Assembly (NCBI RefSeq): GCF_038025025.1
Contig: NW_027117338.1
Location: forward strand, 1,922,001 to 1,986,000
DNA length: 64,000 nucleotides
Source of the DNA: Phyllosticta citribraziliensis
Lineage: Eukaryota
Direction of reading: 5' to 3'
Positions 1 to 64,000 of this stretch are shown here, piece by piece. The position numbers and the translations under genes are program-made. Within the stretch, counting starts at the first letter, position 1. Every line of letters starts with the position of its first letter. The notes beneath the pieces are model-generated. The model was given only the letters and a program-made list of their open reading frames with translations. It had not been told where the DNA came from and did no database searches.

Positions 1-1321
1 TACCCTACACTAGTAAAGGCCCAGGGTCCAGCCCAGTGCAAGTCGACAAGAATAGGCACAGTTGACACCCAGCGCGTTTGCGCCGAAACAGAAAAGAGAG
101 AGCCGCCTGGCGCCGGCGACAAATGACGTTTGCAGGCGGTGCTTGCAGCAGAGGACGATGCTGTACAAGGAACGGTGGTACTGGCACAAGAGCGTCGACA
201 GGCTAGACCCGAGCGGCATGGGCCGGACAGGTCGACGATTGCTTTGCTAGCCGGGAGAAGCTGGTTTACCAGGGTCAGTGCACGTGTTCTGATTGGTGAG
301 TAGACTGGACAGGGACCAGGTACGTTGATGGTCGTGAAAGGTGAAACAGTGGAGAGGAGAGCAGCCAAGCGAGCAAGCAAGATGGGGAGGGAAGGGGGTT
401 TGCTCAATTGCTTGGAAAGTCGGCCCTGCGACAGAGGTGAGGATAGGATATCAAGCAGGTTCTCTTTGCCTTCACTGCGCGCTGCGCTGAGAGTTTATGA
501 TGATGTGAAAAAGCGGCAAGCTCTAGCTAGGTACCTTCGCGGTAGTAGCCGACGGGGAGTGACCGCATGGAAACAAGATTTGAAACTCTGAAATGTCAAT
601 TTTAGTGTACACGGCGGTCGTTGGTACCTACAACTATAGGGCCAGCCTGAAAACTGTCGTGCTGCGGTCTCGATGATGCCGTGTCGTCGCTGTCTGCGCA
701 GACACGGTCACACCACATCCAGCAGCGCGCATGAGTTCCTGGACCCCGAAGCTTAAAAGATGGAAGACGAAATGAATAAAAGACACAAACCCTACGCCTT
801 GGAATTGAGGAGATTGTATGTGACCTGGACTATATGAAAGGCCGCAAGCTCAGGCGACACTTGGACCGCTTTTTGGACTCATCTTGCTCTTCCAGTACGT
901 GCTTTGTTTGTATGACAAGGGAAATGGATGGAGACTGAGGTTGCCAAGTTTGCCGACAGAAAAAAAAGAGGTGAGACCTTAGGGTATTCGGCTGGAGAGA
1001 TGGTAGGAACACTGTACGCAGTTCCCTGGGGCAAAGCCAGGAGCGCACACGCTAGTCATTCTGAACCTTTCAACACTGCGAATTGCTCCGAGGGTATAAT
1101 GAATCCAAAAAACAATGAAAGCCAAAAAGAATTTAAGGAAATGATGTGGTAAGGTGGAGGAAGTCGCTTCCGGTCCCTCGGTACAATTGATTCGACCCGA
1201 CGAAGTTGGCTGCGATGCCTTGGTGGTGTTATAGGACGCCCGCTGATCAGACGTGATGGAGGTCCATTCCAGCGATGCTTCTGCTCTAGAACCTCGCGTC
1301 CATAGTATTTGTGCTCAGCAC

Positions 1322-2098
1322 CTATTTGATGTTCTTGAACATGTCGTCGCCGTCGAACGCGCCTCCGTCCAGACCAGAACCTAATTTGTGCAATTCCGGC
1401 AACGTTGGCGGTGGCGGACCTTTCTTCTGGGGCGGCACGGGGGGTTGCCCCTTGGTGGTGGTGGTGGTGGTGGTGGATGGATTGTTGTCCGAGTCGCCGT
1501 TGGGGAGATAGCCTTCGGGAAGACTGCCAATGCCAAACATGGTGCTCGCGCGTTTGCCGAACCAACTGGCGCTCTTTCTCCTCTCTCGGACACTGGGGCG
1601 CGCAGAAGGAGCAAAAGAGCCGCTGGGGCTCTCGGGACGGTTGGGAGGCTGGTTGCTGCGAAGGGAGTCGGCGGAGGAAGCGCTGCGGAAGCCAAGGAAA
1701 CGGCGGACAGAGGAAGCTCTTTTGCCGGCCGAGCTCTCCGTTTTGCTCACGGTGGGACTAAGCATGTTTTTGTCGTTGGGGGAATCGTGCTTGGAGGTGT
1801 TGGTATTGGCGGTGGCTACGCTGACGTTGCGACCGCGCAAATCACCATTGGCCCCGTTGACGTCGTCCTTTTGGATCTTGGGACTGGCGTTTCCCATGGG
1901 ATCTTCGGGGCTGTCCTGGGGAGAGGTGGGATGGGAAGATAGCGGGCCGCCGCCGGGAGTAGGAGGACGAGCTGGAGTCGAGGGCGGCGATTCTTGAGGC
2001 TCAGGTATGTCGGTGCCTTCGGTCAGGGAGAAACGGATAGGCTTGATGTCGAGGGGGGCGAAGGCGGCTGGTTTTGAATTGGCGGGAACGGGCGACAT
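1322..2098 (-). CDS. Hypothetical Pro/Ser-rich, probably disordered protein (about 258 aa)
   Basis: Single uninterrupted ORF from ATG at 2098 (MSPVPANSKPAAFAPLDIKPIRFSLTEGT...) to the stop at 1322, with coding-like codon usage. It ends in PPPPTLPEL...DGDDMFKNIK. No recognised domain. Confidence 0.7.
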   Translation of the reverse strand: MSPVPANSKPAAFAPLDIKPIRFSLTEGTDIPEPQESPPSTPARPPTPGGGPLSSHPTSPQDSPEDPMGNASPKIQKDDVNGANGDLRGRNVSVATANTNTSKHDSPNDKNMLSPTVSKTESSAGKRASSVRRFLGFRSASSADSLRSNQPPNRPESPSGSFAPSARPSVRERRKSASWFGKRASTMFGIGSLPEGYLPNGDSDNNPSTTTTTTTKGQPPVPPQKKGPPPPTLPELHKLGSGLDGGAFDGDDMFKNIK

Positions 2099-2181
2099 GG
2101 CGTGCAACACGTCGGGTCCAAGGGTGCGGTTGTGGGGGGCTGGCGAAGCAGGCAGAGGGTGGTACAGAGGTGGACGGCAGC

Positions 2182-2200
2182 GGGGGGGGGGGGGGGGGGG
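2182..2200. repeat. G19 homopolymer
   Basis: 19 consecutive G, about 85 nt upstream of the minus-strand ATG at 2098. Confidence 0.95.
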
Positions 2201-2715
2201 TGCCGACGCCGACAGGGGAAGCCAGTATGTGGTCGAGAAGGGGGGAGCAGCGGAGAGTTAGGCTGCTGCAGACGCGACCGACGAACAAGAAGATGGATTG
2301 GTCGGAGGAGGACGAGAGGAGGAGCGTGCAGTAGCCGTTGGTGCGCAACCCCAGCCCGGCCGCAGCAGGCGCAATGCCAATGGTCGAAGGAAATGATGGG
2401 CCACGGCACTGCAGCGCAGCGCAGCGCAGCGCAGCGGACATGAGGTGAGCGAAGATTTCCACCACGACGGCTTGCGGCACTCACCACCCACGACCGCGAC
2501 CGGGGACGCTGGCCTCGCGGAAGGCGCGCCGCTGGGAACCACTGGCAACTGAAGCAAGTGGAAAGCAGTCCCCCGTTCCCATTTTTCTCTCGCATCTCTG
2601 CTTCTTCACTCTCCCAGTCCATCCTAACCCGAACCCAGCCAGCCCAAGCCAGTCAAGTCAGGTCAGGTCCAGGGGCCGTGTCCACCTCAATCCACCACCT
2701 AACCTTTCTGTTCCC

Positions 2716-3391
2716 ATGTCGGCTGCAATTCTCCAAGACGACCACCACCAGCGCTTCATGCGCGAGGCGCTGCGCATGGCCGAGCTCGCCCTGGCCACCG
2801 ACGAAACGCCCGTCGGCTGCGTCTTCGTGCATGACGGCAACATCATCGGCCGCGGAATGAACGACACAAACCGTTCCCTAAACGGCACGCGACACGCGGA
2901 ATTTGTCGCAATCTCTCAGATCCTGGCCCGCTACCCTCCGTCCGTCTTGCGCCAGACCGATCTCTATGTCACCGTTGAGCCGTGCGTCATGTGCGCCTCG
3001 GCCCTGAGGCAGTTCAACATTCGCGCCGTCTACTTTGGCTGCTGGAACGATAGGTTTGGCGGCACCGGAGGCGTCCTCCATATCCACGACCAGCATGTCT
3101 TCCCGTCCTCCCTTGCTTTACCACGTGTCCCGCTGACCGCCCTGCAGTCCAAGCGTGGACAAGCCCTATCCCGTCTACGGCGGCATCTTTCGCGAAGAGG
3201 CCATCATGCTGCTGCGCAAGTTCTACGTCCAGCAAAACACAAAGGGTATGACGCTCCCTTCTTGCTCGCTTGCCCAATGCTGCTGGTGCTGACCCACCCC
3301 AGCCCCAGAGCCCAAGCACAAGGGAACCAGGGTCTTGAAGACTGAAATCCTGCCGCTGGATCCCAAGACCAAAGAGAAGCCCAGCGATTGA
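2716..3391 (+). CDS. TAD2: tRNA-specific adenosine-34 deaminase catalytic subunit
   Basis: Motifs ETPVGCVFV, TRHAE, LYVTVEPCVMC and YFGCWNDRFGG. Introns at 3093-3147 (GC-AG) and 3246-3302 restore ...PYPVYGGIFREEAIMLLRKFYVQQNTKAPEPK..., with the stop at 3389-3391. Confidence 0.93.
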
Positions 3392-3536
3392 GTTCGATTC
3401 GCGACATAGATACCCAAACGTCCTCTCTCATTGGCTCCCCAAGTCAAACGCCTGTTGAAATAGAATATACCCCAGTGGCCCTAGCCCTTACTCCGTAGCA
3501 TCTGTACCAAATAAAGCTTCAACAATTGTATGCCTT

Positions 3537-3944
3537 TCAAAGAATTCCGTCGTGTTCGCCAGGAAGTCGCTTGACGCGCTTCTGCTCCCAGTTGTCCAGG
3601 TCTTTGGCAGCCAACCTCTGCGAACCGTCTATCAGCATTCACGCATTCTCTGCCAGCAGTTTGAGAGCAAAACTAACGTAGTACTCTTCCTTCATGTCCA
3701 CCCTCCTCCTCTCTTGTCCGAGTCCAAGTTCTTCCTCCTTGCTCATTGTTCGCACTTTTCGGTCGTGTCTCTCATAACGTAGGGCCGTCGCGGGTGTGAG
3801 GAAGAAACTGCCGGCAACCATTGTAGCAAGAAACGGGAGGCCGAAGAGCAGAAACGGGTGCTTCTGCATCAAAACGCGGTACTTTGCCGCGAAGACATTT
3901 TCGCCCGCAGATCCACGGAACTTTTTGGTCTGGAAGACACCCAT
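3537..3944 (-). CDS. COX16: Cytochrome c oxidase assembly protein COX16
   Basis: KHPFLLFGLPFLATMVAGSFFLTPATALRYE...DMKEEYY, then one intron, then RLAAKDLDNWEQKRVKRLPGEHDGIL*. This is the typical Cox16 pattern. Confidence 0.92.
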
Positions 3945-4299
3945 GGTGAGGATTTGTTGATGTTGCAAAGTGGAGTGACTCCCGGGGCCGCGAGATTCCT
4001 AGCCTTTTGGATGCGCGGCGGACGTGGCGTGAGTGGGCCAAGGTAGGGTTGGGGTCCAAGGACTTGATGAGCGCTGCAATGGAGATCTCGCCCAGGTTCC
4101 GCCAGCGGCTTGGCGCCCACGCCGCCTTGACGGTTCCGGTTTGGTAGAGGTCGGGTGCTTTATCTTATCACCATGTGACAGCGCGAGAGACGCGACAGGC
4201 ACTTCTTTCTCCCGGCAACACAGCCTACACCCACCACGACTCTCCATCCACACACCTCACGCCGGCATGCTCAACACCGATACATGACAGCCAGCCCTC

Positions 4300-7200
4300 A
4301 TGGCACGGAGAACAATCGACATGGGCCACCCGGCGGCCATTGCCGATCTTGCGGCTGGCAGCAATGGAATCCCGCCGCCGTCCACAATTGCCGCCCAGAT
4401 TGTCAACAACCATTCTAGAGCCCACGAGCAGCAGGAACCGCAGGATAACAGGCTTTTTGGGATGCTACTGCAAGAGTTCTTGGCGGATCCATCTGCGGGA
4501 GAAAAGGATGTCAAGCTCAACTTGCAACTCATCTCGGTGGTCGTTGAGGCCGGCCTCAATGCCCTACTCAAAGAGCGCGAGCCTCTTGGCCAACATGTCA
4601 TGTTATCCCAAGCCCGAGATAGCATTTCCGTTGTACGAATTTCAGTCGAACGCGATCCAAGCCTTCTTTTTTGTCAAAATCCTGGTGCAGAAGAGCCGAT
4701 TCTCAACCTGCCGCTCGTTGCTTGGCTCCTCCCCAAGATATTCTCTTTCCTCACTTGTCCGTCTTTGGGACTATTGCAAACAGACTTGACCTCTTTGCTC
4801 GCCTCACTCCTTGGCGCGCTTTCGCGGCTTTCGCGTAAAGTGCCAGACTCGGAGGCTGAATTTAGAGACTTCTGGAAGGAGGGTCTCCTCCTGCTTGAAT
4901 TTTATCAGGCAACGATCGACGGTTTGCTATTGCACGACCATCATAATTATTCCAATACTGACAGTTCTTGCAGCTGTACTTGACGACTTGGAACACTCGA
5001 TGCACAATACCCTGCTAAAGGGCAGCGGAAAGACGCTGACTCTGCCGCCGTCAAGCAGTATTCTGCGCCTTCTTCCAAATGAGCAACAGCTCCCCACGCT
5101 TCCTCGACATTGCCAAATTGAAATGAAGAGTCTACACCGATCCTGTATCATTGCATTGTCATTGCTGGCAGCGATCTCGCGTTACTTGTCCTCGTCGAAC
5201 AGTGCTCTAGCTATGGCGCCCGCTCGTAGTGTCGTTTATGACTGGGTCATTGATCGCGTCCGTCACTTCTGGGAGCTTGCGTCCCATTCAACTTTGCTCA
5301 AACAATCAAACGAACATGCTCATCGACAAATTTGGCTCCTCTTCCTCGGCACTTTGGACTTGCTTTTGTCAAATCAATTGGAGGAGGGCAAAGGAGCCAC
5401 GATACTCTACGACGTTCTTGGAGACGTAACGGATTATGTTTGCAGATTCCCCCCAGCCTCAGCTGTCCAATTGGAATTGTCCAATGTTCTTCTGCAGGTT
5501 CTTTGGCAGTTGCGTAAAGAAGGAGACTCTGTCCATCCCTCCGGAACAGTGCTTCTTTTTCGAGATTTGGTCGCTGTGCCTCTCCGTCTTTTGGCACAGG
5601 ATCCTTCGCAGCTTGAAGCCCTGGACAAGGATCTTCAGGTACGTTTCTTACCTTCACAGCAATTGCCTAGCTCACATATTTATCAGTGTGCAATAGTGCT
5701 CTGTAGCACAGAGTCGGATGGAACGAACGTGGCTCTGCGCAGCGCTACTTCCCTAATGCAATCAGACCAGACGTTTCAGGCATTTGAAGATGAGAGACTG
5801 GCCCAAAAATTTGGAACAATGCTTTTGAGCGGCGCCGAGAGCGAATTCCTCGATAATCAACGTCCGCGCAAACGGCAGCGCTTAGATGTAGATTCGGGAG
5901 GTACCAGCAAGTCACATTGGAGCACGCTTGTTTCGAAGCTTTATTTTGGTGAAGAAGTTTCAGATGAGCTCAAAGGGCTCCGAGAAACAGTATTGTAAGT
6001 TGAGAGCTGAAGGAATAGAATCATCTTTCTGACCAACTTAGGGGTCACTTCGAATCGTCTTCCGACCAATCAAAATCCCGATGGCTCTGCCATTTCATGA
6101 GACTGCCTTGCGTTGCCGTGGGGACGTTCAAAGCCCGTATCTCGAGTAGCGGCGAGTTATTGAACATGTCTTGTTCTTGGTGTGATTCTATCGACCTCAA
6201 ATCAGACACCGAACAGCCATTTTGGAACGCCTCTGATCGTTCGTCTTCCTTAAAGGAAGCACTTGGAATACTGAGGTCCATCATCGAGATGCCCGGATTT
6301 CAGAGTTCCAAAACACCAAGGGTTTGGGCGGCGGCGGCGATTAGGAGTCTGCACAGTCATCTCGATGACTCGGAAGCACTTGATTTACACAACTCGTCTT
6401 TGGGAGAGTGGTGTATGAAATCTCTCAGGAGTTCGCAGAGAGAGTTGAGAATCGCTGCAGGGTAAGGTTGCGATGGTTCCTGGTCCCTGCACTGCTAATA
6501 TGTCCCAGGCTTGCCATCCCTGCTTTCCTCCGGAGCAACATCAAGGAGGAGATACACCAGAGGAACCGAATAGATGTGCTTGACTATGTCAAGCACGTGT
6601 CGAGCAGGGCTACACTTGGCGAACTGGAAACGCTGGTTCTGGCTTGGGGTCAAATCGCGAGGTCAGTAAGTTTCGACTCTCAACAACTTTTACTGACGAG
6701 AAACAGAGCTTGCGGTGAGGATGAACTCAATATTGTGCTGCTTCGACTCGTTGATCTTCTTGGTCACACACATCCACTGATTTGTGGAGTGGCCTACAAC
6801 GAGGTAAGCAGAGAGAATTCATACGAGACTGCCAAAAGCTAACGAGATCCAGCTATTATCCTTGTGCGAGCACTTTAAATTGACTCCCTTGGAACTACTC
6901 AAACCGTTCTGGCGGAACATCAGCTTCGAGGTGTTCAAGGACCTTCACAGCTGCCCACAAAAGGCCCAGCAACTCTCCGATTTCCTTGAGATGGGCATTG
7001 ACGAGTTGCTCATTCTCATCCAGACAGACTTGCTGCCTTATCTGGTCCTGACTAAGAGAAGAGACATTCTGGAAAGAGTAGCGGCTGCACGCAAAACAAA
7101 TGTTCAGGATGTCTGCGTGCAGCCAAAAGCTAACATGGCTTCCATCCTGACCATCCTCTTCCTACACGCCGCAGATGACGTAGGAACTGAGGACATTGAG

Positions 7201-10200
7201 AGCAGCGCGATGGACCTCCTATGCGAATCGGTGCCAGAATTCCAGACGACAGACCTACAAACTTTGATTAAGCAGGATCCTACCCTGATTGCGTTCAATC
7301 TTCTCAAAGCCTCCGCTATCGAAGAGGGCCCAAAGAAAGAGAGGGTAAGCAACCAGTGGCTCTTTCATCTGCCTGGCTAATATATCGGCAGATCCACGAG
7401 GTTTTCCGAAAGTACGCGGTCATTGCAGAGCGGAGCACCAGGAACACCAAGGCGAACACAAGAGCAAATCCATCCAAGATGATCGCTGAGTTCTTCCACA
7501 ATCATATTCTGGGAATTATGGCCTACTTTTCAGACATGATCGACAACCCAAAAGACCCAAAGCCAATATCAGAACGCATCAAATGTTTGGGTGCTTTGGA
7601 AGAAATGATTTCTCTTGCTGAAAGCTCAGTCAGCGTCGGATTGCCTCAGGCAAGTATGTTTGAAAAGCTTGCTGTCGTCGTGCTAATGCCCCTTTTCCAG
7701 ATCCGTGCATGCTTGCAGTCAGCCTCTGAGATACCTGAGTTGTGTGACACGGCTTTCTTGGCGTGGTCGACCCTCCTGGACGTTGTGGATGTCGAAGATG
7801 TCGAATTTCTGATTGACCAGACTTTTTCAATCGTCGAACAGAATTGGGAGTCCTTTAGCCCAGCCGGCCAAGCAAAGGCTCACGACGTCGTATCAGATCT
7901 GGTCAACGGTCACAAAGCCGCGGTCCAAGAAAGGGTCAACGTGCTACCTTCTTTTGATTCGATTCCGGTCATGAGCAAAATCAGCGCACAGATTAATCGG
8001 TTCAGGGCGCACTCCGTTGATGAACTTTGCCAGGCCTTCAGCAAGCGGTGTCGCGATGAGAGCGCGATCGTCGTAACTCAGGCTTTGAAAGAACTGATTC
8101 CATTCCTGGAAGATAATCAGCCGTTCATTCACGATTCCACCATCAATCAGCACCCAAGTCCAGTGGTGATGGACTTGTGCCGGTCCATTCTGGATGTCAG
8201 TACGAGATTTACCGAAAGCCACCCAAAAGTCGCCAACCTATCGGCGCAGTGTCTCGGGGTATTTGGAGCCCTCGACCCTTCTAGAGCAGAGACAATCCGA
8301 CCTCGGCGCGAGATTCTGATGATGTCAAACTTCACTCGACTGGACGAGTCCAACGAATTTGTCGCCTTTATGCTTGAAACCGTTCTAGCCAAATCATTCC
8401 ATTCTGCGACCAATGCAAAGTCGCAAGCCTTCATTGCGTATGCAATGCAGGAATGTCTCAAGTTTTGTGGCCTGGATCAGGATGTTTTATCCTACCGCCC
8501 ACGTGCGTCACAGGCCAGTCCTGCCCACCAGCTTTGGATCCGCATGCCCGAGAGCGTCCGGAGCACCCTTACACCTTTTTTGAGCTCCAAATACAGCACT
8601 GGCAGTGTCAGACCTGTCAATCGACTGCCTCAAAAGTATCCAATATTCTCCCCGGGCTTGGGGCACTCGAAGTGGTTGAAGCAGTTTGTGTACGACATGT
8701 TGCTGAACGGCAAAGGGGAAAACCCACAAATTGTCTTTCCCGTGCTGGCGAAGATCATCAGATCTCATGACGTGGCAATCGCTACGTTCTTGTTGCCTTT
8801 TACCGTCGTCAACATTGCTTTGGGTGGAACAGAGCAGGAGATCCAAAATATTATCGACGAGTTTCTCCTCATTTTGAATACGGAGATTACAGGTCCCGGT
8901 CCAGAAAGCGACAACATCAAACGCTGTAGCGAGGTATGTTGGATGTGGTGATGTTCACAGTTCCCTGGCTGACCCAGAAAAGAACGTCTTTCAAGTACTA
9001 GATTACATGTCTAAATGGCTCCAAGAAAAACGGAAAAGGCTGGCAGAGGCTCGTGTGCTAGTTCTTCGTGGCCATTACCCGGAGCTGGATGAGATTACAG
9101 AGACCGCTCAGATTAGCAGCATCGAGCGTGTTCTCTCGGCGATTCCTGCTGAAGTAATTTCTCGTCGCGCTGTCGAATGTCGATCCTTCGCTCGCGCACT
9201 CTTTCATTGGGAACAGTACATGCGCCAACGTACAGCCATGGTTGATTTCTCGACCGAAAACACAGACCAGCAAGGCCTATACCAACACCTTCAGTACATC
9301 TATGCCCAGATCGACGAACCGGATTGCATAGAGGGCATTTCGGCACACCTTCAAATTTTGGATCCGGAACAGCAAATTCTCGAGCACAAAAAGGCTGGAA
9401 GATGGACGGCCGTCCAGAGCTGGTACGAAATGTCCCTGGCGGAGAAACCAGACGATTCAGAAGTCCAGTACCAGCTAGCAGCCTGTCTGCGGGAATCGGG
9501 CCAATATAGTAAGTCTTTATCAGTCGGCGAGGGGGCGGCGCTAATCTGCCGCAGACTCAATGCTGGCCCAAGTAAAGGAGTTCCAAAATACGACAACCAT
9601 TACCAATCCCAAGTTACTGTCTCTGGCTGCAGAGGCGTCTTGGATGACCGGAAAATGGCACGCTTTGGAGGGACTTCTATCGACGGCGCCAGCAGGACTG
9701 CAAGAGTTCAATATTGGCATCGGCAAAGCCTTTCTGTCCTTGCGCAATGGTGACGACGAAAACTTTTCCACTACAATTGACCAGCTACGGGAAGGAATCG
9801 CCAGAGGATTGTCCCCCGCATCTACCGCTTCACTCCAAGCCTGCCATGACCAAATGCTCAAACTCCATGTGCTCTATGAGATTGACAGCATCAGTCGGGG
9901 GACGGAAACGTCGGACGGCACGCGCTCAGACTTTTTGACCACACTCGATAGGCGTCTGGATATGTTGGGCGCTTTGACATCAGAAAAGCAGTACATTCTT
10001 GGCCTGAGAAGAGCCGCAATGCAGCTTTCTTGCCGAGGCTTCACAAACCTCGACGTCGCCTCGACTTGGGTGACCACTTCGCGTCTTGCACGAAAGACAA
10101 ATGTGACCAGCACGGCCTTTGATGCTGTTCACCACGCGTCTCGTTTGGGCGATGATGAGGCTATCATCGACCACGCTCGCCTACTATGGAAAGAAGGACA

Positions 10201-12432
10201 TCACCGTAAGGCGATTCGGAACCTCGAGGGAGCTCTCAACTCAAACGCATTCGGCGCTCACGACAATTGGGTTCGGGCGAACAAGCAGTCGAGCCATACC
10301 ACGAACGACGACGAGCCGGAACTTCGACTGGAGAACAAAGTTGCTGCTCGTGCCTGGCTTTTCAAGGCGAAATGGATCGATTCAGCTGGGCAAACGTCTT
10401 TCGACAAGACCCGGGTCTGCTACACCACGGCAGTCAGGCTTTTTCCGAAGTGGGAAAAAGGCCATTACTATCTTGGTAAATACTATGCGAAGCAAAGCAG
10501 TGCTGAGATGGCGCAACCAGAGTTCAGAAGAAGTCAAGCTTTCAGGGCTGGTGAGTACAAGAGGTTGGTGATTGAGAATTACTTGCGAAGCGTCGCCTAT
10601 GGTACCAAGCATCTTTACGAAACGGTGCCAAAACTGCTCACTCTTTGGTTGGAGCTGGCTACGGAAGTTCAAACCGATCAACCCAGTCAAAGAACAAGTG
10701 ATCTACAGTAAGCAGCGAAAGATTCGCCATGTCTGGCTTTGGCTAATTTGCGAGTCACAGGAGAACTTGGTCCCAAAAGCGAAAGGAGATGCTCAAAAAG
10801 GTGGAGGACCATCTGGACAGGTATGCCATCCAGAGGCTACCGGCGTTCATCTTCTACACGGCTCTTCCACAGATGATTACTCGAATCTGTCATACACGTC
10901 AAGCCACTTATGAGCTACTAGCGAGTATGATCGTCAAAGTCGTGGGCGAGCACCCTCGACAGGCGCTTTGGGGTTTGCTGGCAGTCGTCAAGTCAACAAA
11001 CACTTCGAGATCCAACCGGGGCATGGCTGTGTTGACCAAAGTCAAAGTGAGTCACGTCTCATGACCCACGCATGGCTACCGTACTAATGATCAGCAGGAA
11101 TATAAGAAGAGCAAACACGGCGCATCGAGCGGGCCAGATCTCAAGCTCCTTGTTAGCCAAGGACAAAGGCTTTCAGAGGCACTATTGCATGCCTGCGATG
11201 CTCAGGTAGAGCCCCGTGCAACACGCGTGAGTCTGTCGCGAGACTTGGGGTTCAATCACAAACTCGCCCCATGTCCTCTGGTGGTTCCGGTCGAGACGAC
11301 TCTTGTGGCAAGCTTGCCCACTGGCTCTTCTTACCCCGATGTTTCATACAAGCACCACAAGGCTTTTCAAGACACTGTGCCCACAATCTCAAGCTTTTTG
11401 GACGACGTTTCAGTGCTGCCTTCCCTCCAACGACCACGTAAGCTCGTGGTCAGAGGGTCAGACGGACGCAACTACGGTCTCTTGATCAAACCCAAGGATG
11501 ACCTCCGCAAGGACCAACGCCTGATGGAGTTCAACACTATGATCAACCGCGCGCTGCTGCGAGACGTTGAGTCTAGTACAAGACGTCTCAACATCAAGAC
11601 ATACGCCGTGACACCACTCAACGAGGAATGTGGAGCCATTGAATGGGTCGAGGGACTTAAAGCCATGCGAGACATGATCATCAAACTTTACCGCGAGAAG
11701 AATATTCCAATCGACTACACCGCTACAAGAGTTATTCTGGATCAGGCTGCTGGCGTACCAGCCAAAAATGGCGACCCTGGGAAGCCGGAGCAGCTGCACA
11801 TGTTCACCGACCTCATTACACAACACTTCAAACCCGTTCTCCACGAGTGGTTTATCGAAACGTTTCCGGAGCCCGAGGCGTGGTTTGCGGCACGCCTCAA
11901 ATACACGCGCTCTTGCGCCGTCATGTCCATAGTCGGGCACACATTGGGCTTGGGAGACCGACACGGCGAAAACGTCTTGTTGGTAGAGCATGACGGCGGC
12001 GTCTTTCACGTCGACTTCAACTGCCTCTTCGAGAAGGGTCTGACGTTCGAGAAGCCCGAGCTCGTGCCGTTCCGGCTGACGCACAACATGGTCGACGCCA
12101 TGGGGCCGTACGGGGTCGACGGGCCTTTCCGCACGGCGGCTCAGCTCACGCTGCGACAGCTGCAGCAGAACCTCGACACGCTCATGACGATTCTCGAGAC
12201 CTTCCTGTACGATCCCACGGCCGACTTTATCGGCAAGAAGCGCAAATCCGTCATGGGTGTGCCGACGACGCCAGAGGAGGTGCTCGAGAGCGTCAGTAGC
12301 AAGGTCAGGGGCTACTTGAAGGAGGAGACGGCGCAGTTGAGTGTGGAGGGTTGTGTTGACATGCTAATTTCTGCGGCCACGGACCCAAAGAATTTGGCCA
12401 AAATGTACATCGGTTGGTGCGCGTTCTTTTAG
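4300..12432 (+). CDS. MEC1: PIKK checkpoint kinase ATR/Mec1/Rad3 (HEAT/UME, FAT, kinase, FATC)
   Basis: Kinase motifs KPKDDLRKDQRLMEF, GLGDRHGEN and HVDFNCLF, and FATC end LAKMYIGWCAFF*. Twelve introns inferred: 4922-4973, 5639-5686, 5995-6041, 6462-6508, 6662-6706, 6804-6852, 7345-7391, 7650-7700, 8934-8982, 9509-9554, 10708-10760 and 11047-11097. Confidence 0.95.
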
Positions 12433-12544
12433 TTGGTGACAGGGTCGTTGGGGATTCCCGTTGTGGTCCACACGGATCATTGGGGGAAAAGCGGCGTTGG
12501 ACTGGTGTTGAAGGAAGATTCCTTTTTTTTTCTTTTTTTTTTTT

Positions 12545-13087
12545 GGGACACAATCTCAATCCACACTCCCACCCTCCTCATTGTTCACCATCCACACTCT
12601 TAAACTGAATCTACCCTCCTATGAATTATATAAGCAAGGGGGCCCGTGAGTAGTAAAATGTTTACTGTTCTCTTGTATTATAATCTACCACCTAGTATTT
12701 TATAAAATCTTATTAACCTTATTGATACTACTCTTACTACCTTATTGCCGCCTTACCCCTATCTTTAAGATAGATATACTCTCCCAGGCATGGGGGTTAT
12801 ATAGGGGTATTTTAGTGCCAGGATTATACCGGCGTGATCCATTTCTAGAGTGCGGTGATAGAACCTTAGATAACTAGGGGGTAAATATGGCTGAAGATAT
12901 GCGCGCGTAAGTAGGAGTATATTAGTGGTGGTGGTGGTGGTGGTGGTTTTAGTGGTGATTATGAGAGAACTTGAAAATAATAAATAACTTACCTAATTAA
13001 GACTAGATACAGGGAGGGTGTATTTAGTTTAAGAGGGTGGATGGTGAGCGGGGTGGTACAATATCGTGTGGATTGAGAATTTAACCC
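12545..13087. mobile_element. Non-autonomous TIR DNA transposon (MITE, probably Mutator-like) with a RIP-like interior
   Basis: About 75-bp ungapped imperfect inverted termini starting GGG and ending CCC, sharing the blocks TCTCAATCCACAC and TCACCATCCACnCTCTTAAACTnAAT. T-tracts flank both sides (possible TSD). The interior is AT- and TpA-rich and has no ORF. Confidence 0.8.
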
Positions 13088-13203
13088 TTTTTTTTTTTTT
13101 TTTACTAGATCGCGAGATGAGATGCCATATCAATTGTCTTCGTTTTTAAGCGTGTGACCAAGGTTTGTGACCTACAGATCTACATATTTTCTCTCTACTG
13201 TCC

Positions 13204-14190
13204 TCATGTCGTCTCGATTCCAACTGCATCTCTCAAAAACTCGACCAAGTCATCAATCTGCTCGGGCTCCTTCCACCAGTGCTCCTCGTCGTACTCCTCC
13301 CACCTCACTTCGCAGCCCAGATCCACGAGCACATCGCCTGCCTGGGCACCTAGCCGCATCTCAACGTGCCTGTCGTGCATGCCGTGGCCCAGGAAGACGG
13401 GCGTTCGTGCAAAGGCAGGCGATTCTTGCGGCTCCAGACTGAGCGGCGGGAGAGACGTGATGGCTCTCGCTACGTTGGCTGCTTTGGCCTGTCGTTGCGG
13501 CATCCACTCGTCAGCTCCCATCTCCTCCTGCTCCGCCGCAACGCTTTCCCCCTCTCGATCCCGCCACGTCGACGGGTCCAGCTCGTCGGCAAACGGCAGC
13601 CACCCGGACATGCCAAAGAAGCCGCCCAACGCCTCGACGTCCTTTTCGCCTTCATCTCCTCCTTCCTCTTCGCCATCGTAACCGTGAAATCCCAGGAAAA
13701 ACACCAGCGCCGCCGCGCACCCCTGGCTCAGGCCGCCGAGGACGATGCGGTCGAGTCCGCCGACCAGGCGCGCCTCGCGCCGCACGAGGCGGGCCAGCAG
13801 CGCGGCCGTCGCCGCCAGCCCCGCGCGCTGCGGCTCCTTGCGCTGCGCCGGGTCCGCCAGGCTGAAGTTTTCGTACCACTGGGTGAGCCCCGTGGCGGCC
13901 GAGACGAGCGGCGCCGTGGGGAAGACGAAGCGCGTCGTGCGGAGGTGCTCGGCCAGGCGTTTCTTCTTGCTGGTGGTGGGGGATAAGGAGGAGGTGTGCG
14001 CGCTGGCGAGGCCGGATCCGAATTGCGGTCCTGTGTCGCCGCGGCCGTGCAGCACGATGATGGTGTGCGTGTGGCGGCCGGTTGGGTGCGATGGGGGGAT
14101 GACGAAGGGCTCTGTTGGCGTCGTCGTGGTTGTGCCTTGGGGGCCGCTACCGAAGAAGGACACATGCGACGTTTTGCTTTCGTGAGCCAT
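13204..14190 (-). CDS. Phospholipase/carboxylesterase (acyl-protein thioesterase-like alpha/beta hydrolase)
   Basis: Intronless 328-aa ORF with HTHTIIVLHGRG, RFVFPTAP, nucleophile motif GGLSQG, PVFLGHG..D and C-terminal catalytic His (EHWW). Confidence 0.88.
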   Translation of the reverse strand: MAHESKTSHVSFFGSGPQGTTTTTPTEPFVIPPSHPTGRHTHTIIVLHGRGDTGPQFGSGLASAHTSSLSPTTSKKKRLAEHLRTTRFVFPTAPLVSAATGLTQWYENFSLADPAQRKEPQRAGLAATAALLARLVRREARLVGGLDRIVLGGLSQGCAAALVFFLGFHGYDGEEEGGDEGEKDVEALGGFFGMSGWLPFADELDPSTWRDREGESVAAEQEEMGADEWMPQRQAKAANVARAITSLPPLSLEPQESPAFARTPVFLGHGMHDRHVEMRLGAQAGDVLVDLGCEVRWEEYDEEHWWKEPEQIDDLVEFLRDAVGIETT

Positions 14191-17100
14191 TGCTTTGCGG
14201 CGTGCGGTTGTTACTGGGCCGGATTGGTGCGATAGGGGACGATGTACGGCTGAGTCCTTTTTTGTTGTATGACTCTCGAGACGGAGAAGATGGTCGGCTC
14301 GGTTGCGTGCTGGATTGATAAGCGCGCGGCTACCTACGTGCTATCCGCAAGGCTCCAATGGTCGTCCAACACTTTATCGAAGGCTCTGCGGGAAGTTAGG
14401 CAGCAATGCACGTGTGAAATGACTGGAGGAAAACCACGAGTGCAAAGGTCACAGCGTCAGAGACATTTTGGCTTTGAGAAAAAGAAAAGCGAAAGGAAGG
14501 CGTTGAGCACGTCGGACAATTCCGTCTCAGAAAAATTTCAGACGACTATTTTCTGACTGTGAGGTGAGAGGAAACCCATTGGCCTGGCGGGCAGAACAAA
14601 CGGCAAGGACGCAGCGGAAAAGACTCAAGATGGTCGAAACAACTTTTGGGACGACTTGAGCGCCAACGCAGTAAGAATCAATGATTGAAGACAATATGCA
14701 TCCGCTCTGAAGTCCACTGAGGATGCCATCGTCAAGCATTCAAACCGACCGGGAAACTGCAAGTTACATCTTACGGGTTCTCCCACCAAGCCCTACGGGT
14801 CCCCCGGGTCATTAGCGAACAAAAAAAGAAGCAACAGGAAAAAGCAATACCAAGACACGTCTCGCATGGAGGGGCAACAAGCTCTTCAGCGGGCGGAGGG
14901 CAGCCAAAAAACTCCATTGCTTCCACCGCCCAATCCGGAGCGGAAGAGAGCTGATGCAAGTCTAGCCCCCTCTTCGCCTACCAGCAGACAACGTGCTTCC
15001 AGAAATGCAGCACCTTTTTTCAGCTGGAGCTGGATCGGATGGATAGCCGTGCGGCGTACATGCATGCATGCATGCATGCGTACATGCGTGTACTTACGCG
15101 TGCCTGGCGTGGCACAGCAGCGCCAGCGCAAGCACTGTATCTTTGCGGCGTTGGCTTGATGTGTGTGTGGTCCGCTGTGCGCATCGCGTGTGCGACGAAG
15201 ATTGAAATGAATGAAACGATGGAAGCTGAGAGAGGAAAGAGACAAGACTGGAATGAAAGAGAAATTGAGTGGGTGATGTGCAACATTTGCAACGCAGAAG
15301 TCGCAATCAAGAGACCTTGTCTTGACCACCAGTCAACATGTCTCGAACGTTCAAGAGTGAGTTGCGCTGCGATGTCTCCCAAGGCACGCAACTGAAAGAA
15401 AGGGGACAGGAGGGAGCACGCAAGCAAGCAAGGAGGCGCGCCACCACACACCCCTGACGTCCTCTCCCCCTCCCTCTCTTCCACCAACATGTCCTTGGAC
15501 AGCCTGATCTCGCCACAACCACGCGCCCGACGCGACACAGCGCGCCCGACGGACGCGATCAATCACGTCCGCATCGACTGACCCTGACCTCACTTCGCCC
15601 CTCCTTTTCGTGCCTTTCCAGGTTTTCCGTCGCGGCTTGGCATGCGCGATGGCAGTGCTACACGACATCATGTATGCCGCTCGCCCGTTTGAGCGGCGGT
15701 CGCTGCGTGGGCAGATGGATGGATGCAAGTCTTTCTTCCTGTGCCAAGTCCTGTAGATTGGCAACGGTCGTGCCTACATACATACTATGTGTGGTTATGC
15801 AACTGTGCAGTGGTGGCTGCGGTCGGTTAGGGTGGTGGTGTTGGAGTTGCTTCCTCTCTTACGATATTAGTCTGCGGGACCACGTGGGATCGTAATTGGT
15901 ATGCTGCGCATGCGAGCTGTTCAACGGAAGGAATAAAGCACGCAAAAACAAATGGCAGGACGCGGCAGAGTCAGCGGAGCATCGGGGCGGAGCGGGACGG
16001 AGCGGAGCGGTGCAGCGGGCGGGAGCATTCCTTGCCAAACCTAGCGCGACGAAGAGGGATGATAGAGGAATCTTGAGAGCGGGCGGCCAAAGCCGAAATC
16101 TCCTAAATTGAATATTTGTTCCGGGATTTGGGTGGTGAGAGGAGAGATGGTGGATGGTGCCCAAGCGGCAACGCTGGTCCACGGATGTGGTCAGGGAAGT
16201 CGGTGAGGTTGGTCGGCTACCTGCCCAGTTGGTAGGTTCGTAGGTGGCCTGGAGCAAAGCCAGGCGCGTAAGTGGTTGCTGTCAAGGTCTATGCTATTCT
16301 TTGCCACAGCCCAAGTTAGTTGTACTGTAGGGCAAAGCTACAGAGCGGAGTGGGAAGCGGGGCGGGGCGGGTAAAAGCGTCGACAACGGACACGGCGGAA
16401 GAATAGCACGTTGCGACCCAACTCAATCTACTTTACCTCCTCTCCCCGCTCACGATTCTTGAAGTCAAGCGCGTGTCACTGGGCCGGTGGCAATGCTGGT
16501 AAGTAGTGGCGAGCAGTCCGGCCGCATCAATAACCGTTCATCATCTCCTCCGCGTCTGTGTGGAGGAGGACAGGTGCGTCTCCGCGTCGGGGGATTTTCT
16601 TTCGAGACGACGCTTTCGGCGGGTTTGCCACAACAAGGAAGATTTTCGAGTTGCTTGCGCTGCTGCCTTTTTGTCGATGCGCAACCTCATCTCCACAATG
16701 CCTTACCGCGAGACGAGCACTTGCAGGAGCTTGTAACCATCCGGAAGACCAACAACTGAAGTCCTTGACAGTACCATATCTGAAGGCAGATTTCCAACAA
16801 AACATCGTCATAGCTGGAATCAGTCAGTAAATAGTCACGAGGACATATTTCACACGTCCAAAGCCTACTGAGACCGTCCACTCCGCCATTTGTGTGGCGC
16901 GGTCGCCTGAACAGGCACTGAATCGTCATGATCCCTCCGTCAGCGCGATACACATCCACGATACGATCAGTATAGAGAAGAAGCGCCACAGACCCGTCTC
17001 CTTATCAACGTCTCCTCCACACTCTTCCCCATATGGCGTCAGCCGGCCCGTTTTCCTCCCCTCTCCGCTCTCCTCCCCCTTTCAAAGTCTCCGCCCAGGC

Positions 17101-20068
17101 ATCCCGCCGTACCACACCACCGCGCTTGCGCTGGTTGGTCGCCTGAGTGACGGTGACAGCGACTGTCGCTGCGACCGTCACCGCAATGTGCCACAGCGCC
17201 ACGCAGCGACTCGTCACTGACTCACCGTTCAACATATGGACTGTCTGACAAAGTCCGCTGATCAAGCGCGACTCAGACAAGTCCATTGCGCCGATTTGGT
17301 TTGAGCCGGAGACGTGAGGAAATGGAGAAGTGGAGCAACGGATGGGATTGTTGCCTGTTTGGCATGTCTGTTGAATGCCCGGGCAGCGAAATCCGGGCGA
17401 GCGGTTCTACGTTTGAGGATAGGGATTTGGATTCAGCGGGCCATGGAAAAGGAGGCAGAAGCAAAGGGGCAAAAATGGAGAGGCAGGGAACGGGACACAG
17501 CGGCTGGAGCCGGCAGCTACGGCACGTGCGGTATTGCGCTCGTGGACGGGAGATTCAATCTGCTGCTTGTCTCTCTCTGTCTCGAAGAGCAGACGACAGG
17601 GGCAGGGGCAAGCGTTGAGCAAACTGGCAGACTGGCCGGGAACGGCGGGGTTTGGCAAGTCTTGACTTGGTTAAAGTTGTGCGATGAGTTTATCTGCTTG
17701 ATCGGGTTGGGATGGGGAAGCAGATGGGAGAGAAAAGGGGGGAGCTTATGTTAGCTTGGACCTCTTCTCGATTGCATCGATGAGCGTGTTGAGGGATGAG
17801 ACTTGGCTTCGTAATGGACGGTTTTCTTTTGGTCGGGGGCACACTGGAGAAAGTACACAACCGGGTCCTGGTTCTGGCCCTGAAAGCGTTTGAAAGATGA
17901 TTCGGCCTGGTGTGAGAACGCCATGAGCAGCAGATGCACCGCCGCCGCAACTTTGTTGGCGTACGCACGCGGATGGGGTCCTCATCCGCAGCCCCGCCGC
18001 ACCCCGCGGCTGCTGCGATTGCGGGACAGCACGGCCGGAGCGGAGAAGACACTGGAACCGCGCGGGAAGACGTCCTGGGTACTGCAGTGGAAGAGCACCA
18101 AGCCAAGCGGATGGGCGGCGCGGGGATACTTTGGCGGATGTATCGATTCGGATGCTCCAACAGAGAAGGTACGTCCGGAAGGTGCTCACCGGTCTTCAAT
18201 CCTACAGCATGTATGCGGACTGAGTAAGTGTATTTCCAGAGAAGTGGGCTTGAGGATGCAAGCTAGGTATTTCAAACGCTCCGGAGAGACCGAATCGACG
18301 ACGCAGGCGCAGAGTCAGGTCGAGCAGGAGAGAGCGAACTCAAGGGACATGTGCAGTGTCTGGTGCAGTCTGTGAGTAGTCCGGGGACTGTACCGGTCAT
18401 GCAGGGTCACGAGTCGTGAGTCTTGTGCCCAAGCGTCGCCGTCCAGTCTTGTCGATTTGCGTTTTTGGCTGCGACTGATCGGAACACCTTGTTGCCAAAG
18501 TAGCTCCGCCCACCTCTGTCTGCACGACAAGACTTGCTCCTCCACTTTGCCGGCAGTCTTGGGAGCAGAGAGGCAGTGCAGCGTTGCAGCGCGACGCTCC
18601 GGATGTGCGGCGATGAGAGTCTGGTGATGATGGTGATGATGAAACTCGGCAGTCGTCCAAGAGGTCTGGCAGGCAAGCGAGCAAGCAGGCTGTGTACAAT
18701 AGCCATGGCAGTCGTCGCCCAAGAACGCCTCTGACGAAAACGACGGCGAGAGCAGCGCAGCGCAAGCTCTTCGCCTGACGCGGTGCCTGTTGCAGAGCGG
18801 AGATCAGGAGGCAGATCAGCCGGGCGCACCGCCGCGGGGCCCCAGGTTGTTCAGGCGGCTCGCGAGAGAGTCGAGTTTGGCGACAAGAGGTTGTTCAGGG
18901 AGCGGCCGCGTTGGACGGGGATATTCTTGTCACTAACGTCGGGTCCATGAGGCGAGTGAACGCCCGACCCCCGGAGCATATGACGCCGCGTCGACTTATC
19001 ATCGTCGAGGCGCTTGATGATAGATTGTCGATCCTGTTGCTGTGACGTCCACCTGCCGGCTGGGAAAATGGCGCCGTTGGAAGCCCGCGTCGACAATGAT
19101 GACCAGTTGCTGGTTGCCGTCATGCCGGACCATTAAAGTTAAGCTGTGGTCGGTGCTGAGCTCGTCAGCGCAGCCAAGTCCCTGTCTCGCCCGCCGCCGC
19201 GACGAGCAATGAAGGCGATTGATGGTCTTGGGCCGTGTCACTCGAGCCACGGCCCGCATGCCTGTGGCTGGCGCCCGTTGCCGAGAGAGAAACTGTCGGG
19301 CACCAAGGCCGAAGGTTGCACAGGGAGGGAGCAGAAACGATCAACAATTTGAGTGAGACGCAAAAGATGGAATTGAGAGGAGCCTGTGGCCGTCCTCGAA
19401 GCCAGAGCCGGCTGCGGGTATCATGTCCAAGTGGGTAACCGTATAGAAGCGGAGAGGAAGAGAAAAAGCAAAGAAAGAACACGCAACCGAACGCTCCTTT
19501 ATCCGAGCCGAAAAACAAAAACTCCAGACGTCGTTCGCCAGTGGAGCGACCGAGATATTTTGACCGAGAGACTGAAAAGGCAAACCCAGTTGACCCGCAT
19601 CCGTTTAAAATTTTGAACCTGGCCCTGACCCATGATTTCGCCGTGAAACGAGGAAAGAAAAAAGACGAGCAAATGTGGTGATGCTGGCGTGATGCTGCGC
19701 AGGGAGGCGTCGAGTGGCGGCCCAGCTTCGATAGCGTGCGCCAGTGGCGCAGGTGATCGACGCGTCCAGCAGAGCAGAGCAGAGAAGAGCAGCGAAGAGC
19801 GAGAGGCTCTGGGAGTGGAGTGGTGGGTGTGACTCATGCGAGGCGAGTCGAGTGGGCTGGAGGCTGTGCTGCTCAACCCACGGCAGGCCCAAGCCCAACC
19901 CGCACATTTTCCCGGAGGCGCAGAGTCGCGATGCGGAAAGAGCCGAAGCCCTCTTTGTACACCGCCGCGACCCGAGTGGTACCGTACCGTACGGCGTGAC
20001 GGACCCCATTGTCCATGCCCTCGGTCCAAGTCCGGTAGTCGAGTGTGAAGGCTCCCCCGGTTGGTTCC

Positions 20069-20692
20069 CTACTTGAAGATGGTGCGGCTGAGTCTCTTGC
20101 TGCTCCGCCACCCCTTCTTGAGAATGCTGTCCCGGCGCTTCAGAGGCGCGCCAGCGACCTGGGCGTCCACCCTGGACATGACGTCACCCTCGACGGGACT
20201 GGGAGGCTGCGTGCTCGACTGCTCGTCCTCGTCCGACGTCTCGCCTCCCGACTTGCTTCCCTTGCGATCCGGGTGCTTGCCCAAATAGGCATCCAGGCGC
20301 GCGGTAATGGCACGGTTCCGCTCGCCCGTCCTCTCGAGCACGCCCACGCTAGGCATGGCGATGCTGCTAGAGCTGTCGGTACGCGCGAGTGAGGCGCGAC
20401 GGCTGTCTCGTCTTGCCGAGGTGAGGGTGGTGGTGGAGCTGTAGGAAATGGACGGCGAGCGCGAGAGGCCGCCAACTGAAGGGCTCCGGTCGTTGCCGAC
20501 GAGGCGGTAGTCGGTGGATGAAAGGTTCCAGGAGCTGCAGTAGGGGCAAAAGTCGCATTTTGTTTCCCATCCCTCGAGGCCGAGCTTGTTTTTGCAGTTG
20601 GATAGATTCGAGGTTGGCGAGCAAGGTCGCAGGAGGTGGTACCAGCGGTGGCGGCAGGGGAGAAGAGAGACGTTGAGCTCGGCGACGCACAT
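20069..20692 (-). CDS. Hypothetical protein with a Cys/His-rich N-terminus and a Ser/Arg-rich disordered tail (207 aa)
   Basis: ATG at 20692 gives MCVAELNVSLLPCRHRWYHLLRPC...C...WETKCDFCPYC. Coding-like codon bias, single exon. Confidence 0.72.
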   Translation of the reverse strand: MCVAELNVSLLPCRHRWYHLLRPCSPTSNLSNCKNKLGLEGWETKCDFCPYCSSWNLSSTDYRLVGNDRSPSVGGLSRSPSISYSSTTTLTSARRDSRRASLARTDSSSSIAMPSVGVLERTGERNRAITARLDAYLGKHPDRKGSKSGGETSDEDEQSSTQPPSPVEGDVMSRVDAQVAGAPLKRRDSILKKGWRSSKRLSRTIFK

Positions 20693-21455
20693 GATGGAAG
20701 TGGAGGATGGAGATTGGAGGTCGGAGGTGGTGGCAATGAAGATATAGCGGCCGACGGGATTGAGGCTGACGTCAAGGTCGGGTCTGGGTGAGACGAGACG
20801 TGTTTCGATGTTTCGAATGGCAAGACCAAACGAAGGCAAGATGTTCCTGCGGAAGGTAGAGGGGGCGTGGCGAGGTTGCACAGCAGGAGCGCGGCGTCGT
20901 GCAACGGCGGTGCAGGTGGAGGTGGTCGACTGGCGGTGGTGTGAAGGGAAGGGCAGAGCGCACGTGTAGAAGGGGGTAGGCGATGGTTGGTCGACGGCGG
21001 CAGAGAGGCGAGATATGGCAGCGTATGGTGAACAGTGGCAGGGCGTGTGGTGTAGCCAGGGGTGGAGGAGGGAGGGAGGGAGGGAGAAAGAGGATGGAGT
21101 GGTGATGGCAGCGGCGGAGCGCCGACTTTTTTTTATTTATTATCTGGACAGCACCAAAGGGACCGTACCGCAGAGACCCAGCATGGACGTGGATGCGTGT
21201 GGATGTGTGTGTGTGTGTTGGGTGGGCAGGGCTGAATCCCTGCTGACCGCTGCCCTCCCCCTGTCGCCCGCCTCTGTCACCGGCGCCCCGACACGATAGG
21301 ATAGCCCATCAAGGAAGACTGGACGGATGAAACACGCGTCCATGCGAGATGAGAGATGGCCATGTGACGGGCACACAGAAACAACAGACAGCCGTCCAAA
21401 GAACAAAACACACAGAGTCATGTCATGCCAGCCTCTTGTCACCGGCCGTTTGACA

Positions 21456-21503
21456 CCTGCACCTGCACCTGCACCTGGTCCTGGTCCTGGTCCTGGTCCT
21501 GGT
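21456..21503. repeat. Compound hexamer microsatellite (CCTGCA)n-(CCTGGT)n
   Basis: Directly visible tandem units cctgca x3 followed by cctggt x5. Confidence 0.85.
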
Positions 21504-24500
21504 GCCCGACCCGCATGCAGCCTCGACCCCCCGACCCGACAAAGAAGAAACGCAGAGAAACAACAACAGCATGCCATCTCGCTCCCACTCCCACACCCAC
21601 ACGGCGCCAGCTGGCACCGACCGAGCCAGGCTGCAAAATGAAACCGCACACGTCTGCTGTCTGGTGCTGCCCAACTTCAGCCCTGTGCTCTGCAACAATA
21701 CAATCATCTCCGACGACGACCAAAAGAAACGGCACGGCACATCAACCTACCCATCATACCACCCGACCGGGAGCCGCTCTAGAACAACTGAGGTGAGCAT
21801 GCAGACCTCACGCAGGGTTCGCAGTCAGCAGCTGCCGGGCGTGTTTGGCCAAGACGTCCGCTCCGTGCCAAGCAATCTTTTCCATTGCTTGTCTGCAAAG
21901 TCGAGCCCCCTTTTGCTTCCTTCGTTCGCATCCTCATCTCACCGAGTCGCTTTTTTCATCTTGTTTTTTTCCTTCCTGTCGCGTGGCCGCTGACTCCAGT
22001 TTAGCGCCCGCTGTGGAGCTGCCGGTCAGTCGGCCTGACCAGGGGGGAGAAAGCAGAACGTCACGATGCCGGTCAGTCCATCCCCACTTGGCGCCGACGA
22101 GACCGTTGTAGGGCTTTCCATTCCTAGCTGAGGACGACTGGAAGTTAGGTTGTGCTCACCAAGCTATCGTCATGGAAAACTAATCTGATCCATCGTGCTT
22201 TACGTCATCCGCCGCCAAGACTGGGGCACATATCGACCACCAACCCACCAACCCCACCGCATTGCGACTACCCCTCTTCTCCCCATTGTCCTCATCTGAT
22301 CTGCCCGTCAACCCCTCACAATCGCTGCTCCATGCCACCCGCATCCATCTGCTGCGCCGCCAACTCCGGGCCCGACCTCGGCGACCCGTCCACATACTTC
22401 CATTGCCTTACTCCAGACTGCATGAACCGCCCGCTCACTTCCCCGCTCCCGCATACCGCCTGAGACACTGGGGACCGCGACGGCAGCTAGACCGCGTGCC
22501 AGAAGAATCGCCGCTTGGCGTCATCCCGCAGTGCTACACCACGCCTAATCATTTGCCCTTTCGCTGACGCTTGCCAGCGGCTCGAGAGAGGAAACACCGC
22601 CAGCTAAACACCAACGACGACCATGCAAAGAGGCAATACATGGTAGCCAGCCATCCGGACGGACCTATTCCTCTTCTCTCTATAGCGCCGTCTTATGTCA
22701 CACCCTGGCTTGCACAGCCCGCTCCCCTTCTGCTCAACCCACTGGTCGACGAAAACGTGCCATATCACACTCGAAAACCCAAGCCAGTCCACTCCATCCT
22801 CCACCGACGACATGGCTCCTCTGCATGTTGATCTCGCCTCGGATTCTCTTCCTTGCCCAACCAAACACTCGTCTCGTTGTTCGTTTCGTCCGCTCGCTTC
22901 CATGTTCGCCTGCCAAAGCAATCACATGCCCCGCGTACCGTCACACCTCTATTCGTCCATTCAGCTTGCCTACATTTGTCCATCTCACAGAATCGCGAGC
23001 CGTAAGCACATCCGCAACTGCGCCATGCAACTAGGCCAAAGTAGCAACGCACCAGCCCCACGAACAAAGAGAGAGCGAAAGAGCCAGAACCGCAGCACCT
23101 CCTGACCAATGTGGCTGCTTCTCCGAATCCCTCGCCTACCTGCCGCGAGTTGGAATCGTCCATGCAAATCGTCAGCTGAAATGGACCTCACATCGCTTGT
23201 GCACCCTTTTGCCAAGAAAATGCTCGGAGAAGGCAGTCAAAACAGTGTGCCCCCCAGGACCAGCCATTTGGCGAGCTGAATGGGGTTGCATGGCTATTTT
23301 TGAAGTCGAGAGCAAGCATCGAATTGGTTGGTGACACGGTGAAGCGCCTACCATCGGGCAGGTCCTCCACTTTGTTGCCCGAGGTAGTCGCCTTCTCAGA
23401 GACGGTCCTCATGGGCCAACTTGGAATCTTGATTTGCAACCGATGCTCCACTCCTACTACCGTCCATCTACCATCCAACGGCAGAAGATGGGAGTCAGCT
23501 GCACCCTTGACTTCTTTCTCCAACAAATGGATGGCGCTTTTGTGCAATTTCAAACGTAGCAACCCCACAGGCAACTGGATCGGGACCACAGGCCCCCAGC
23601 TATTCTGCCTAGAAGGCTTCTGCGCAACCTGGAACATAGCAAGCCTCTTAAGGCACTGCCCAGTGAAGCTTCAACGGAATATGCCTTTGGAGCACACAAG
23701 GTCCCACTCCGAACTTTTAACACACGGCAGCCGGCTTTGACACGACTGACAACGCCGAGCTTTGAGAACTCACGTCATCGTCACTTTTGGTGTAAGTTGT
23801 GCTATGGTGGCGGGTCGTCTCTAGCCAGCTACGTAATCGCCACACTTCACCCAACTGACCATTGGGACTTTTGCATCAAGCTGAAAGTACATACATCTAC
23901 ATTAAGGTCTTGCAATCTTTCAACTCCCCAAACCTCAATGTTTGTCCGCCCAAGGCACGCCAGCCACATCCAAAGCTACAACGACAAACGGGCAATGAAA
24001 TCTGCCAAAAGCGAAAATTTACCTTGATTTCTTGACGATTATAATCTCGCAGCATAGACCACACAGATCGTTCAATGCCCAAACGTCGCGTGGGACCCGA
24101 GTGATGTTGACTCGGGACATCGATACAAGTTTCTCTAGAGCTTGCGAGAGATGGATGTCTGCTACCACTCGACCGAGACGTGAAAGTGCAATTGCCTCAA
24201 TGCGGTCAAAGGCATCGCCTTTCGAGCTCGATCATCCAACTTTGCACGTTGTCACCTCCCATGGATCTTCAGTCGAGCCAGCCATCAACAAACTTCGCAG
24301 CCTCTTGCTGCTACCTTTGATTTCATTTGGGCCCTTCGCAAGCGCCTACGGGGTCATGATTGTTGGCTCCGACGCATCGCAGTCTGCGGATATGAATACG
24401 CTGGCAAGGGAGTGGATGCTCCACGCTCATCACAGCCACTTGTTGGTACCCTCAGAGATTGGTTGGGAGTGTAAGTGCCTCCTCTTTCTTTACAACCCAG

Positions 24501-25166
24501 TGCCACTACTCTTCAGAAAATCCCAAGTGTTTGTCCATCTTTCCTTTGTTGATATCCGTCAATCGGTGCTGGATTGATGGTTTTGTCAAATAAATGGACC
24601 AGGGGCTCAAAAGTATGGCAGTCCTCCAGACCATGTCCTCAGTGTCACGGACTATGGTAGGAAGGTAATCAATACCACAGAACCAACGCATGCCCAGTCA
24701 GAAGACGAAACTGACAGTGCTTGAGGAACCTCCAGATTCCATGGACGGGCACATCGAAAACTCGACCACATTCCAAGCAATCAATCCGTGGACACGACGA
24801 CGACGCTCTCACAGCTGATGACGACCGTAAGCAGAAACCTGCTGCATAACTGCTGCGATCCGAAGGCGGGGAACTTCGTCATGGCATGTGCGTTCAACAA
24901 ACTGAAGTGAGGAGTCCAGGTTCCCCCAATATCCTCTGCTTGGCCAATCGTCCTGGTGGCTCCGTACGCCGTCCCTCTTTCCATCAACTCACCCAAGCCA
25001 GTCATTCAATGCATTGCCTGATGAGGGTACCGTACATGCCGCCAAAAACTTTCTCATGGGTCTGGAGCTGAATCCAGTGTCTTGGTAAGAAGAGGCGAAC
25101 GTATTCAAGGACGATTGATGTGTGGCAGTGGTCTAATGCGACAGACCTAGCAATGTGAGTGCACTT

Positions 25167-25337
25167 GGGGAGCATTCATTTGCTGCTGCAGTCGCGCTTA
25201 AGGAGGAGCTTTCATTCACTGCTATAGCCACAGTTGGGGTGCTTTCATCTGCTGTCGCAGTCGCGCTTACATTCATTTACTATGGTAGGTTCGCTAGGGG
25301 AGCATTCGTTCACTGCTGAACCTAGAGCTTGGGAGCC
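25167..25337. repeat. Degenerate tandem repeat of about 33 bp, about 5 units
   Basis: Units include GGGGAGCATTCATTTGCTGCTGCAGTCGCGCTT, GAGGAGCTTTCATTCACTGCTATAGCCACAGTT and GGGGTGCTTTCATCTGCTGTCGCAGTCGCGCTT. Confidence 0.8.
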
Positions 25338-25427
25338 TCAATTCTTTCTACACTCACTGTGGCCGCATTGTTTTCTTGCCTCTCAGCGCTTGTTCTTTTT
25401 CCCCCCAGTCGTCCATGTCACTAACAA

Positions 25428-26423
25428 TTAATCCTGTAGCATCCTTCCCTCGGGCGCCATGATCGGCATCAGTATCTGAACCATTTGCTCATACACGGTA
25501 AACAGAATGCCACCAGCCATGATGGTCCGGCCCAGACGCATGACGGTGCCCTTCCAAAAGCCCCTGACGCCATGGTCGGCCAGGATGCTCGCAAACGCCT
25601 CGACGGTGGTGGCGCCGCGCGCGCTCTGGCTGCGCGTCTTGAGCGTGTCGAACGGCTGCGTCGCGTACGTCGTGACGACGCCGGCGACCATGCCGTTGGC
25701 AAAGTTGGTCGCCACGCCCTGCTCGATGTGCCGGGTGCGCTCAAAGTCCTTGAGGATGTTGTACGTGCCCATGCGGAACGCCGTGGCGCTGGCCTGCTTG
25801 AGCGTCGTCCCGACGAAGCCGCGGTACAGGCCGCCGACGAGGCCGTCCTCGGCCACGACGCTCCGCACGCAGTGCAGCGTGCTCGTGAAGCGGCGCGCGC
25901 GCCGTGCGTCGTCGATGAGCGCCGTCTTGATGCGCTCCGTCGGCGTCACGGCGCACACGGACGCCACGACGCCCGCGCTCATGCCCGCAGCCATGTTGCG
26001 CAGCGGCGTCAGCGTTCCCGTCTCCTTGTCCTTGTACGCGTTCTTGATGGCGTCGAACGACACGAAGCGCACCCCGTCCTTGGCGATGGACCCAACCACC
26101 AGGCTGCCGCAGCCTTTGTACAGAGCGCGCGCGCCCTCGTGCCGCACCACGTCGCGCACGACGGCAAAGGGGTTGGGCGCTCGTTGCCGTTTTGCTGCTG
26201 CCGCCGACTGCGATGGCTTGGATGTGCTGCTGGAACTGTTGGTGATGCTGGCCCGAGAAGCAGTCGAAGATGCTGTAGACGTGGCTTCGTCGTTTCGCAG
26301 CTGCACGCGCGTCTTTGCGAATTCAAACGGGTACGTCGTTGCGGCTTCGACGGCGCCCGCGATGCCGCCCGCCGCGAGCGAGACACCGGTGGGGATGTTG
26401 TTGTGGTTGGCGGCGACGACCAT
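25428..26423 (-). CDS. Mitochondrial carrier family protein, tricarboxylate/citrate transporter-like
   Basis: Three PX[DE]XX[KR] signatures (YPFEFAKTR, TPTERIKT, QPFDTLKTR). K..VRF, KQ and R-LGR contact residues resemble CTP1-type carriers. Intronless. Confidence 0.9.
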   Translation of the reverse strand: MVVAANHNNIPTGVSLAAGGIAGAVEAATTYPFEFAKTRVQLRNDEATSTASSTASRASITNSSSSTSKPSQSAAAAKRQRAPNPFAVVRDVVRHEGARALYKGCGSLVVGSIAKDGVRFVSFDAIKNAYKDKETGTLTPLRNMAAGMSAGVVASVCAVTPTERIKTALIDDARRARRFTSTLHCVRSVVAEDGLVGGLYRGFVGTTLKQASATAFRMGTYNILKDFERTRHIEQGVATNFANGMVAGVVTTYATQPFDTLKTRSQSARGATTVEAFASILADHGVRGFWKGTVMRLGRTIMAGGILFTVYEQMVQILMPIMAPEGRMLQD

Positions 26424-26986
26424 CGCGGGCAAGCTGCACGAAGAAGAGAACGAAACGTAGACGCAAGGGAAAACGTGAATTGAACGAGTGGAGGGGTTGG
26501 GGAAGGAAGAGTGGAAGAGCGAGAGACTGAGGTCAACACGATTGCGGGGCTGTCCCTTGACAGCGCTAGATGGTCGTAGCCGAGGGTGACGCAAGACGCG
26601 GATTAAGGTTATCGGGAAGATAAGGTAGGGCTGAACGAAAGCAACACCCGCGAGAGACCCACTTGCCTTTTTGAGAACATGCGGTTGGCACTATACCAGT
26701 GGTGGGCACTTTGGTAGGCCCACCTATTCTGGTACACAAAGTCAGGCAAGTGAAGCTCCTCGATTCGTCGCTACCATCTGAGCAGATCCACTCTATCCAG
26801 CCTTTGAATGTGTCCCAGGCAAAGTCCTGCGCCTGTTCCGTCTACAAACCAGCCCTACAAAATTGGAAGAAAGCGAAATGGATACCACACAACAGCCTTG
26901 GGTCAATCTTTGGAAAATTAGTCTTTGTATTTGGCAAATGCTCATGTTGGAAACGTACGGTGCAAGTGTCACCGCGCACCAAGACC

Positions 26987-29390
26987 TCAAGACTCCCAAC
27001 TCCATGACAATCCCGAGTGGAATGTGGGTACGTCACACATTGACAACGTATTCCACACAATGTTTTGATTCTGGATTGGATCGAGCTCTTGCTGGAACAT
27101 CTCACTGTCGGTAGAGTCAGTCCGAGGCGTTTGCACCACGGTTCGAAAAGTTGACTTACTCTAGAAAGGATACCCCCTCATCGGAGCCAGGATTCGACAA
27201 TGCCGCCCCGCTCGATGTAGCTCTCGTGCTCGGCATCTTCGACGAGGAAGCATTCGACGTTTGCGGCCGCCCCAGGGCGACCAGGTAGCCGTCCGGGCGC
27301 TGGACGAGTCCGACGTGCCGGGCGATACGCAGCAAGCGCTCAAGGCATTGCGCGGGCCACTCGACATGCTTGAGCAGATCCCACAGCTCGAGGCAGCGGC
27401 GGAAGCGATCAACGTAGACGTCGCTTCTGCGGAAGTGGTAGAGCAGGAGAACGACGAGCGAGACGAGGAGCAGCACGTCTGTATCTAGGTTCATTATGTC
27501 GGACAAGATGGAGTTCTTGCCCATCGAGTCCAGGATCCCAAGGCAGGCCATGGTCGACTCCTCGCAGCACGAGCTCATCTCGTCGAAGAAGCCGACCTTC
27601 TCGGGCGGTATGTCGGCCGCGTGCAGCAGCTGATAGAGCAGGAAACGCCGCGAAATCGATATCTTGGTGACCCAGTACCGCGTGTGGAGTAGAGAAATGG
27701 CCCGTCTGTGGATGGCTGGCGATGGGGCGTTGTACTGCAGGTGGAGAGGGAGCTCCGCTTTCCAATTCTCTATTGCAGCGAGGAGCTCCTCGATGTTCTC
27801 CTTCTCGGTCGCTTGTTTTGCAGTTGGTCCGCTAGACACAAACATTTTGTTGTGAACTCTTCCGAGTACGAGCTCAAGTGAGGCAGCATGCTGTGGAAAT
27901 TCCGCGGGTGTGTACGGCCCATGGGGCATCAACTGGACTTGTCAGCTACAGGGCGCGCATCACAAGAGCAAATGTCAGGGGAAACAGGGAGCATCCGCGC
28001 GAGACTGTGAAGGCAGGGACAGGTGCTTTCCAGCTTCTCTAGACTCACTAGTCGGCGGCGATCCTGATTCGTCAAGGCACAAAAACGGGAACAAAAAAAC
28101 AAAGGGTCGAACAACAGTTTGACTTACATTGTCATCAGCCAAGGACATGTCGTAGCGCGCCTCCTCGATGGCAGATGGTGCGCCATACTTTCTCGAAATG
28201 TACTTTTCGGCGTAGTACGTTGTCCACCAAAGTCGACGTCGCTCCATTTGCTCATAGATATCATCCTTGATTGCTGTGAATCCTTTGATGTGCAAGCCCA
28301 GATTGAAGCACAGGCGCGCGGCGACGCTGACCAGTTGGTACGACGCGGTCATAGTTCGTTGCCTCTGAAGAGCAAGGGCCTATCGAGCAGTCAGATCCAT
28401 TCACGGCTACGAGGAGTCTGTCAGGCTTAATCACCAGCGTCACGACTCCCCTGATCCCGTCCAAGTCTGGATGGTGCAGAATGATTGGCAAAAAGGCCAT
28501 GGCGAGATTGTAGTATTCGGCCGACGTCAGAGGAAAGTTGTCCGTCTGAGTGCGTTCCGAAGGTGCAAATAGTGAGAGCATTGCATAGAGGAAACAAAAC
28601 CATGCTGGATTGAGCTGGGCCGGTGCCATGTACGACAGCTCGACGCGCTTGCAAAATTCATCTTCGGGAATGAACCAACACACGCATTGTACCTCGGTGA
28701 AGAACTTTTGAGCAGACGATGTCAACACAGCTCGTGAGGGCAAGTGTGTGACGCTGAGCGATGGACGGCCGGGAACCGGCGGGGCTAGAGATGGATGTTC
28801 GAAACAGTTTGAAGAGCCCGTCAATTGGTCGAAGTGGATTGCGCCGCTGGCTACGGGCTCCGCTGCCAAGCAAATGGCCACAGCCAGGTTGAATCCCGTC
28901 TCGCTGTGGGGAGCGCAGTATTCTGTTGCATGATCAGCAGAATGCACGAGTGGCCATGGATGTATTTTCATGTACTGTATGAGCCGGAGTCGTCGACGAG
29001 CACGTTCGCGTAGTCCCCATCGAGGACGTCCATCTCTGGCGCGAGGTCCACCCGGTGTGGTGGATCCGGAGCGGATTCCTGTGGCTTGGCCAGGCGTTGC
29101 GAGGCTCTCCCCGTCGTGCTGGATTGCTCCGGCAAGAGTTCCTGCTTCTTGTTCCGCAACCATTGGAGGTCGAGCTTTACCTCGGGCTCATGGTGACGCA
29201 ATAGCTCAACAATGAGCTCGAACTGCTCTTGAGAGACCTGGTAGTAAGGCCTTGCGCGTGCCTCTCTTGACACCTTGCATTCTTGTCCCGCGCGGCTGCA
29301 GGCGACACATGGGCCAGGAACTGGATCTTGGCACTTGACCTTGCGTCTCTGGCAGCGGTCACAGCTGATAGATGTACGTTTCCGCTGCAT
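26987..29390 (-). CDS. Zn(II)2Cys6 transcription factor with fungal-specific TF middle domain
   Basis: N-terminal CDRCQRRKVKCQDPVPGPCVACSRAGQEC, and AARLCFNLGLH...ERRRLWWTTY..EK middle-homology region. About 4 introns. The last exon follows a GTAAGT donor near 27159 and ends ...WSWES* at 26987. Confidence 0.88.
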
Positions 29391-31852
29391 TGGGAGTACC
29401 GAAACGATGGGCTGCCCCCAAACCCGATGGACGTTGGATTAGAATGGACGTGAGCGTGATTCTTCCCATCTTGGCAAAAGCTAGCGAAGAAGGTTTGCAC
29501 AAATAGAGTTTGAATCACCGATAAGCGAAGCGCTTCCGACGTTCCTTTGCACAAGCGGATGGCCGGGGAAGTTGGTTTAGGTCACTGTCAAGTAGCGGTT
29601 TGTAGACCCAAGTCGGATAACATCATCAATGCTCCATTCTTGGCCACGACGGACTGGACTGAACTCACCGAAGTAGGCGCTGTTTTGAAGCCTCTTTACC
29701 ATTCAAGTTCTGCTTACATCGGGACGACGGCTCTGGCCGAATGAAGAGCACATCTGCATGTCAAGGGCATCTTTGTTAAACAGACTCGTGTTGACCGCCG
29801 GCGCCGTTCAATTGTCTCAGAGTGGGTTGACAAAAGGGTCTCATACATCATCCTGACAGGCCGTCCAGTTCCAGATCAGAATTCATTCAGTATACGCAAT
29901 GGCACATCGTGGTATAGCGAGCGGTCTGGGTTAAAACCTGAATGAACTATACCTAGGCGAGACAAACCTAACAGAATAAGTCAGCAAATCTTCAATGGTA
30001 GACCACAACTAATCCGGGCAGCTTCGGACAAATCCGAGGTGGAAAGGCGGGAGGCGTTGTGCCGTTCAGTAATAGGCAGTCATAGACGAGTCGGCCTCTT
30101 GTGCGTCCTTGAAGCCGCCGGGCCTTGGGACCCATGTCGATCATACTTCCTGTTTAGGACGACACGGGAATTTGAAGTCGGGGTAGATTGAAGGTTCATG
30201 ACGTAGCATCCCTACAGCATGATAGCGCTCTCCGATCGTGTTCTGTACGCGGAATCCACAGAAAAGTTCTGAAGATGTTGTCAGTGGCTCTTGACGTCTC
30301 AGCAGATGGACGTGATCCAAAGGCAGTAGTGGCAGTGAATCGCGCCGGTGTATAATCCATTGGCCAGCATTGAATGTTCGAAATGGGGCTCTGTCAGTAT
30401 GCAAAGCTTTTGCTTGGCAGGTCAATCCCTGGGTCTTGAGGCGTTCCAAAGCCGTTGTGCCATGCCGCAAAATGTACGCTACCTCATTACGGTACCATGT
30501 AAGTCCGCTCATGAAGCTTGTCGCCATGCCATTAAGAGGAGCAGCTATGTACAGCGACGGGAAAAAATCCTCATTTGAGCCTTTTCGGTCGGATAGATCC
30601 GAGGATTGCTCTTCTGAGCGGGTAGGTCCAGTCCTCGGCCTATTGCGATAGGGTTACAGGGGCCTGAATGAGGGCGGCAACAGTAGATAGCCGGTTTCAA
30701 ACTAAATGGCTAGCGGTGCGTACGCCATGCGATTTTCAGATGCCGACTTTCCCGGCCAACCTCCTCGTCGGGAGATGGTGAGCTTCTTCCAGCAAAGTCG
30801 TGGTGCTCGATAGTAGTTGCCGTAAGTAGTATTGTTCGTATTGGTTGTCTCGAGTTGCGGACTCCAGACAGAGGCTCCAAAGAATACGTGGCGAGAAGAG
30901 GCGGATGGTGCTTAAGGAAGAGAGAGGACGTGGACAGGTTCAGCAGTCGCAGCCAACCCGCCGAAGGCATAAGTTAGCATCCGACAGACAGGGATGCAGC
31001 ATCCGATGGAGCAAACAGAATTCGGAACACAAATACCTCAACTGCATCTCCGGCTCTAGCAGGAAGAAGGCCACCAAGAATCAGTCGGCAAAACCAGATG
31101 GCCAGTCGGGAAGATTCCTGTACCAAGACATGATGAGCAAGATGGCGCCATCGCAGAACGCGAAAGAGCAATCACGACGACAGTACCCAGCAAATGCGTG
31201 TCACCCGGTTTCCTCTGCAGCAAGTGGACGATCGAAGACCGCCTGGCCCTCAGAACATGTTTGACAAACTGCCCAAACGGCGAGACAGATACAGCACATG
31301 TTCTATGTCGTTCCATTCCCTCCAACAGACAGACACCATGTCAATGAGCCAGTGGAAAGATGAAAAAGTCCGCTTAAACCGAGTTGGATTTGTTTTGATA
31401 TGTCAATGCATTGATCAATCCAGAAGAATTCCGACCCCAAACAGTTGCATTCCGTCTTTCCACTTGATGGCAGAACATCGAAAACCCACGGATGAGTACG
31501 GTTAGATCGAGAGCCGCCGCCAATTGTAAGCGCCAGAGAGATTTTTGTAAGACCTTGGCCACCTCGTATCAACTGCAGCTTTTTTTGTTCTTTTTGTTTT
31601 CTTTTTCAGTCTGTCATCCGACCCCTTCCATCGTGCTTGGGCAGCAAAAGCAGAGGTACTTTTTGTGCAGCTAGGCGAGTCAACTGCGACGAACCAGTGA
31701 TGGATGTTTCAAAGTTCGTTTGCTCCCTCCGAGAAGTTCGATGTTTGACGCAAGCGGAAAGTGTAAACGTGACATGTTGAGCGCAGGCGATGGAAAGAGA
31801 TTAGACTGCAATCGTTGATGGCTGTGAAGTGGTTGATCTGGAAGCGGCCTGT

Positions 31853-32844
31853 TTACGACCGGTTCCTTGCGCTACGCCTGGGCTCACCCGTCTCGGTAGC
31901 GGCCTTCTTGGGCTCACGCTTCTTCTTTGGCTGCGAATCGGCCTTCTTGGGCCTGCCAGGCCTGCCACGGCCCTTCTTCGCACCCCCGTTCTCGCCATTG
32001 GCAGCGGCTTTAGTAGTCTTCTGCTTCTTTGCTGTTGGTTCGGCGTCGTCTTGCTTGTCCTCAGACTTGCTGGTCTCTTCCTCCTTGTCGCCATTGGTCT
32101 CTTCGGCCTTTCTCTTTTCGCCAGTCTTTGCGTTTCCATTTTCCTTGGCTTCGGTCTTTTCTGCAGACTTGGCGTCGGCTGTCGGCGCGTCCTTCTTTTC
32201 TTCCTCCTTGGACGCGTCGTCCTCGTCCGCCTCGGGCGCGCCGTTCTCTTCGGCCTTTTTCTCGGGTTCCGTGTCCTTCTTCTCGGGCTCGGCGTCCTTG
32301 TTTGCAGCCTCAGGCTCATCCTCCTTTTCCTCGTCGGCCTTGTCGGCCTTCTTGTCCTCATCCGCGGGCTTTGCTTCACCGCCGTCCTTCTTCTCGTCCT
32401 GCGCCTTGTCATCGGCGGTGCCATTGGCCTTCTCCTCCACCTCTAGCTCGCTCGCTTTCTTGACGACGTCATTGCCGGAGCGCTCAACGTGCACGGCCGG
32501 GTTGTCCGGCTCCGCTTGCTTCGAAATGGTGTTGCCGCGGTGCGTGTCGACCGTGACCTCACCCTCTTTGGCAACCTCGGCGACGGTACCCGAGGGCTTG
32601 TTGTCGCCCCATTTCCATGCGACTGTACACAGAAGGTGCGGCCGTTAGCAGGGGTGTCCGTGGTGTTGAGTCCGGTGACGCGCATACGTCATGGTGCGAG
32701 CGCGGTGGAGTGCGGGACGGCGGACGGGGAGGGGAGCGGGGTGGGCAGCGAAGCCTGCGAGCTGGGCGCGGCTAGTTGCGCAACCATTGACGGATCAGAC
32801 GTACCTTGGTCGCCCTTTTGGATGTCCTGTTGATCGGCCGACAT
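31853..32844 (-). CDS. Hva1-type Tudor-like (DUF2945) protein with acidic/Lys-rich linker and C-terminal AT-hook
   Basis: Exon 1 MSADQQDIQKGDQ, intron 32623-32804, then VAWKWGDNKPSGTVAEV...NPAVHVERSGNDVVKKASEL. The tail contains KKGRGRPGRPKK. Confidence 0.8.
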
Positions 32845-33577
32845 GATGGATGAGATGGAGCGCGCGCGGGGTCAGAGGGATTGGGGCGGAGAGGCGCAAT
32901 GGCAATTGACAGGCGAGATGGAGCGCGTTGCGAAAGCGACAGTGCGCGATGAAGAGGCAAGATATGCGCTGGTGTAGGTGGACGTTGGTGGAGGTTGGGT
33001 AGGGTAGAAGTGCGAGTGTAAAGGATCGAGAGCTGAGAGCTGGCTGCGGAAAGACGGGGAAGGTCTACCTCTGGCTGCAGCAGAGAAGCTTGGGCGATCG
33101 GCGGCGCGTGCTTGTGTCCATGCTGATTCGCTCGACCGGCACCGGCGTCGTCACCACACGTGATGCTTCGGTTCTCCTCTTCCAGGCCACTTCACCTCAT
33201 TCTGCGTCAGCCTCCCTGGATGACAGCATGCCCTTTTGCGGCAGCCTCTCTCACGCTTCAGATTGGCGCTGATGGGCCGGGACCATCCAACTCACTTAGT
33301 CACCAAAGTCCCTTTGAGCGATATAGACTGCCCAAAACTCAACTACCCAATGCCCAATCCAGAGGCAGCAAGGTGAGACTCGAGGCTGATCTTCACGCCG
33401 ACCAAACTCCCCATCTTTGTCATGTACCGATGAAGCAACAAACATGGAGTATCGGCGCTACGCTACGCTCCGCTGGTACGCTTCGATGACGTCAGTGTTT
33501 ACCGTTTCTTGTTTCCAGCAACTTCGGGCTGGTTGTTTGACAAGACAACGAAACACTCCACCAAGTCCTGCAGGCCA

Positions 33578-34976
33578 TCAGCTTCCGCCCACCAGCCTCC
33601 GAAGCATCAGCACCTCATGCTTCGTGACATACACCGCGCCTCCCTCCAACCCACCTCCTTCTCCAATCGCTCCAAAGTTTTCCCCTTCCAACTCATCAAT
33701 CAAACACCTCACCTTGGCACCTTCCCACGATCCCTCGTCGTTGGTCCAAAACACCCTCTTGATGCCGACGTTGTGCATAAACGACAGGCACCTGTAGCAA
33801 GGGCGTGAGGCGCGAATTGTGCAATTCGGGTGCGAACGATCATCTGCAAGGTCGTTGCTCCGAGCAAGACGCGGAGGAGCCTTCAGCAGCGTTGTGAGTT
33901 CGTCATGGAGGGAGCCGGTTGACACTACGCTCGAATGCGACTTTGAAGAGTCAGATGCGACTCCATCCTCGTTCGAAATTACGTCTGAACAATTGCCCTG
34001 TTTTTGAGAGCTCTCACGACTCCGCCTCGGGATGCCTTCTCCAGAGTGGCCCAGCCGAGTGACATACAAGTCAGCACCCACAAGCTTCGGATGCTTCATA
34101 CGGTCCTTGAGGCTGTGGGTATCATGTCCGGATTGCCCTTTTGGCAGAAGGACATAGTGGTTCTTGGGCGTCTCCTCGCTGGCCAACGACTGACGCTTGG
34201 CTTTTGGCTTGCGTGCATTTGTGGTCCATGAAGCGGACGTATGGTGCTGCTTAACCGCAGGCTGATACGAACGACCCAGCTTCTGACCATGACCAGGGTT
34301 CTCGTTCTGGTTCTCGTTCTCGTTCTCGTTCTTCAAATGGTTCGTTGCACCCTTGGACGCTGAGCAGGGAGCGTTCAGGCATGAGCTGTCCAAATGGAGA
34401 GGCTTCAAAACGCCACTCGTTCGCTTGGGCCTGGCCAGCGCCTTGTTGTTGTTGCTGTTGTTGTTGGTGCTGCTCTTGTTGAACCGCAAGCAGGTCCTTG
34501 CAGACGCGCTCAACGTGGGCCTTGACAGCGCTCTGTCGTAGTCGGGATTTGCGTTTGGAAGAACCCGATAGTTTGAAGCACGGTTTTTGGTGGGACACGG
34601 TGCTGGCGGCCAGGGTGCTGGACGACGAGAGGGCGGAGTGAATGGCCATCATCTCCGAGTGCATGGACATTGGAGTGTTGGCGTGATGACCGCCGCCCAT
34701 GCCGCTGACGGTTTCAAACGGGGTAAAGGACTCGGGCGACTTTTTCTTGTCCTTGTGCTTGGACTTTCGCTTCAGGTTGGCAATGGCTGGTCCATCGAGA
34801 GAGACAGAGGCAAGGCGGCCCGTCTTCAGGGCGCCACCGTCGTATCCCGGACGGTAGTCGTTGAAGCCCTGGCCGATGACTTTGCCGCCGCGCACGATGA
34901 TGCAGCCGTGGCGAAAATGCATGGGCGAGAGAGCAGCCTGCTGGAGGCAGAGATTCAGGTAATGATCAGACTTCAT
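33578..34976 (-). CDS. CMP/dCMP-type zinc-dependent deaminase-like protein split over two overlapping frames
   Basis: ORF1 (34976-34251) has FRHGCIIVRGGKVIGQGFN and SMHSEMMAI. ORF2 (+1 frame, to 33578) has GADLYVTRL, SRPCYRCLSFM and GIKRVFWT. Together they make one complete deaminase fold. Confidence 0.8.
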
Positions 34977-35715
34977 GTTGGCGCAGTATTGTAGCTGGGT
35001 CGACTTTGACAATGTCTGGTTTGCTGAGAGGTAATCGGAATGGAGCGTGCGATGACTGGCAGTGGTCGCGGAGCGCTGTCTGTGATGCGGAGAGGGTGGC
35101 ACCGGGCACGGGAGCGCGCGCAGGACCGACAGCCGACGACAAGCTGGACTTGACGCGACCTGCCCTGGCCCGACGGGTGTTTCCTTGCCAGGATGCCCCG
35201 CAAACAGCATGCTCATGTCGCGTTTCTGCATTGCATCACATCAAAACGCTATTTGTCCAATTTTGACTGCATGCCGAGTCAAAAGACTCCCAATGTCGCC
35301 TCTCCAATACGGCCGATGCACCGGCGACTGGCTGAGGTTCGTTGCGGTTAGATCCAGGTGAAACGGCGCCCCGTGAAGCCTCCCTTTCATCATGGCAAGC
35401 AAGCCTTTTCGTTCGCGCAATGCGTCGACATGTTCTGGCCCCCAGCGAGCAGCATTTCCTCAAGCTCTAGAAATGAGCCTTGGTCCCAACCACGTGCCTT
35501 TAAACCCAATATAGCCGGCCCGGGCGGTCCTCTCGGTCCAACGCTTTTCACTTCATTTCATCCCTTTCTCCTGGCTCCCCCGCTCCCTTTCCCTCTCCCT
35601 TCACCACCGCCGCCGCTCGAGAGACGGAAGAAACCCACTGTCGCGCCGTCTGGTACCGTGGCGCAACCAAGGCCTTCCGAGTCCCTCTCCCCCCCGTCCG
35701 GCGCGTCAACCTTCC

Positions 35716-36786
35716 ATGCCATCCATCACCCCGCATATGGCACTGCGCCGAAACAACACTGATCAGCCCATCTCGGAGAGCCGCTTTCGCGAGGAGCTGG
35801 ACGAGACCCCGGACAGCTCGCTATCGTTCGAAAAACACCAACCCCCCGCCCAGCAGCGAGCACGCCGCTACTCGCTGCCATCCGACGGACAGCCCACGCC
35901 CGAAGAAGGAGCAGGAGGGTCGCCGCCGTCGCTCGAAAAGGCCGCGGGCCGCGTCAAGAAGCTGGCGCTGCGAGCCGGCTTCAACAGCGCCGAGGCCAGC
36001 CAGTCCGCACCGCCCAGTCCCGGCGCGGGCAGCAGGTCCCCTCAACCACCACTCAGGAAACCCAAGAACCCAGGCATCATCGTGGCTTCTCCCGGCGAGG
36101 ACCAAAAGCCCGAGCTGGCCCCGATCCACGAGCGCGATCGGGGCGCTCCGCCGCCGGCTCTCGACCCCATGACGGGCAATTTCAAGAGGCCAATGACCAG
36201 TCTGCTCCCGGACGCGTCGACCTGGGTCAATCCCGACCGCGACGGCTCCAACGGGCACCCGCCGCGGCCAGCGACCGCGCTGTTCAGCGGGCCCGGGGGT
36301 GCAGGTTTCGGTGGGGGGCTTGAACGAGGAGGAGGGCGGCCGCAGGGAAGCGTGCGCCAGCAGGCCGTCAACATCCTGATGCGCGACTACTCGGACCTGA
36401 TGGTGGAGAGCAAGCTGCGGCTGCTGAGCGCGCTCGAGACGGAAGAAAAGTGCGAAATCCTCGTCGCCACGCGTGGCGAGTGGCGCCGCATCTACCTGCA
36501 CAGCCTGATCGTCGAGCAAGCCATGAGCGAAAAGGACGTCGTCATCCAGTCGGCCGTGCGCGGCTTGAAGAAAGGTCCAGATAAGGGAAAAAGCACTTAG
36601 ATCCCCAGGCCGGCTTTGCTAACCTTTGGTCTTTTTTGGTTCCGGCTTGCAGCGGGCTTTTTTCAGGTTTCTTCTTCTTCGCCCGTGGACGCGCCTCCGC
36701 CGCCCAGCCAGTCGCAGCAGCAGCAGCAACCTCCCCATACCCAATCGCATTCTCAGAACCAGTCGCAGCAGTCTCGGCCTCAGTAG
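35716..36786 (+). CDS. Hypothetical protein with a disordered N-half, a helical C-terminal region and a Gln-rich tail
   Basis: 294-codon GC3-rich ORF. A probable intron at about 36575-36652 (weak GTCCAG donor, GCTAAC branch, CAG acceptor) adds an in-frame exon AGFFQV...QQQQQ...RPQ* ending at 36786. Confidence 0.6.
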
Positions 36787-37632
36787 CTCAGGAGAATTTC
36801 GCGTCGTAGAAGCTCGGCGACCGGTGCTGGCAGCGGTCTTTTGGGACGCGCTCGACCTTCCTTCTCGATTCAGTACTTGCTCTTCGTTTGCAGCGGTGGC
36901 ACAGTCTGTCATTTTGCTTGCCAGCCAGGCACATGTGGCCTTGTTTTTGCACCTTCTATTATTACTCTAGTTCTCGTTGTAAGTCCCTGTCCGGTCGACC
37001 AAGGACTATGACGACGCAGCCAAGAGGTTCTGATTGTTGAAATTCTGGCGCAGTATTGCACATAAACCATTTAGATTCACGGCAGGGGCCTACAACCCGC
37101 CGGCAGGCATCACTTGTTTTACATATCAAAAGGCCAACACAAACAGGCCACACTCAACATCCAACAAATATCATTTGCATTTCAACAACATGTTCCGCTT
37201 TCTCCTGGCAGAGATATCGCTAATGTACAGTATAGAAAGAAAAGCCTCATTGCTCACACAACGCATTTCCTTCCCAAACGCGCCATGCAGAGTACTTTCA
37301 GGTGTACCGGGGGTATCATTGTTCCCAAAAACAATTCAAAAATAAAACGCCTCGTTGCTCACACGGCTGGCCGTTGAGTTGACGGCCAGCCATGCAGAGT
37401 CCGCCTCAAAACATGCCTCATTGCTCACACGGCGGGGCGGTGCCGTGCAGAGTACAAAGGAAAAAACTGGTCTACCCGGGGTATCATTTTTCTTTCTTTG
37501 GTCGTTCGATTTCGTGTCGTTTCGTGGCCTCGTTGCTCACGCGACGTCCTTCCCCTTTACAAGAGAAGGACGCCACGCAGAGTCCGAAAAGTTGCGATCA
37601 CTCGCCAGAAAAAAAGCAATGGAAGAGAGGGA

Positions 37633-39258
37633 CTAGGAGGAGGAGGCCGCCGGAGCAGCACTGCGCTCGGCGCAGTACTTGGCGACCTCCTTGCTCAGGC
37701 TGGTTTGCTGCAAGCGCACAAGCTCCATGATCTCGGCGGTGCCGGGTTCATCGGCGCAGTACTGCTCGACTTCGACCATCTGAGCCAGGACGGCCTGGAG
37801 CTGGTTGGGGAGCCACTGCATCACGCTGTTAGTTAAAAGGTTTCGTTGGCGCGGGTCAGAGCTTGCGATTGACTTACGGTGACGATGGGACTGCCGCCGG
37901 TGGCCGTCGGGTGCGCAGTGTGCTTGAGAATGTACTCACGCGTGAAGCACCAGTGGCGCCAGCGGAACTCGCGCACAAAATTAACGGCACGCAGGTACAG
38001 TAGGGCCGACTTGGGGTCACGCAGGGCAAAATCCTTGAGGTTGGCCATTTCGGCATAGTCCTTGACGGCCTCGAGGAACTCGCGGTGGTTTCCCGGGCGG
38101 TACTGGCGAAAGTCCTTGAGGATCTCGGTCAGCGGCGTGTCTGGCATGGAAATCTGAAGCAGATTGTCGCAGAGCGGAATCTATGAAAGACGTGGTCAGC
38201 CAGCAAGATCAAGGGAAAGAGCAGGGCCAAGGGAAATACCATGCTGTCATTGGCTCCAGACTCGCCACGGAACGCCATTGGCTCGTCGCTGACGCCTTCG
38301 TACACGACGCCGTTGGGGAACATGCTCTGGCTGGTGATGCCAAAGATGAAGGTGCGGAACGTCACGTAGCCGCTCGGCTTGCTCTTCTTCCACATGGTGT
38401 CCATGACGGCATTGATCTTTTGAAGAGCCTGGAGCATGTCGGCCATGCCGTCGTCGAACTTGGCGCGCTCGCCGCCAAGGGCGCCGTTGAGAGCATCAAC
38501 GGCGCCCTTGACCAGCTTGCCCGAATGCCTGACCATGGCGATGTGCACGAGCACGAAGCCGGCCTCGTCGGACGTCGAGTCGAGCCCCTTTTCAAAGGCC
38601 CGGACCAACCGCAGGTTGTCGTACTCGAGACCCTCGGCCGGGTTCTCGAGGCGGTAGTTGTACAGGGCATAGGAGCCCGCGTACTCCATGAATGGCTTGA
38701 AGCCAGCACTGCCAAGCGTCAGTAACCAACGGCCGATTCGACGTGTGATGTTTGAAGTAGGAGAGGGAGGAGGAGTAAAAGAGATGGGAAGACGACATAC
38801 ATTTCGGCAACCTTGGTCATCGGCTTCGCAATGGCAGCCGGCAGCCGCTGCCTCCCCAGACCGTAGCCGTCCTCGCCGCGGACGAAGCGCTCATGGCACG
38901 GCTCGAGCAGGTACGCGCTCAGCAGGAACGAGTAGTCGCGGTACACGGCCGTCATGAGCGCCGCGTCGTCGCGGTACTTGTCCACCTCGGCGCTCAAGTC
39001 GGGCAGCTCACGCTCGACGGCCTCACCCAGCTTGCCCTGGGCCAGCAAGCCCGGGGAGCCGTCGGCCTTGACGATGGGCATGCGCGACAGGAGCGACTCG
39101 AGCGGCGCGAAGCCGGCCGGCAACGTGGCCGGTGGCTCAATGCATGGCAAGAAGCCGCGGTGCGAGGAGACGGTGAAGGGGGGAGTGGAGGCATCAATGG
39201 GAGTATGAGGGTTGAGAAGGGGGAAGGGGAAGACAGGGGGAGCAGGGGCCGGCGCCAT
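37633..39258 (-). CDS. Indoleamine 2,3-dioxygenase family heme protein (likely the fungal IDO-gamma/IdoC type)
   Basis: Motifs HRGFLP, YRDYSFLLSAY, EAGFVLVH, FRTFIFG, FRGESGANDS, YRPGNHREFL, FRWRHWCFTREYI and TATGGSPI. Three introns. Confidence 0.88.
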
Positions 39259-41193
39259 TGCGAAGCAAGATGTAGTCGATGGTTTTGTTTGAGACGAACA
39301 AGTTGAGGTTCCAAAAGAGCAGAGGAAGACTGGAATTGTCCGCGGTGCGGTGGAGAGAAGAAAGAAAAAGAGAACTCCAAGCCATGGCGGTGGGGGACTC
39401 GAGCTGCATATATAGATCGAGGCCGGAATCAATCCGGCCTCAAAGCACAACAATTCCGGCCTCTCTTGTCAACCGTCCTGCACCCATGAAGATCCCCCGA
39501 CTCGTATCTACACGCACCCTAGCGGCGCCCTCCCTTCGGTTCCTCTAGGGTAGGGCCCGGTCCGTTCCCTTTCCTCTCCCAAGTGCCTTTTGTCAGTGGT
39601 CCGCCGGCTTGACAAAGACCCGACACCCAGTGACTGCACCTTTCACGTACGTAATCGCTCGTGCTTGTCCAGCACCGTTGCCCATCCGTTCTCCTCCGCC
39701 GCCTTTTTTGATGGACTTGCAGTGGATGACGGCCGTGTCCAACATTTGTGCACGCTGTTTTGCAGCTTGCTTCCTCTAGTCGCAGGGCTCACACCATCAG
39801 CGGGAATGCTGCCCGCGCATTGGCTGGTTTGTCCGACTAAAACACCTTGCTTTTGTCCTTATCGCTGCTCGTTGCTGCCGTCTGATAGCAGCCATCTGCG
39901 ACGGTGCGTGCGCTCACCTTTCGGGCGACGAAGCTCCAGCGGAATAGCGCGAAGCGTTGAGGAGCTTAAATTTCCGCTGGATGAGCGAGCGGTGCGGATA
40001 TTCGTCCTATTGGTTCCGCTTCCACACCGTCGACTCCGCACCGCCGCGCCCGCCGCGTCGGTCCATGGATGCGATGTGATGTGACGCGTCTTTATCTCGT
40101 CTCGGACAAGGCGGTCCCAGGGCACAAGTTGCTGGGCTGCGAGGTCAGCTGGGTGGCTGTGTTGGCAAAGAACAATGGCAGTTTCTCTTCGGCTGTGGTC
40201 GCGCCATCCAATCAGAGCGCTCCAATTTCCGCAGCTCATCACTCAACTCAAGCCTCTTCTCGTCCACGCACGCACCTCAAGCTCGATTCGTCTATTTGCT
40301 GTCCAGGCTGTTGGTCATATCCGCTCCATTCCTTCCAGTAGCGCTTCTTCGGCGACCAGCAGACGAGGAATGCGAGCGAGGCTTGGGCGCTTATCGTCGG
40401 CTCTGCTCTGATAAGACCCCGGAATCCGTAAAGCAAACGAACGCTCCGTGATAGGGCAGAAAGATTGCCAGGTCGTGTCCGAGCGACGTGCACGCGCATC
40501 TCGAGCGAACGGCCAGAGCGCGGCACTTGTGGTGGATGGTCGGGTCCATGATTGGTCTGAAGGTGTGCAGATGACCGCATGCAATGTATCGTGCCGTGGT
40601 GTACCTACATTTCTCATTGCCGGTCAGATCTGTGTGCCACAGCGTCAAGCGGCAGCATCGCCGGTGAAAAGACGGCACTGGTGTGGTGTTTGACGCGCCA
40701 TGATTGGTCGATAGGTTTGATGTTTGGGATGGTCGCTGGCTGCTTGGCTTAGCTTTGCGGTGGATTGGCGATACGGAGCGACTAGATGGTGTTTGACCAG
40801 TAGCGGTGTTGGCGGAAAGCGGTCCCCTAGGATGCGAGTAGTCCAACACCAGGCTAGATCTCACGATGTAAGCTCATCGGCTTGCGAGGGCGGGATCCCT
40901 AACGGCTCATCATGTTGTAGTGGGCTTGGACCTGCCCGAAAAGTGCGGAGGATGACGGCAGGAGTCTGCATCTTCGCCTATTCCGACAGGTCAAGACTAA
41001 CTTGGCCGTGTCCTCGGAACCGGATCTGGTAGGCGAATGAGGCTCCAACAGCCCGACCAGCTGTCTCATAGTGGGCACGCGAGCCTTCAGCCTTATTTTA
41101 GCCACACGATGAGCGGCGTTTCCGGCTTGGTACCCAAGTACCCTGCGCCGGGCAGGAAGTGCTGTCAGAAAAAAGTCATCCCTGCTTCAATGT

Positions 41194-41222
41194 CACGCAC
41201 GCACGCACGCACGCACGCACGC
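41194..41222. repeat. (GCAC)n tetranucleotide microsatellite
   Basis: About 7 tandem units visible. Confidence 0.9.
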
Positions 41223-43329
41223 TTCAACTAACGGTCGGTCTGCTCTACCGACACTAGCGCCGGTGGCTCCCACTCCATGTCGCGTGGCCGCCACGCTGCT
41301 CTGCTCATCATGCATGGCGCTACCATCATGATGACCCAGTCGGACATGGCCTAGATAGAGCGATGCGCCTCGACGCGACGTGGACGCGAAACAAGTGCAG
41401 AAAGAGGGACAACAGGGCGGAGCCTTTGTCGCGGGAATGCCTGAAATGTGGAAGGCGTGGGCGACTCGTAGCTCGGTTGGGCTTTTTGGAATGCAGCGAG
41501 GCGTTGGCTGGTTTGGCCACGATGGCCTCTTGCGCAAGTCTAGGTCGGGCTTTGGAAGTGGTGACGAAGGAGAAGTGGCGACCAAGCTGCTTGAACCCAA
41601 ATATATTTTGGTGGTGGAATCATGGAGCAACCCTTCCGCGAGCCGAGAAAACGAGAATGGCGCAGGGATTGCGCAGCAACGAGATAACATGGTGGGAGGT
41701 GTTGAGTTTTGCGGACGAAAGGGCTTTTGCGTGCCTCGTCGGGGTTTCCAAGGGGCGAGGTCGAGTTTGGCTCTGGAATGGATCAGGGGCTGGAGGAGGA
41801 CGTCACGGTGATATCAATCTGTGGCGCCCCAGGGCGGACGGGGATAAGCTTGATTTTGGCAGTGCGCGTGGGTGCCGTGGGTTATTGGATTGGTGTGGCT
41901 GGGCAATGCCAATGCCAATGCGGGCGCCACACGACGCGCGAGAGGGCATGGAGGACGAATGAAACGCAGAGGGTTGCGATAAGGACAGGTGTGCGCACCG
42001 ATGCCGCTCCCCCGCAATCGCACATGTGCATGGTCCGGACCCCACGCGTCAGAGTCGCGTTGGGGACGTCAAGCCGGGGCACGCCTCACCTCACCCACCG
42101 AAGCTTCGGGAAGGGCGGCGGAATGCCCGACAGAAGGGCGCGCGGCCTAGGCTCCGGGCGCGGGCGCGATGGCGAGGGCGAGGGCGCAAAGCTAGGTGTC
42201 GGCTGCGCGTCGCGTCGGGCAGCGAAAGCGAAAAGCGACAGAGGCGGAGCAGTCGGGACATGGAGCAAGGTAGAGGTCGGTCGACGGATGGGCTTGGTGT
42301 TTCAGCAGGGTCAGAAAAGCAGCTGCACCGAGGGACGAGAGACGAGGGACGGATTGGCCGACCGCGCCTTCCCTGCCGGCCGCGGGCGCGTAGCAGCACA
42401 GCAGTCTTACGGTAGTCTTGCAACGTCTTAGTCGAGCTGTAATCCGTCCACCGCGCCGGCCTGCGGAGCTGCAGCGACAGCGAGAAAAGACAACAACTGG
42501 AAAAGACAACAACAGTCAGTCATAGACGCCGCATGGCCGCAGGCTTTGGCGGGTGGCAGTGGCAGTGGCAGGGCGCCCGTGGTCGACAAAGCGCCGGGTG
42601 CATGTGTGGCGCTTTGACTCATGGGGCGCGGGCCCCGGTTCGGGACTAGCGCCAGTCGGGCGAAATTGGGCTGCGCAAGGCCGTCGTGCTTAAATACCTC
42701 GCTCCCTCCGCCCTCGTCGCTCGCCCGCCTTCCTGAACCTTTTCCCATTTTCGGTTGTTCGACGCCACACCCCCGTCCGTCAGCCAACATCCACCCCACC
42801 CCCATCAGTGCACTTGACGATCCACGATCTGAAAGCTTGCACTCCCATTTGCCTGCCCGACAAAGCTTGCAACTAGCGACTCTTGCGCGCTGCGCCGCTC
42901 TCTTGGTACCACCACCGGTCCTGCGACTGTGCGCATCCAGGCCCGCCGCTCGGTCCACCACTCCGCCCTCCCTCACCTCCCTCCACGACACCAGAGGCTT
43001 GCTGGCCTCGCTTCTGAACCTGTCGCGACCTCGTTCCTGATACTGCGCCGTCGACGTTGATCCGCTCGCGACCGGCCATCAACTCCATCTTGATTTCTTG
43101 GCATCGACTGTAGGGGAGGCATTTAGTTGTTCATCTCCCACTCACGGTACGGCACTGCATCTGCTCCAGGACGCCCATCCCGCCTCAAGAGCATCCTCGT
43201 CCAAACCGGCCATTGGTTTCGCCGTTCCGACCGCCTGAATCGACCTCGACGCCGCCGCCTCAGCGACAGCACAACCTCTCCACACCCACACCTCTACACC
43301 CCCCATCTCGTGAAAAGACAACCGCTATC

Positions 43330-44255
43330 ATGGATTCGCTCACTACACACCCGTCCAATGCGACCCAGGCCAAGGCCTTCACTGCGCCTGGCAGCTTGTC
43401 CTTCCCCGGTGGCGCCGGCGACTTGACTCCTCCCTCTTCGGAGAAGGATGTCCAGCAGAACAAGCCCGCTGACAATGCTGGCAACCCCGCCAACGCTGGC
43501 GCAGGCGCAACGCCCGCTACGCCCGCCGCTACCCCCGGTGCCGCTGCCAACGGCGTCTCTGGCATTGTGCCTACGCTCCAGAATATTGTGTAAGTCGGCA
43601 ACGGGCAAGATCACGGCCAAGCGGCTAACGCAGGCAGCGCCACGGTCAACCTCGATTGCCGCCTTGACCTCAAGACCATCGCTCTTCACGCTCGCAATGC
43701 CGAGTACAACCCGAAGGTACTGGCTTCACGTCAGCTTCTTGGTTCTTGATGTCTTACTGAACTTTTGGCTCTAGCGTTTCGCGGCCGTGATCATGCGTAT
43801 TCGCGAGCCCAAAACGACCGCGCTCATCTTCGCTTCCGGCAAGATGGTGGTGACCGGCGCCAAGTCTGAGGACGACTCGAAGCTTGCCTCGCGCAAGTAC
43901 GCGCGCATCATCCAGAAGCTCGGCTTCAACGCCAAGTTCACAGACTTCAAGATCCAGAACATCGTGGGCTCTTGCGACATCAAGTTCCCCATCCGTCTGG
44001 AAGGCCTCGCCAGCCGCCATCACAACTTCTCGTCTTACGAGCCCGAGCTCTTCCCGGGTCTCATCTACCGCATGATGAAGCCCAAGATCGTCTTGCTCAT
44101 CTTCGTGTCGGGAAAGATCGTGCTCACCGGCGCCAAAGTCCGTGAAGAGATCTACCAGGCCTTCGAGCTCATTTACCCTGTGCTCTCAGGTAGGTTTCTG
44201 CGTTTCTTCGCCTTGACAGGTGCTAATTTCTTTGTCAGACTTCCGCAAGTCTTGA
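43330..44255 (+). CDS. SPT15: TATA-box-binding protein
   Basis: [68 protein letters not shown]...[13 protein letters not shown]. Three canonical introns, last exon DFRKS*. Confidence 0.97.
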
Positions 44256-45823
44256 GCGCCTGGCGACCACATCGTTGAGCTTTGCAACTCACCCAATGAC
44301 GCTACCCTGCTGTCTGAGATGCTCGCTCTTCGGTTTGTATTAGTATACCACACACGGGACGTCACTGGACGCCCTTCACTTCACTCTTCCTGAACTCCCG
44401 CAGAGGGATGGTCACGGTTTCGACTGCTTTTCAATTGCGTCTTCTGCTTCTTTTGCGGCATTGCATGGTGTTATGGTGGGCTCTGCTTTACACCCCTATG
44501 CTTTCACAAGTCTTATGGGTTCCTGATAAAATTTCCTTCTCGTTGACACTACACGTGCGTCTTAGAGGTTGCCACCCCACATCGGAGGCGACGATGGGAC
44601 GATCGGGGCATGCAAGGCTTAATTTGATTGCGTTGGCGGGAAATTGAGGAAGGCCTCTCCCCCTGGTCATGAACACGACAGGAGGATGAAGTACTCGATC
44701 ACAGCGGGTGGGTATGACGACGGATGACTTTTTGCGCGCTTTTCTCTTTCTCTTTCGCTGAGCCTGGGTGTATGGCTGCCTATGAGAAGCCATGGCTCTT
44801 GAATTTCTTTTCTTCCTTTGGGTCTCCTCCAACATCAAGATCGCGCCCGGCCAGTTGATGATTGATCGTCCTGTTCGGGTGCTGGGGGTTTCCTGGGCGT
44901 GAACACTTGGTACACGCACACAAGATCAAAAAAACTGAACATGAAAAGGTCGTGTTTTGGCGGCAATACGTAGAGATAGCTGTGAGGTAATTTCTACCTA
45001 TCAATTGAACAACCTCCACGACTGAACTTCATTCTCCGATTCAATTTGATGAATCTCTTCTGCCCGCTCACAAGCAAGCCACCACCCACGCCACTGACGG
45101 ACGTCTCTCGTCTTCCCTGCCTCTCTTTCCCGTTCCAATCTCATTCGGTCGTACGCGCGTCCGTATACAGGCGAAAATTTTCCCTGTCCTTGTCCCTGTC
45201 CGCCGCCTCCGCCGCCTCCTTTCTCGTTTGGCCGTTTTTCCCTTGCGCTTCCATGCCGGGCCACGCTGCACGCGAGAGCGCCACTGCCCGCCTTCCTTGC
45301 ATCTGTACGGCTATCCACTATCAAGTGTTTCCTGTTTCCTCTTTGCTTGCTCTTTGCTTCCTTCGCCCTATGCATGTACATACATACAGTGCAGTGTGTA
45401 CGGAGTGTGTATCACTCACTCATGCATCGTACCAACCCATCTCATCTACCTTGCATGTCCTCGCACGCGTGTTGTTGGCTGGAAGTGAATGTCGTGTGCC
45501 CTCCTCCCTGCACGGTGTCGCGTCAATCGCATCTCCTTCCCCGTCCCCATGCAGACACGCATGTCCGCCCATGTCTTGCGATTGTTTTTGCCTGTCGTTT
45601 TGTGGTGGGTGGATTCCGCCGTTTGTGTGCTCGCCCCTGCATATGTCACATTATTACGCATGTACAGGTAGGCAAGTACGTTTGCATCGGACCAAGGGAC
45701 CAATCGAAGAGCAACCATCCGGCGGAGTGGTTGGTTGCTCGGGGGGGGCTTGTTTGTTTGATATGCATCATTATGGATGATGGACAGGCTGAAGGCAGTC
45801 AGGCAAACGCATTGGTTGGCTGC

Positions 45824-45856
<33 letters not shown>

Positions 45857-47362
45857 CCTTAGACTTGCATACATGAGGCATGATGATCGCCGCTGCATGA
45901 CGGCAGAAGGCATATGGTAGGTAGGCTGCGGTGACTTGAGTTTTAAACGTCGCTCTACGGAACGCCGCTGGAGTGCATGCATGCAGTGCATGATCCCATG
46001 GACGGTCGACCGGTCAGACAGACAGTGAGAAAGAGAGAGAGAGAGAGGGAGTAAGAGGCCGAGGCGCGTTCAGCGCGCTGCGGCAGGACACAACAGAGTT
46101 GTTGAACGCCTTTGCTGCAGTGATTAAGACGACGCGGGAACAAACCCTCTTTCTCTTCCTCTCGCCGACACAAACGTCAAATCCGACTGCTGGATACGAA
46201 GAGACTGGAAAACAAAATCTCCCGGCGCAACGTTATGCACACGCCGTGTGTATGTACAAACGGAACAACGGAACAGGGCAAGCAAGGCAAAGTCAGGGGC
46301 GATGCGCAGCAGCAGCAGCAGCGAGCGGGCGGGGAAACGGGAAACGCGAGATGCAGGCCGTACGGGATACGGCACGTGTGATACATACCTATGCGAGCGA
46401 GACGAGACGAGACGAGACGAGATGCAAAGTGCATGACACGCAGCTGTCTGGTTGGCCGGGCTGGTCCGAATCTTGGATTATGGGCGGCGTGTCTACGTAT
46501 CCATGCATGTCGGTGAGTATGCGCAGGCCAACCACAAGCCCTTTCTCAACGTCGGCCTTGACCGTTGATGCTGGAGAGGCAAACAGACAAAAAAGAAACA
46601 AGGAGTGACGGCGAGAGATGTGCACCAGGACAAGGATCAAGAGCAAACGGTCAACCAATCCCAGTGCACGCCTCGCCTGCACCCAATTGCGCACCAGACG
46701 GAGCGCGCAGCGAGCGAGCAAACGGAGTTCGCCGCCCGGCAAGAAAAGACTCCCACGACTCCAGGCAGCGCAGCGGTGGCGCAGCGTGGCGGCAGGGATG
46801 GCATCTCGAAAGTGGACGGTCACCACCCACCAGACGGGCATGATGATGCGTGGCGGCCCCCGTCTGTAGTTGGTTGTTTTTTCTTTTTTTCTTTTTCTCC
46901 GTTTTTCCAGATGTTTCTTTTTTGGTCCTTCCAGTCCTTCTAGGGCTTTCTTTCTTTTGTTTCCTGATCCATGTTTCTTCCGAGTCATTGTTTCTTTTGC
47001 GAGAGGCACGAGGGCGAATGGGGTAGCGTGGCTGCACGGCCTAAACGTCTGTGGCGGTGGGCGTGGGTGTGGGCGTGGGCTCGTTGGTTGGACTTGTTGC
47101 TTGATTTGTCGAGGCACATGGAGATGACGCCTTGTAGTTGGGTAGGTCGGGATGGTCTCGTGTTTGTTTTGCTGAAGAAACAGCGGTGTCGGCTCGGGTG
47201 TGGACAAAATTTCTACGTGTCTAACGCGCTCTAGATGAAGAAGGAAAAGAAATGCAATGCCGCTCAAGTGCGCCGGTGCTGTGAAAGTGAAGAAACATTT
47301 CCGTCCAATTGTCGAAAGATTGCAAGCTTTTGTTCCGTCCAAAACAGAATCGCCACCTTCCT

Positions 47363-48869
47363 CTACAACTTTGCCTTCCCACCCTTCTTGTACTCCTCTT
47401 CCAAAATCATGCCCTGCGGCCCACCCCGGCTGCCGTCCAAGTTCCACTCCTCCTCCTCTGGCACCCTACGCTCCGGCCATTGCCACTTTTGCTGGAACTC
47501 GGCCGGCGTCTGGCCCTCGATGCACTGTACAATGATGTCGCCAATGACGGGCATGAACTTGAAGCCGTGACCGCCGCCGGCCGTGGCGACGAAAAGGCTG
47601 CCGTCGTACTCGGGGTGGTAGTCGATGAGGAAGTCGCAGTGTGGCCGGTCGGTGTAGTAGCACATGCGCGTGCCCGCGAATGGCCGCTCAGCAATGGGCA
47701 AGGGCGAGAATGACTTGTCGTGGGGAGCAACACCAGGGGGGTAGAGGGAGGTGCAGAGGCTGCGGAGGGCGGCCGTGGCTTCGGCGGGAAGATGCTCAGG
47801 GAGAGGAGGGTCAGTGAGATGCGTGCGCGGGATGGATACGGTGATTGGGTTATGGTAGGCCTCTTCTAGGGGCAATTCGGGATGAGGGATGCGCGTTGGG
47901 TTGGTGTAGCCGTGACCGTGGCGCGCAAGCTTGATATGGTTGGCAGACGGGGAGATGACGAATAGACCAGTCTCGAGGTTCAGCGGCGTAGGCATCTTCT
48001 CGAGGGCGCGCGTTTCCGAGTCGGATATGGTAATGTACGATACCGTCTGTGCTACTGATCTGGCAATGCCGCGAAGATCAAGCAGCGCCGGCGTCCAAGC
48101 ACCGGTAGCTAGGATGGTGAAGTCGGCAAACAGACAACGCCCATCGTCGAGTAGAGCTCCGCGCACCTTTTTGGGCGACACCGAGTGGTCAATGTCGAGT
48201 CGCGAGACGGTTGCTCGCACACGCCGCACGCGCTGCGTGCTCGCAACCTTTTGATTCAAGTAGTGCATGCATTCCTCGGCGTCTCCCCAGCCAGACGTCC
48301 AGTTGACGTACCCTTGGACGCCGTTGGTGCCCCCTGTCCCGAGAACGCGGCGCAAGTCGGCCTCGGTCTCCAAAACCTCGATGAGGGGCCTGCCAAAGCC
48401 CCTCGACTCTTTTCGCGTCACCTTGGCGTTGGGAGACAGCTTCTTGGCTTCCATATCCAGGACATTCTTCAGGGAATTGATGCCGTAGTTGGTACCCCCC
48501 GCACCCGCCGTCACACAAAGTCCAGTTTCGGTGTAGCGGCCGTCCGCGCCCCATTCGGAGGAGCGCCAGAGCTCCTGGGCCTTGTCGGCAAGCGCAGCAT
48601 AGGCAGGGTCCGCATAGTCGGGACGGATGATACGCGAGGTGTCAATCTGCGGCGCCGCAAGTTAGTTGGTTTCGGAAGCTAGTTGATTGGCCAGGCGCGG
48701 GGAGCACTACACTGGAACTGTCGCGCGATGGGAAGCTAGAACGATCTACGAGGGTGATAACCGTGTCTTTGTACTTGGGGTTTGTCGCCAGGGCGTAGGC
48801 AGTCGACAGGCCAAAGACTCCTGAGCCAATAATCAGGACGGACGAGGGAATAGGCGGCGTGGCAGGCAT
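47363..48869 (-). CDS. FAD-dependent amine oxidase (sarcosine/L-pipecolate/fructosyl-amine oxidase family)
   Basis: Rossmann motif IIGSGVFGLSTA, one intron, then IDTSRIIRPDYAD, ILATGAWT, RMCYYTD and ATAGGGHGFKFMPVIG. Confidence 0.9.
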
Positions 48870-49253
48870 GGCGGCAGACGAGGAAAAGAAGCGCAAAGAC
48901 GACAAAAGACACGCCGCGCAGCAGCTCAATTGATTGAAGAAGAAAGATGACGAGAGAAGAGGCGGACACGGACATGGGAAACTCACGGACGGCGAATCAG
49001 CCGCTCTTCCGGCAGTCGTCTGATATTGCAGCGGCCCACAAGTTCTGGGAGCAGGGTTGGTTTGGGTTTTTTCTTTGCTGTGGAGAGCCGCGGGGTAGCG
49101 TGAGGACAAGAAGGGTGGGAAAAGGGCGCGCCGCAACGGCCACCGTCGGCATAGAAATGGCCGATGCCGGTCCGCCAGAGCCTTCTACCACTTTCGTGCA
49201 TGATTTCCGACGCGTCTAACTGAACATCTCGAAACCACCAGCGACTCTCCGTC

Positions 49254-50318
49254 ATGGGTGCAAAGTCATCCCCGCCGCCGCGCAAGCAAAATGCCGTCCC
49301 TCCAAAACCGCTACCATTCGCGCCGCGCTCCAAGCCCAAGCCCGTTCCACGTCCCACTGTCGCGTCACCGGCCCGCGCGGCTCCCGAGTTGAGCAAGAAC
49401 GCTCAAAAGTTTCGTCGCTTTGGACTATGGGGCGCTCTCGCGTGCGCTGCGTTTGGCGGCGCCTACATGGTCCCGCTCGCCGTGTCCATGTTCAACCCCG
49501 AATCGCTACCGTATCCCGTTCCGGAAGACGCCTCAGACCGTTACGACCGCACAGCCAAAACATACGACGAGACAGTGGGCGCATCCGAGAAGAGCATCGG
49601 CGTGGATAGACTGCGAAGGAAGCTGGTCGGGCAGGCAGAAGGCCACGTACTCGAGGTTAGCGCAGGCACTGGACCAAGCCTGGCGCACTACAACTTCAAG
49701 AAGGTGCGCAGTCTGACGCTGCTGGACCAAAGCGCGCCGATGGTCGAAATCGCACGCCAAAAATGGAATGAGTTGAAACAAAGAGACGAAGTTGCTGGCA
49801 GAAAGTCGGGCAACGTCGAGTTCAGGGTGCAAAGCGCTTTCGATCCAATTGAAGAACCCAAACACGAAAAGGATGAAAAGGTCGAGGAGCCGGGCAAATT
49901 CGACACGGTGGTACAAGCCCACGGGCTGTGTTCGACCGCGCAGCCAGAACGACTCCTCCACCGCCTGGGTCAAGTAGTCACACGCGATGGCAAGATTCTG
50001 CTGTTGGAGCACGGGTACAGCTACTTTGGCTGGTTGAACCTTTCACTAGACCGCAACGCGCCAGTGCGCGCAGACAAGTATGGATGTTGGTGGAACAAGG
50101 ACATTGGGGCAATTGTTCGGAATAGCGGTCTCGAGATTGTCAAGATCAGTAGACCCTGGTATCACTTGGGAACGACGTGGTGGATTGAGCTGCGCCGCAA
50201 CGTCGAAGCCGAACAGGAGCAAAGGCCACGGATAGAGGCAGAGGTGCAACCCAAAGAGCGAGTCGCGGCCATGGCTCAACAGCAAGAGGCAGGGCAAAAA
50301 CGCGGATGGTTGTGGTAA
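49254..50318 (+). CDS. SAM-dependent methyltransferase, OMS1-like (predicted mitochondrial)
   Basis: Basic N-terminus plus one TM segment, motif I VLEVSAGTG, FDTVVQAHGLCS, ILLLEHG and GCWWNKDI. Intronless. Confidence 0.85.
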   Translation: MGAKSSPPPRKQNAVPPKPLPFAPRSKPKPVPRPTVASPARAAPELSKNAQKFRRFGLWGALACAAFGGAYMVPLAVSMFNPESLPYPVPEDASDRYDRTAKTYDETVGASEKSIGVDRLRRKLVGQAEGHVLEVSAGTGPSLAHYNFKKVRSLTLLDQSAPMVEIARQKWNELKQRDEVAGRKSGNVEFRVQSAFDPIEEPKHEKDEKVEEPGKFDTVVQAHGLCSTAQPERLLHRLGQVVTRDGKILLLEHGYSYFGWLNLSLDRNAPVRADKYGCWWNKDIGAIVRNSGLEIVKISRPWYHLGTTWWIELRRNVEAEQEQRPRIEAEVQPKERVAAMAQQQEAGQKRGWLW

Positions 50319-51699
50319 GAGCGACAAACGGCCCATGGAGCATCATGACGGAGGGGTTTTAGAGTTGCAATGTTCCAGACCGCAAGGCACCGGGTCGAAG
50401 GCCAAGCTTTTGGTTGTCAAGGAAGGTCGACAACAAAGTTTCCGCGGGGATGGAGAGCGGGAAGCAGTCCACGCCCCGTGTTCGTCTGGGGCTTGGCGAG
50501 TCGGGGATGGCATTCTGATATCGATGGTGGGTTAAAAGACGATCTCTGCGGCGAAGACGAGTCAGAGAGACTTTGCGGGCTAACCGGCTTGAGCATGAAT
50601 GATGTGGATGCGCAGTTCACGCCGCGAGCCTGTTGGAGGAGCAGCGTGCCATCCCTGTCTGGGAGTCGTGTCCGACGTCAAGCTGTACGTCAAGTCGCAG
50701 GCGGTGGCGTCATGAAGCTAGCTGAGCCACGACGGGAGAGTTGGGAAGAAAGGGCACAGTATTGGCCCATGGCTGGCGTCTAGATGGGATGCAAGAGTCA
50801 TAGTCTGATGGTGTGGCCGTCGCGGCTTGGGGCGAGGGTGGGGAGGGCCAATCAGGGCGAGGGATGCAAGAATGGAGAGGGGAGCATCCAAGCTCCCTCT
50901 GGCTACCCCAAATTCCCCAAACGCCTAAATTAGGGGACCCTTTGTTGCAGCCATGCAGGCACTCTTGTGGCCTGCATATGCACATTGCCAGATTCTCCAG
51001 CGGCCAGGCCAAGCGAGGGACCATGCATAAGCCCTGACTCATTGCGCAAACCACGTCGATGATTTGGCCGGCATGCCATTGGCCGCGACGCAGAGGGGGC
51101 ATGAGAGAGCACTGCATGTGCAAAGAGTCACGGCCAACTGCGTAAGCTGCCGCTGATGGATGGTCGGGCAAAGGGTGGCAAGGGAGGTTTGGCAGCTAGG
51201 TTGCAGTTTGATGAGGGCCGCCCTGGCTGCCGGTCAGCGGTAGACGGTAGACGGTAGGCGGGCGGGTGGGTGGTTGACGGGCGCAGGGCCGGGCAACAAC
51301 AACAATAATTGCCATGAACCTTGGGTACTGTATGAAACCATGCGGCCGTCGTCGCTCGGTTGCAGTTTTTTTTTTTTTTTTTTTTTTTTCTTTCTTCTTT
51401 TACAGCCACTGAGCATGGGGCCAAGCCAAATTGCACGGCGGCGGAGTGGCTGCTGGGTCTGCTCGGCTCTTTTGCGCTGGCGCTAGAATCGTCTGCCACC
51501 AGCTGCAGTTCCTTCGATGCGTCTTCGTCGGGCCTTTTTGCGGGCCTGTTTGTCACGCACCCACGCACGGAGCGGTGTCGCCGTCTTTGCTGTCGCCGCG
51601 TCAGGTCATGTTGGCCGGGGGGCGCAGGACAGACAGGCCGAGGGGGACGACGAAGCGCAAAACAAACAAGGGAAAAAAGCTTCAGGCGACGCACAGCTC

Positions 51700-51738
51700 T
51701 ATTTACATTTACATTTACATTTACATTTACATTTACAT
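51700..51738. repeat. (ATTTAC)n hexamer microsatellite
   Basis: About 6 tandem ATTTAC units upstream of the GDS1-like gene. Confidence 0.9.
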
Positions 51739-52655
51739 ACGCACCACCAGCGTCAACGGCTTGGCTTGCCCCCGACCGAGGTGCGGGCCATGTTTTCCTG
51801 TCGGAACGCTTCGGGCGAGACAGGACCGTGCCTGCTCCGGTCCACCGCAGTGCTGAGATTTTGAGGTGGCCAGCGAGAGAGAGAGAGGGAAAAAATAATC
51901 CCAGGGACTAGGCGCTCTACGGCAACCTCTGACGACAGGTCATCGTGGGCCAGCGCCCCCCCTGCTCTCCACTGCGCTGCCGTTGCTAGGTTGCTTGCTT
52001 GTTCATCCTCATCCCGACCCGGGTCCTTGTCCTTCCCCTTCGCCCTCTGCTGCCCTGTGAGACCCAAGTTACCTCACCCTCCATCTATCCAGCCTTCTCC
52101 CTCTTCCCTCTCACGCCCCTTCAACTCCATCCATCCATACCCAACTCAACCCAACCCAACCCAACCACAACATTTCTCTCCACTTTCTCTCCCACCTCCT
52201 CCCCTTTTCCCCTCTCCTCGCCATCTTCAGGCTCCATCTGCGCCTCGCCCGACTTCGCGCCTTGTTTTTGTCTCGGGCTCCTGGTTGCTGGCGACTGCTT
52301 TTCGTCCCATTTCCAACCAAGCATTGACGCCCCGCGAGGACCACCTCAGCACCCCATCAACACCACCACCACCACCACCACCACCACCACCACCACCACA
52401 TCTTCGCATTCAGCTGCATCGCTATCCCGCTGCAGCCTCTGCTCAAACGGCATCTGGTTGCGCATCCGTGTACCAGGTCGCACGCGCCCAGGACCATTCA
52501 GGCGAGGAGCGTCTCAAGTCGTGCATTCCACGCCCCCTGGTCGCCACCCAATAGGACCCCTTCCACCGCCTCTCTTGCGGCCTCCATTTCTCTGCAATAG
52601 CCACAACAAACGCTCCCTGAGACCTGTCCGACTTGGAAACACTCTCTACAACACC

Positions 52656-53960
52656 ATGCCTTACAACACCCGAAGGAAGTCTCTCTCGCTGCCGATGCTC
52701 GGCATCCAGCTACCAAACAGCTCGCGATCGTCATCGCACCGCTCACCGCCCGCCTCGTCTGCCGAGCAACCACCGCAAAAGAAGCAGAAACGCATCCACA
52801 CGCCTGCCAGCAGCGCGTCACCCTCGCCACAGACCCCGCCCATTTCCAAGGCCCGCACCGACCGCCCCAAACCCGCTGGCCGCGCCGTCGAAAACACGCC
52901 GCCACCCTCGCCTGGCGTCGAAGGCGTCCCAAAAATCGACACCGAGGGCATCAACGATGACATTGTCGTTGCCGTCATCAAGCAGTTGGAGGAGACGGGC
53001 AATCGCCCCCACCTGCTGAAGGAGCTTGCAGCCGTGCTGTCGACCCAGCTGCCCATCGTCGAGAGGTATGTCTCGGACAATAGCGCTCCTCCACGGTTAC
53101 TAACGGTACGCAGCTCCGCCAACCCCTCCGCCATCATCTCCTCTCGCTTGACGGGCTACATTCGCCGCCCGTGGACCGCACTATCGCCCTGCCCGGTGGG
53201 CAAAGAGCTGGTCGGCACACACCCCAAGCGCATCTACTTCTTCCTCAACACGTGCCCGCACCAGCCGATCCCTGAACCCAACGAGACGTCAGCGGCGGCC
53301 GTAGCTCAGGCGCGCATCATCTCGCCGTCGCTCTCCTCGGCGGCAGACGAGTCTGAGGAGGATGAGCGCGACAGGCGTGCCCGCGTCGCCATGTCGCCAT
53401 CGCCCGAGGTCGACCTCTCATCGCCAGAACTGGATGATGACAGCGACACGACTACCTTTTCCTCTCACGGCTCCCTGGTGCGCGATGCGACGACCAGCAA
53501 CATTGCACACAATCGCCGCGCAGCCAGCCCGCCCCTGGAGCGCGACGAGCGCGAATTCACCGCCACGGCCTCATCACTGCAGAAGCGCAGTCGCAGCCAG
53601 GAGCAAGAAACCAAACCCGACTTCTCCACCGGTCCACCCTCGTCGTCTTCGAGTAACATCGACGGCGAGGAGAACATGTCAGGAGACGAGCCAGAGAGCG
53701 AGGAAAGCGCCGCTGTTCGCAACTCTGAGGCGGCGGCTCTCTTGTTTGGCCAGAGCGTCGAGAGTAACGCCTCGACTGCCACGATGGACTTTGAAGTCAG
53801 CAGCCCGGTATTCCGGCCAGTGGACCAGGGTCTTGGCGGCAAAACGGACGCCATGGAAGACGTACGCGTGCACGACGACGACACGTGGGAATGGTCGGAC
53901 TGGAAGAGTCCAGAAACGGTTGAGCTCGACGAGCTCGACGACCTCCTCGGCGGCTACTAG
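52656..53960 (+). CDS. GDS1-like winged-helix domain protein
   Basis: MPYNTRRKSLSLP...IDTEGINDDIVVAVIKQLEETGNRPHLLKELA...SANPSAIISSRL...GTHPKRIYFFL, ending SPETVELDELDDLLGGY*. One 48-nt intron at 53066-53113. Confidence 0.82.
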   Translation: MPYNTRRKSLSLPMLGIQLPNSSRSSSHRSPPASSAEQPPQKKQKRIHTPASSASPSPQTPPISKARTDRPKPAGRAVENTPPPSPGVEGVPKIDTEGINDDIVVAVIKQLEETGNRPHLLKELAAVLSTQLPIVERYVSDNSAPPRLLTVRSSANPSAIISSRLTGYIRRPWTALSPCPVGKELVGTHPKRIYFFLNTCPHQPIPEPNETSAAAVAQARIISPSLSSAADESEEDERDRRARVAMSPSPEVDLSSPELDDDSDTTTFSSHGSLVRDATTSNIAHNRRAASPPLERDEREFTATASSLQKRSRSQEQETKPDFSTGPPSSSSSNIDGEENMSGDEPESEESAAVRNSEAAALLFGQSVESNASTATMDFEVSSPVFRPVDQGLGGKTDAMEDVRVHDDDTWEWSDWKSPETVELDELDDLLGGY

Positions 53961-55227
53961 CTGCACAATCTGATACATTCTGCTCACGGTAAAGGGTTCG
54001 GGAAAGCGAGGGCGTTTCAAAAGGGGTCTGGTTGACATTTCGGAGTCTTCGTCTCACCCAACTCACCTCCTGATCTTTTGTGTGCCTCTCAAACTGTCAT
54101 TTCTTTGGCTGTTTCCTTGTCCTCCAATTTTCCGCTTCACGGCCTTGGGAACGAGCGGTCGGTGCATGATGTCCGAGTTTTCTGTTTGATAGGCGTTTGC
54201 AAGGAGACACAGGGTTGCTCCTCTCGCCAATTTTCTGTTGTGGGCGTATGTAAGAAGGGGCGGTCACAAGAAGCAAGCGCTGATTTGTTGTTGTACGAAA
54301 TGTAAGATTATGAACGCGAAGACGAGGATGGACCATCATGTAGCCTGGCTGGAGGGAGAGGTTGAGCAGCACAGTGTGTAGAGTAGGCTGTGGTCAACGA
54401 CTGGCTAGATACACAAAAGTAAAACAGATTGATTCAATTGGCTGCCAAGTCTGACCATGGCCGGTTTGGGCGTCAAGGTGCGAAACAGGGCAACCCGCGG
54501 CGGCATGGCAAGCATGCACAGCACGCACGCATGCTAGGGGCAGCGCGGAGACTGAGCGACGGGCCCGGGGGATGCGCGTCCTGGAGATGGGGGCGATCTT
54601 CAGGAGCTCAGGTCTGCTCTGCCTCTGTTGTCCACATTCTGGCACGTCAGTCTGCGCTCGCTCGACGCGTCCCGTCGCACGGCATGGAATGAATGAATGT
54701 TGGATTGACAGCCACTGCCGCGTCTGCCGCCGGGCGGGCAGGGCCGCTGTCGTGTCGGGTACATGTAAGGAAGTCCTTTGCTTTTCCATGGCCATGCTGA
54801 AACGTACGCCGTTGAGCAGGTTTCGAGTGTGTTCTAAGCCGGGCACATGTAAGCGTAAGCACTGGACTGCAGCCCGCCCAGGAGTCAGTCATTGGAAGAG
54901 TCAAGCAGTCCAAAGAAAGCAGGAGGCAGGGAGTCGACCTTACCTATGCCATGTGACGTCGACATCTCTTGGGTATTCTGCCCTCACGCGCATCTGGCGC
55001 GCTTCGATTCCAGCCAGCCTCTCCCGATCGCCTCGGGCCTGCCTGCATGCTCCTCTCCTCAACTCACTGGCCCTGGTGCGACGACGTCTGTTGTTGATGT
55101 GAACGACCACCCACCACCTGCACGACATTCTGCCACTCTCCACTGCCGCCGCCGCCGCCTCCAATTCCACTTCTCCGCATCCAGAAGTGGTCCCAGCCTC
55201 CGGCACGGCCGCCGCCTGATCGTCACC

Positions 55228-57718
55228 ATGCCCTCCACCAACCACTCCTCGCACGTCTACCGCACTCGCGACCGCTACGACGACCGCGACGCTGACGAGT
55301 ACGTCGTCGTCGAACGCCCGGGCAGGAGCAGCTCTCGCATTCGCTACCGCCATCCCTCGCCGCCAAATCACGTCCCCGCCGCAACCCAGTCCATCTCCAC
55401 AGCCACCAATCCCCGCTCCTCCAACTCCTATCACCGCGAGCCGCCTGTCGATTTTGTCCACCGGGACAGCCGCGAACTGCGCTTCGTGCGAGGAAAAGAT
55501 GACGACGAACGCGCAGGTCGCGAGATCCGCTTCGTGCGGGAGAGAGACGATGACGAGCGGGAAAGTCGCGAGGTTCGCTTCGTGCGGGAGAGAGATGATG
55601 ACGGGCGGGAAAGTCGCGAGGTTGAAGTCGTGCGCGAGACGACGCGCGAAGAGCGGGACAGTGCGCGGGAGCGTGAGAGTGCTCTAGAGTTGGCCAGAGA
55701 GACGGGCAAGGAGGTTCAGCTGGTGCGCAGTGTGCGCCACGACTCGGACGACGAGCACAAGGACGAGCATTTTTATACGCGCGACGATGGCGTCCTCGTG
55801 GTCAGGGCCGCACCCGAGGAGATTGAGATTGTCGAGCAGGTTGTGCCGGTTCCGGTGAGGTCGGACAGGTCCAGGAGGAAGAGCTTGGACATGCGGGGTG
55901 CTGATAGTCCTGCGCCGTACAAGAGATTGATTGTTGCGTGCGACGGTGAGTTGCTTTTCCCTTTTATGCTCGCTCGTCGACGCAGTGTTGCGTTCATATT
56001 GACTGAGCATTTCCCACACTCAACCACAATCTGTTTCTTCTTTTTGAAAAGTTAGAAACGAGACATTTAGTCGTCATGTTGCATTCTCCAATGCTAATCC
56101 CTGCCTAGGCACGTGGCTCAACGCAGACAATGGCATGAACAATGGCGAGCTTGCTATCCCCAGCAACGTCACTCGCTTTTCAAGAGCCATCCGGCCAATT
56201 GGCAGGGACGGCATCCCCCAAATCGTCTACTACCACTTTGGCGTAGGATCAAGGGGGAATGTCATCAATCGAGTGGTTGGAGGTACCACAGGCGGTGGTC
56301 TCGAGGAAAACATCCGCGAAAGCTACTCATTCCTCAGCAACAATTACACCCCTGGCGATGAAATTTACCTCGTTGGGTTTTCAAGAGGCGCTTTTACAGC
56401 ACGCAGCATATCGGGCCTCATTTGCGAGATTGGCATCCTCACCAAAAAGGGGTTGGGTGCCTTTCCTGCCATCTTCCAAGACGTCCATCATCGGCGGGAT
56501 CCGGAGTACAAGGACAAGAATCCGGACATTCCCTTTCCTAACAAACCCAATGCCGGTGACCCCACGTATCGGGAAGAGCTCTACCGCAGAGGTCTCACCC
56601 GTCTCGATGTGACGGTAAAGGCGATTGGGGTTTGGGATACTGTTGGTGCGTGCTTTTCTTGGTTCATTCCTCCGCCTCAGATCGTCTTCTAACCATTTGC
56701 AGGGGCTCTGGGTACTCCACGTATTGGACTGCTTACTCGAATTGGTCTACAGCCGACGCAAAACAAGGACTCGATGACATTTTATGACACCAAACTCCAC
56801 AATAATGTTGAACATGCCTTCCAAGCACTGTCCCTGGACGAAAGTCGTTCCGCGTTCGCACCGGCAATTTGGGAGAAACCACGTGGAAACAGGACCATCT
56901 TGCGACAGGTATGGTTTCCAGGCGTACATACAAACGTGGGTGGCGGCTACGACGATCAGCAGCTTGCCAACATAACACTTGCCTGGATGGTCTCGCAATT
57001 CGAGCCCTTTATCGACTTTCGCATCAAGTACATTCTCGACCAAGACACACAAAATGCGCGTTGGTATTCTCGACACCGCGAGAAACCGAGGCCGTGGTCT
57101 TTTGGCGAAATCCCCGATAGCAACAAAGGCATCTACGCGCTCGGCGGCAGCACGACTCGCACCCCAGGCCAGTATTACGCCGTCGATCCGCGCACTGGGC
57201 GGCCTACATCGCGGCCCCTCCGCGACACCTGCGAATACATGCACCCGTCGGTGCGCACGCGGCTCCGCCTGGGTGGACCAGGTGTCGAGGACAAGGGGCG
57301 CTACGATCCGGAAGCTCTTGACGACTGGCGTCTGGTGGTGACGTATCCGGATCGACGAGGCAGCCGGAGCCGCAGCCACAGCCATAGCCGCACGCGCCGC
57401 GACCCGGACGAAATCATCCAAGACTTGGACGCGCCGCCCGACGTGTTTTGGAAGTTGAGGCGCGGCGACGAGGCGCACGTCTCGACGCGCATCCTGCCCG
57501 AGGCGCCGCTGCGCAAGCTCGAGCGCGCCGTGGCCGAGCGCGATCCTCGCACCCTCGACTACGTCATGTGGCCGCCGTCGACGGGCAAAGGAGGCGGCCC
57601 CTCGAGGCGCGATGGCGGCCGTGGGCGCAGGAAGAGCGGCGCTGCGTCGGAGAGGGATCGCAAGGAGGGGCGCGAGAGGGCGCGCACTCCGCTCGAGTGG
57701 CGGAGAAGTGTGGGGTAG
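55228..57718 (+). CDS. DUF2235 (Tle1-like alpha/beta hydrolase) protein with an Arg/Glu/Asp-rich N-terminal extension
   Basis: KRLIVACDG-TW, SNVTR, YYHFGVG, GFSRGAFTAR, GVWDTVG, HAFQALSLDE and QVWFPGVHTNVGGG. Introns at about 55947-56109 and about 56646-56703. Confidence 0.88.
55479..55622 (+). repeat. Coding tandem repeat, 48 bp / 16 aa, three units
   Basis: RFVRGKDDDERAGREI / RFVRERDDDERESREV / RFVRERDDDGRESREV. Confidence 0.85.
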
Positions 57719-57985
57719 GTGGGGTATCCTGCTGGGGAATGAAGGGGTAGGGGTTGGAGAGGTATGACAACATGGGCGTTGTTTGACTTGGAGCAGCGTT
57801 GGAAGAGGCGTGGAGTGGGTTAGACTTGGGACTGCACATTACGACTGAAACGACGTGGATACAAGCACTGCTGGGGCTTGCTTGCTTCCTTGACATTGGG
57901 TGGATGGATCGTGGGTGGATACAGATCACCTCTTACATGGGTTATTTATGACGATACGGCTCTCCTCTACAAGCACTAATTCGCC

Positions 57986-58013
57986 ATCAATCAATCAATC
58001 AATCAATCAATCA
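57986..58013. repeat. (ATCA)n microsatellite
   Basis: About 7 tandem ATCA units. Confidence 0.9.
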
Positions 58014-59623
58014 GCGAATCATTCGACCTGAAAATCAAGTTCCTAGTGTGCAAGACTCCATGAATGCTCCTCTAATGCGTCCAATTTTCTTGTCTTTTTA
58101 CTGAATCTTCAGATGCTCAAAGCCGTGAGCCGTCACTTAAATGAGCAGTAAAGCGCAGCAAAGATCTATCAAGCCATCGCGCTTCACCACCTTTCCTCTA
58201 CTCTAACGCGCGCTTGGCTGCTCCTTGCCCGAAATCCTCATCCTCCCCATGGCTCTTTCCCAGCCACAGCGGAAAACAAAAACAATCAAAGAGGCCAGCC
58301 AACACTCACATGTCTGTCGAGGACAACACTCAGGCGCCCTCTCCCAACCTGCCCGTGCAAGGCACCACATGCGCCGACCGTAGTGGACTAGCGTGAGAGC
58401 GCATGCAGTATTTAAGACTCTCCCATGGCCCCTGTCCCGACACTGCATCGACAGCGGGCGGCGCGGTCCCTGTCAGGAAGGGAGAGGGCGAAAAGTGCTC
58501 CAGTACACTCTGGTTTTGGCGGGTTGGACGCGTTTGATCTTTTCTCTTTTACTTGTGAGTTTGCGTGGTGTCTTGGGGCTTCGAGCACCGTGTGCTGGTG
58601 ATGTTGTGTAGATGTTATGTAGTGGCATTGTGTTTTGATGTTTAAATTCTTCAATATTATTTCTTTGATGCTGTACACTGGAATAATTCCCTGAAATTCT
58701 CATGGGAGCAAGACGAGACGGCCAAGAGCTGCTGGCATTGATTCGCTTTGTAATATAGGGACAGTGAGCGCAAGAGAGAAATTTGTTATTTGCTAGACCA
58801 CTACCCAACTTGTAGTGGTATTGTGGAGAGAGAATAAGAGTAGAGTGTCACGGTAGGTATCCAAAGAAATAGGACCATCTAGCAACAGCCAGGGAGCTTT
58901 CAGTTGCTGCTATAGCTGCGCTCAGGGAGCATCTAACCATCATGGTCTTTGTTAAATTTTATTTTATAGATGAGCGCCGTGGTACCGGGACTTGGTTATC
59001 TACTGATCTTACTACTTGACATAAATATGCAGGATGAGTCGGGCGCGGCATTGCTGGATTCTCATCTCTTTACCAAAACAAGAATGGCACACAGAAAGAA
59101 GCACTTCGCGATCAGTAACCAGTAAAGACAACTGAGAGCTCCCGGAAATTGCGCCTAACTCACGAGTCTTCTTGGGGGCATGCTGCCTTTCCATAGCCGT
59201 GTGTTGTGTTGCGCGATGGATGCGTGGATGCTGAGAGCCGAATAAAGCTGAAAGCTGAGCACAGTGAGCCGTACCACGGAACCAAGGCTTACCACAGGCC
59301 GCAAACCATCTTCTTCGTGTTCTCCACCCCCTTCTCCGACGGTCTCCGCCTTTATTCCCGCTCAAAACCCCAAAGCCAGCCCAAATGGTCCCCTTTGGCC
59401 CCCCAGCTTCTCCTTTGTCCCGCGACAAAAGAAAATGATGGAAACCAGTTCGTCGATGCTGGATTGGTATCTGGCGCGTTGGCCATGCGTATCCCCAACG
59501 CATAGGGACTGCCCGAGGCGTCATTGGCCCGCCATCCCGCCAAATCGACCAAAACCTCCCCCAGGCCGCCAGGACCCACCGCAACCACCACCACGCCCCA
59601 CAACGGCGCAAAAGCAAAAGAAA

Positions 59624-59695
59624 TGACCACGCCAGGGGTCGAACCTGGAATCTCTTGATTCGTAGTCAAGCGCCTTGCCATTGGGCCACGCGGCC
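59624..59695 (-). tRNA. tRNA-Arg (ACG), intronless
   Basis: Reverse complement GGCCGCGTGGCCCAATGGCAAGGCGCTTGACTACGAATCAAGAGATTCCAGGTTCGACCCCTGGCGTGGTCA. The acceptor stem, A box, anticodon ACG, T-loop GTTCGA and a downstream TTTCTTTT Pol III terminator are all present. Confidence 0.96.
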
Positions 59696-60838
59696 AGTCA
59701 TTGTTGAGCTACTGAGGGGCTCGGACATCCTACTGGATGTTGTTGCAGAAGAAGCCGTCAGAATACAATATAACCTGGCAAACGGCATGTTCCCAAGGCA
59801 CTTCAACGCTGCCAGTCAATCTTCGCACAGAGAAAACGCTGCAAGAAAGGGTGGAGCCGCCCGGTGCGGCAGAGTTTTCAGCGCCGAGACAGCCGCCGGA
59901 CGCAGTCGTCTGTGCGTTTTTGGCCGGCGCGTAGCACCCGGGGATGAGCGGGTCTGCGGCTGGGCAACAGTACGACGGGGCTGTTCCAGGCCTACTCGCA
60001 ACTACACATGCATATGACAAGTTAGCTATCTGCGCGAGAAGCGGAGATGCAAGTTTTTGGGGTAGCACTCGCAAGAGGAAGTCGCGCGTCGTGGCTGCCT
60101 CGTGGTTTGAGTTGTCGAACTGCCTAAATTGGTTAGCTTGCAGCAAATGCTCAAGGAAATTGGCTACCGAATGATGGACGACTGCTCTTCAACGAAGTCT
60201 CAATAGTGAGTGTCGACATTTGCCTAGAAAGGCACCTTGAGGTAGAGCAGTGGAGAACGAGTGACACTGGCCTTCAGCGTCATCCTAAGAAAAATAACTC
60301 CTCCTGCGCTGTCGCGCATTTGGTATTTTTCGAGGAGAATCCATTTCGACAGGAAGAAGTTGGAGGGCATTGATTCTCCCCACGACTGAAGCACCAAAAA
60401 AGGAGTCGTAGGCAGCATTGCCTTGTTTTGAATAGGACCATCGTGCAACGAAGCCTGAAGAATGGAGGTGGTGACGACCTGGGAGGTTTAATTTACCCTG
60501 TTTAGACGCTTCTCTTGTCCACGGGCGAATAGGGGGCAGTCGTTTCTTTTGGCACCCTATGTCCTTTGCTATCCTAATTCGCTTCTGTTTCTTATCATTG
60601 CGAATGCCCCAATACCGGGCTTGATCTCAAAGTATTCATTTGCTGAGTGGGTTGTCATGGAGATTTTTGTCTACTAGGAGTCAGCCAGTCGCAGCTCTCC
60701 TGCCTTCAAATTTCTAGACCTCTTAGAGAATGGCAAATCGATCGCATCTCCGTCAACCTTGAATGCCGAATGCAGGTCTAGCCAGACGACCATCTATCCG
60801 CTGCAGATGACTTTAAACGTCTACTCCCGTGCCCAACC

Positions 60839-61872
60839 CTACAAACCAACCTCCATCTTTCCCTGCACGTAGCTCCAAAACTCCTCGACAATCTCCTTCT
60901 GACCGTCGCCCTTCCTCACAGCCAGGTACCGCCTACCATCGACGCTCTGATTCCAGTTCCCAGGGTTGCCGTCGACGATGAAGCCGCCAGCCTCGCTCAG
61001 GATGACCCACCCGGCGCACACGTCCCACGGCCAGCAGCCAGCCTCCCAGTACAGGTCCAGGCCGCCGGCCGCGACGCCGCACAGGTTGAGGGCCGCCGAG
61101 CCAAAGCTGCGCAGGCCGTGCACCATGGCGCCGCCCTCGGCCTTGCTCGCGCACAGCTTCTTGAACGTCGCCGTCTTGACCTCGTAATCGTTTCCCGTGC
61201 GCTCGCTGCCCCACTCGATGCACACGACGGCGTTGTCCAGTCCGCGCAGCGGCTCGGGAGCGCGCAGCGGCAGCTGCTGCGTTTGGTTGAGGAAGGCGCC
61301 GCGGCCCTTGATGGCCGAGTACAGCGTTTGGGTAAAGGGGTTGTAGACGACGCCCACGACGGGCTGTCGGTCGATTGCTAGGCCTAGCGAGATGGATACG
61401 TACGGGTAGGCGTGCACAAAGTTTGTTGTGCCGTCGATTGGGTCTTTGGAGGGTTGAATCAGCCGTCGAACGCGGTCAAAAGAACCATTGGGCCACCACA
61501 CGTACCTACGATGAATGTCGGAGCAGCAGTCAGACTGTCGCCGGGCTTGTACGTCTCCTCACCCATGAAGCTGCACAAGGAGTTTCAGCAAAGTCCGTGG
61601 ATTCAGATTGGGCGGTTGGTGTACGAGAAATCCGGGTATTTGTCCTTGAGCGTCGTCGACACCATCTTCTCAACGGCCTGGTCGGTCTCTGTCACCAGGT
61701 CGGCAGCTGAGGGGGTCAGCCAGGTACATTGCAGCCCAGAATCTCCAGACCTACAGTTCTTTTTCTCGCCCGTCTTCGTCGTCGAAGGGCGGGCAGTGGT
61801 GATCATCTCCCCCGCCTTCTTCGCAACGGATATGAGAAAGTCGTGAATCTCCTGCAAGTTATGCTCGGCCAT
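60839..61872 (-). CDS. Inositol monophosphatase family protein
   Basis: ADLVTETD, FMGEE, DPIDGTTNFVH, RSFGSAALNLC and WDVCAG. Three introns. Confidence 0.93.
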
Positions 61873-62274
61873 GATGTCTGCTAGTTGATGAGGAACCTGG
61901 GAGAAGAAAAAGGTCTGCGTGGAAAGGATTGTCCTGCAATTGATGGCCACGAAGTTGAAGATGGATCAAAGAGCAAGACCCGACGCCCAGCGAGTATGAC
62001 GTGGGGCATTCAATCCCCTGACCGCCGGCATTGCCCCACCATGAGCGCTAACCAACAGTTCTCTTCCGCGAAACGTGCGCCGGACCATTAAACGATTGGT
62101 CTCTGCTTGATCTCCAAAGTGATCACCCTTCCAGTACACGTCGTCAGAGATTTGCACTGGTCCTTCTAGATTATTATACTATTTGATGTGCACAGCTTCG
62201 AGCCTGAAAATGCCAGACTTATGCTAGTGTTGTACTTTTGCCCGTCCACCCTCACCCAGACTGTGTCCAGTCAA

Positions 62275-64000
62275 TCAAGCACCAAACTGCTTGACAAGGC
62301 TGGCAACCTTTTGCGCCAGGTCGTCCGCCTCCGTCCTCGTCTCCGCCTCGGCGTACACACGCACCGCATCCTCAGTACCACTGGCGCGGGCGAAAGCTCT
62401 GCCTTGCTTGTACTTGCCGACCAGCTTGTCAATCTCGTCCTGAATGCCTGCGGGGCTCTCCAGCTTGCGCTCTGCATCCACAGCCTTGAAGATGTTGCGG
62501 TCCTTGACCTCGACACGGACCAACCTGTTGGGAAGGTCGCTGTAAGTGTGCAGCCACTCTGAGGGACCCCACTTCTTGTGTGCGAGAATGACCTCGACAA
62601 GAAGAAGATCCGAGATGGCATCACCGACCGTCTGGTTGATCAGGTCAGTCAAGGCCTGGAGAGTTTCCAAAGCCTCATGCTGAGCGGGAGACTGTGGCTC
62701 GTGGGTCGCAATCGTCTTAAGAGCGGCGGGAGAGAAGACAACGGTTCCGTGACCGTTGGCCTCAAAGTAGACACCGACGTCGAAACGCAGCGCGGCGTGG
62801 TGGAGGTGCTTAACTCCGGTGGGAGTGCAGACGACGGGAAGGTTGAGGCCAGAAGTAATGTACTTGGTGCTGGCACCGTTTGCGTACGCAGTCTGTACAA
62901 CCCCAATCTTGAGGTGGTCCGCCAGACCAGCATGACGGGCCAAGTCGCCAATGAAGGAAGCAGCAAGAGTAGCGATGCGATCGCCGTCCAGCAAGTTGAA
63001 CTTGCCGTCCTTGTCGGCAAAGTAGTAGACTACACGGTCAGCATCGCCATCAAGCGACGCACACCGCTCCAAAGGCTCGGCCTTGGACGACGGAGGGGCA
63101 CGTTGGCCAGTCTTGACAAAGTCGGCACCGCACTGCGAACATTAGCTCCCTCCACAACAGTCTAGATGAACAAACGCACCTGCGAGTTGAGATTCTCCGG
63201 CTTGTGCACATCCTCGTTGACAATCTTGATTTTGATTCCCTTTTCTTGAGGAGAAGGCAGGTACCTGAGCAGATCCCTCAGCTTGGGACCACCCACACCA
63301 TTGGCACAATCCACAATGACTCCCTTGTCTTCGGGAGCATCATCAGGAATAGTCCTATGCTTCAGAGCCTTTCTAAAGGCAGATGCCATCTTCTCATAGT
63401 AGCCCTTCTCGCTAATCTCGCCATAGGCGTGGGCAGTGCCCTTGGTGTTGACGCAGCGGACCAGGTAGTGCAGCTGAGGCGTCGTGAGGATCTTGTAGTC
63501 GGTAGACTCGGTGCCAGTTGCTTCCAGAGCATCCTTCAAGCAGCCAGCCAGCCTGGAGCCAGAGGCGCGAGTGTCTCTCGCGAAAATGACCCTCGCAGGA
63601 GCAGTCTGGTTGACCTTAAGGTCCGCCGCGAGCTTGTTGTAGGCATCGACGAGGGCCTGGTCGGTTTCGGCGTTTGCGAGGACGGTGGCGTGAGCCTCCC
63701 AAGAGGACTGGATGTGGTCAGTGATGGTGCCATACTGCGGAACATTCGAAGCTCATACCTCGAGCATTTCGCCCTGACCCAGATATTAGCATTCAGCGCC
63801 AGTAAGTAGCTTGCGACAAACACACCATGGGGTCCACAAGCTTGACGCCATTATCCTCAGGAGGATTGTGACTGGCAGTAATCATGACACCAATCGTCTG
63901 GCCGTTAAGCTTCCTCGAACGCAAGGCCGCCAGCAGTCCAACGCGGAAGACGACCGAATCCAGGAGGTCACTGTAGCAGCGGAGCCCTGTCAGCTCGACG
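62275..64000 (-). CDS. PCM1: Phosphoacetylglucosamine mutase (5' end lies beyond the window)
   Basis: [42 protein letters not shown] and [15 protein letters not shown]. Multiple introns, stop at 62275. Confidence 0.94.

What the first reader, a model, noticed from the sequence alone, without database searches (positions are those of the whole stretch)
33578..34976. Zinc deaminase whose active site is split across two overlapping frames: candidate programmed +1 (or -2) frameshift
Seen in sequence: frame 0 runs from ATG 34976 through the His-x-Glu half-site (SMHSEMMA) and stops at 34251. The +1 frame opens right after a TGA at 34649-34651, overlaps frame 0 for about 400 nt, and carries the rest of the fold (GADLYVTRL, RPCYRC, GIKRVFWT) to 33578. 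In the overlap I see no strong GTRMGT donor or CTRAC branch point like those in the other introns here. Both halves look intact. Established: CDA-superfamily deaminases need both HxE and PCxxC to bind Zn. Inference: the full enzyme needs recoding, and the unshifted product would be an inactive truncated form, so this could be a regulatory switch like antizyme or PA-X. One candidate shift site is GAG TGG CGT TTT GAA (EWRFE, about 34405-34420), after which frame 0 becomes low-complexity. The substrate is unknown.
Basis: partly seen in the sequence, partly recalled or inferred. Interest (0 to 1): 0.85.

Follow-up and report, generated by a model that had tools for sequence, protein, structure and literature searches.

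The report
Conserved +1 frameshift in fungal deaminase
A zinc deaminase gene found across many filamentous ascomycete fungi has its two catalytic halves in reading frames one base apart, and the frames change at a never-varying TTTG, so the whole enzyme probably needs a programmed ribosome slip that current gene annotations hide behind invented introns.

Summary
On the minus strand, frame 0 (ATG 34976 to TAA 34253-34251) carries the HxE half of a CDA-fold deaminase. The +1 frame (open from 34648 to stop 33580-33578) carries the PCxxC half.

This is not an assembly error, a pseudogene or an ordinary intron. In 59 of 60 sequences holding both halves (window plus fungal metagenome contigs) a short element sits in a fixed phase to the N half: nGn TTT GAA. 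TTTG is invariant in 44 of 44 distinct copies.

Substitution periodicity is frame-0-like up to TTT and +1-like from 6 nt after it.

No GT/AG pair is conserved there, and public gene models join the frames at different, mutually inconsistent places. Contigs from four sequencing studies (one on record as RNA, three only guessed to be RNA) run colinear with the genome across the site.

Best reading (about 0.6): a conserved programmed +1 ribosomal frameshift on UUU_GAA giving a 465-aa enzyme, with a 241-aa truncated product if no shift occurs. I found no report of it in six literature searches.

It is not proven. No ribosome or peptide data exist, and a rare RNA-level 3n+1 removal is not excluded.

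The parts
34407..34976 (-). ORF1 as decoded in frame 0: codons 1-190, from ATG 34976 to TTT 34409-34407. It holds helix 1, strands 1-2 and the HSE zinc/catalytic motif (34661-34653).
   Evidence: Frame-0 conservation in homologues runs as far as YVERVC.
34404..34412 (-). Proposed +1 shift site: CGT TTT GAA in frame 0, read as (G)TT TTG AAG in the +1 frame.
   Evidence: TTTG is invariant in 44 of 44 distinct copies. The next codon is GAA in 40, GTA in 3 and GAT in 1. TTT is in phase with the N-half frame in 58 of 59 loci, and the exception is explained by an upstream intron. Codon periodicity switches here.
34413..34424 (-). 5' flank of the site. In orthologues the consensus core is CAAGAGTG. 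The window's copy has diverged and keeps only GAGTG.
   Evidence: Column entropies of 0.16-0.9 bits at positions -15 to -5.
33581..34405 (-). ORF2 as decoded in the +1 frame after the shift: 275 codons, holding strand 3 (DLYVTRL), PCYRC and strands 4-5. The trans-frame product would be 190 + 275 = 465 aa.
   Evidence: Variation just after the site is conservative in the +1 frame (H, L/V/I, N/D). The C half matches 383 database proteins.
34251..34406 (-). Frame-0 continuation if no shift occurs: a 51-codon low-complexity tail ending at TAA 34253-34251, giving a 241-aa product without PCxxC.
   Evidence: The tail is not conserved in frame 0: synonymous/non-synonymous variant counts are 0-4 / 12-24 per codon.
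34360..34411 (-). The 52-nt 'intron' (GTTTTG...CAG) used in the public models of P. citribraziliensis and P. citricarpa to join the frames. It is not supported.
   Evidence: The junction ANEW|PSKGA appears in P0003 and P0004. The stretch is retained in all laid contigs. Its +1-frame reading is kept in P. capitalensis and P. citriasiana. The GT at its start is replaced by GA, GC or GG in other orthologues.
33324..35085 (-). Apparent transcript. Contigs start at 35085 or 35078 directly after Illumina adapter letters. The X1 contig ends about 76 nt beyond 33400.
   Evidence: tables 7 and 8. The 3' end is computed from the record length and was not seen directly.

Best explanation
The gene encodes one CDA-fold zinc deaminase whose full-length product is made by a programmed +1 ribosomal frameshift. 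Ribosomes start at ATG 34976 and read frame 0 for 190 codons. At CGT TTT GAA (34412-34404), with peptidyl-tRNA-Phe on UUU in the P site and GAA in the A site, a fraction of them move one base forward. They continue with AAG CCU CUC CAU and onward in the +1 frame to the stop at 33580-33578, which gives a 465-aa enzyme. Ribosomes that do not shift make a 241-aa protein that has HxE but no PCxxC and cannot complete the zinc site.

Shown here: the frame break, its conservation, the invariant phased TTTG, the switch of coding periodicity at it, the absence of conserved splice signals, and contigs colinear with the genome.

Inferred: that the event is ribosomal, which codon sits in the P site, that non-preferred U/A-ending codons (UUU, and GAA/GTA/GAT) slow decoding, and any regulatory role.
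For: (1) Frame layout. The second frame has no AUG before its conserved part.

(2) Conservation. Of 81 sequences (80 fungal metagenome loci plus the window), 60 hold both halves. 59 of those 60 carry the element by pattern. TTT is in the N-half frame in 58, and in L045 it is in phase with the exon that follows a canonical upstream intron. L032 has a variant, TGG TGT TTT TCA.

(3) The frame of the C half relative to the N half is +1 in 23, 0 in 20 and +2 in 16 of 59 sequences. The element is nevertheless always +1-readable and phased to the N half. The extra changes come from a separate intron just before the C half. Strict canonical signals (GTAAGT-type donor plus CTRAY branch) were found in 18 of the 24 representatives that need a phase change there. 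The +1 frame is continuous in 12 of 44 representatives and in phase but interrupted by stops in 8 of 44.

(4) In 44 distinct 84-nt copies, TTTG has zero entropy. Elsewhere in the same genes TTT is 99 of 329 Phe codons and GAA is 223 of 754 Glu codons. Other Phe-Glu pairs are TTCGAG 16, TTCGAA 11, TTTGAG 9 and TTTGAA 4.

(5) Pairwise differences by position. From -21 to -1 they fall 363 / 237 / 524 on frame-0 positions 1 / 2 / 3. From +6 to +26 they fall 226 / 110 / 67 on +1-frame positions 3 / 1 / 2. The codon before TTT varies synonymously in frame 0 (CGT/CGA/CGC, GGT/GGG) but radically in +1 (V/D/A/G). Codons after the site vary conservatively in +1 (H 43/44, L/V/I, N/D).

(6) RNA. One X1 contig and one X2 contig (same organism, two studies) cover 33400-35085 and 33400-35078 with 0 differences and 0 gaps, and each begins after adapter letters. 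X3 (another organism) and X6 (a library on record as RNA-Seq, from a relative under 95% identical) are also colinear. The only indels listed in the overlap are 6 and 3 nt.

(7) Gene models disagree. There are three different junctions among four Phyllosticta species and further different ones in ten other species. Across 208 stored proteins, 19 matched a frame-0 pattern for the element (at least three of these, P0029, P0164 and P0167, look like chance matches elsewhere in the protein), 41 matched a +1 pattern, and 149 matched neither; many of those 149 are short C-half ORFs that do not reach it.

(8) A model of an annotated full-length homologue (P0018) folds both halves into one deaminase domain.
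Against: There is no direct evidence for ribosomes changing frame and no trans-frame peptide.

UUU_GAA is not among the shift sites I saw in print or recall. tRNA-Phe would re-pair poorly on UUG. GAA is not rare here (30% of Glu codons).

The hexamer is not sufficient by itself. TTT GAA also occurs in frame at 34718-34713 in the same ORF, and in 4 of 40 other Phe-Glu pairs.

RNAalifold found no conserved structure from -40 to +70.

The RNA status of X1-X3 is the tool's guess, supported only by the adapter-flanked ends. Contigs drop minority isoforms, so a rare or condition-specific processed RNA could exist. No spliced control intron was included in the stretch I laid.

The 44 copies are related, so the counts are not independent events.
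Confidence: 0.62

Rival explanations
1. RNA-level removal of 3n+1 nucleotides joins the frames. This could be a poorly spliced or condition-specific intron (such as the annotated 52-nt GTTTTG...CAG stretch, 34411-34360) or some unconventional splicing. The colinear RNA seen here would then be the unprocessed majority.
For: Two public Phyllosticta models use exactly this intron. Contigs cannot exclude minority forms, and three of the four runs are only guessed to be RNA. An RNA-level event at a fixed place would also keep the phase conserved.
Against: All four laid runs, from four studies, are colinear. The GT at the start of the element is GA, GC or GG in 10 of 44 distinct copies, and the upstream GT is also not conserved. 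The stretch inside the '52-nt intron' shows protein-like conservation in the +1 frame. The only indel in it in a relative is 3 nt. Ordinary introns of the same genes have canonical signals. The coding signal passes from frame 0 to +1 within about 6 nt, which leaves room for only a 1- or 4-nt removal, and no spliceosome does that.
Confidence: 0.15
2. RNA polymerase slippage or single-U deletion editing in the U run (GUUUUG) yields a minority mRNA with one U fewer. That mRNA would be read normally.
For: An invariant T run lies at the point where the frame changes. One U fewer would give the required +1 change.
Against: The run is only three Ts in 10 of 44 copies (GATTTG, GCTTTG, GGTTTG), which is far shorter than the slippage-prone runs I recall. 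No indel at 34404-34412 appears in any laid contig (table 4). As far as I recall, no U-deletion editing is known for fungal nuclear mRNAs.
Confidence: 0.07
3. The two halves are made as separate polypeptides that assemble. The second would start internally at a non-AUG codon, for example the invariant UUG of the +1 frame.
For: The +1 frame has no AUG but does have an invariant TTG. Non-AUG initiation is documented in filamentous fungi (PMC5487733; search listing and abstract only).
Against: Independent initiation would not require TTT to stay in phase with the N-half frame, yet it does in 58 of 59 loci despite 15-33 variable codons in between. The site is 570 nt and several AUGs downstream of the first AUG. 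The T before the TTG and the A after it are also fixed.
Confidence: 0.05
4. The break is an assembly indel, or the gene is a decaying pseudogene.
For: The region between the halves is low-complexity (CAA and GAGAAC repeats), where indel errors are common. The X3 contigs break at 34297-34332.
Against: Two independent runs of the same organism agree with the window letter for letter. The same break occurs in all 60 sequences with both halves. Both halves are under protein-level constraint.
Confidence: 0.02

Closest known systems
Antizyme (OAZ1/SPA) +1 frameshifting, conserved from fungi to mammals
   Same: It is a chromosomal gene with a short ORF1 and a longer, partly overlapping +1 ORF2 that has no start of its own. 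The +1 shift is obligatory for the functional product, and conservation includes sequence 5' of the site (abstract of PMC1874602, seen in the listing).
   Different: Antizyme shifts at the codon next to the ORF1 stop codon. Here the A-site codon is a sense codon (GAA 40, GTA 3, GAT 1 of 44) and frame 0 stays open for at least 57 nt more. No 3' pseudoknot-like structure was found. No link to polyamines is known.
Ty1-type CUU_AGG_C sites in S. cerevisiae chromosomal genes (ABP140, YFS1/YPL034W)
   Same: These are +1 shifts at a sense codon in cellular genes, recognised by the same kind of evidence: an invariant heptamer, with synonymous-type variation in frame 0 before it and in +1 after it (PMC12719033; outline and sections 4 and 5 read).
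   Different: The heptamer differs (nGn_UUU_GAA). Those sites exploit tRNA peculiarities of Saccharomycetaceae. The YFS1 shift is restricted to one yeast family and is lost in some members. This one is seen in models from four classes of Pezizomycotina, and no unshifted orthologue was found.
Influenza A PA-X and amalgavirus UUU_CGN +1 sites
   Same: UUU is the codon on which the shift is proposed, followed by a less favoured codon (recalled knowledge; also mentioned in scan note e1-5486182, which I did not check).
   Different: In those sites the tRNA can re-pair on UUC, whereas here the +1 codon is UUG. The A-site codon is GAA, not CGN. This is a cellular, not a viral, gene.
PaYIP3 frameshift of Pezizomycotina
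   Same: It is the only other frameshift I found reported as conserved across Pezizomycotina in a cellular gene (abstract of PMC3777964; passage in PMC5009743).
   Different: [quoted passage not shown] Here the shift is +1, without a detected structure, and splits a single catalytic domain.
CDA-fold zinc deaminases (cytidine and dCMP deaminases, TadA/ADAT2, guanine deaminase)
   Same: It has HxE and PCxxC motifs and the helix-strand core. The model of homologue P0018 aligns over residues 1-444 to 3dmo_A (Z 13.9, rmsd 3.1, 121 residues), 4p9c_A (12.6), 6vpc_F TadA-8e (12.4), 1tiy_A (12.2) and 7nz7_A ADAT2 (11.7).
   Different: The two zinc motifs lie about 290 residues apart in P0018 (H114, C406), and the model is below pLDDT 50 over most of residues 180-297 and 331-391. 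No subfamily stands out, since the top rows are nearly tied, and sequence search of the PDB finds nothing significant. The substrate is unknown.

Membership tests
CDA superfamily (Pfam PF00383, cytidine/deoxycytidylate deaminase zinc-binding region) | H(A/S)E motif on helix 2 | tested here: met
   HSE lies at 34661-34653. H114 S115 E116 are invariant in 44 homologues.
CDA superfamily (Pfam PF00383, cytidine/deoxycytidylate deaminase zinc-binding region) | PCxxC motif supplying two zinc ligands | tested here: met
   PCYRC lies at 33802-33788 in the +1 frame. P405 C406 C409 are invariant.
CDA superfamily (Pfam PF00383, cytidine/deoxycytidylate deaminase zinc-binding region) | Profile match above Pfam's gathering score | tested here: met
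   The N half alone scores 29.8 bits against a cut-off of 25. The C half alone gives no match.
CDA superfamily (Pfam PF00383, cytidine/deoxycytidylate deaminase zinc-binding region) | Single alpha/beta deaminase core built from both motif-bearing segments | tested here: met
   In the AlphaFold model of homologue P0018, the core segments have pLDDT 72-94 and the whole chain averages 60. The core aligns to complete deaminases with Z 10-14 over model residues 1-444. This is a model of a homologue's annotated protein, not of the window's own product.
Programmed +1 ribosomal frameshifting | ORF2 in the +1 frame, overlapping ORF1, conserved as protein, without its own start | tested here: met
Programmed +1 ribosomal frameshifting | Conserved shift site constrained beyond its coding needs, in fixed phase to ORF1 | tested here: met
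   TTTG is invariant in 44 of 44 copies and the phase is conserved in 58 of 59 loci.
Programmed +1 ribosomal frameshifting | Coding periodicity changes from frame 0 to +1 at the site | tested here: met
Programmed +1 ribosomal frameshifting | Mature mRNA colinear with the gene (no RNA-level correction) | tested here: inconclusive
   Contigs of four runs are colinear. However, only one run is on record as RNA, contigs hide minority forms, and raw reads were not available.
Programmed +1 ribosomal frameshifting | Slowly decoded A-site codon or stop at the site | tested here: inconclusive
   The A-site codon is GAA, GTA or GAT, all non-preferred A/T-ending codons. GAA is still 30% of Glu codons. 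No tRNA gene counts or decoding rates were available, as no genome is held.
Programmed +1 ribosomal frameshifting | Trans-frame protein or ribosome footprints in both frames | not testable with these tools
   No proteomic or Ribo-seq data could be reached.
Antizyme-type +1 site | Shift at the codon adjacent to the ORF1 stop codon | tested here: not met
   The codon after UUU is a sense codon. The first frame-0 stop is 57-360 nt downstream.
Spliceosomal intron joining the frames | Conserved GT...AG with a GTRNGT-like donor and CTRAY branch, and absence from mRNA | tested here: not met
   None of the donor hexamers of the 104 candidates in the window fits GTRNGT. The GT is not conserved. The stretch is retained in contigs. 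It shows protein-like conservation in the +1 frame.

The most novel reading that the evidence does not exclude
The UUU_GAA shift is a new kind of eukaryotic +1 site that reads the cell's decoding state. GAA and GTA are read by tRNAs whose wobble uridine must be modified (recalled knowledge). Starvation or stress that lowers that modification would therefore raise synthesis of the full enzyme. What is gated would be a nucleic-acid-directed, potentially mutagenic deaminase, given its basic, low-complexity inserts and its restriction to Pezizomycotina. The cell would keep it at trace level through an inefficient frameshift. One speculative target is the C-to-T mutation of repeats known in this subphylum. 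Nothing here tests the substrate or the regulation.
Probability: 0.08. Interest if true: 0.92.

Novelty: new variant of a known kind. Interest (0 to 1): 0.8.

Why it matters
Very few cellular genes of fungi are known to need a ribosomal frameshift. In the papers I saw these are antizyme, EST3, ABP140 and YFS1 in yeasts, and YIP3 in Pezizomycotina.

This case would add one more. It is kept across at least four classes of filamentous ascomycetes, it uses a shift sequence unlike the known ones, and it cuts a single catalytic domain in two, so the unshifted product cannot be active.

It gives recoding researchers a compact, testable cassette of about 30 nt.

It also has a practical consequence. 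All 120 long proteins listed for this family are gene models with modelled introns, and every junction I inspected (four Phyllosticta models and ten others) lay at a different, unsupported place, so those protein sequences are probably wrong around the junction.

Finally, it marks an uncharacterised deaminase whose output seems to be deliberately limited.

Tried and rejected
The window's own genome is not held, so no tRNA census or genome-wide motif scan was possible.

RNAalifold on 38 copies (-40 to +70) predicted no pairs, so I dropped the hairpins I had sketched by eye.

An Ire1/HAC1-type loop (CNGCNGN) upstream of the element was considered by eye. I dropped it because those letters vary between loci.

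Bracketing the shift by stop codons gave only a wide window: the last +1-frame stop is at least 149 nt upstream and the first frame-0 stop at least 57 nt downstream.

A search for poly(A) ends, to find cDNA-derived contigs among the loci, found no terminal poly(A) marking a cDNA-derived contig; two loci had only internal A/T runs near their ends.

A PDB search by sequence gave nothing significant for the N half (best E 0.14; TadA 2nx8 at E 0.46) and nothing for the C-half profile.

Literature searches found no report on this gene. The searches covered frameshifting with Pezizomycotina or deaminase, programmed frameshifting in filamentous fungi, UUUGAA with frameshift, ribosome profiling in Neurospora, translational frameshift with deaminase and ascomycetes, and SNOG_08042. 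Subscription journals and supplements were not searched.

Earlier scan notes hold nothing on this genome or this protein.

The small word shares of X3-X8 are not used for any statement on habitat.

I did not build the window's own trans-frame protein for folding. A four-letter step TTTG would also fire at the earlier in-frame TTT G at 34718, so I folded the annotated homologue P0018 instead.
Full report
**What is in the window.**
All coordinates are on the minus strand. An ORF starts at ATG 34976 and ends at TAA 34253-34251 (241 aa, P0001). It holds the start of a cytidine/dCMP-type deaminase, with HSE at 34661-34653. Pfam PF00383 matches at E 5.7e-7, 29.8 bits against a cut-off of 25.

The frame one base further on is open from 34648, just after TGA 34651-34649, to the stop at 33580-33578 (P0002). 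It holds GADLYVTRL, PCYRC (33802-33788) and GIKRVFWT. The two frames overlap by 398 nt.

The first Met codon of the second frame (34099-34097) lies after its conserved LLPKG and 104 codons after the first conserved +1-frame motif.

**Whose gene it is.**
The closest database proteins are Phyllosticta gene models. P. citribraziliensis is 97% identical over the part of the C half that aligns (81% of the query) and 100% over the N half. The family is annotated only as 'CMP/dCMP-type deaminase domain-containing protein'. It appears in models from Dothideomycetes, Sordariomycetes, Leotiomycetes and Lecanoromycetes.

The four Phyllosticta models join the two frames in three different ways. Two use a 52-nt GTTTTG...CAG 'intron' (34411-34360). 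The other two jump earlier.

Ten further species show still other junctions. Some read the critical stretch in frame 0, some read it in +1, and some cut it out. Annotation pipelines are evidently inventing introns to rescue the frame.

**Is the break real?**
I laid contigs of four public runs from four studies on 33400-35200.
- X1 and X2 are the same organism as the window. Each gives one contig with 0 differences and 0 gaps over 33400-35085 and 33400-35078.
- Each of these contigs begins right after Illumina adapter letters, and X3 does the same at 35025. That is what a defined transcript 5' end produces and what random genomic fragments do not.
- X3 (another organism) and X6 (a library on record as RNA-Seq, from a relative under 95% identical) are also colinear. 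The only indels listed inside the overlap are 6 and 3 nt.
- No joint was reported.

So there is no assembly indel, and the predominant RNA keeps the discontinuity.

Caveats: the RNA status of X1-X3 is the tool's guess, contigs drop minority isoforms, and the stretch I laid held no spliced control intron.

**Orthologues.**
A profile of C-half ORFs (A1) retrieved 80 fungal contigs from metagenomes. By tblastn, 60 sequences including the window hold both halves.

The C-half frame relative to the N-half frame is +1 in 23, 0 in 20 and +2 in 16 of 59 sequences. At first sight this looks like a variable intron.

Most of that variation comes from a separate intron just upstream of the C half. Among the 24 representatives that need a phase change there, 18 show strict canonical signals (GTAAGT-type donor plus CTRAY branch). 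In 12 of 44 representatives, the window among them, the +1 frame runs unbroken from the element to the C half. In 8 more it is in phase but interrupted by stops.

**The element.**
A short, nearly invariant nucleotide element lies 15-33 codons after the last conserved N-half motif (YVERVC).
- 59 of the 60 sequences carry it by pattern.
- Its TTT is in the N-half frame in 58.
- In L045 the TTT is in phase with the exon that follows a canonical upstream intron.
- L032 has a variant, TGG TGT TTT TCA.

There are 44 distinct 84-nt copies. TTTG never varies in them. The following codon in frame 0 is GAA in 40, GTA in 3 and GAT in 1. The 15 nt before the site are also strongly conserved, with a CAAGAGTG core.

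This is more than coding constraint. In the same genes TTT is 30% of Phe codons and GAA is 30% of Glu codons. Other Phe-Glu pairs use TTCGAG 16, TTCGAA 11, TTTGAG 9 and TTTGAA 4 times.

The window's copy is CGT TTT GAA at 34412-34404, and TTT is codon 190.

**Where the frame changes.**
- The codon before TTT varies synonymously in frame 0 (CGT/CGA/CGC; GGT/GGG). In the +1 frame the same changes would be V/D/A/G.
- From 13 nt after TTT, the +1 codons read H (43 of 44, with 7 synonymous variants), L/V/I (12 synonymous) and N/D. In frame 0 the same letters would give S/R/Y/P/C/L.
- Pairwise differences from -21 to -1 fall 363 / 237 / 524 on frame-0 codon positions 1 / 2 / 3.
- Pairwise differences from +6 to +26 fall 226 / 110 / 67 on +1-frame positions 3 / 1 / 2.

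The coding signal thus passes from frame 0 to +1 within the invariant TTTGAA. The pairs are related sequences, so these are descriptive counts, not independent tests.

**Why it is not an intron.**
- The GT that opens the modelled 52-nt intron is GA, GC or GG in 10 of the 44 copies, and the GT further upstream is not conserved either.
- In the window, none of the 11 distinct donor hexamers among the 104 formal 3n+1 GT-AG candidates fits GTRNGT.
- Real introns of these genes, and the intron I inferred from sequence in the neighbouring IDO gene, are canonical.
- The inside of the '52-nt intron' is conserved as +1-frame protein in other Phyllosticta species.
- The stretch is retained in the contigs.

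A change of frame within about 6 nt leaves room only for a 1- or 4-nt removal, which no spliceosome performs.

**Why not two proteins or a dead gene.**
Independent initiation of the second half would not need the element to stay in phase with frame 0 across a spacer of variable length. A pseudogene would not keep both halves, the element and the phase in four classes of fungi.

Among the 120 listed proteins of at least 423 aa that carry the N half, all are eukaryote gene models and none is a plain ORF call from raw contigs. No plain ORF call in the list carries the Pfam domain either. I found no orthologue with an uninterrupted ORF.

**One domain, split.**
I folded an annotated full-length homologue (P0018, with 43 relatives as alignment).
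- Mean pLDDT is 60, but the core segments score 72-94.
- The N-half part supplies helix 3-14, strands 22-29 and 32-38, and helix 115-136, which starts just after the HSE motif (114-116).
- The C-half part supplies strand 314-320, helix 407-416 beginning within PCYRC (405-409), and strands 420-424 and 430-434.
- Most of the residues in between are predicted disordered.

Searched against 48,161 PDB representatives, model residues 1-444 align to complete deaminases:
- 3dmo_A: Z 13.9, rmsd 3.1, 121 aligned residues
- 4p9c_A: Z 12.6
- 6vpc_F (TadA-8e): Z 12.4
- 1tiy_A: Z 12.2
- 7nz7_A (ADAT2): Z 11.7

No subfamily stands out, and sequence searches of the PDB give nothing significant. The frame change therefore falls between helix 2 and strand 3 of a single catalytic domain. 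By established knowledge of this fold, the unshifted 241-aa product lacks two of the zinc ligands.

**Mechanism proposed.**
I propose a programmed +1 ribosomal frameshift on nGn_UUU_GAA. Since UUU and GA(A) are the fixed letters while the preceding codon changes its amino acid (Gly/Arg/Ser/Asp), the likeliest arrangement has peptidyl-tRNA-Phe on UUU in the P site and GAA (or GTA or GAT, all non-preferred A/T-ending codons) awaiting decoding. The ribosome would then move on by one base and read AAN. An alternative is out-of-frame binding of Leu-tRNA at UUG while UUU sits in the A site.

The conserved 5' block may act as a stimulator, either as RNA or as nascent peptide. No conserved secondary structure was predicted from -40 to +70. 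All of this paragraph is inference.

Points against: UUU cannot re-pair well on UUG, GAA is not rare, and the hexamer also occurs harmlessly elsewhere in the gene (34718-34713).

**Comparison with what is known.**
Chromosomal +1 frameshifts in fungi that I could see in print:
- Antizyme, where the shift is next to a stop codon (abstract in the listing).
- The Ty1-like CUU_AGG_C genes of Saccharomycetaceae, including the recently described YFS1. The evidence for YFS1 is of the same kind as mine plus Ribo-seq and reporters (PMC12719033; outline and sections 4 and 5).

In Pezizomycotina only the YIP3 frameshift, mostly -1, is described (PMC3777964 abstract; PMC5009743 passage).

Six searches found nothing on this deaminase. 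Supplements and subscription journals were not covered.

An unchecked note from this scan (e1-5486182) reports a +1 break at CCC_UUU_CGC in a giant-virus deaminase. This is a loose parallel in that UUU is the shift codon. I did not test it.

**Verdict.**
My confidence that the event is a ribosomal +1 frameshift is about 0.6. The remainder is split mainly among RNA-level explanations that contigs cannot exclude. This is a new variant of a known kind of recoding, in an uncharacterised and widely conserved enzyme.

Noticed in passing
window 33568-33712 (minus strand): The public P. citribraziliensis model (P0003) also removes a 145-nt GTGAGG...CAG 'intron' near the 3' end. This replaces the conserved C-terminus (VRCLIDEL...VYVTKHEVLMLRRL), which all other homologues keep. 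The laid contigs are colinear here too, so this model end looks wrong.
   Followed up: partly
L003, L015, L029, L031, L050, L073, L075 and others, 30-90 nt before the C-half match: Many orthologues have an ordinary short intron (46-58 nt, GTAAGT/GTAAGC donor, CTRAY branch) just before the conserved LLPKG. The window and 11 other representatives lack it.
   Followed up: partly
window 34438-34482 and 34297-34332: CAA-repeat and GAGAAC-repeat tracts lie in the linker between the halves. The read tool skipped the first, and the contigs of run X3 break at the second. The linker's length and composition vary widely between species.
   Followed up: no
window 38132-39468 (minus strand): An indoleamine 2,3-dioxygenase gene (PF01231) is split into two ORFs by a canonical 92-nt intron, 38800-38709 (GTATGT...TACTGAC...CAG). 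The intron is inferred from sequence only.
   Followed up: partly
window 31856-32644 (minus strand): The downstream neighbour encodes an Hva1_TUDOR domain protein (PF11160, E 7.7e-14). The X2 contig runs on for 1077 nt beyond 33400 towards it, so the transcripts may overlap or read through.
   Followed up: no
proteins P0130, P0131, P0134, P0145, P0146, P0154 (Pleosporales models, 840-880 aa): In several Pleosporales annotations the deaminase N half is fused to a 7-bladed lactonase/YbhE domain (PF10282). This is probably a merger of neighbouring genes by the gene caller and is another sign that this locus confuses annotation.
   Followed up: no
Loci, about 150-260 nt upstream of the element; window 34649-34651: In all 40 representatives where it could be measured, the last +1-frame stop before the element lies 149-260 nt upstream. 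In the window it is the TGA created by the conserved Glu-Met-Met codons of HSEMM. The long overlap of the two frames may be a by-product of conserved frame-0 sequence rather than selected.
   Followed up: partly
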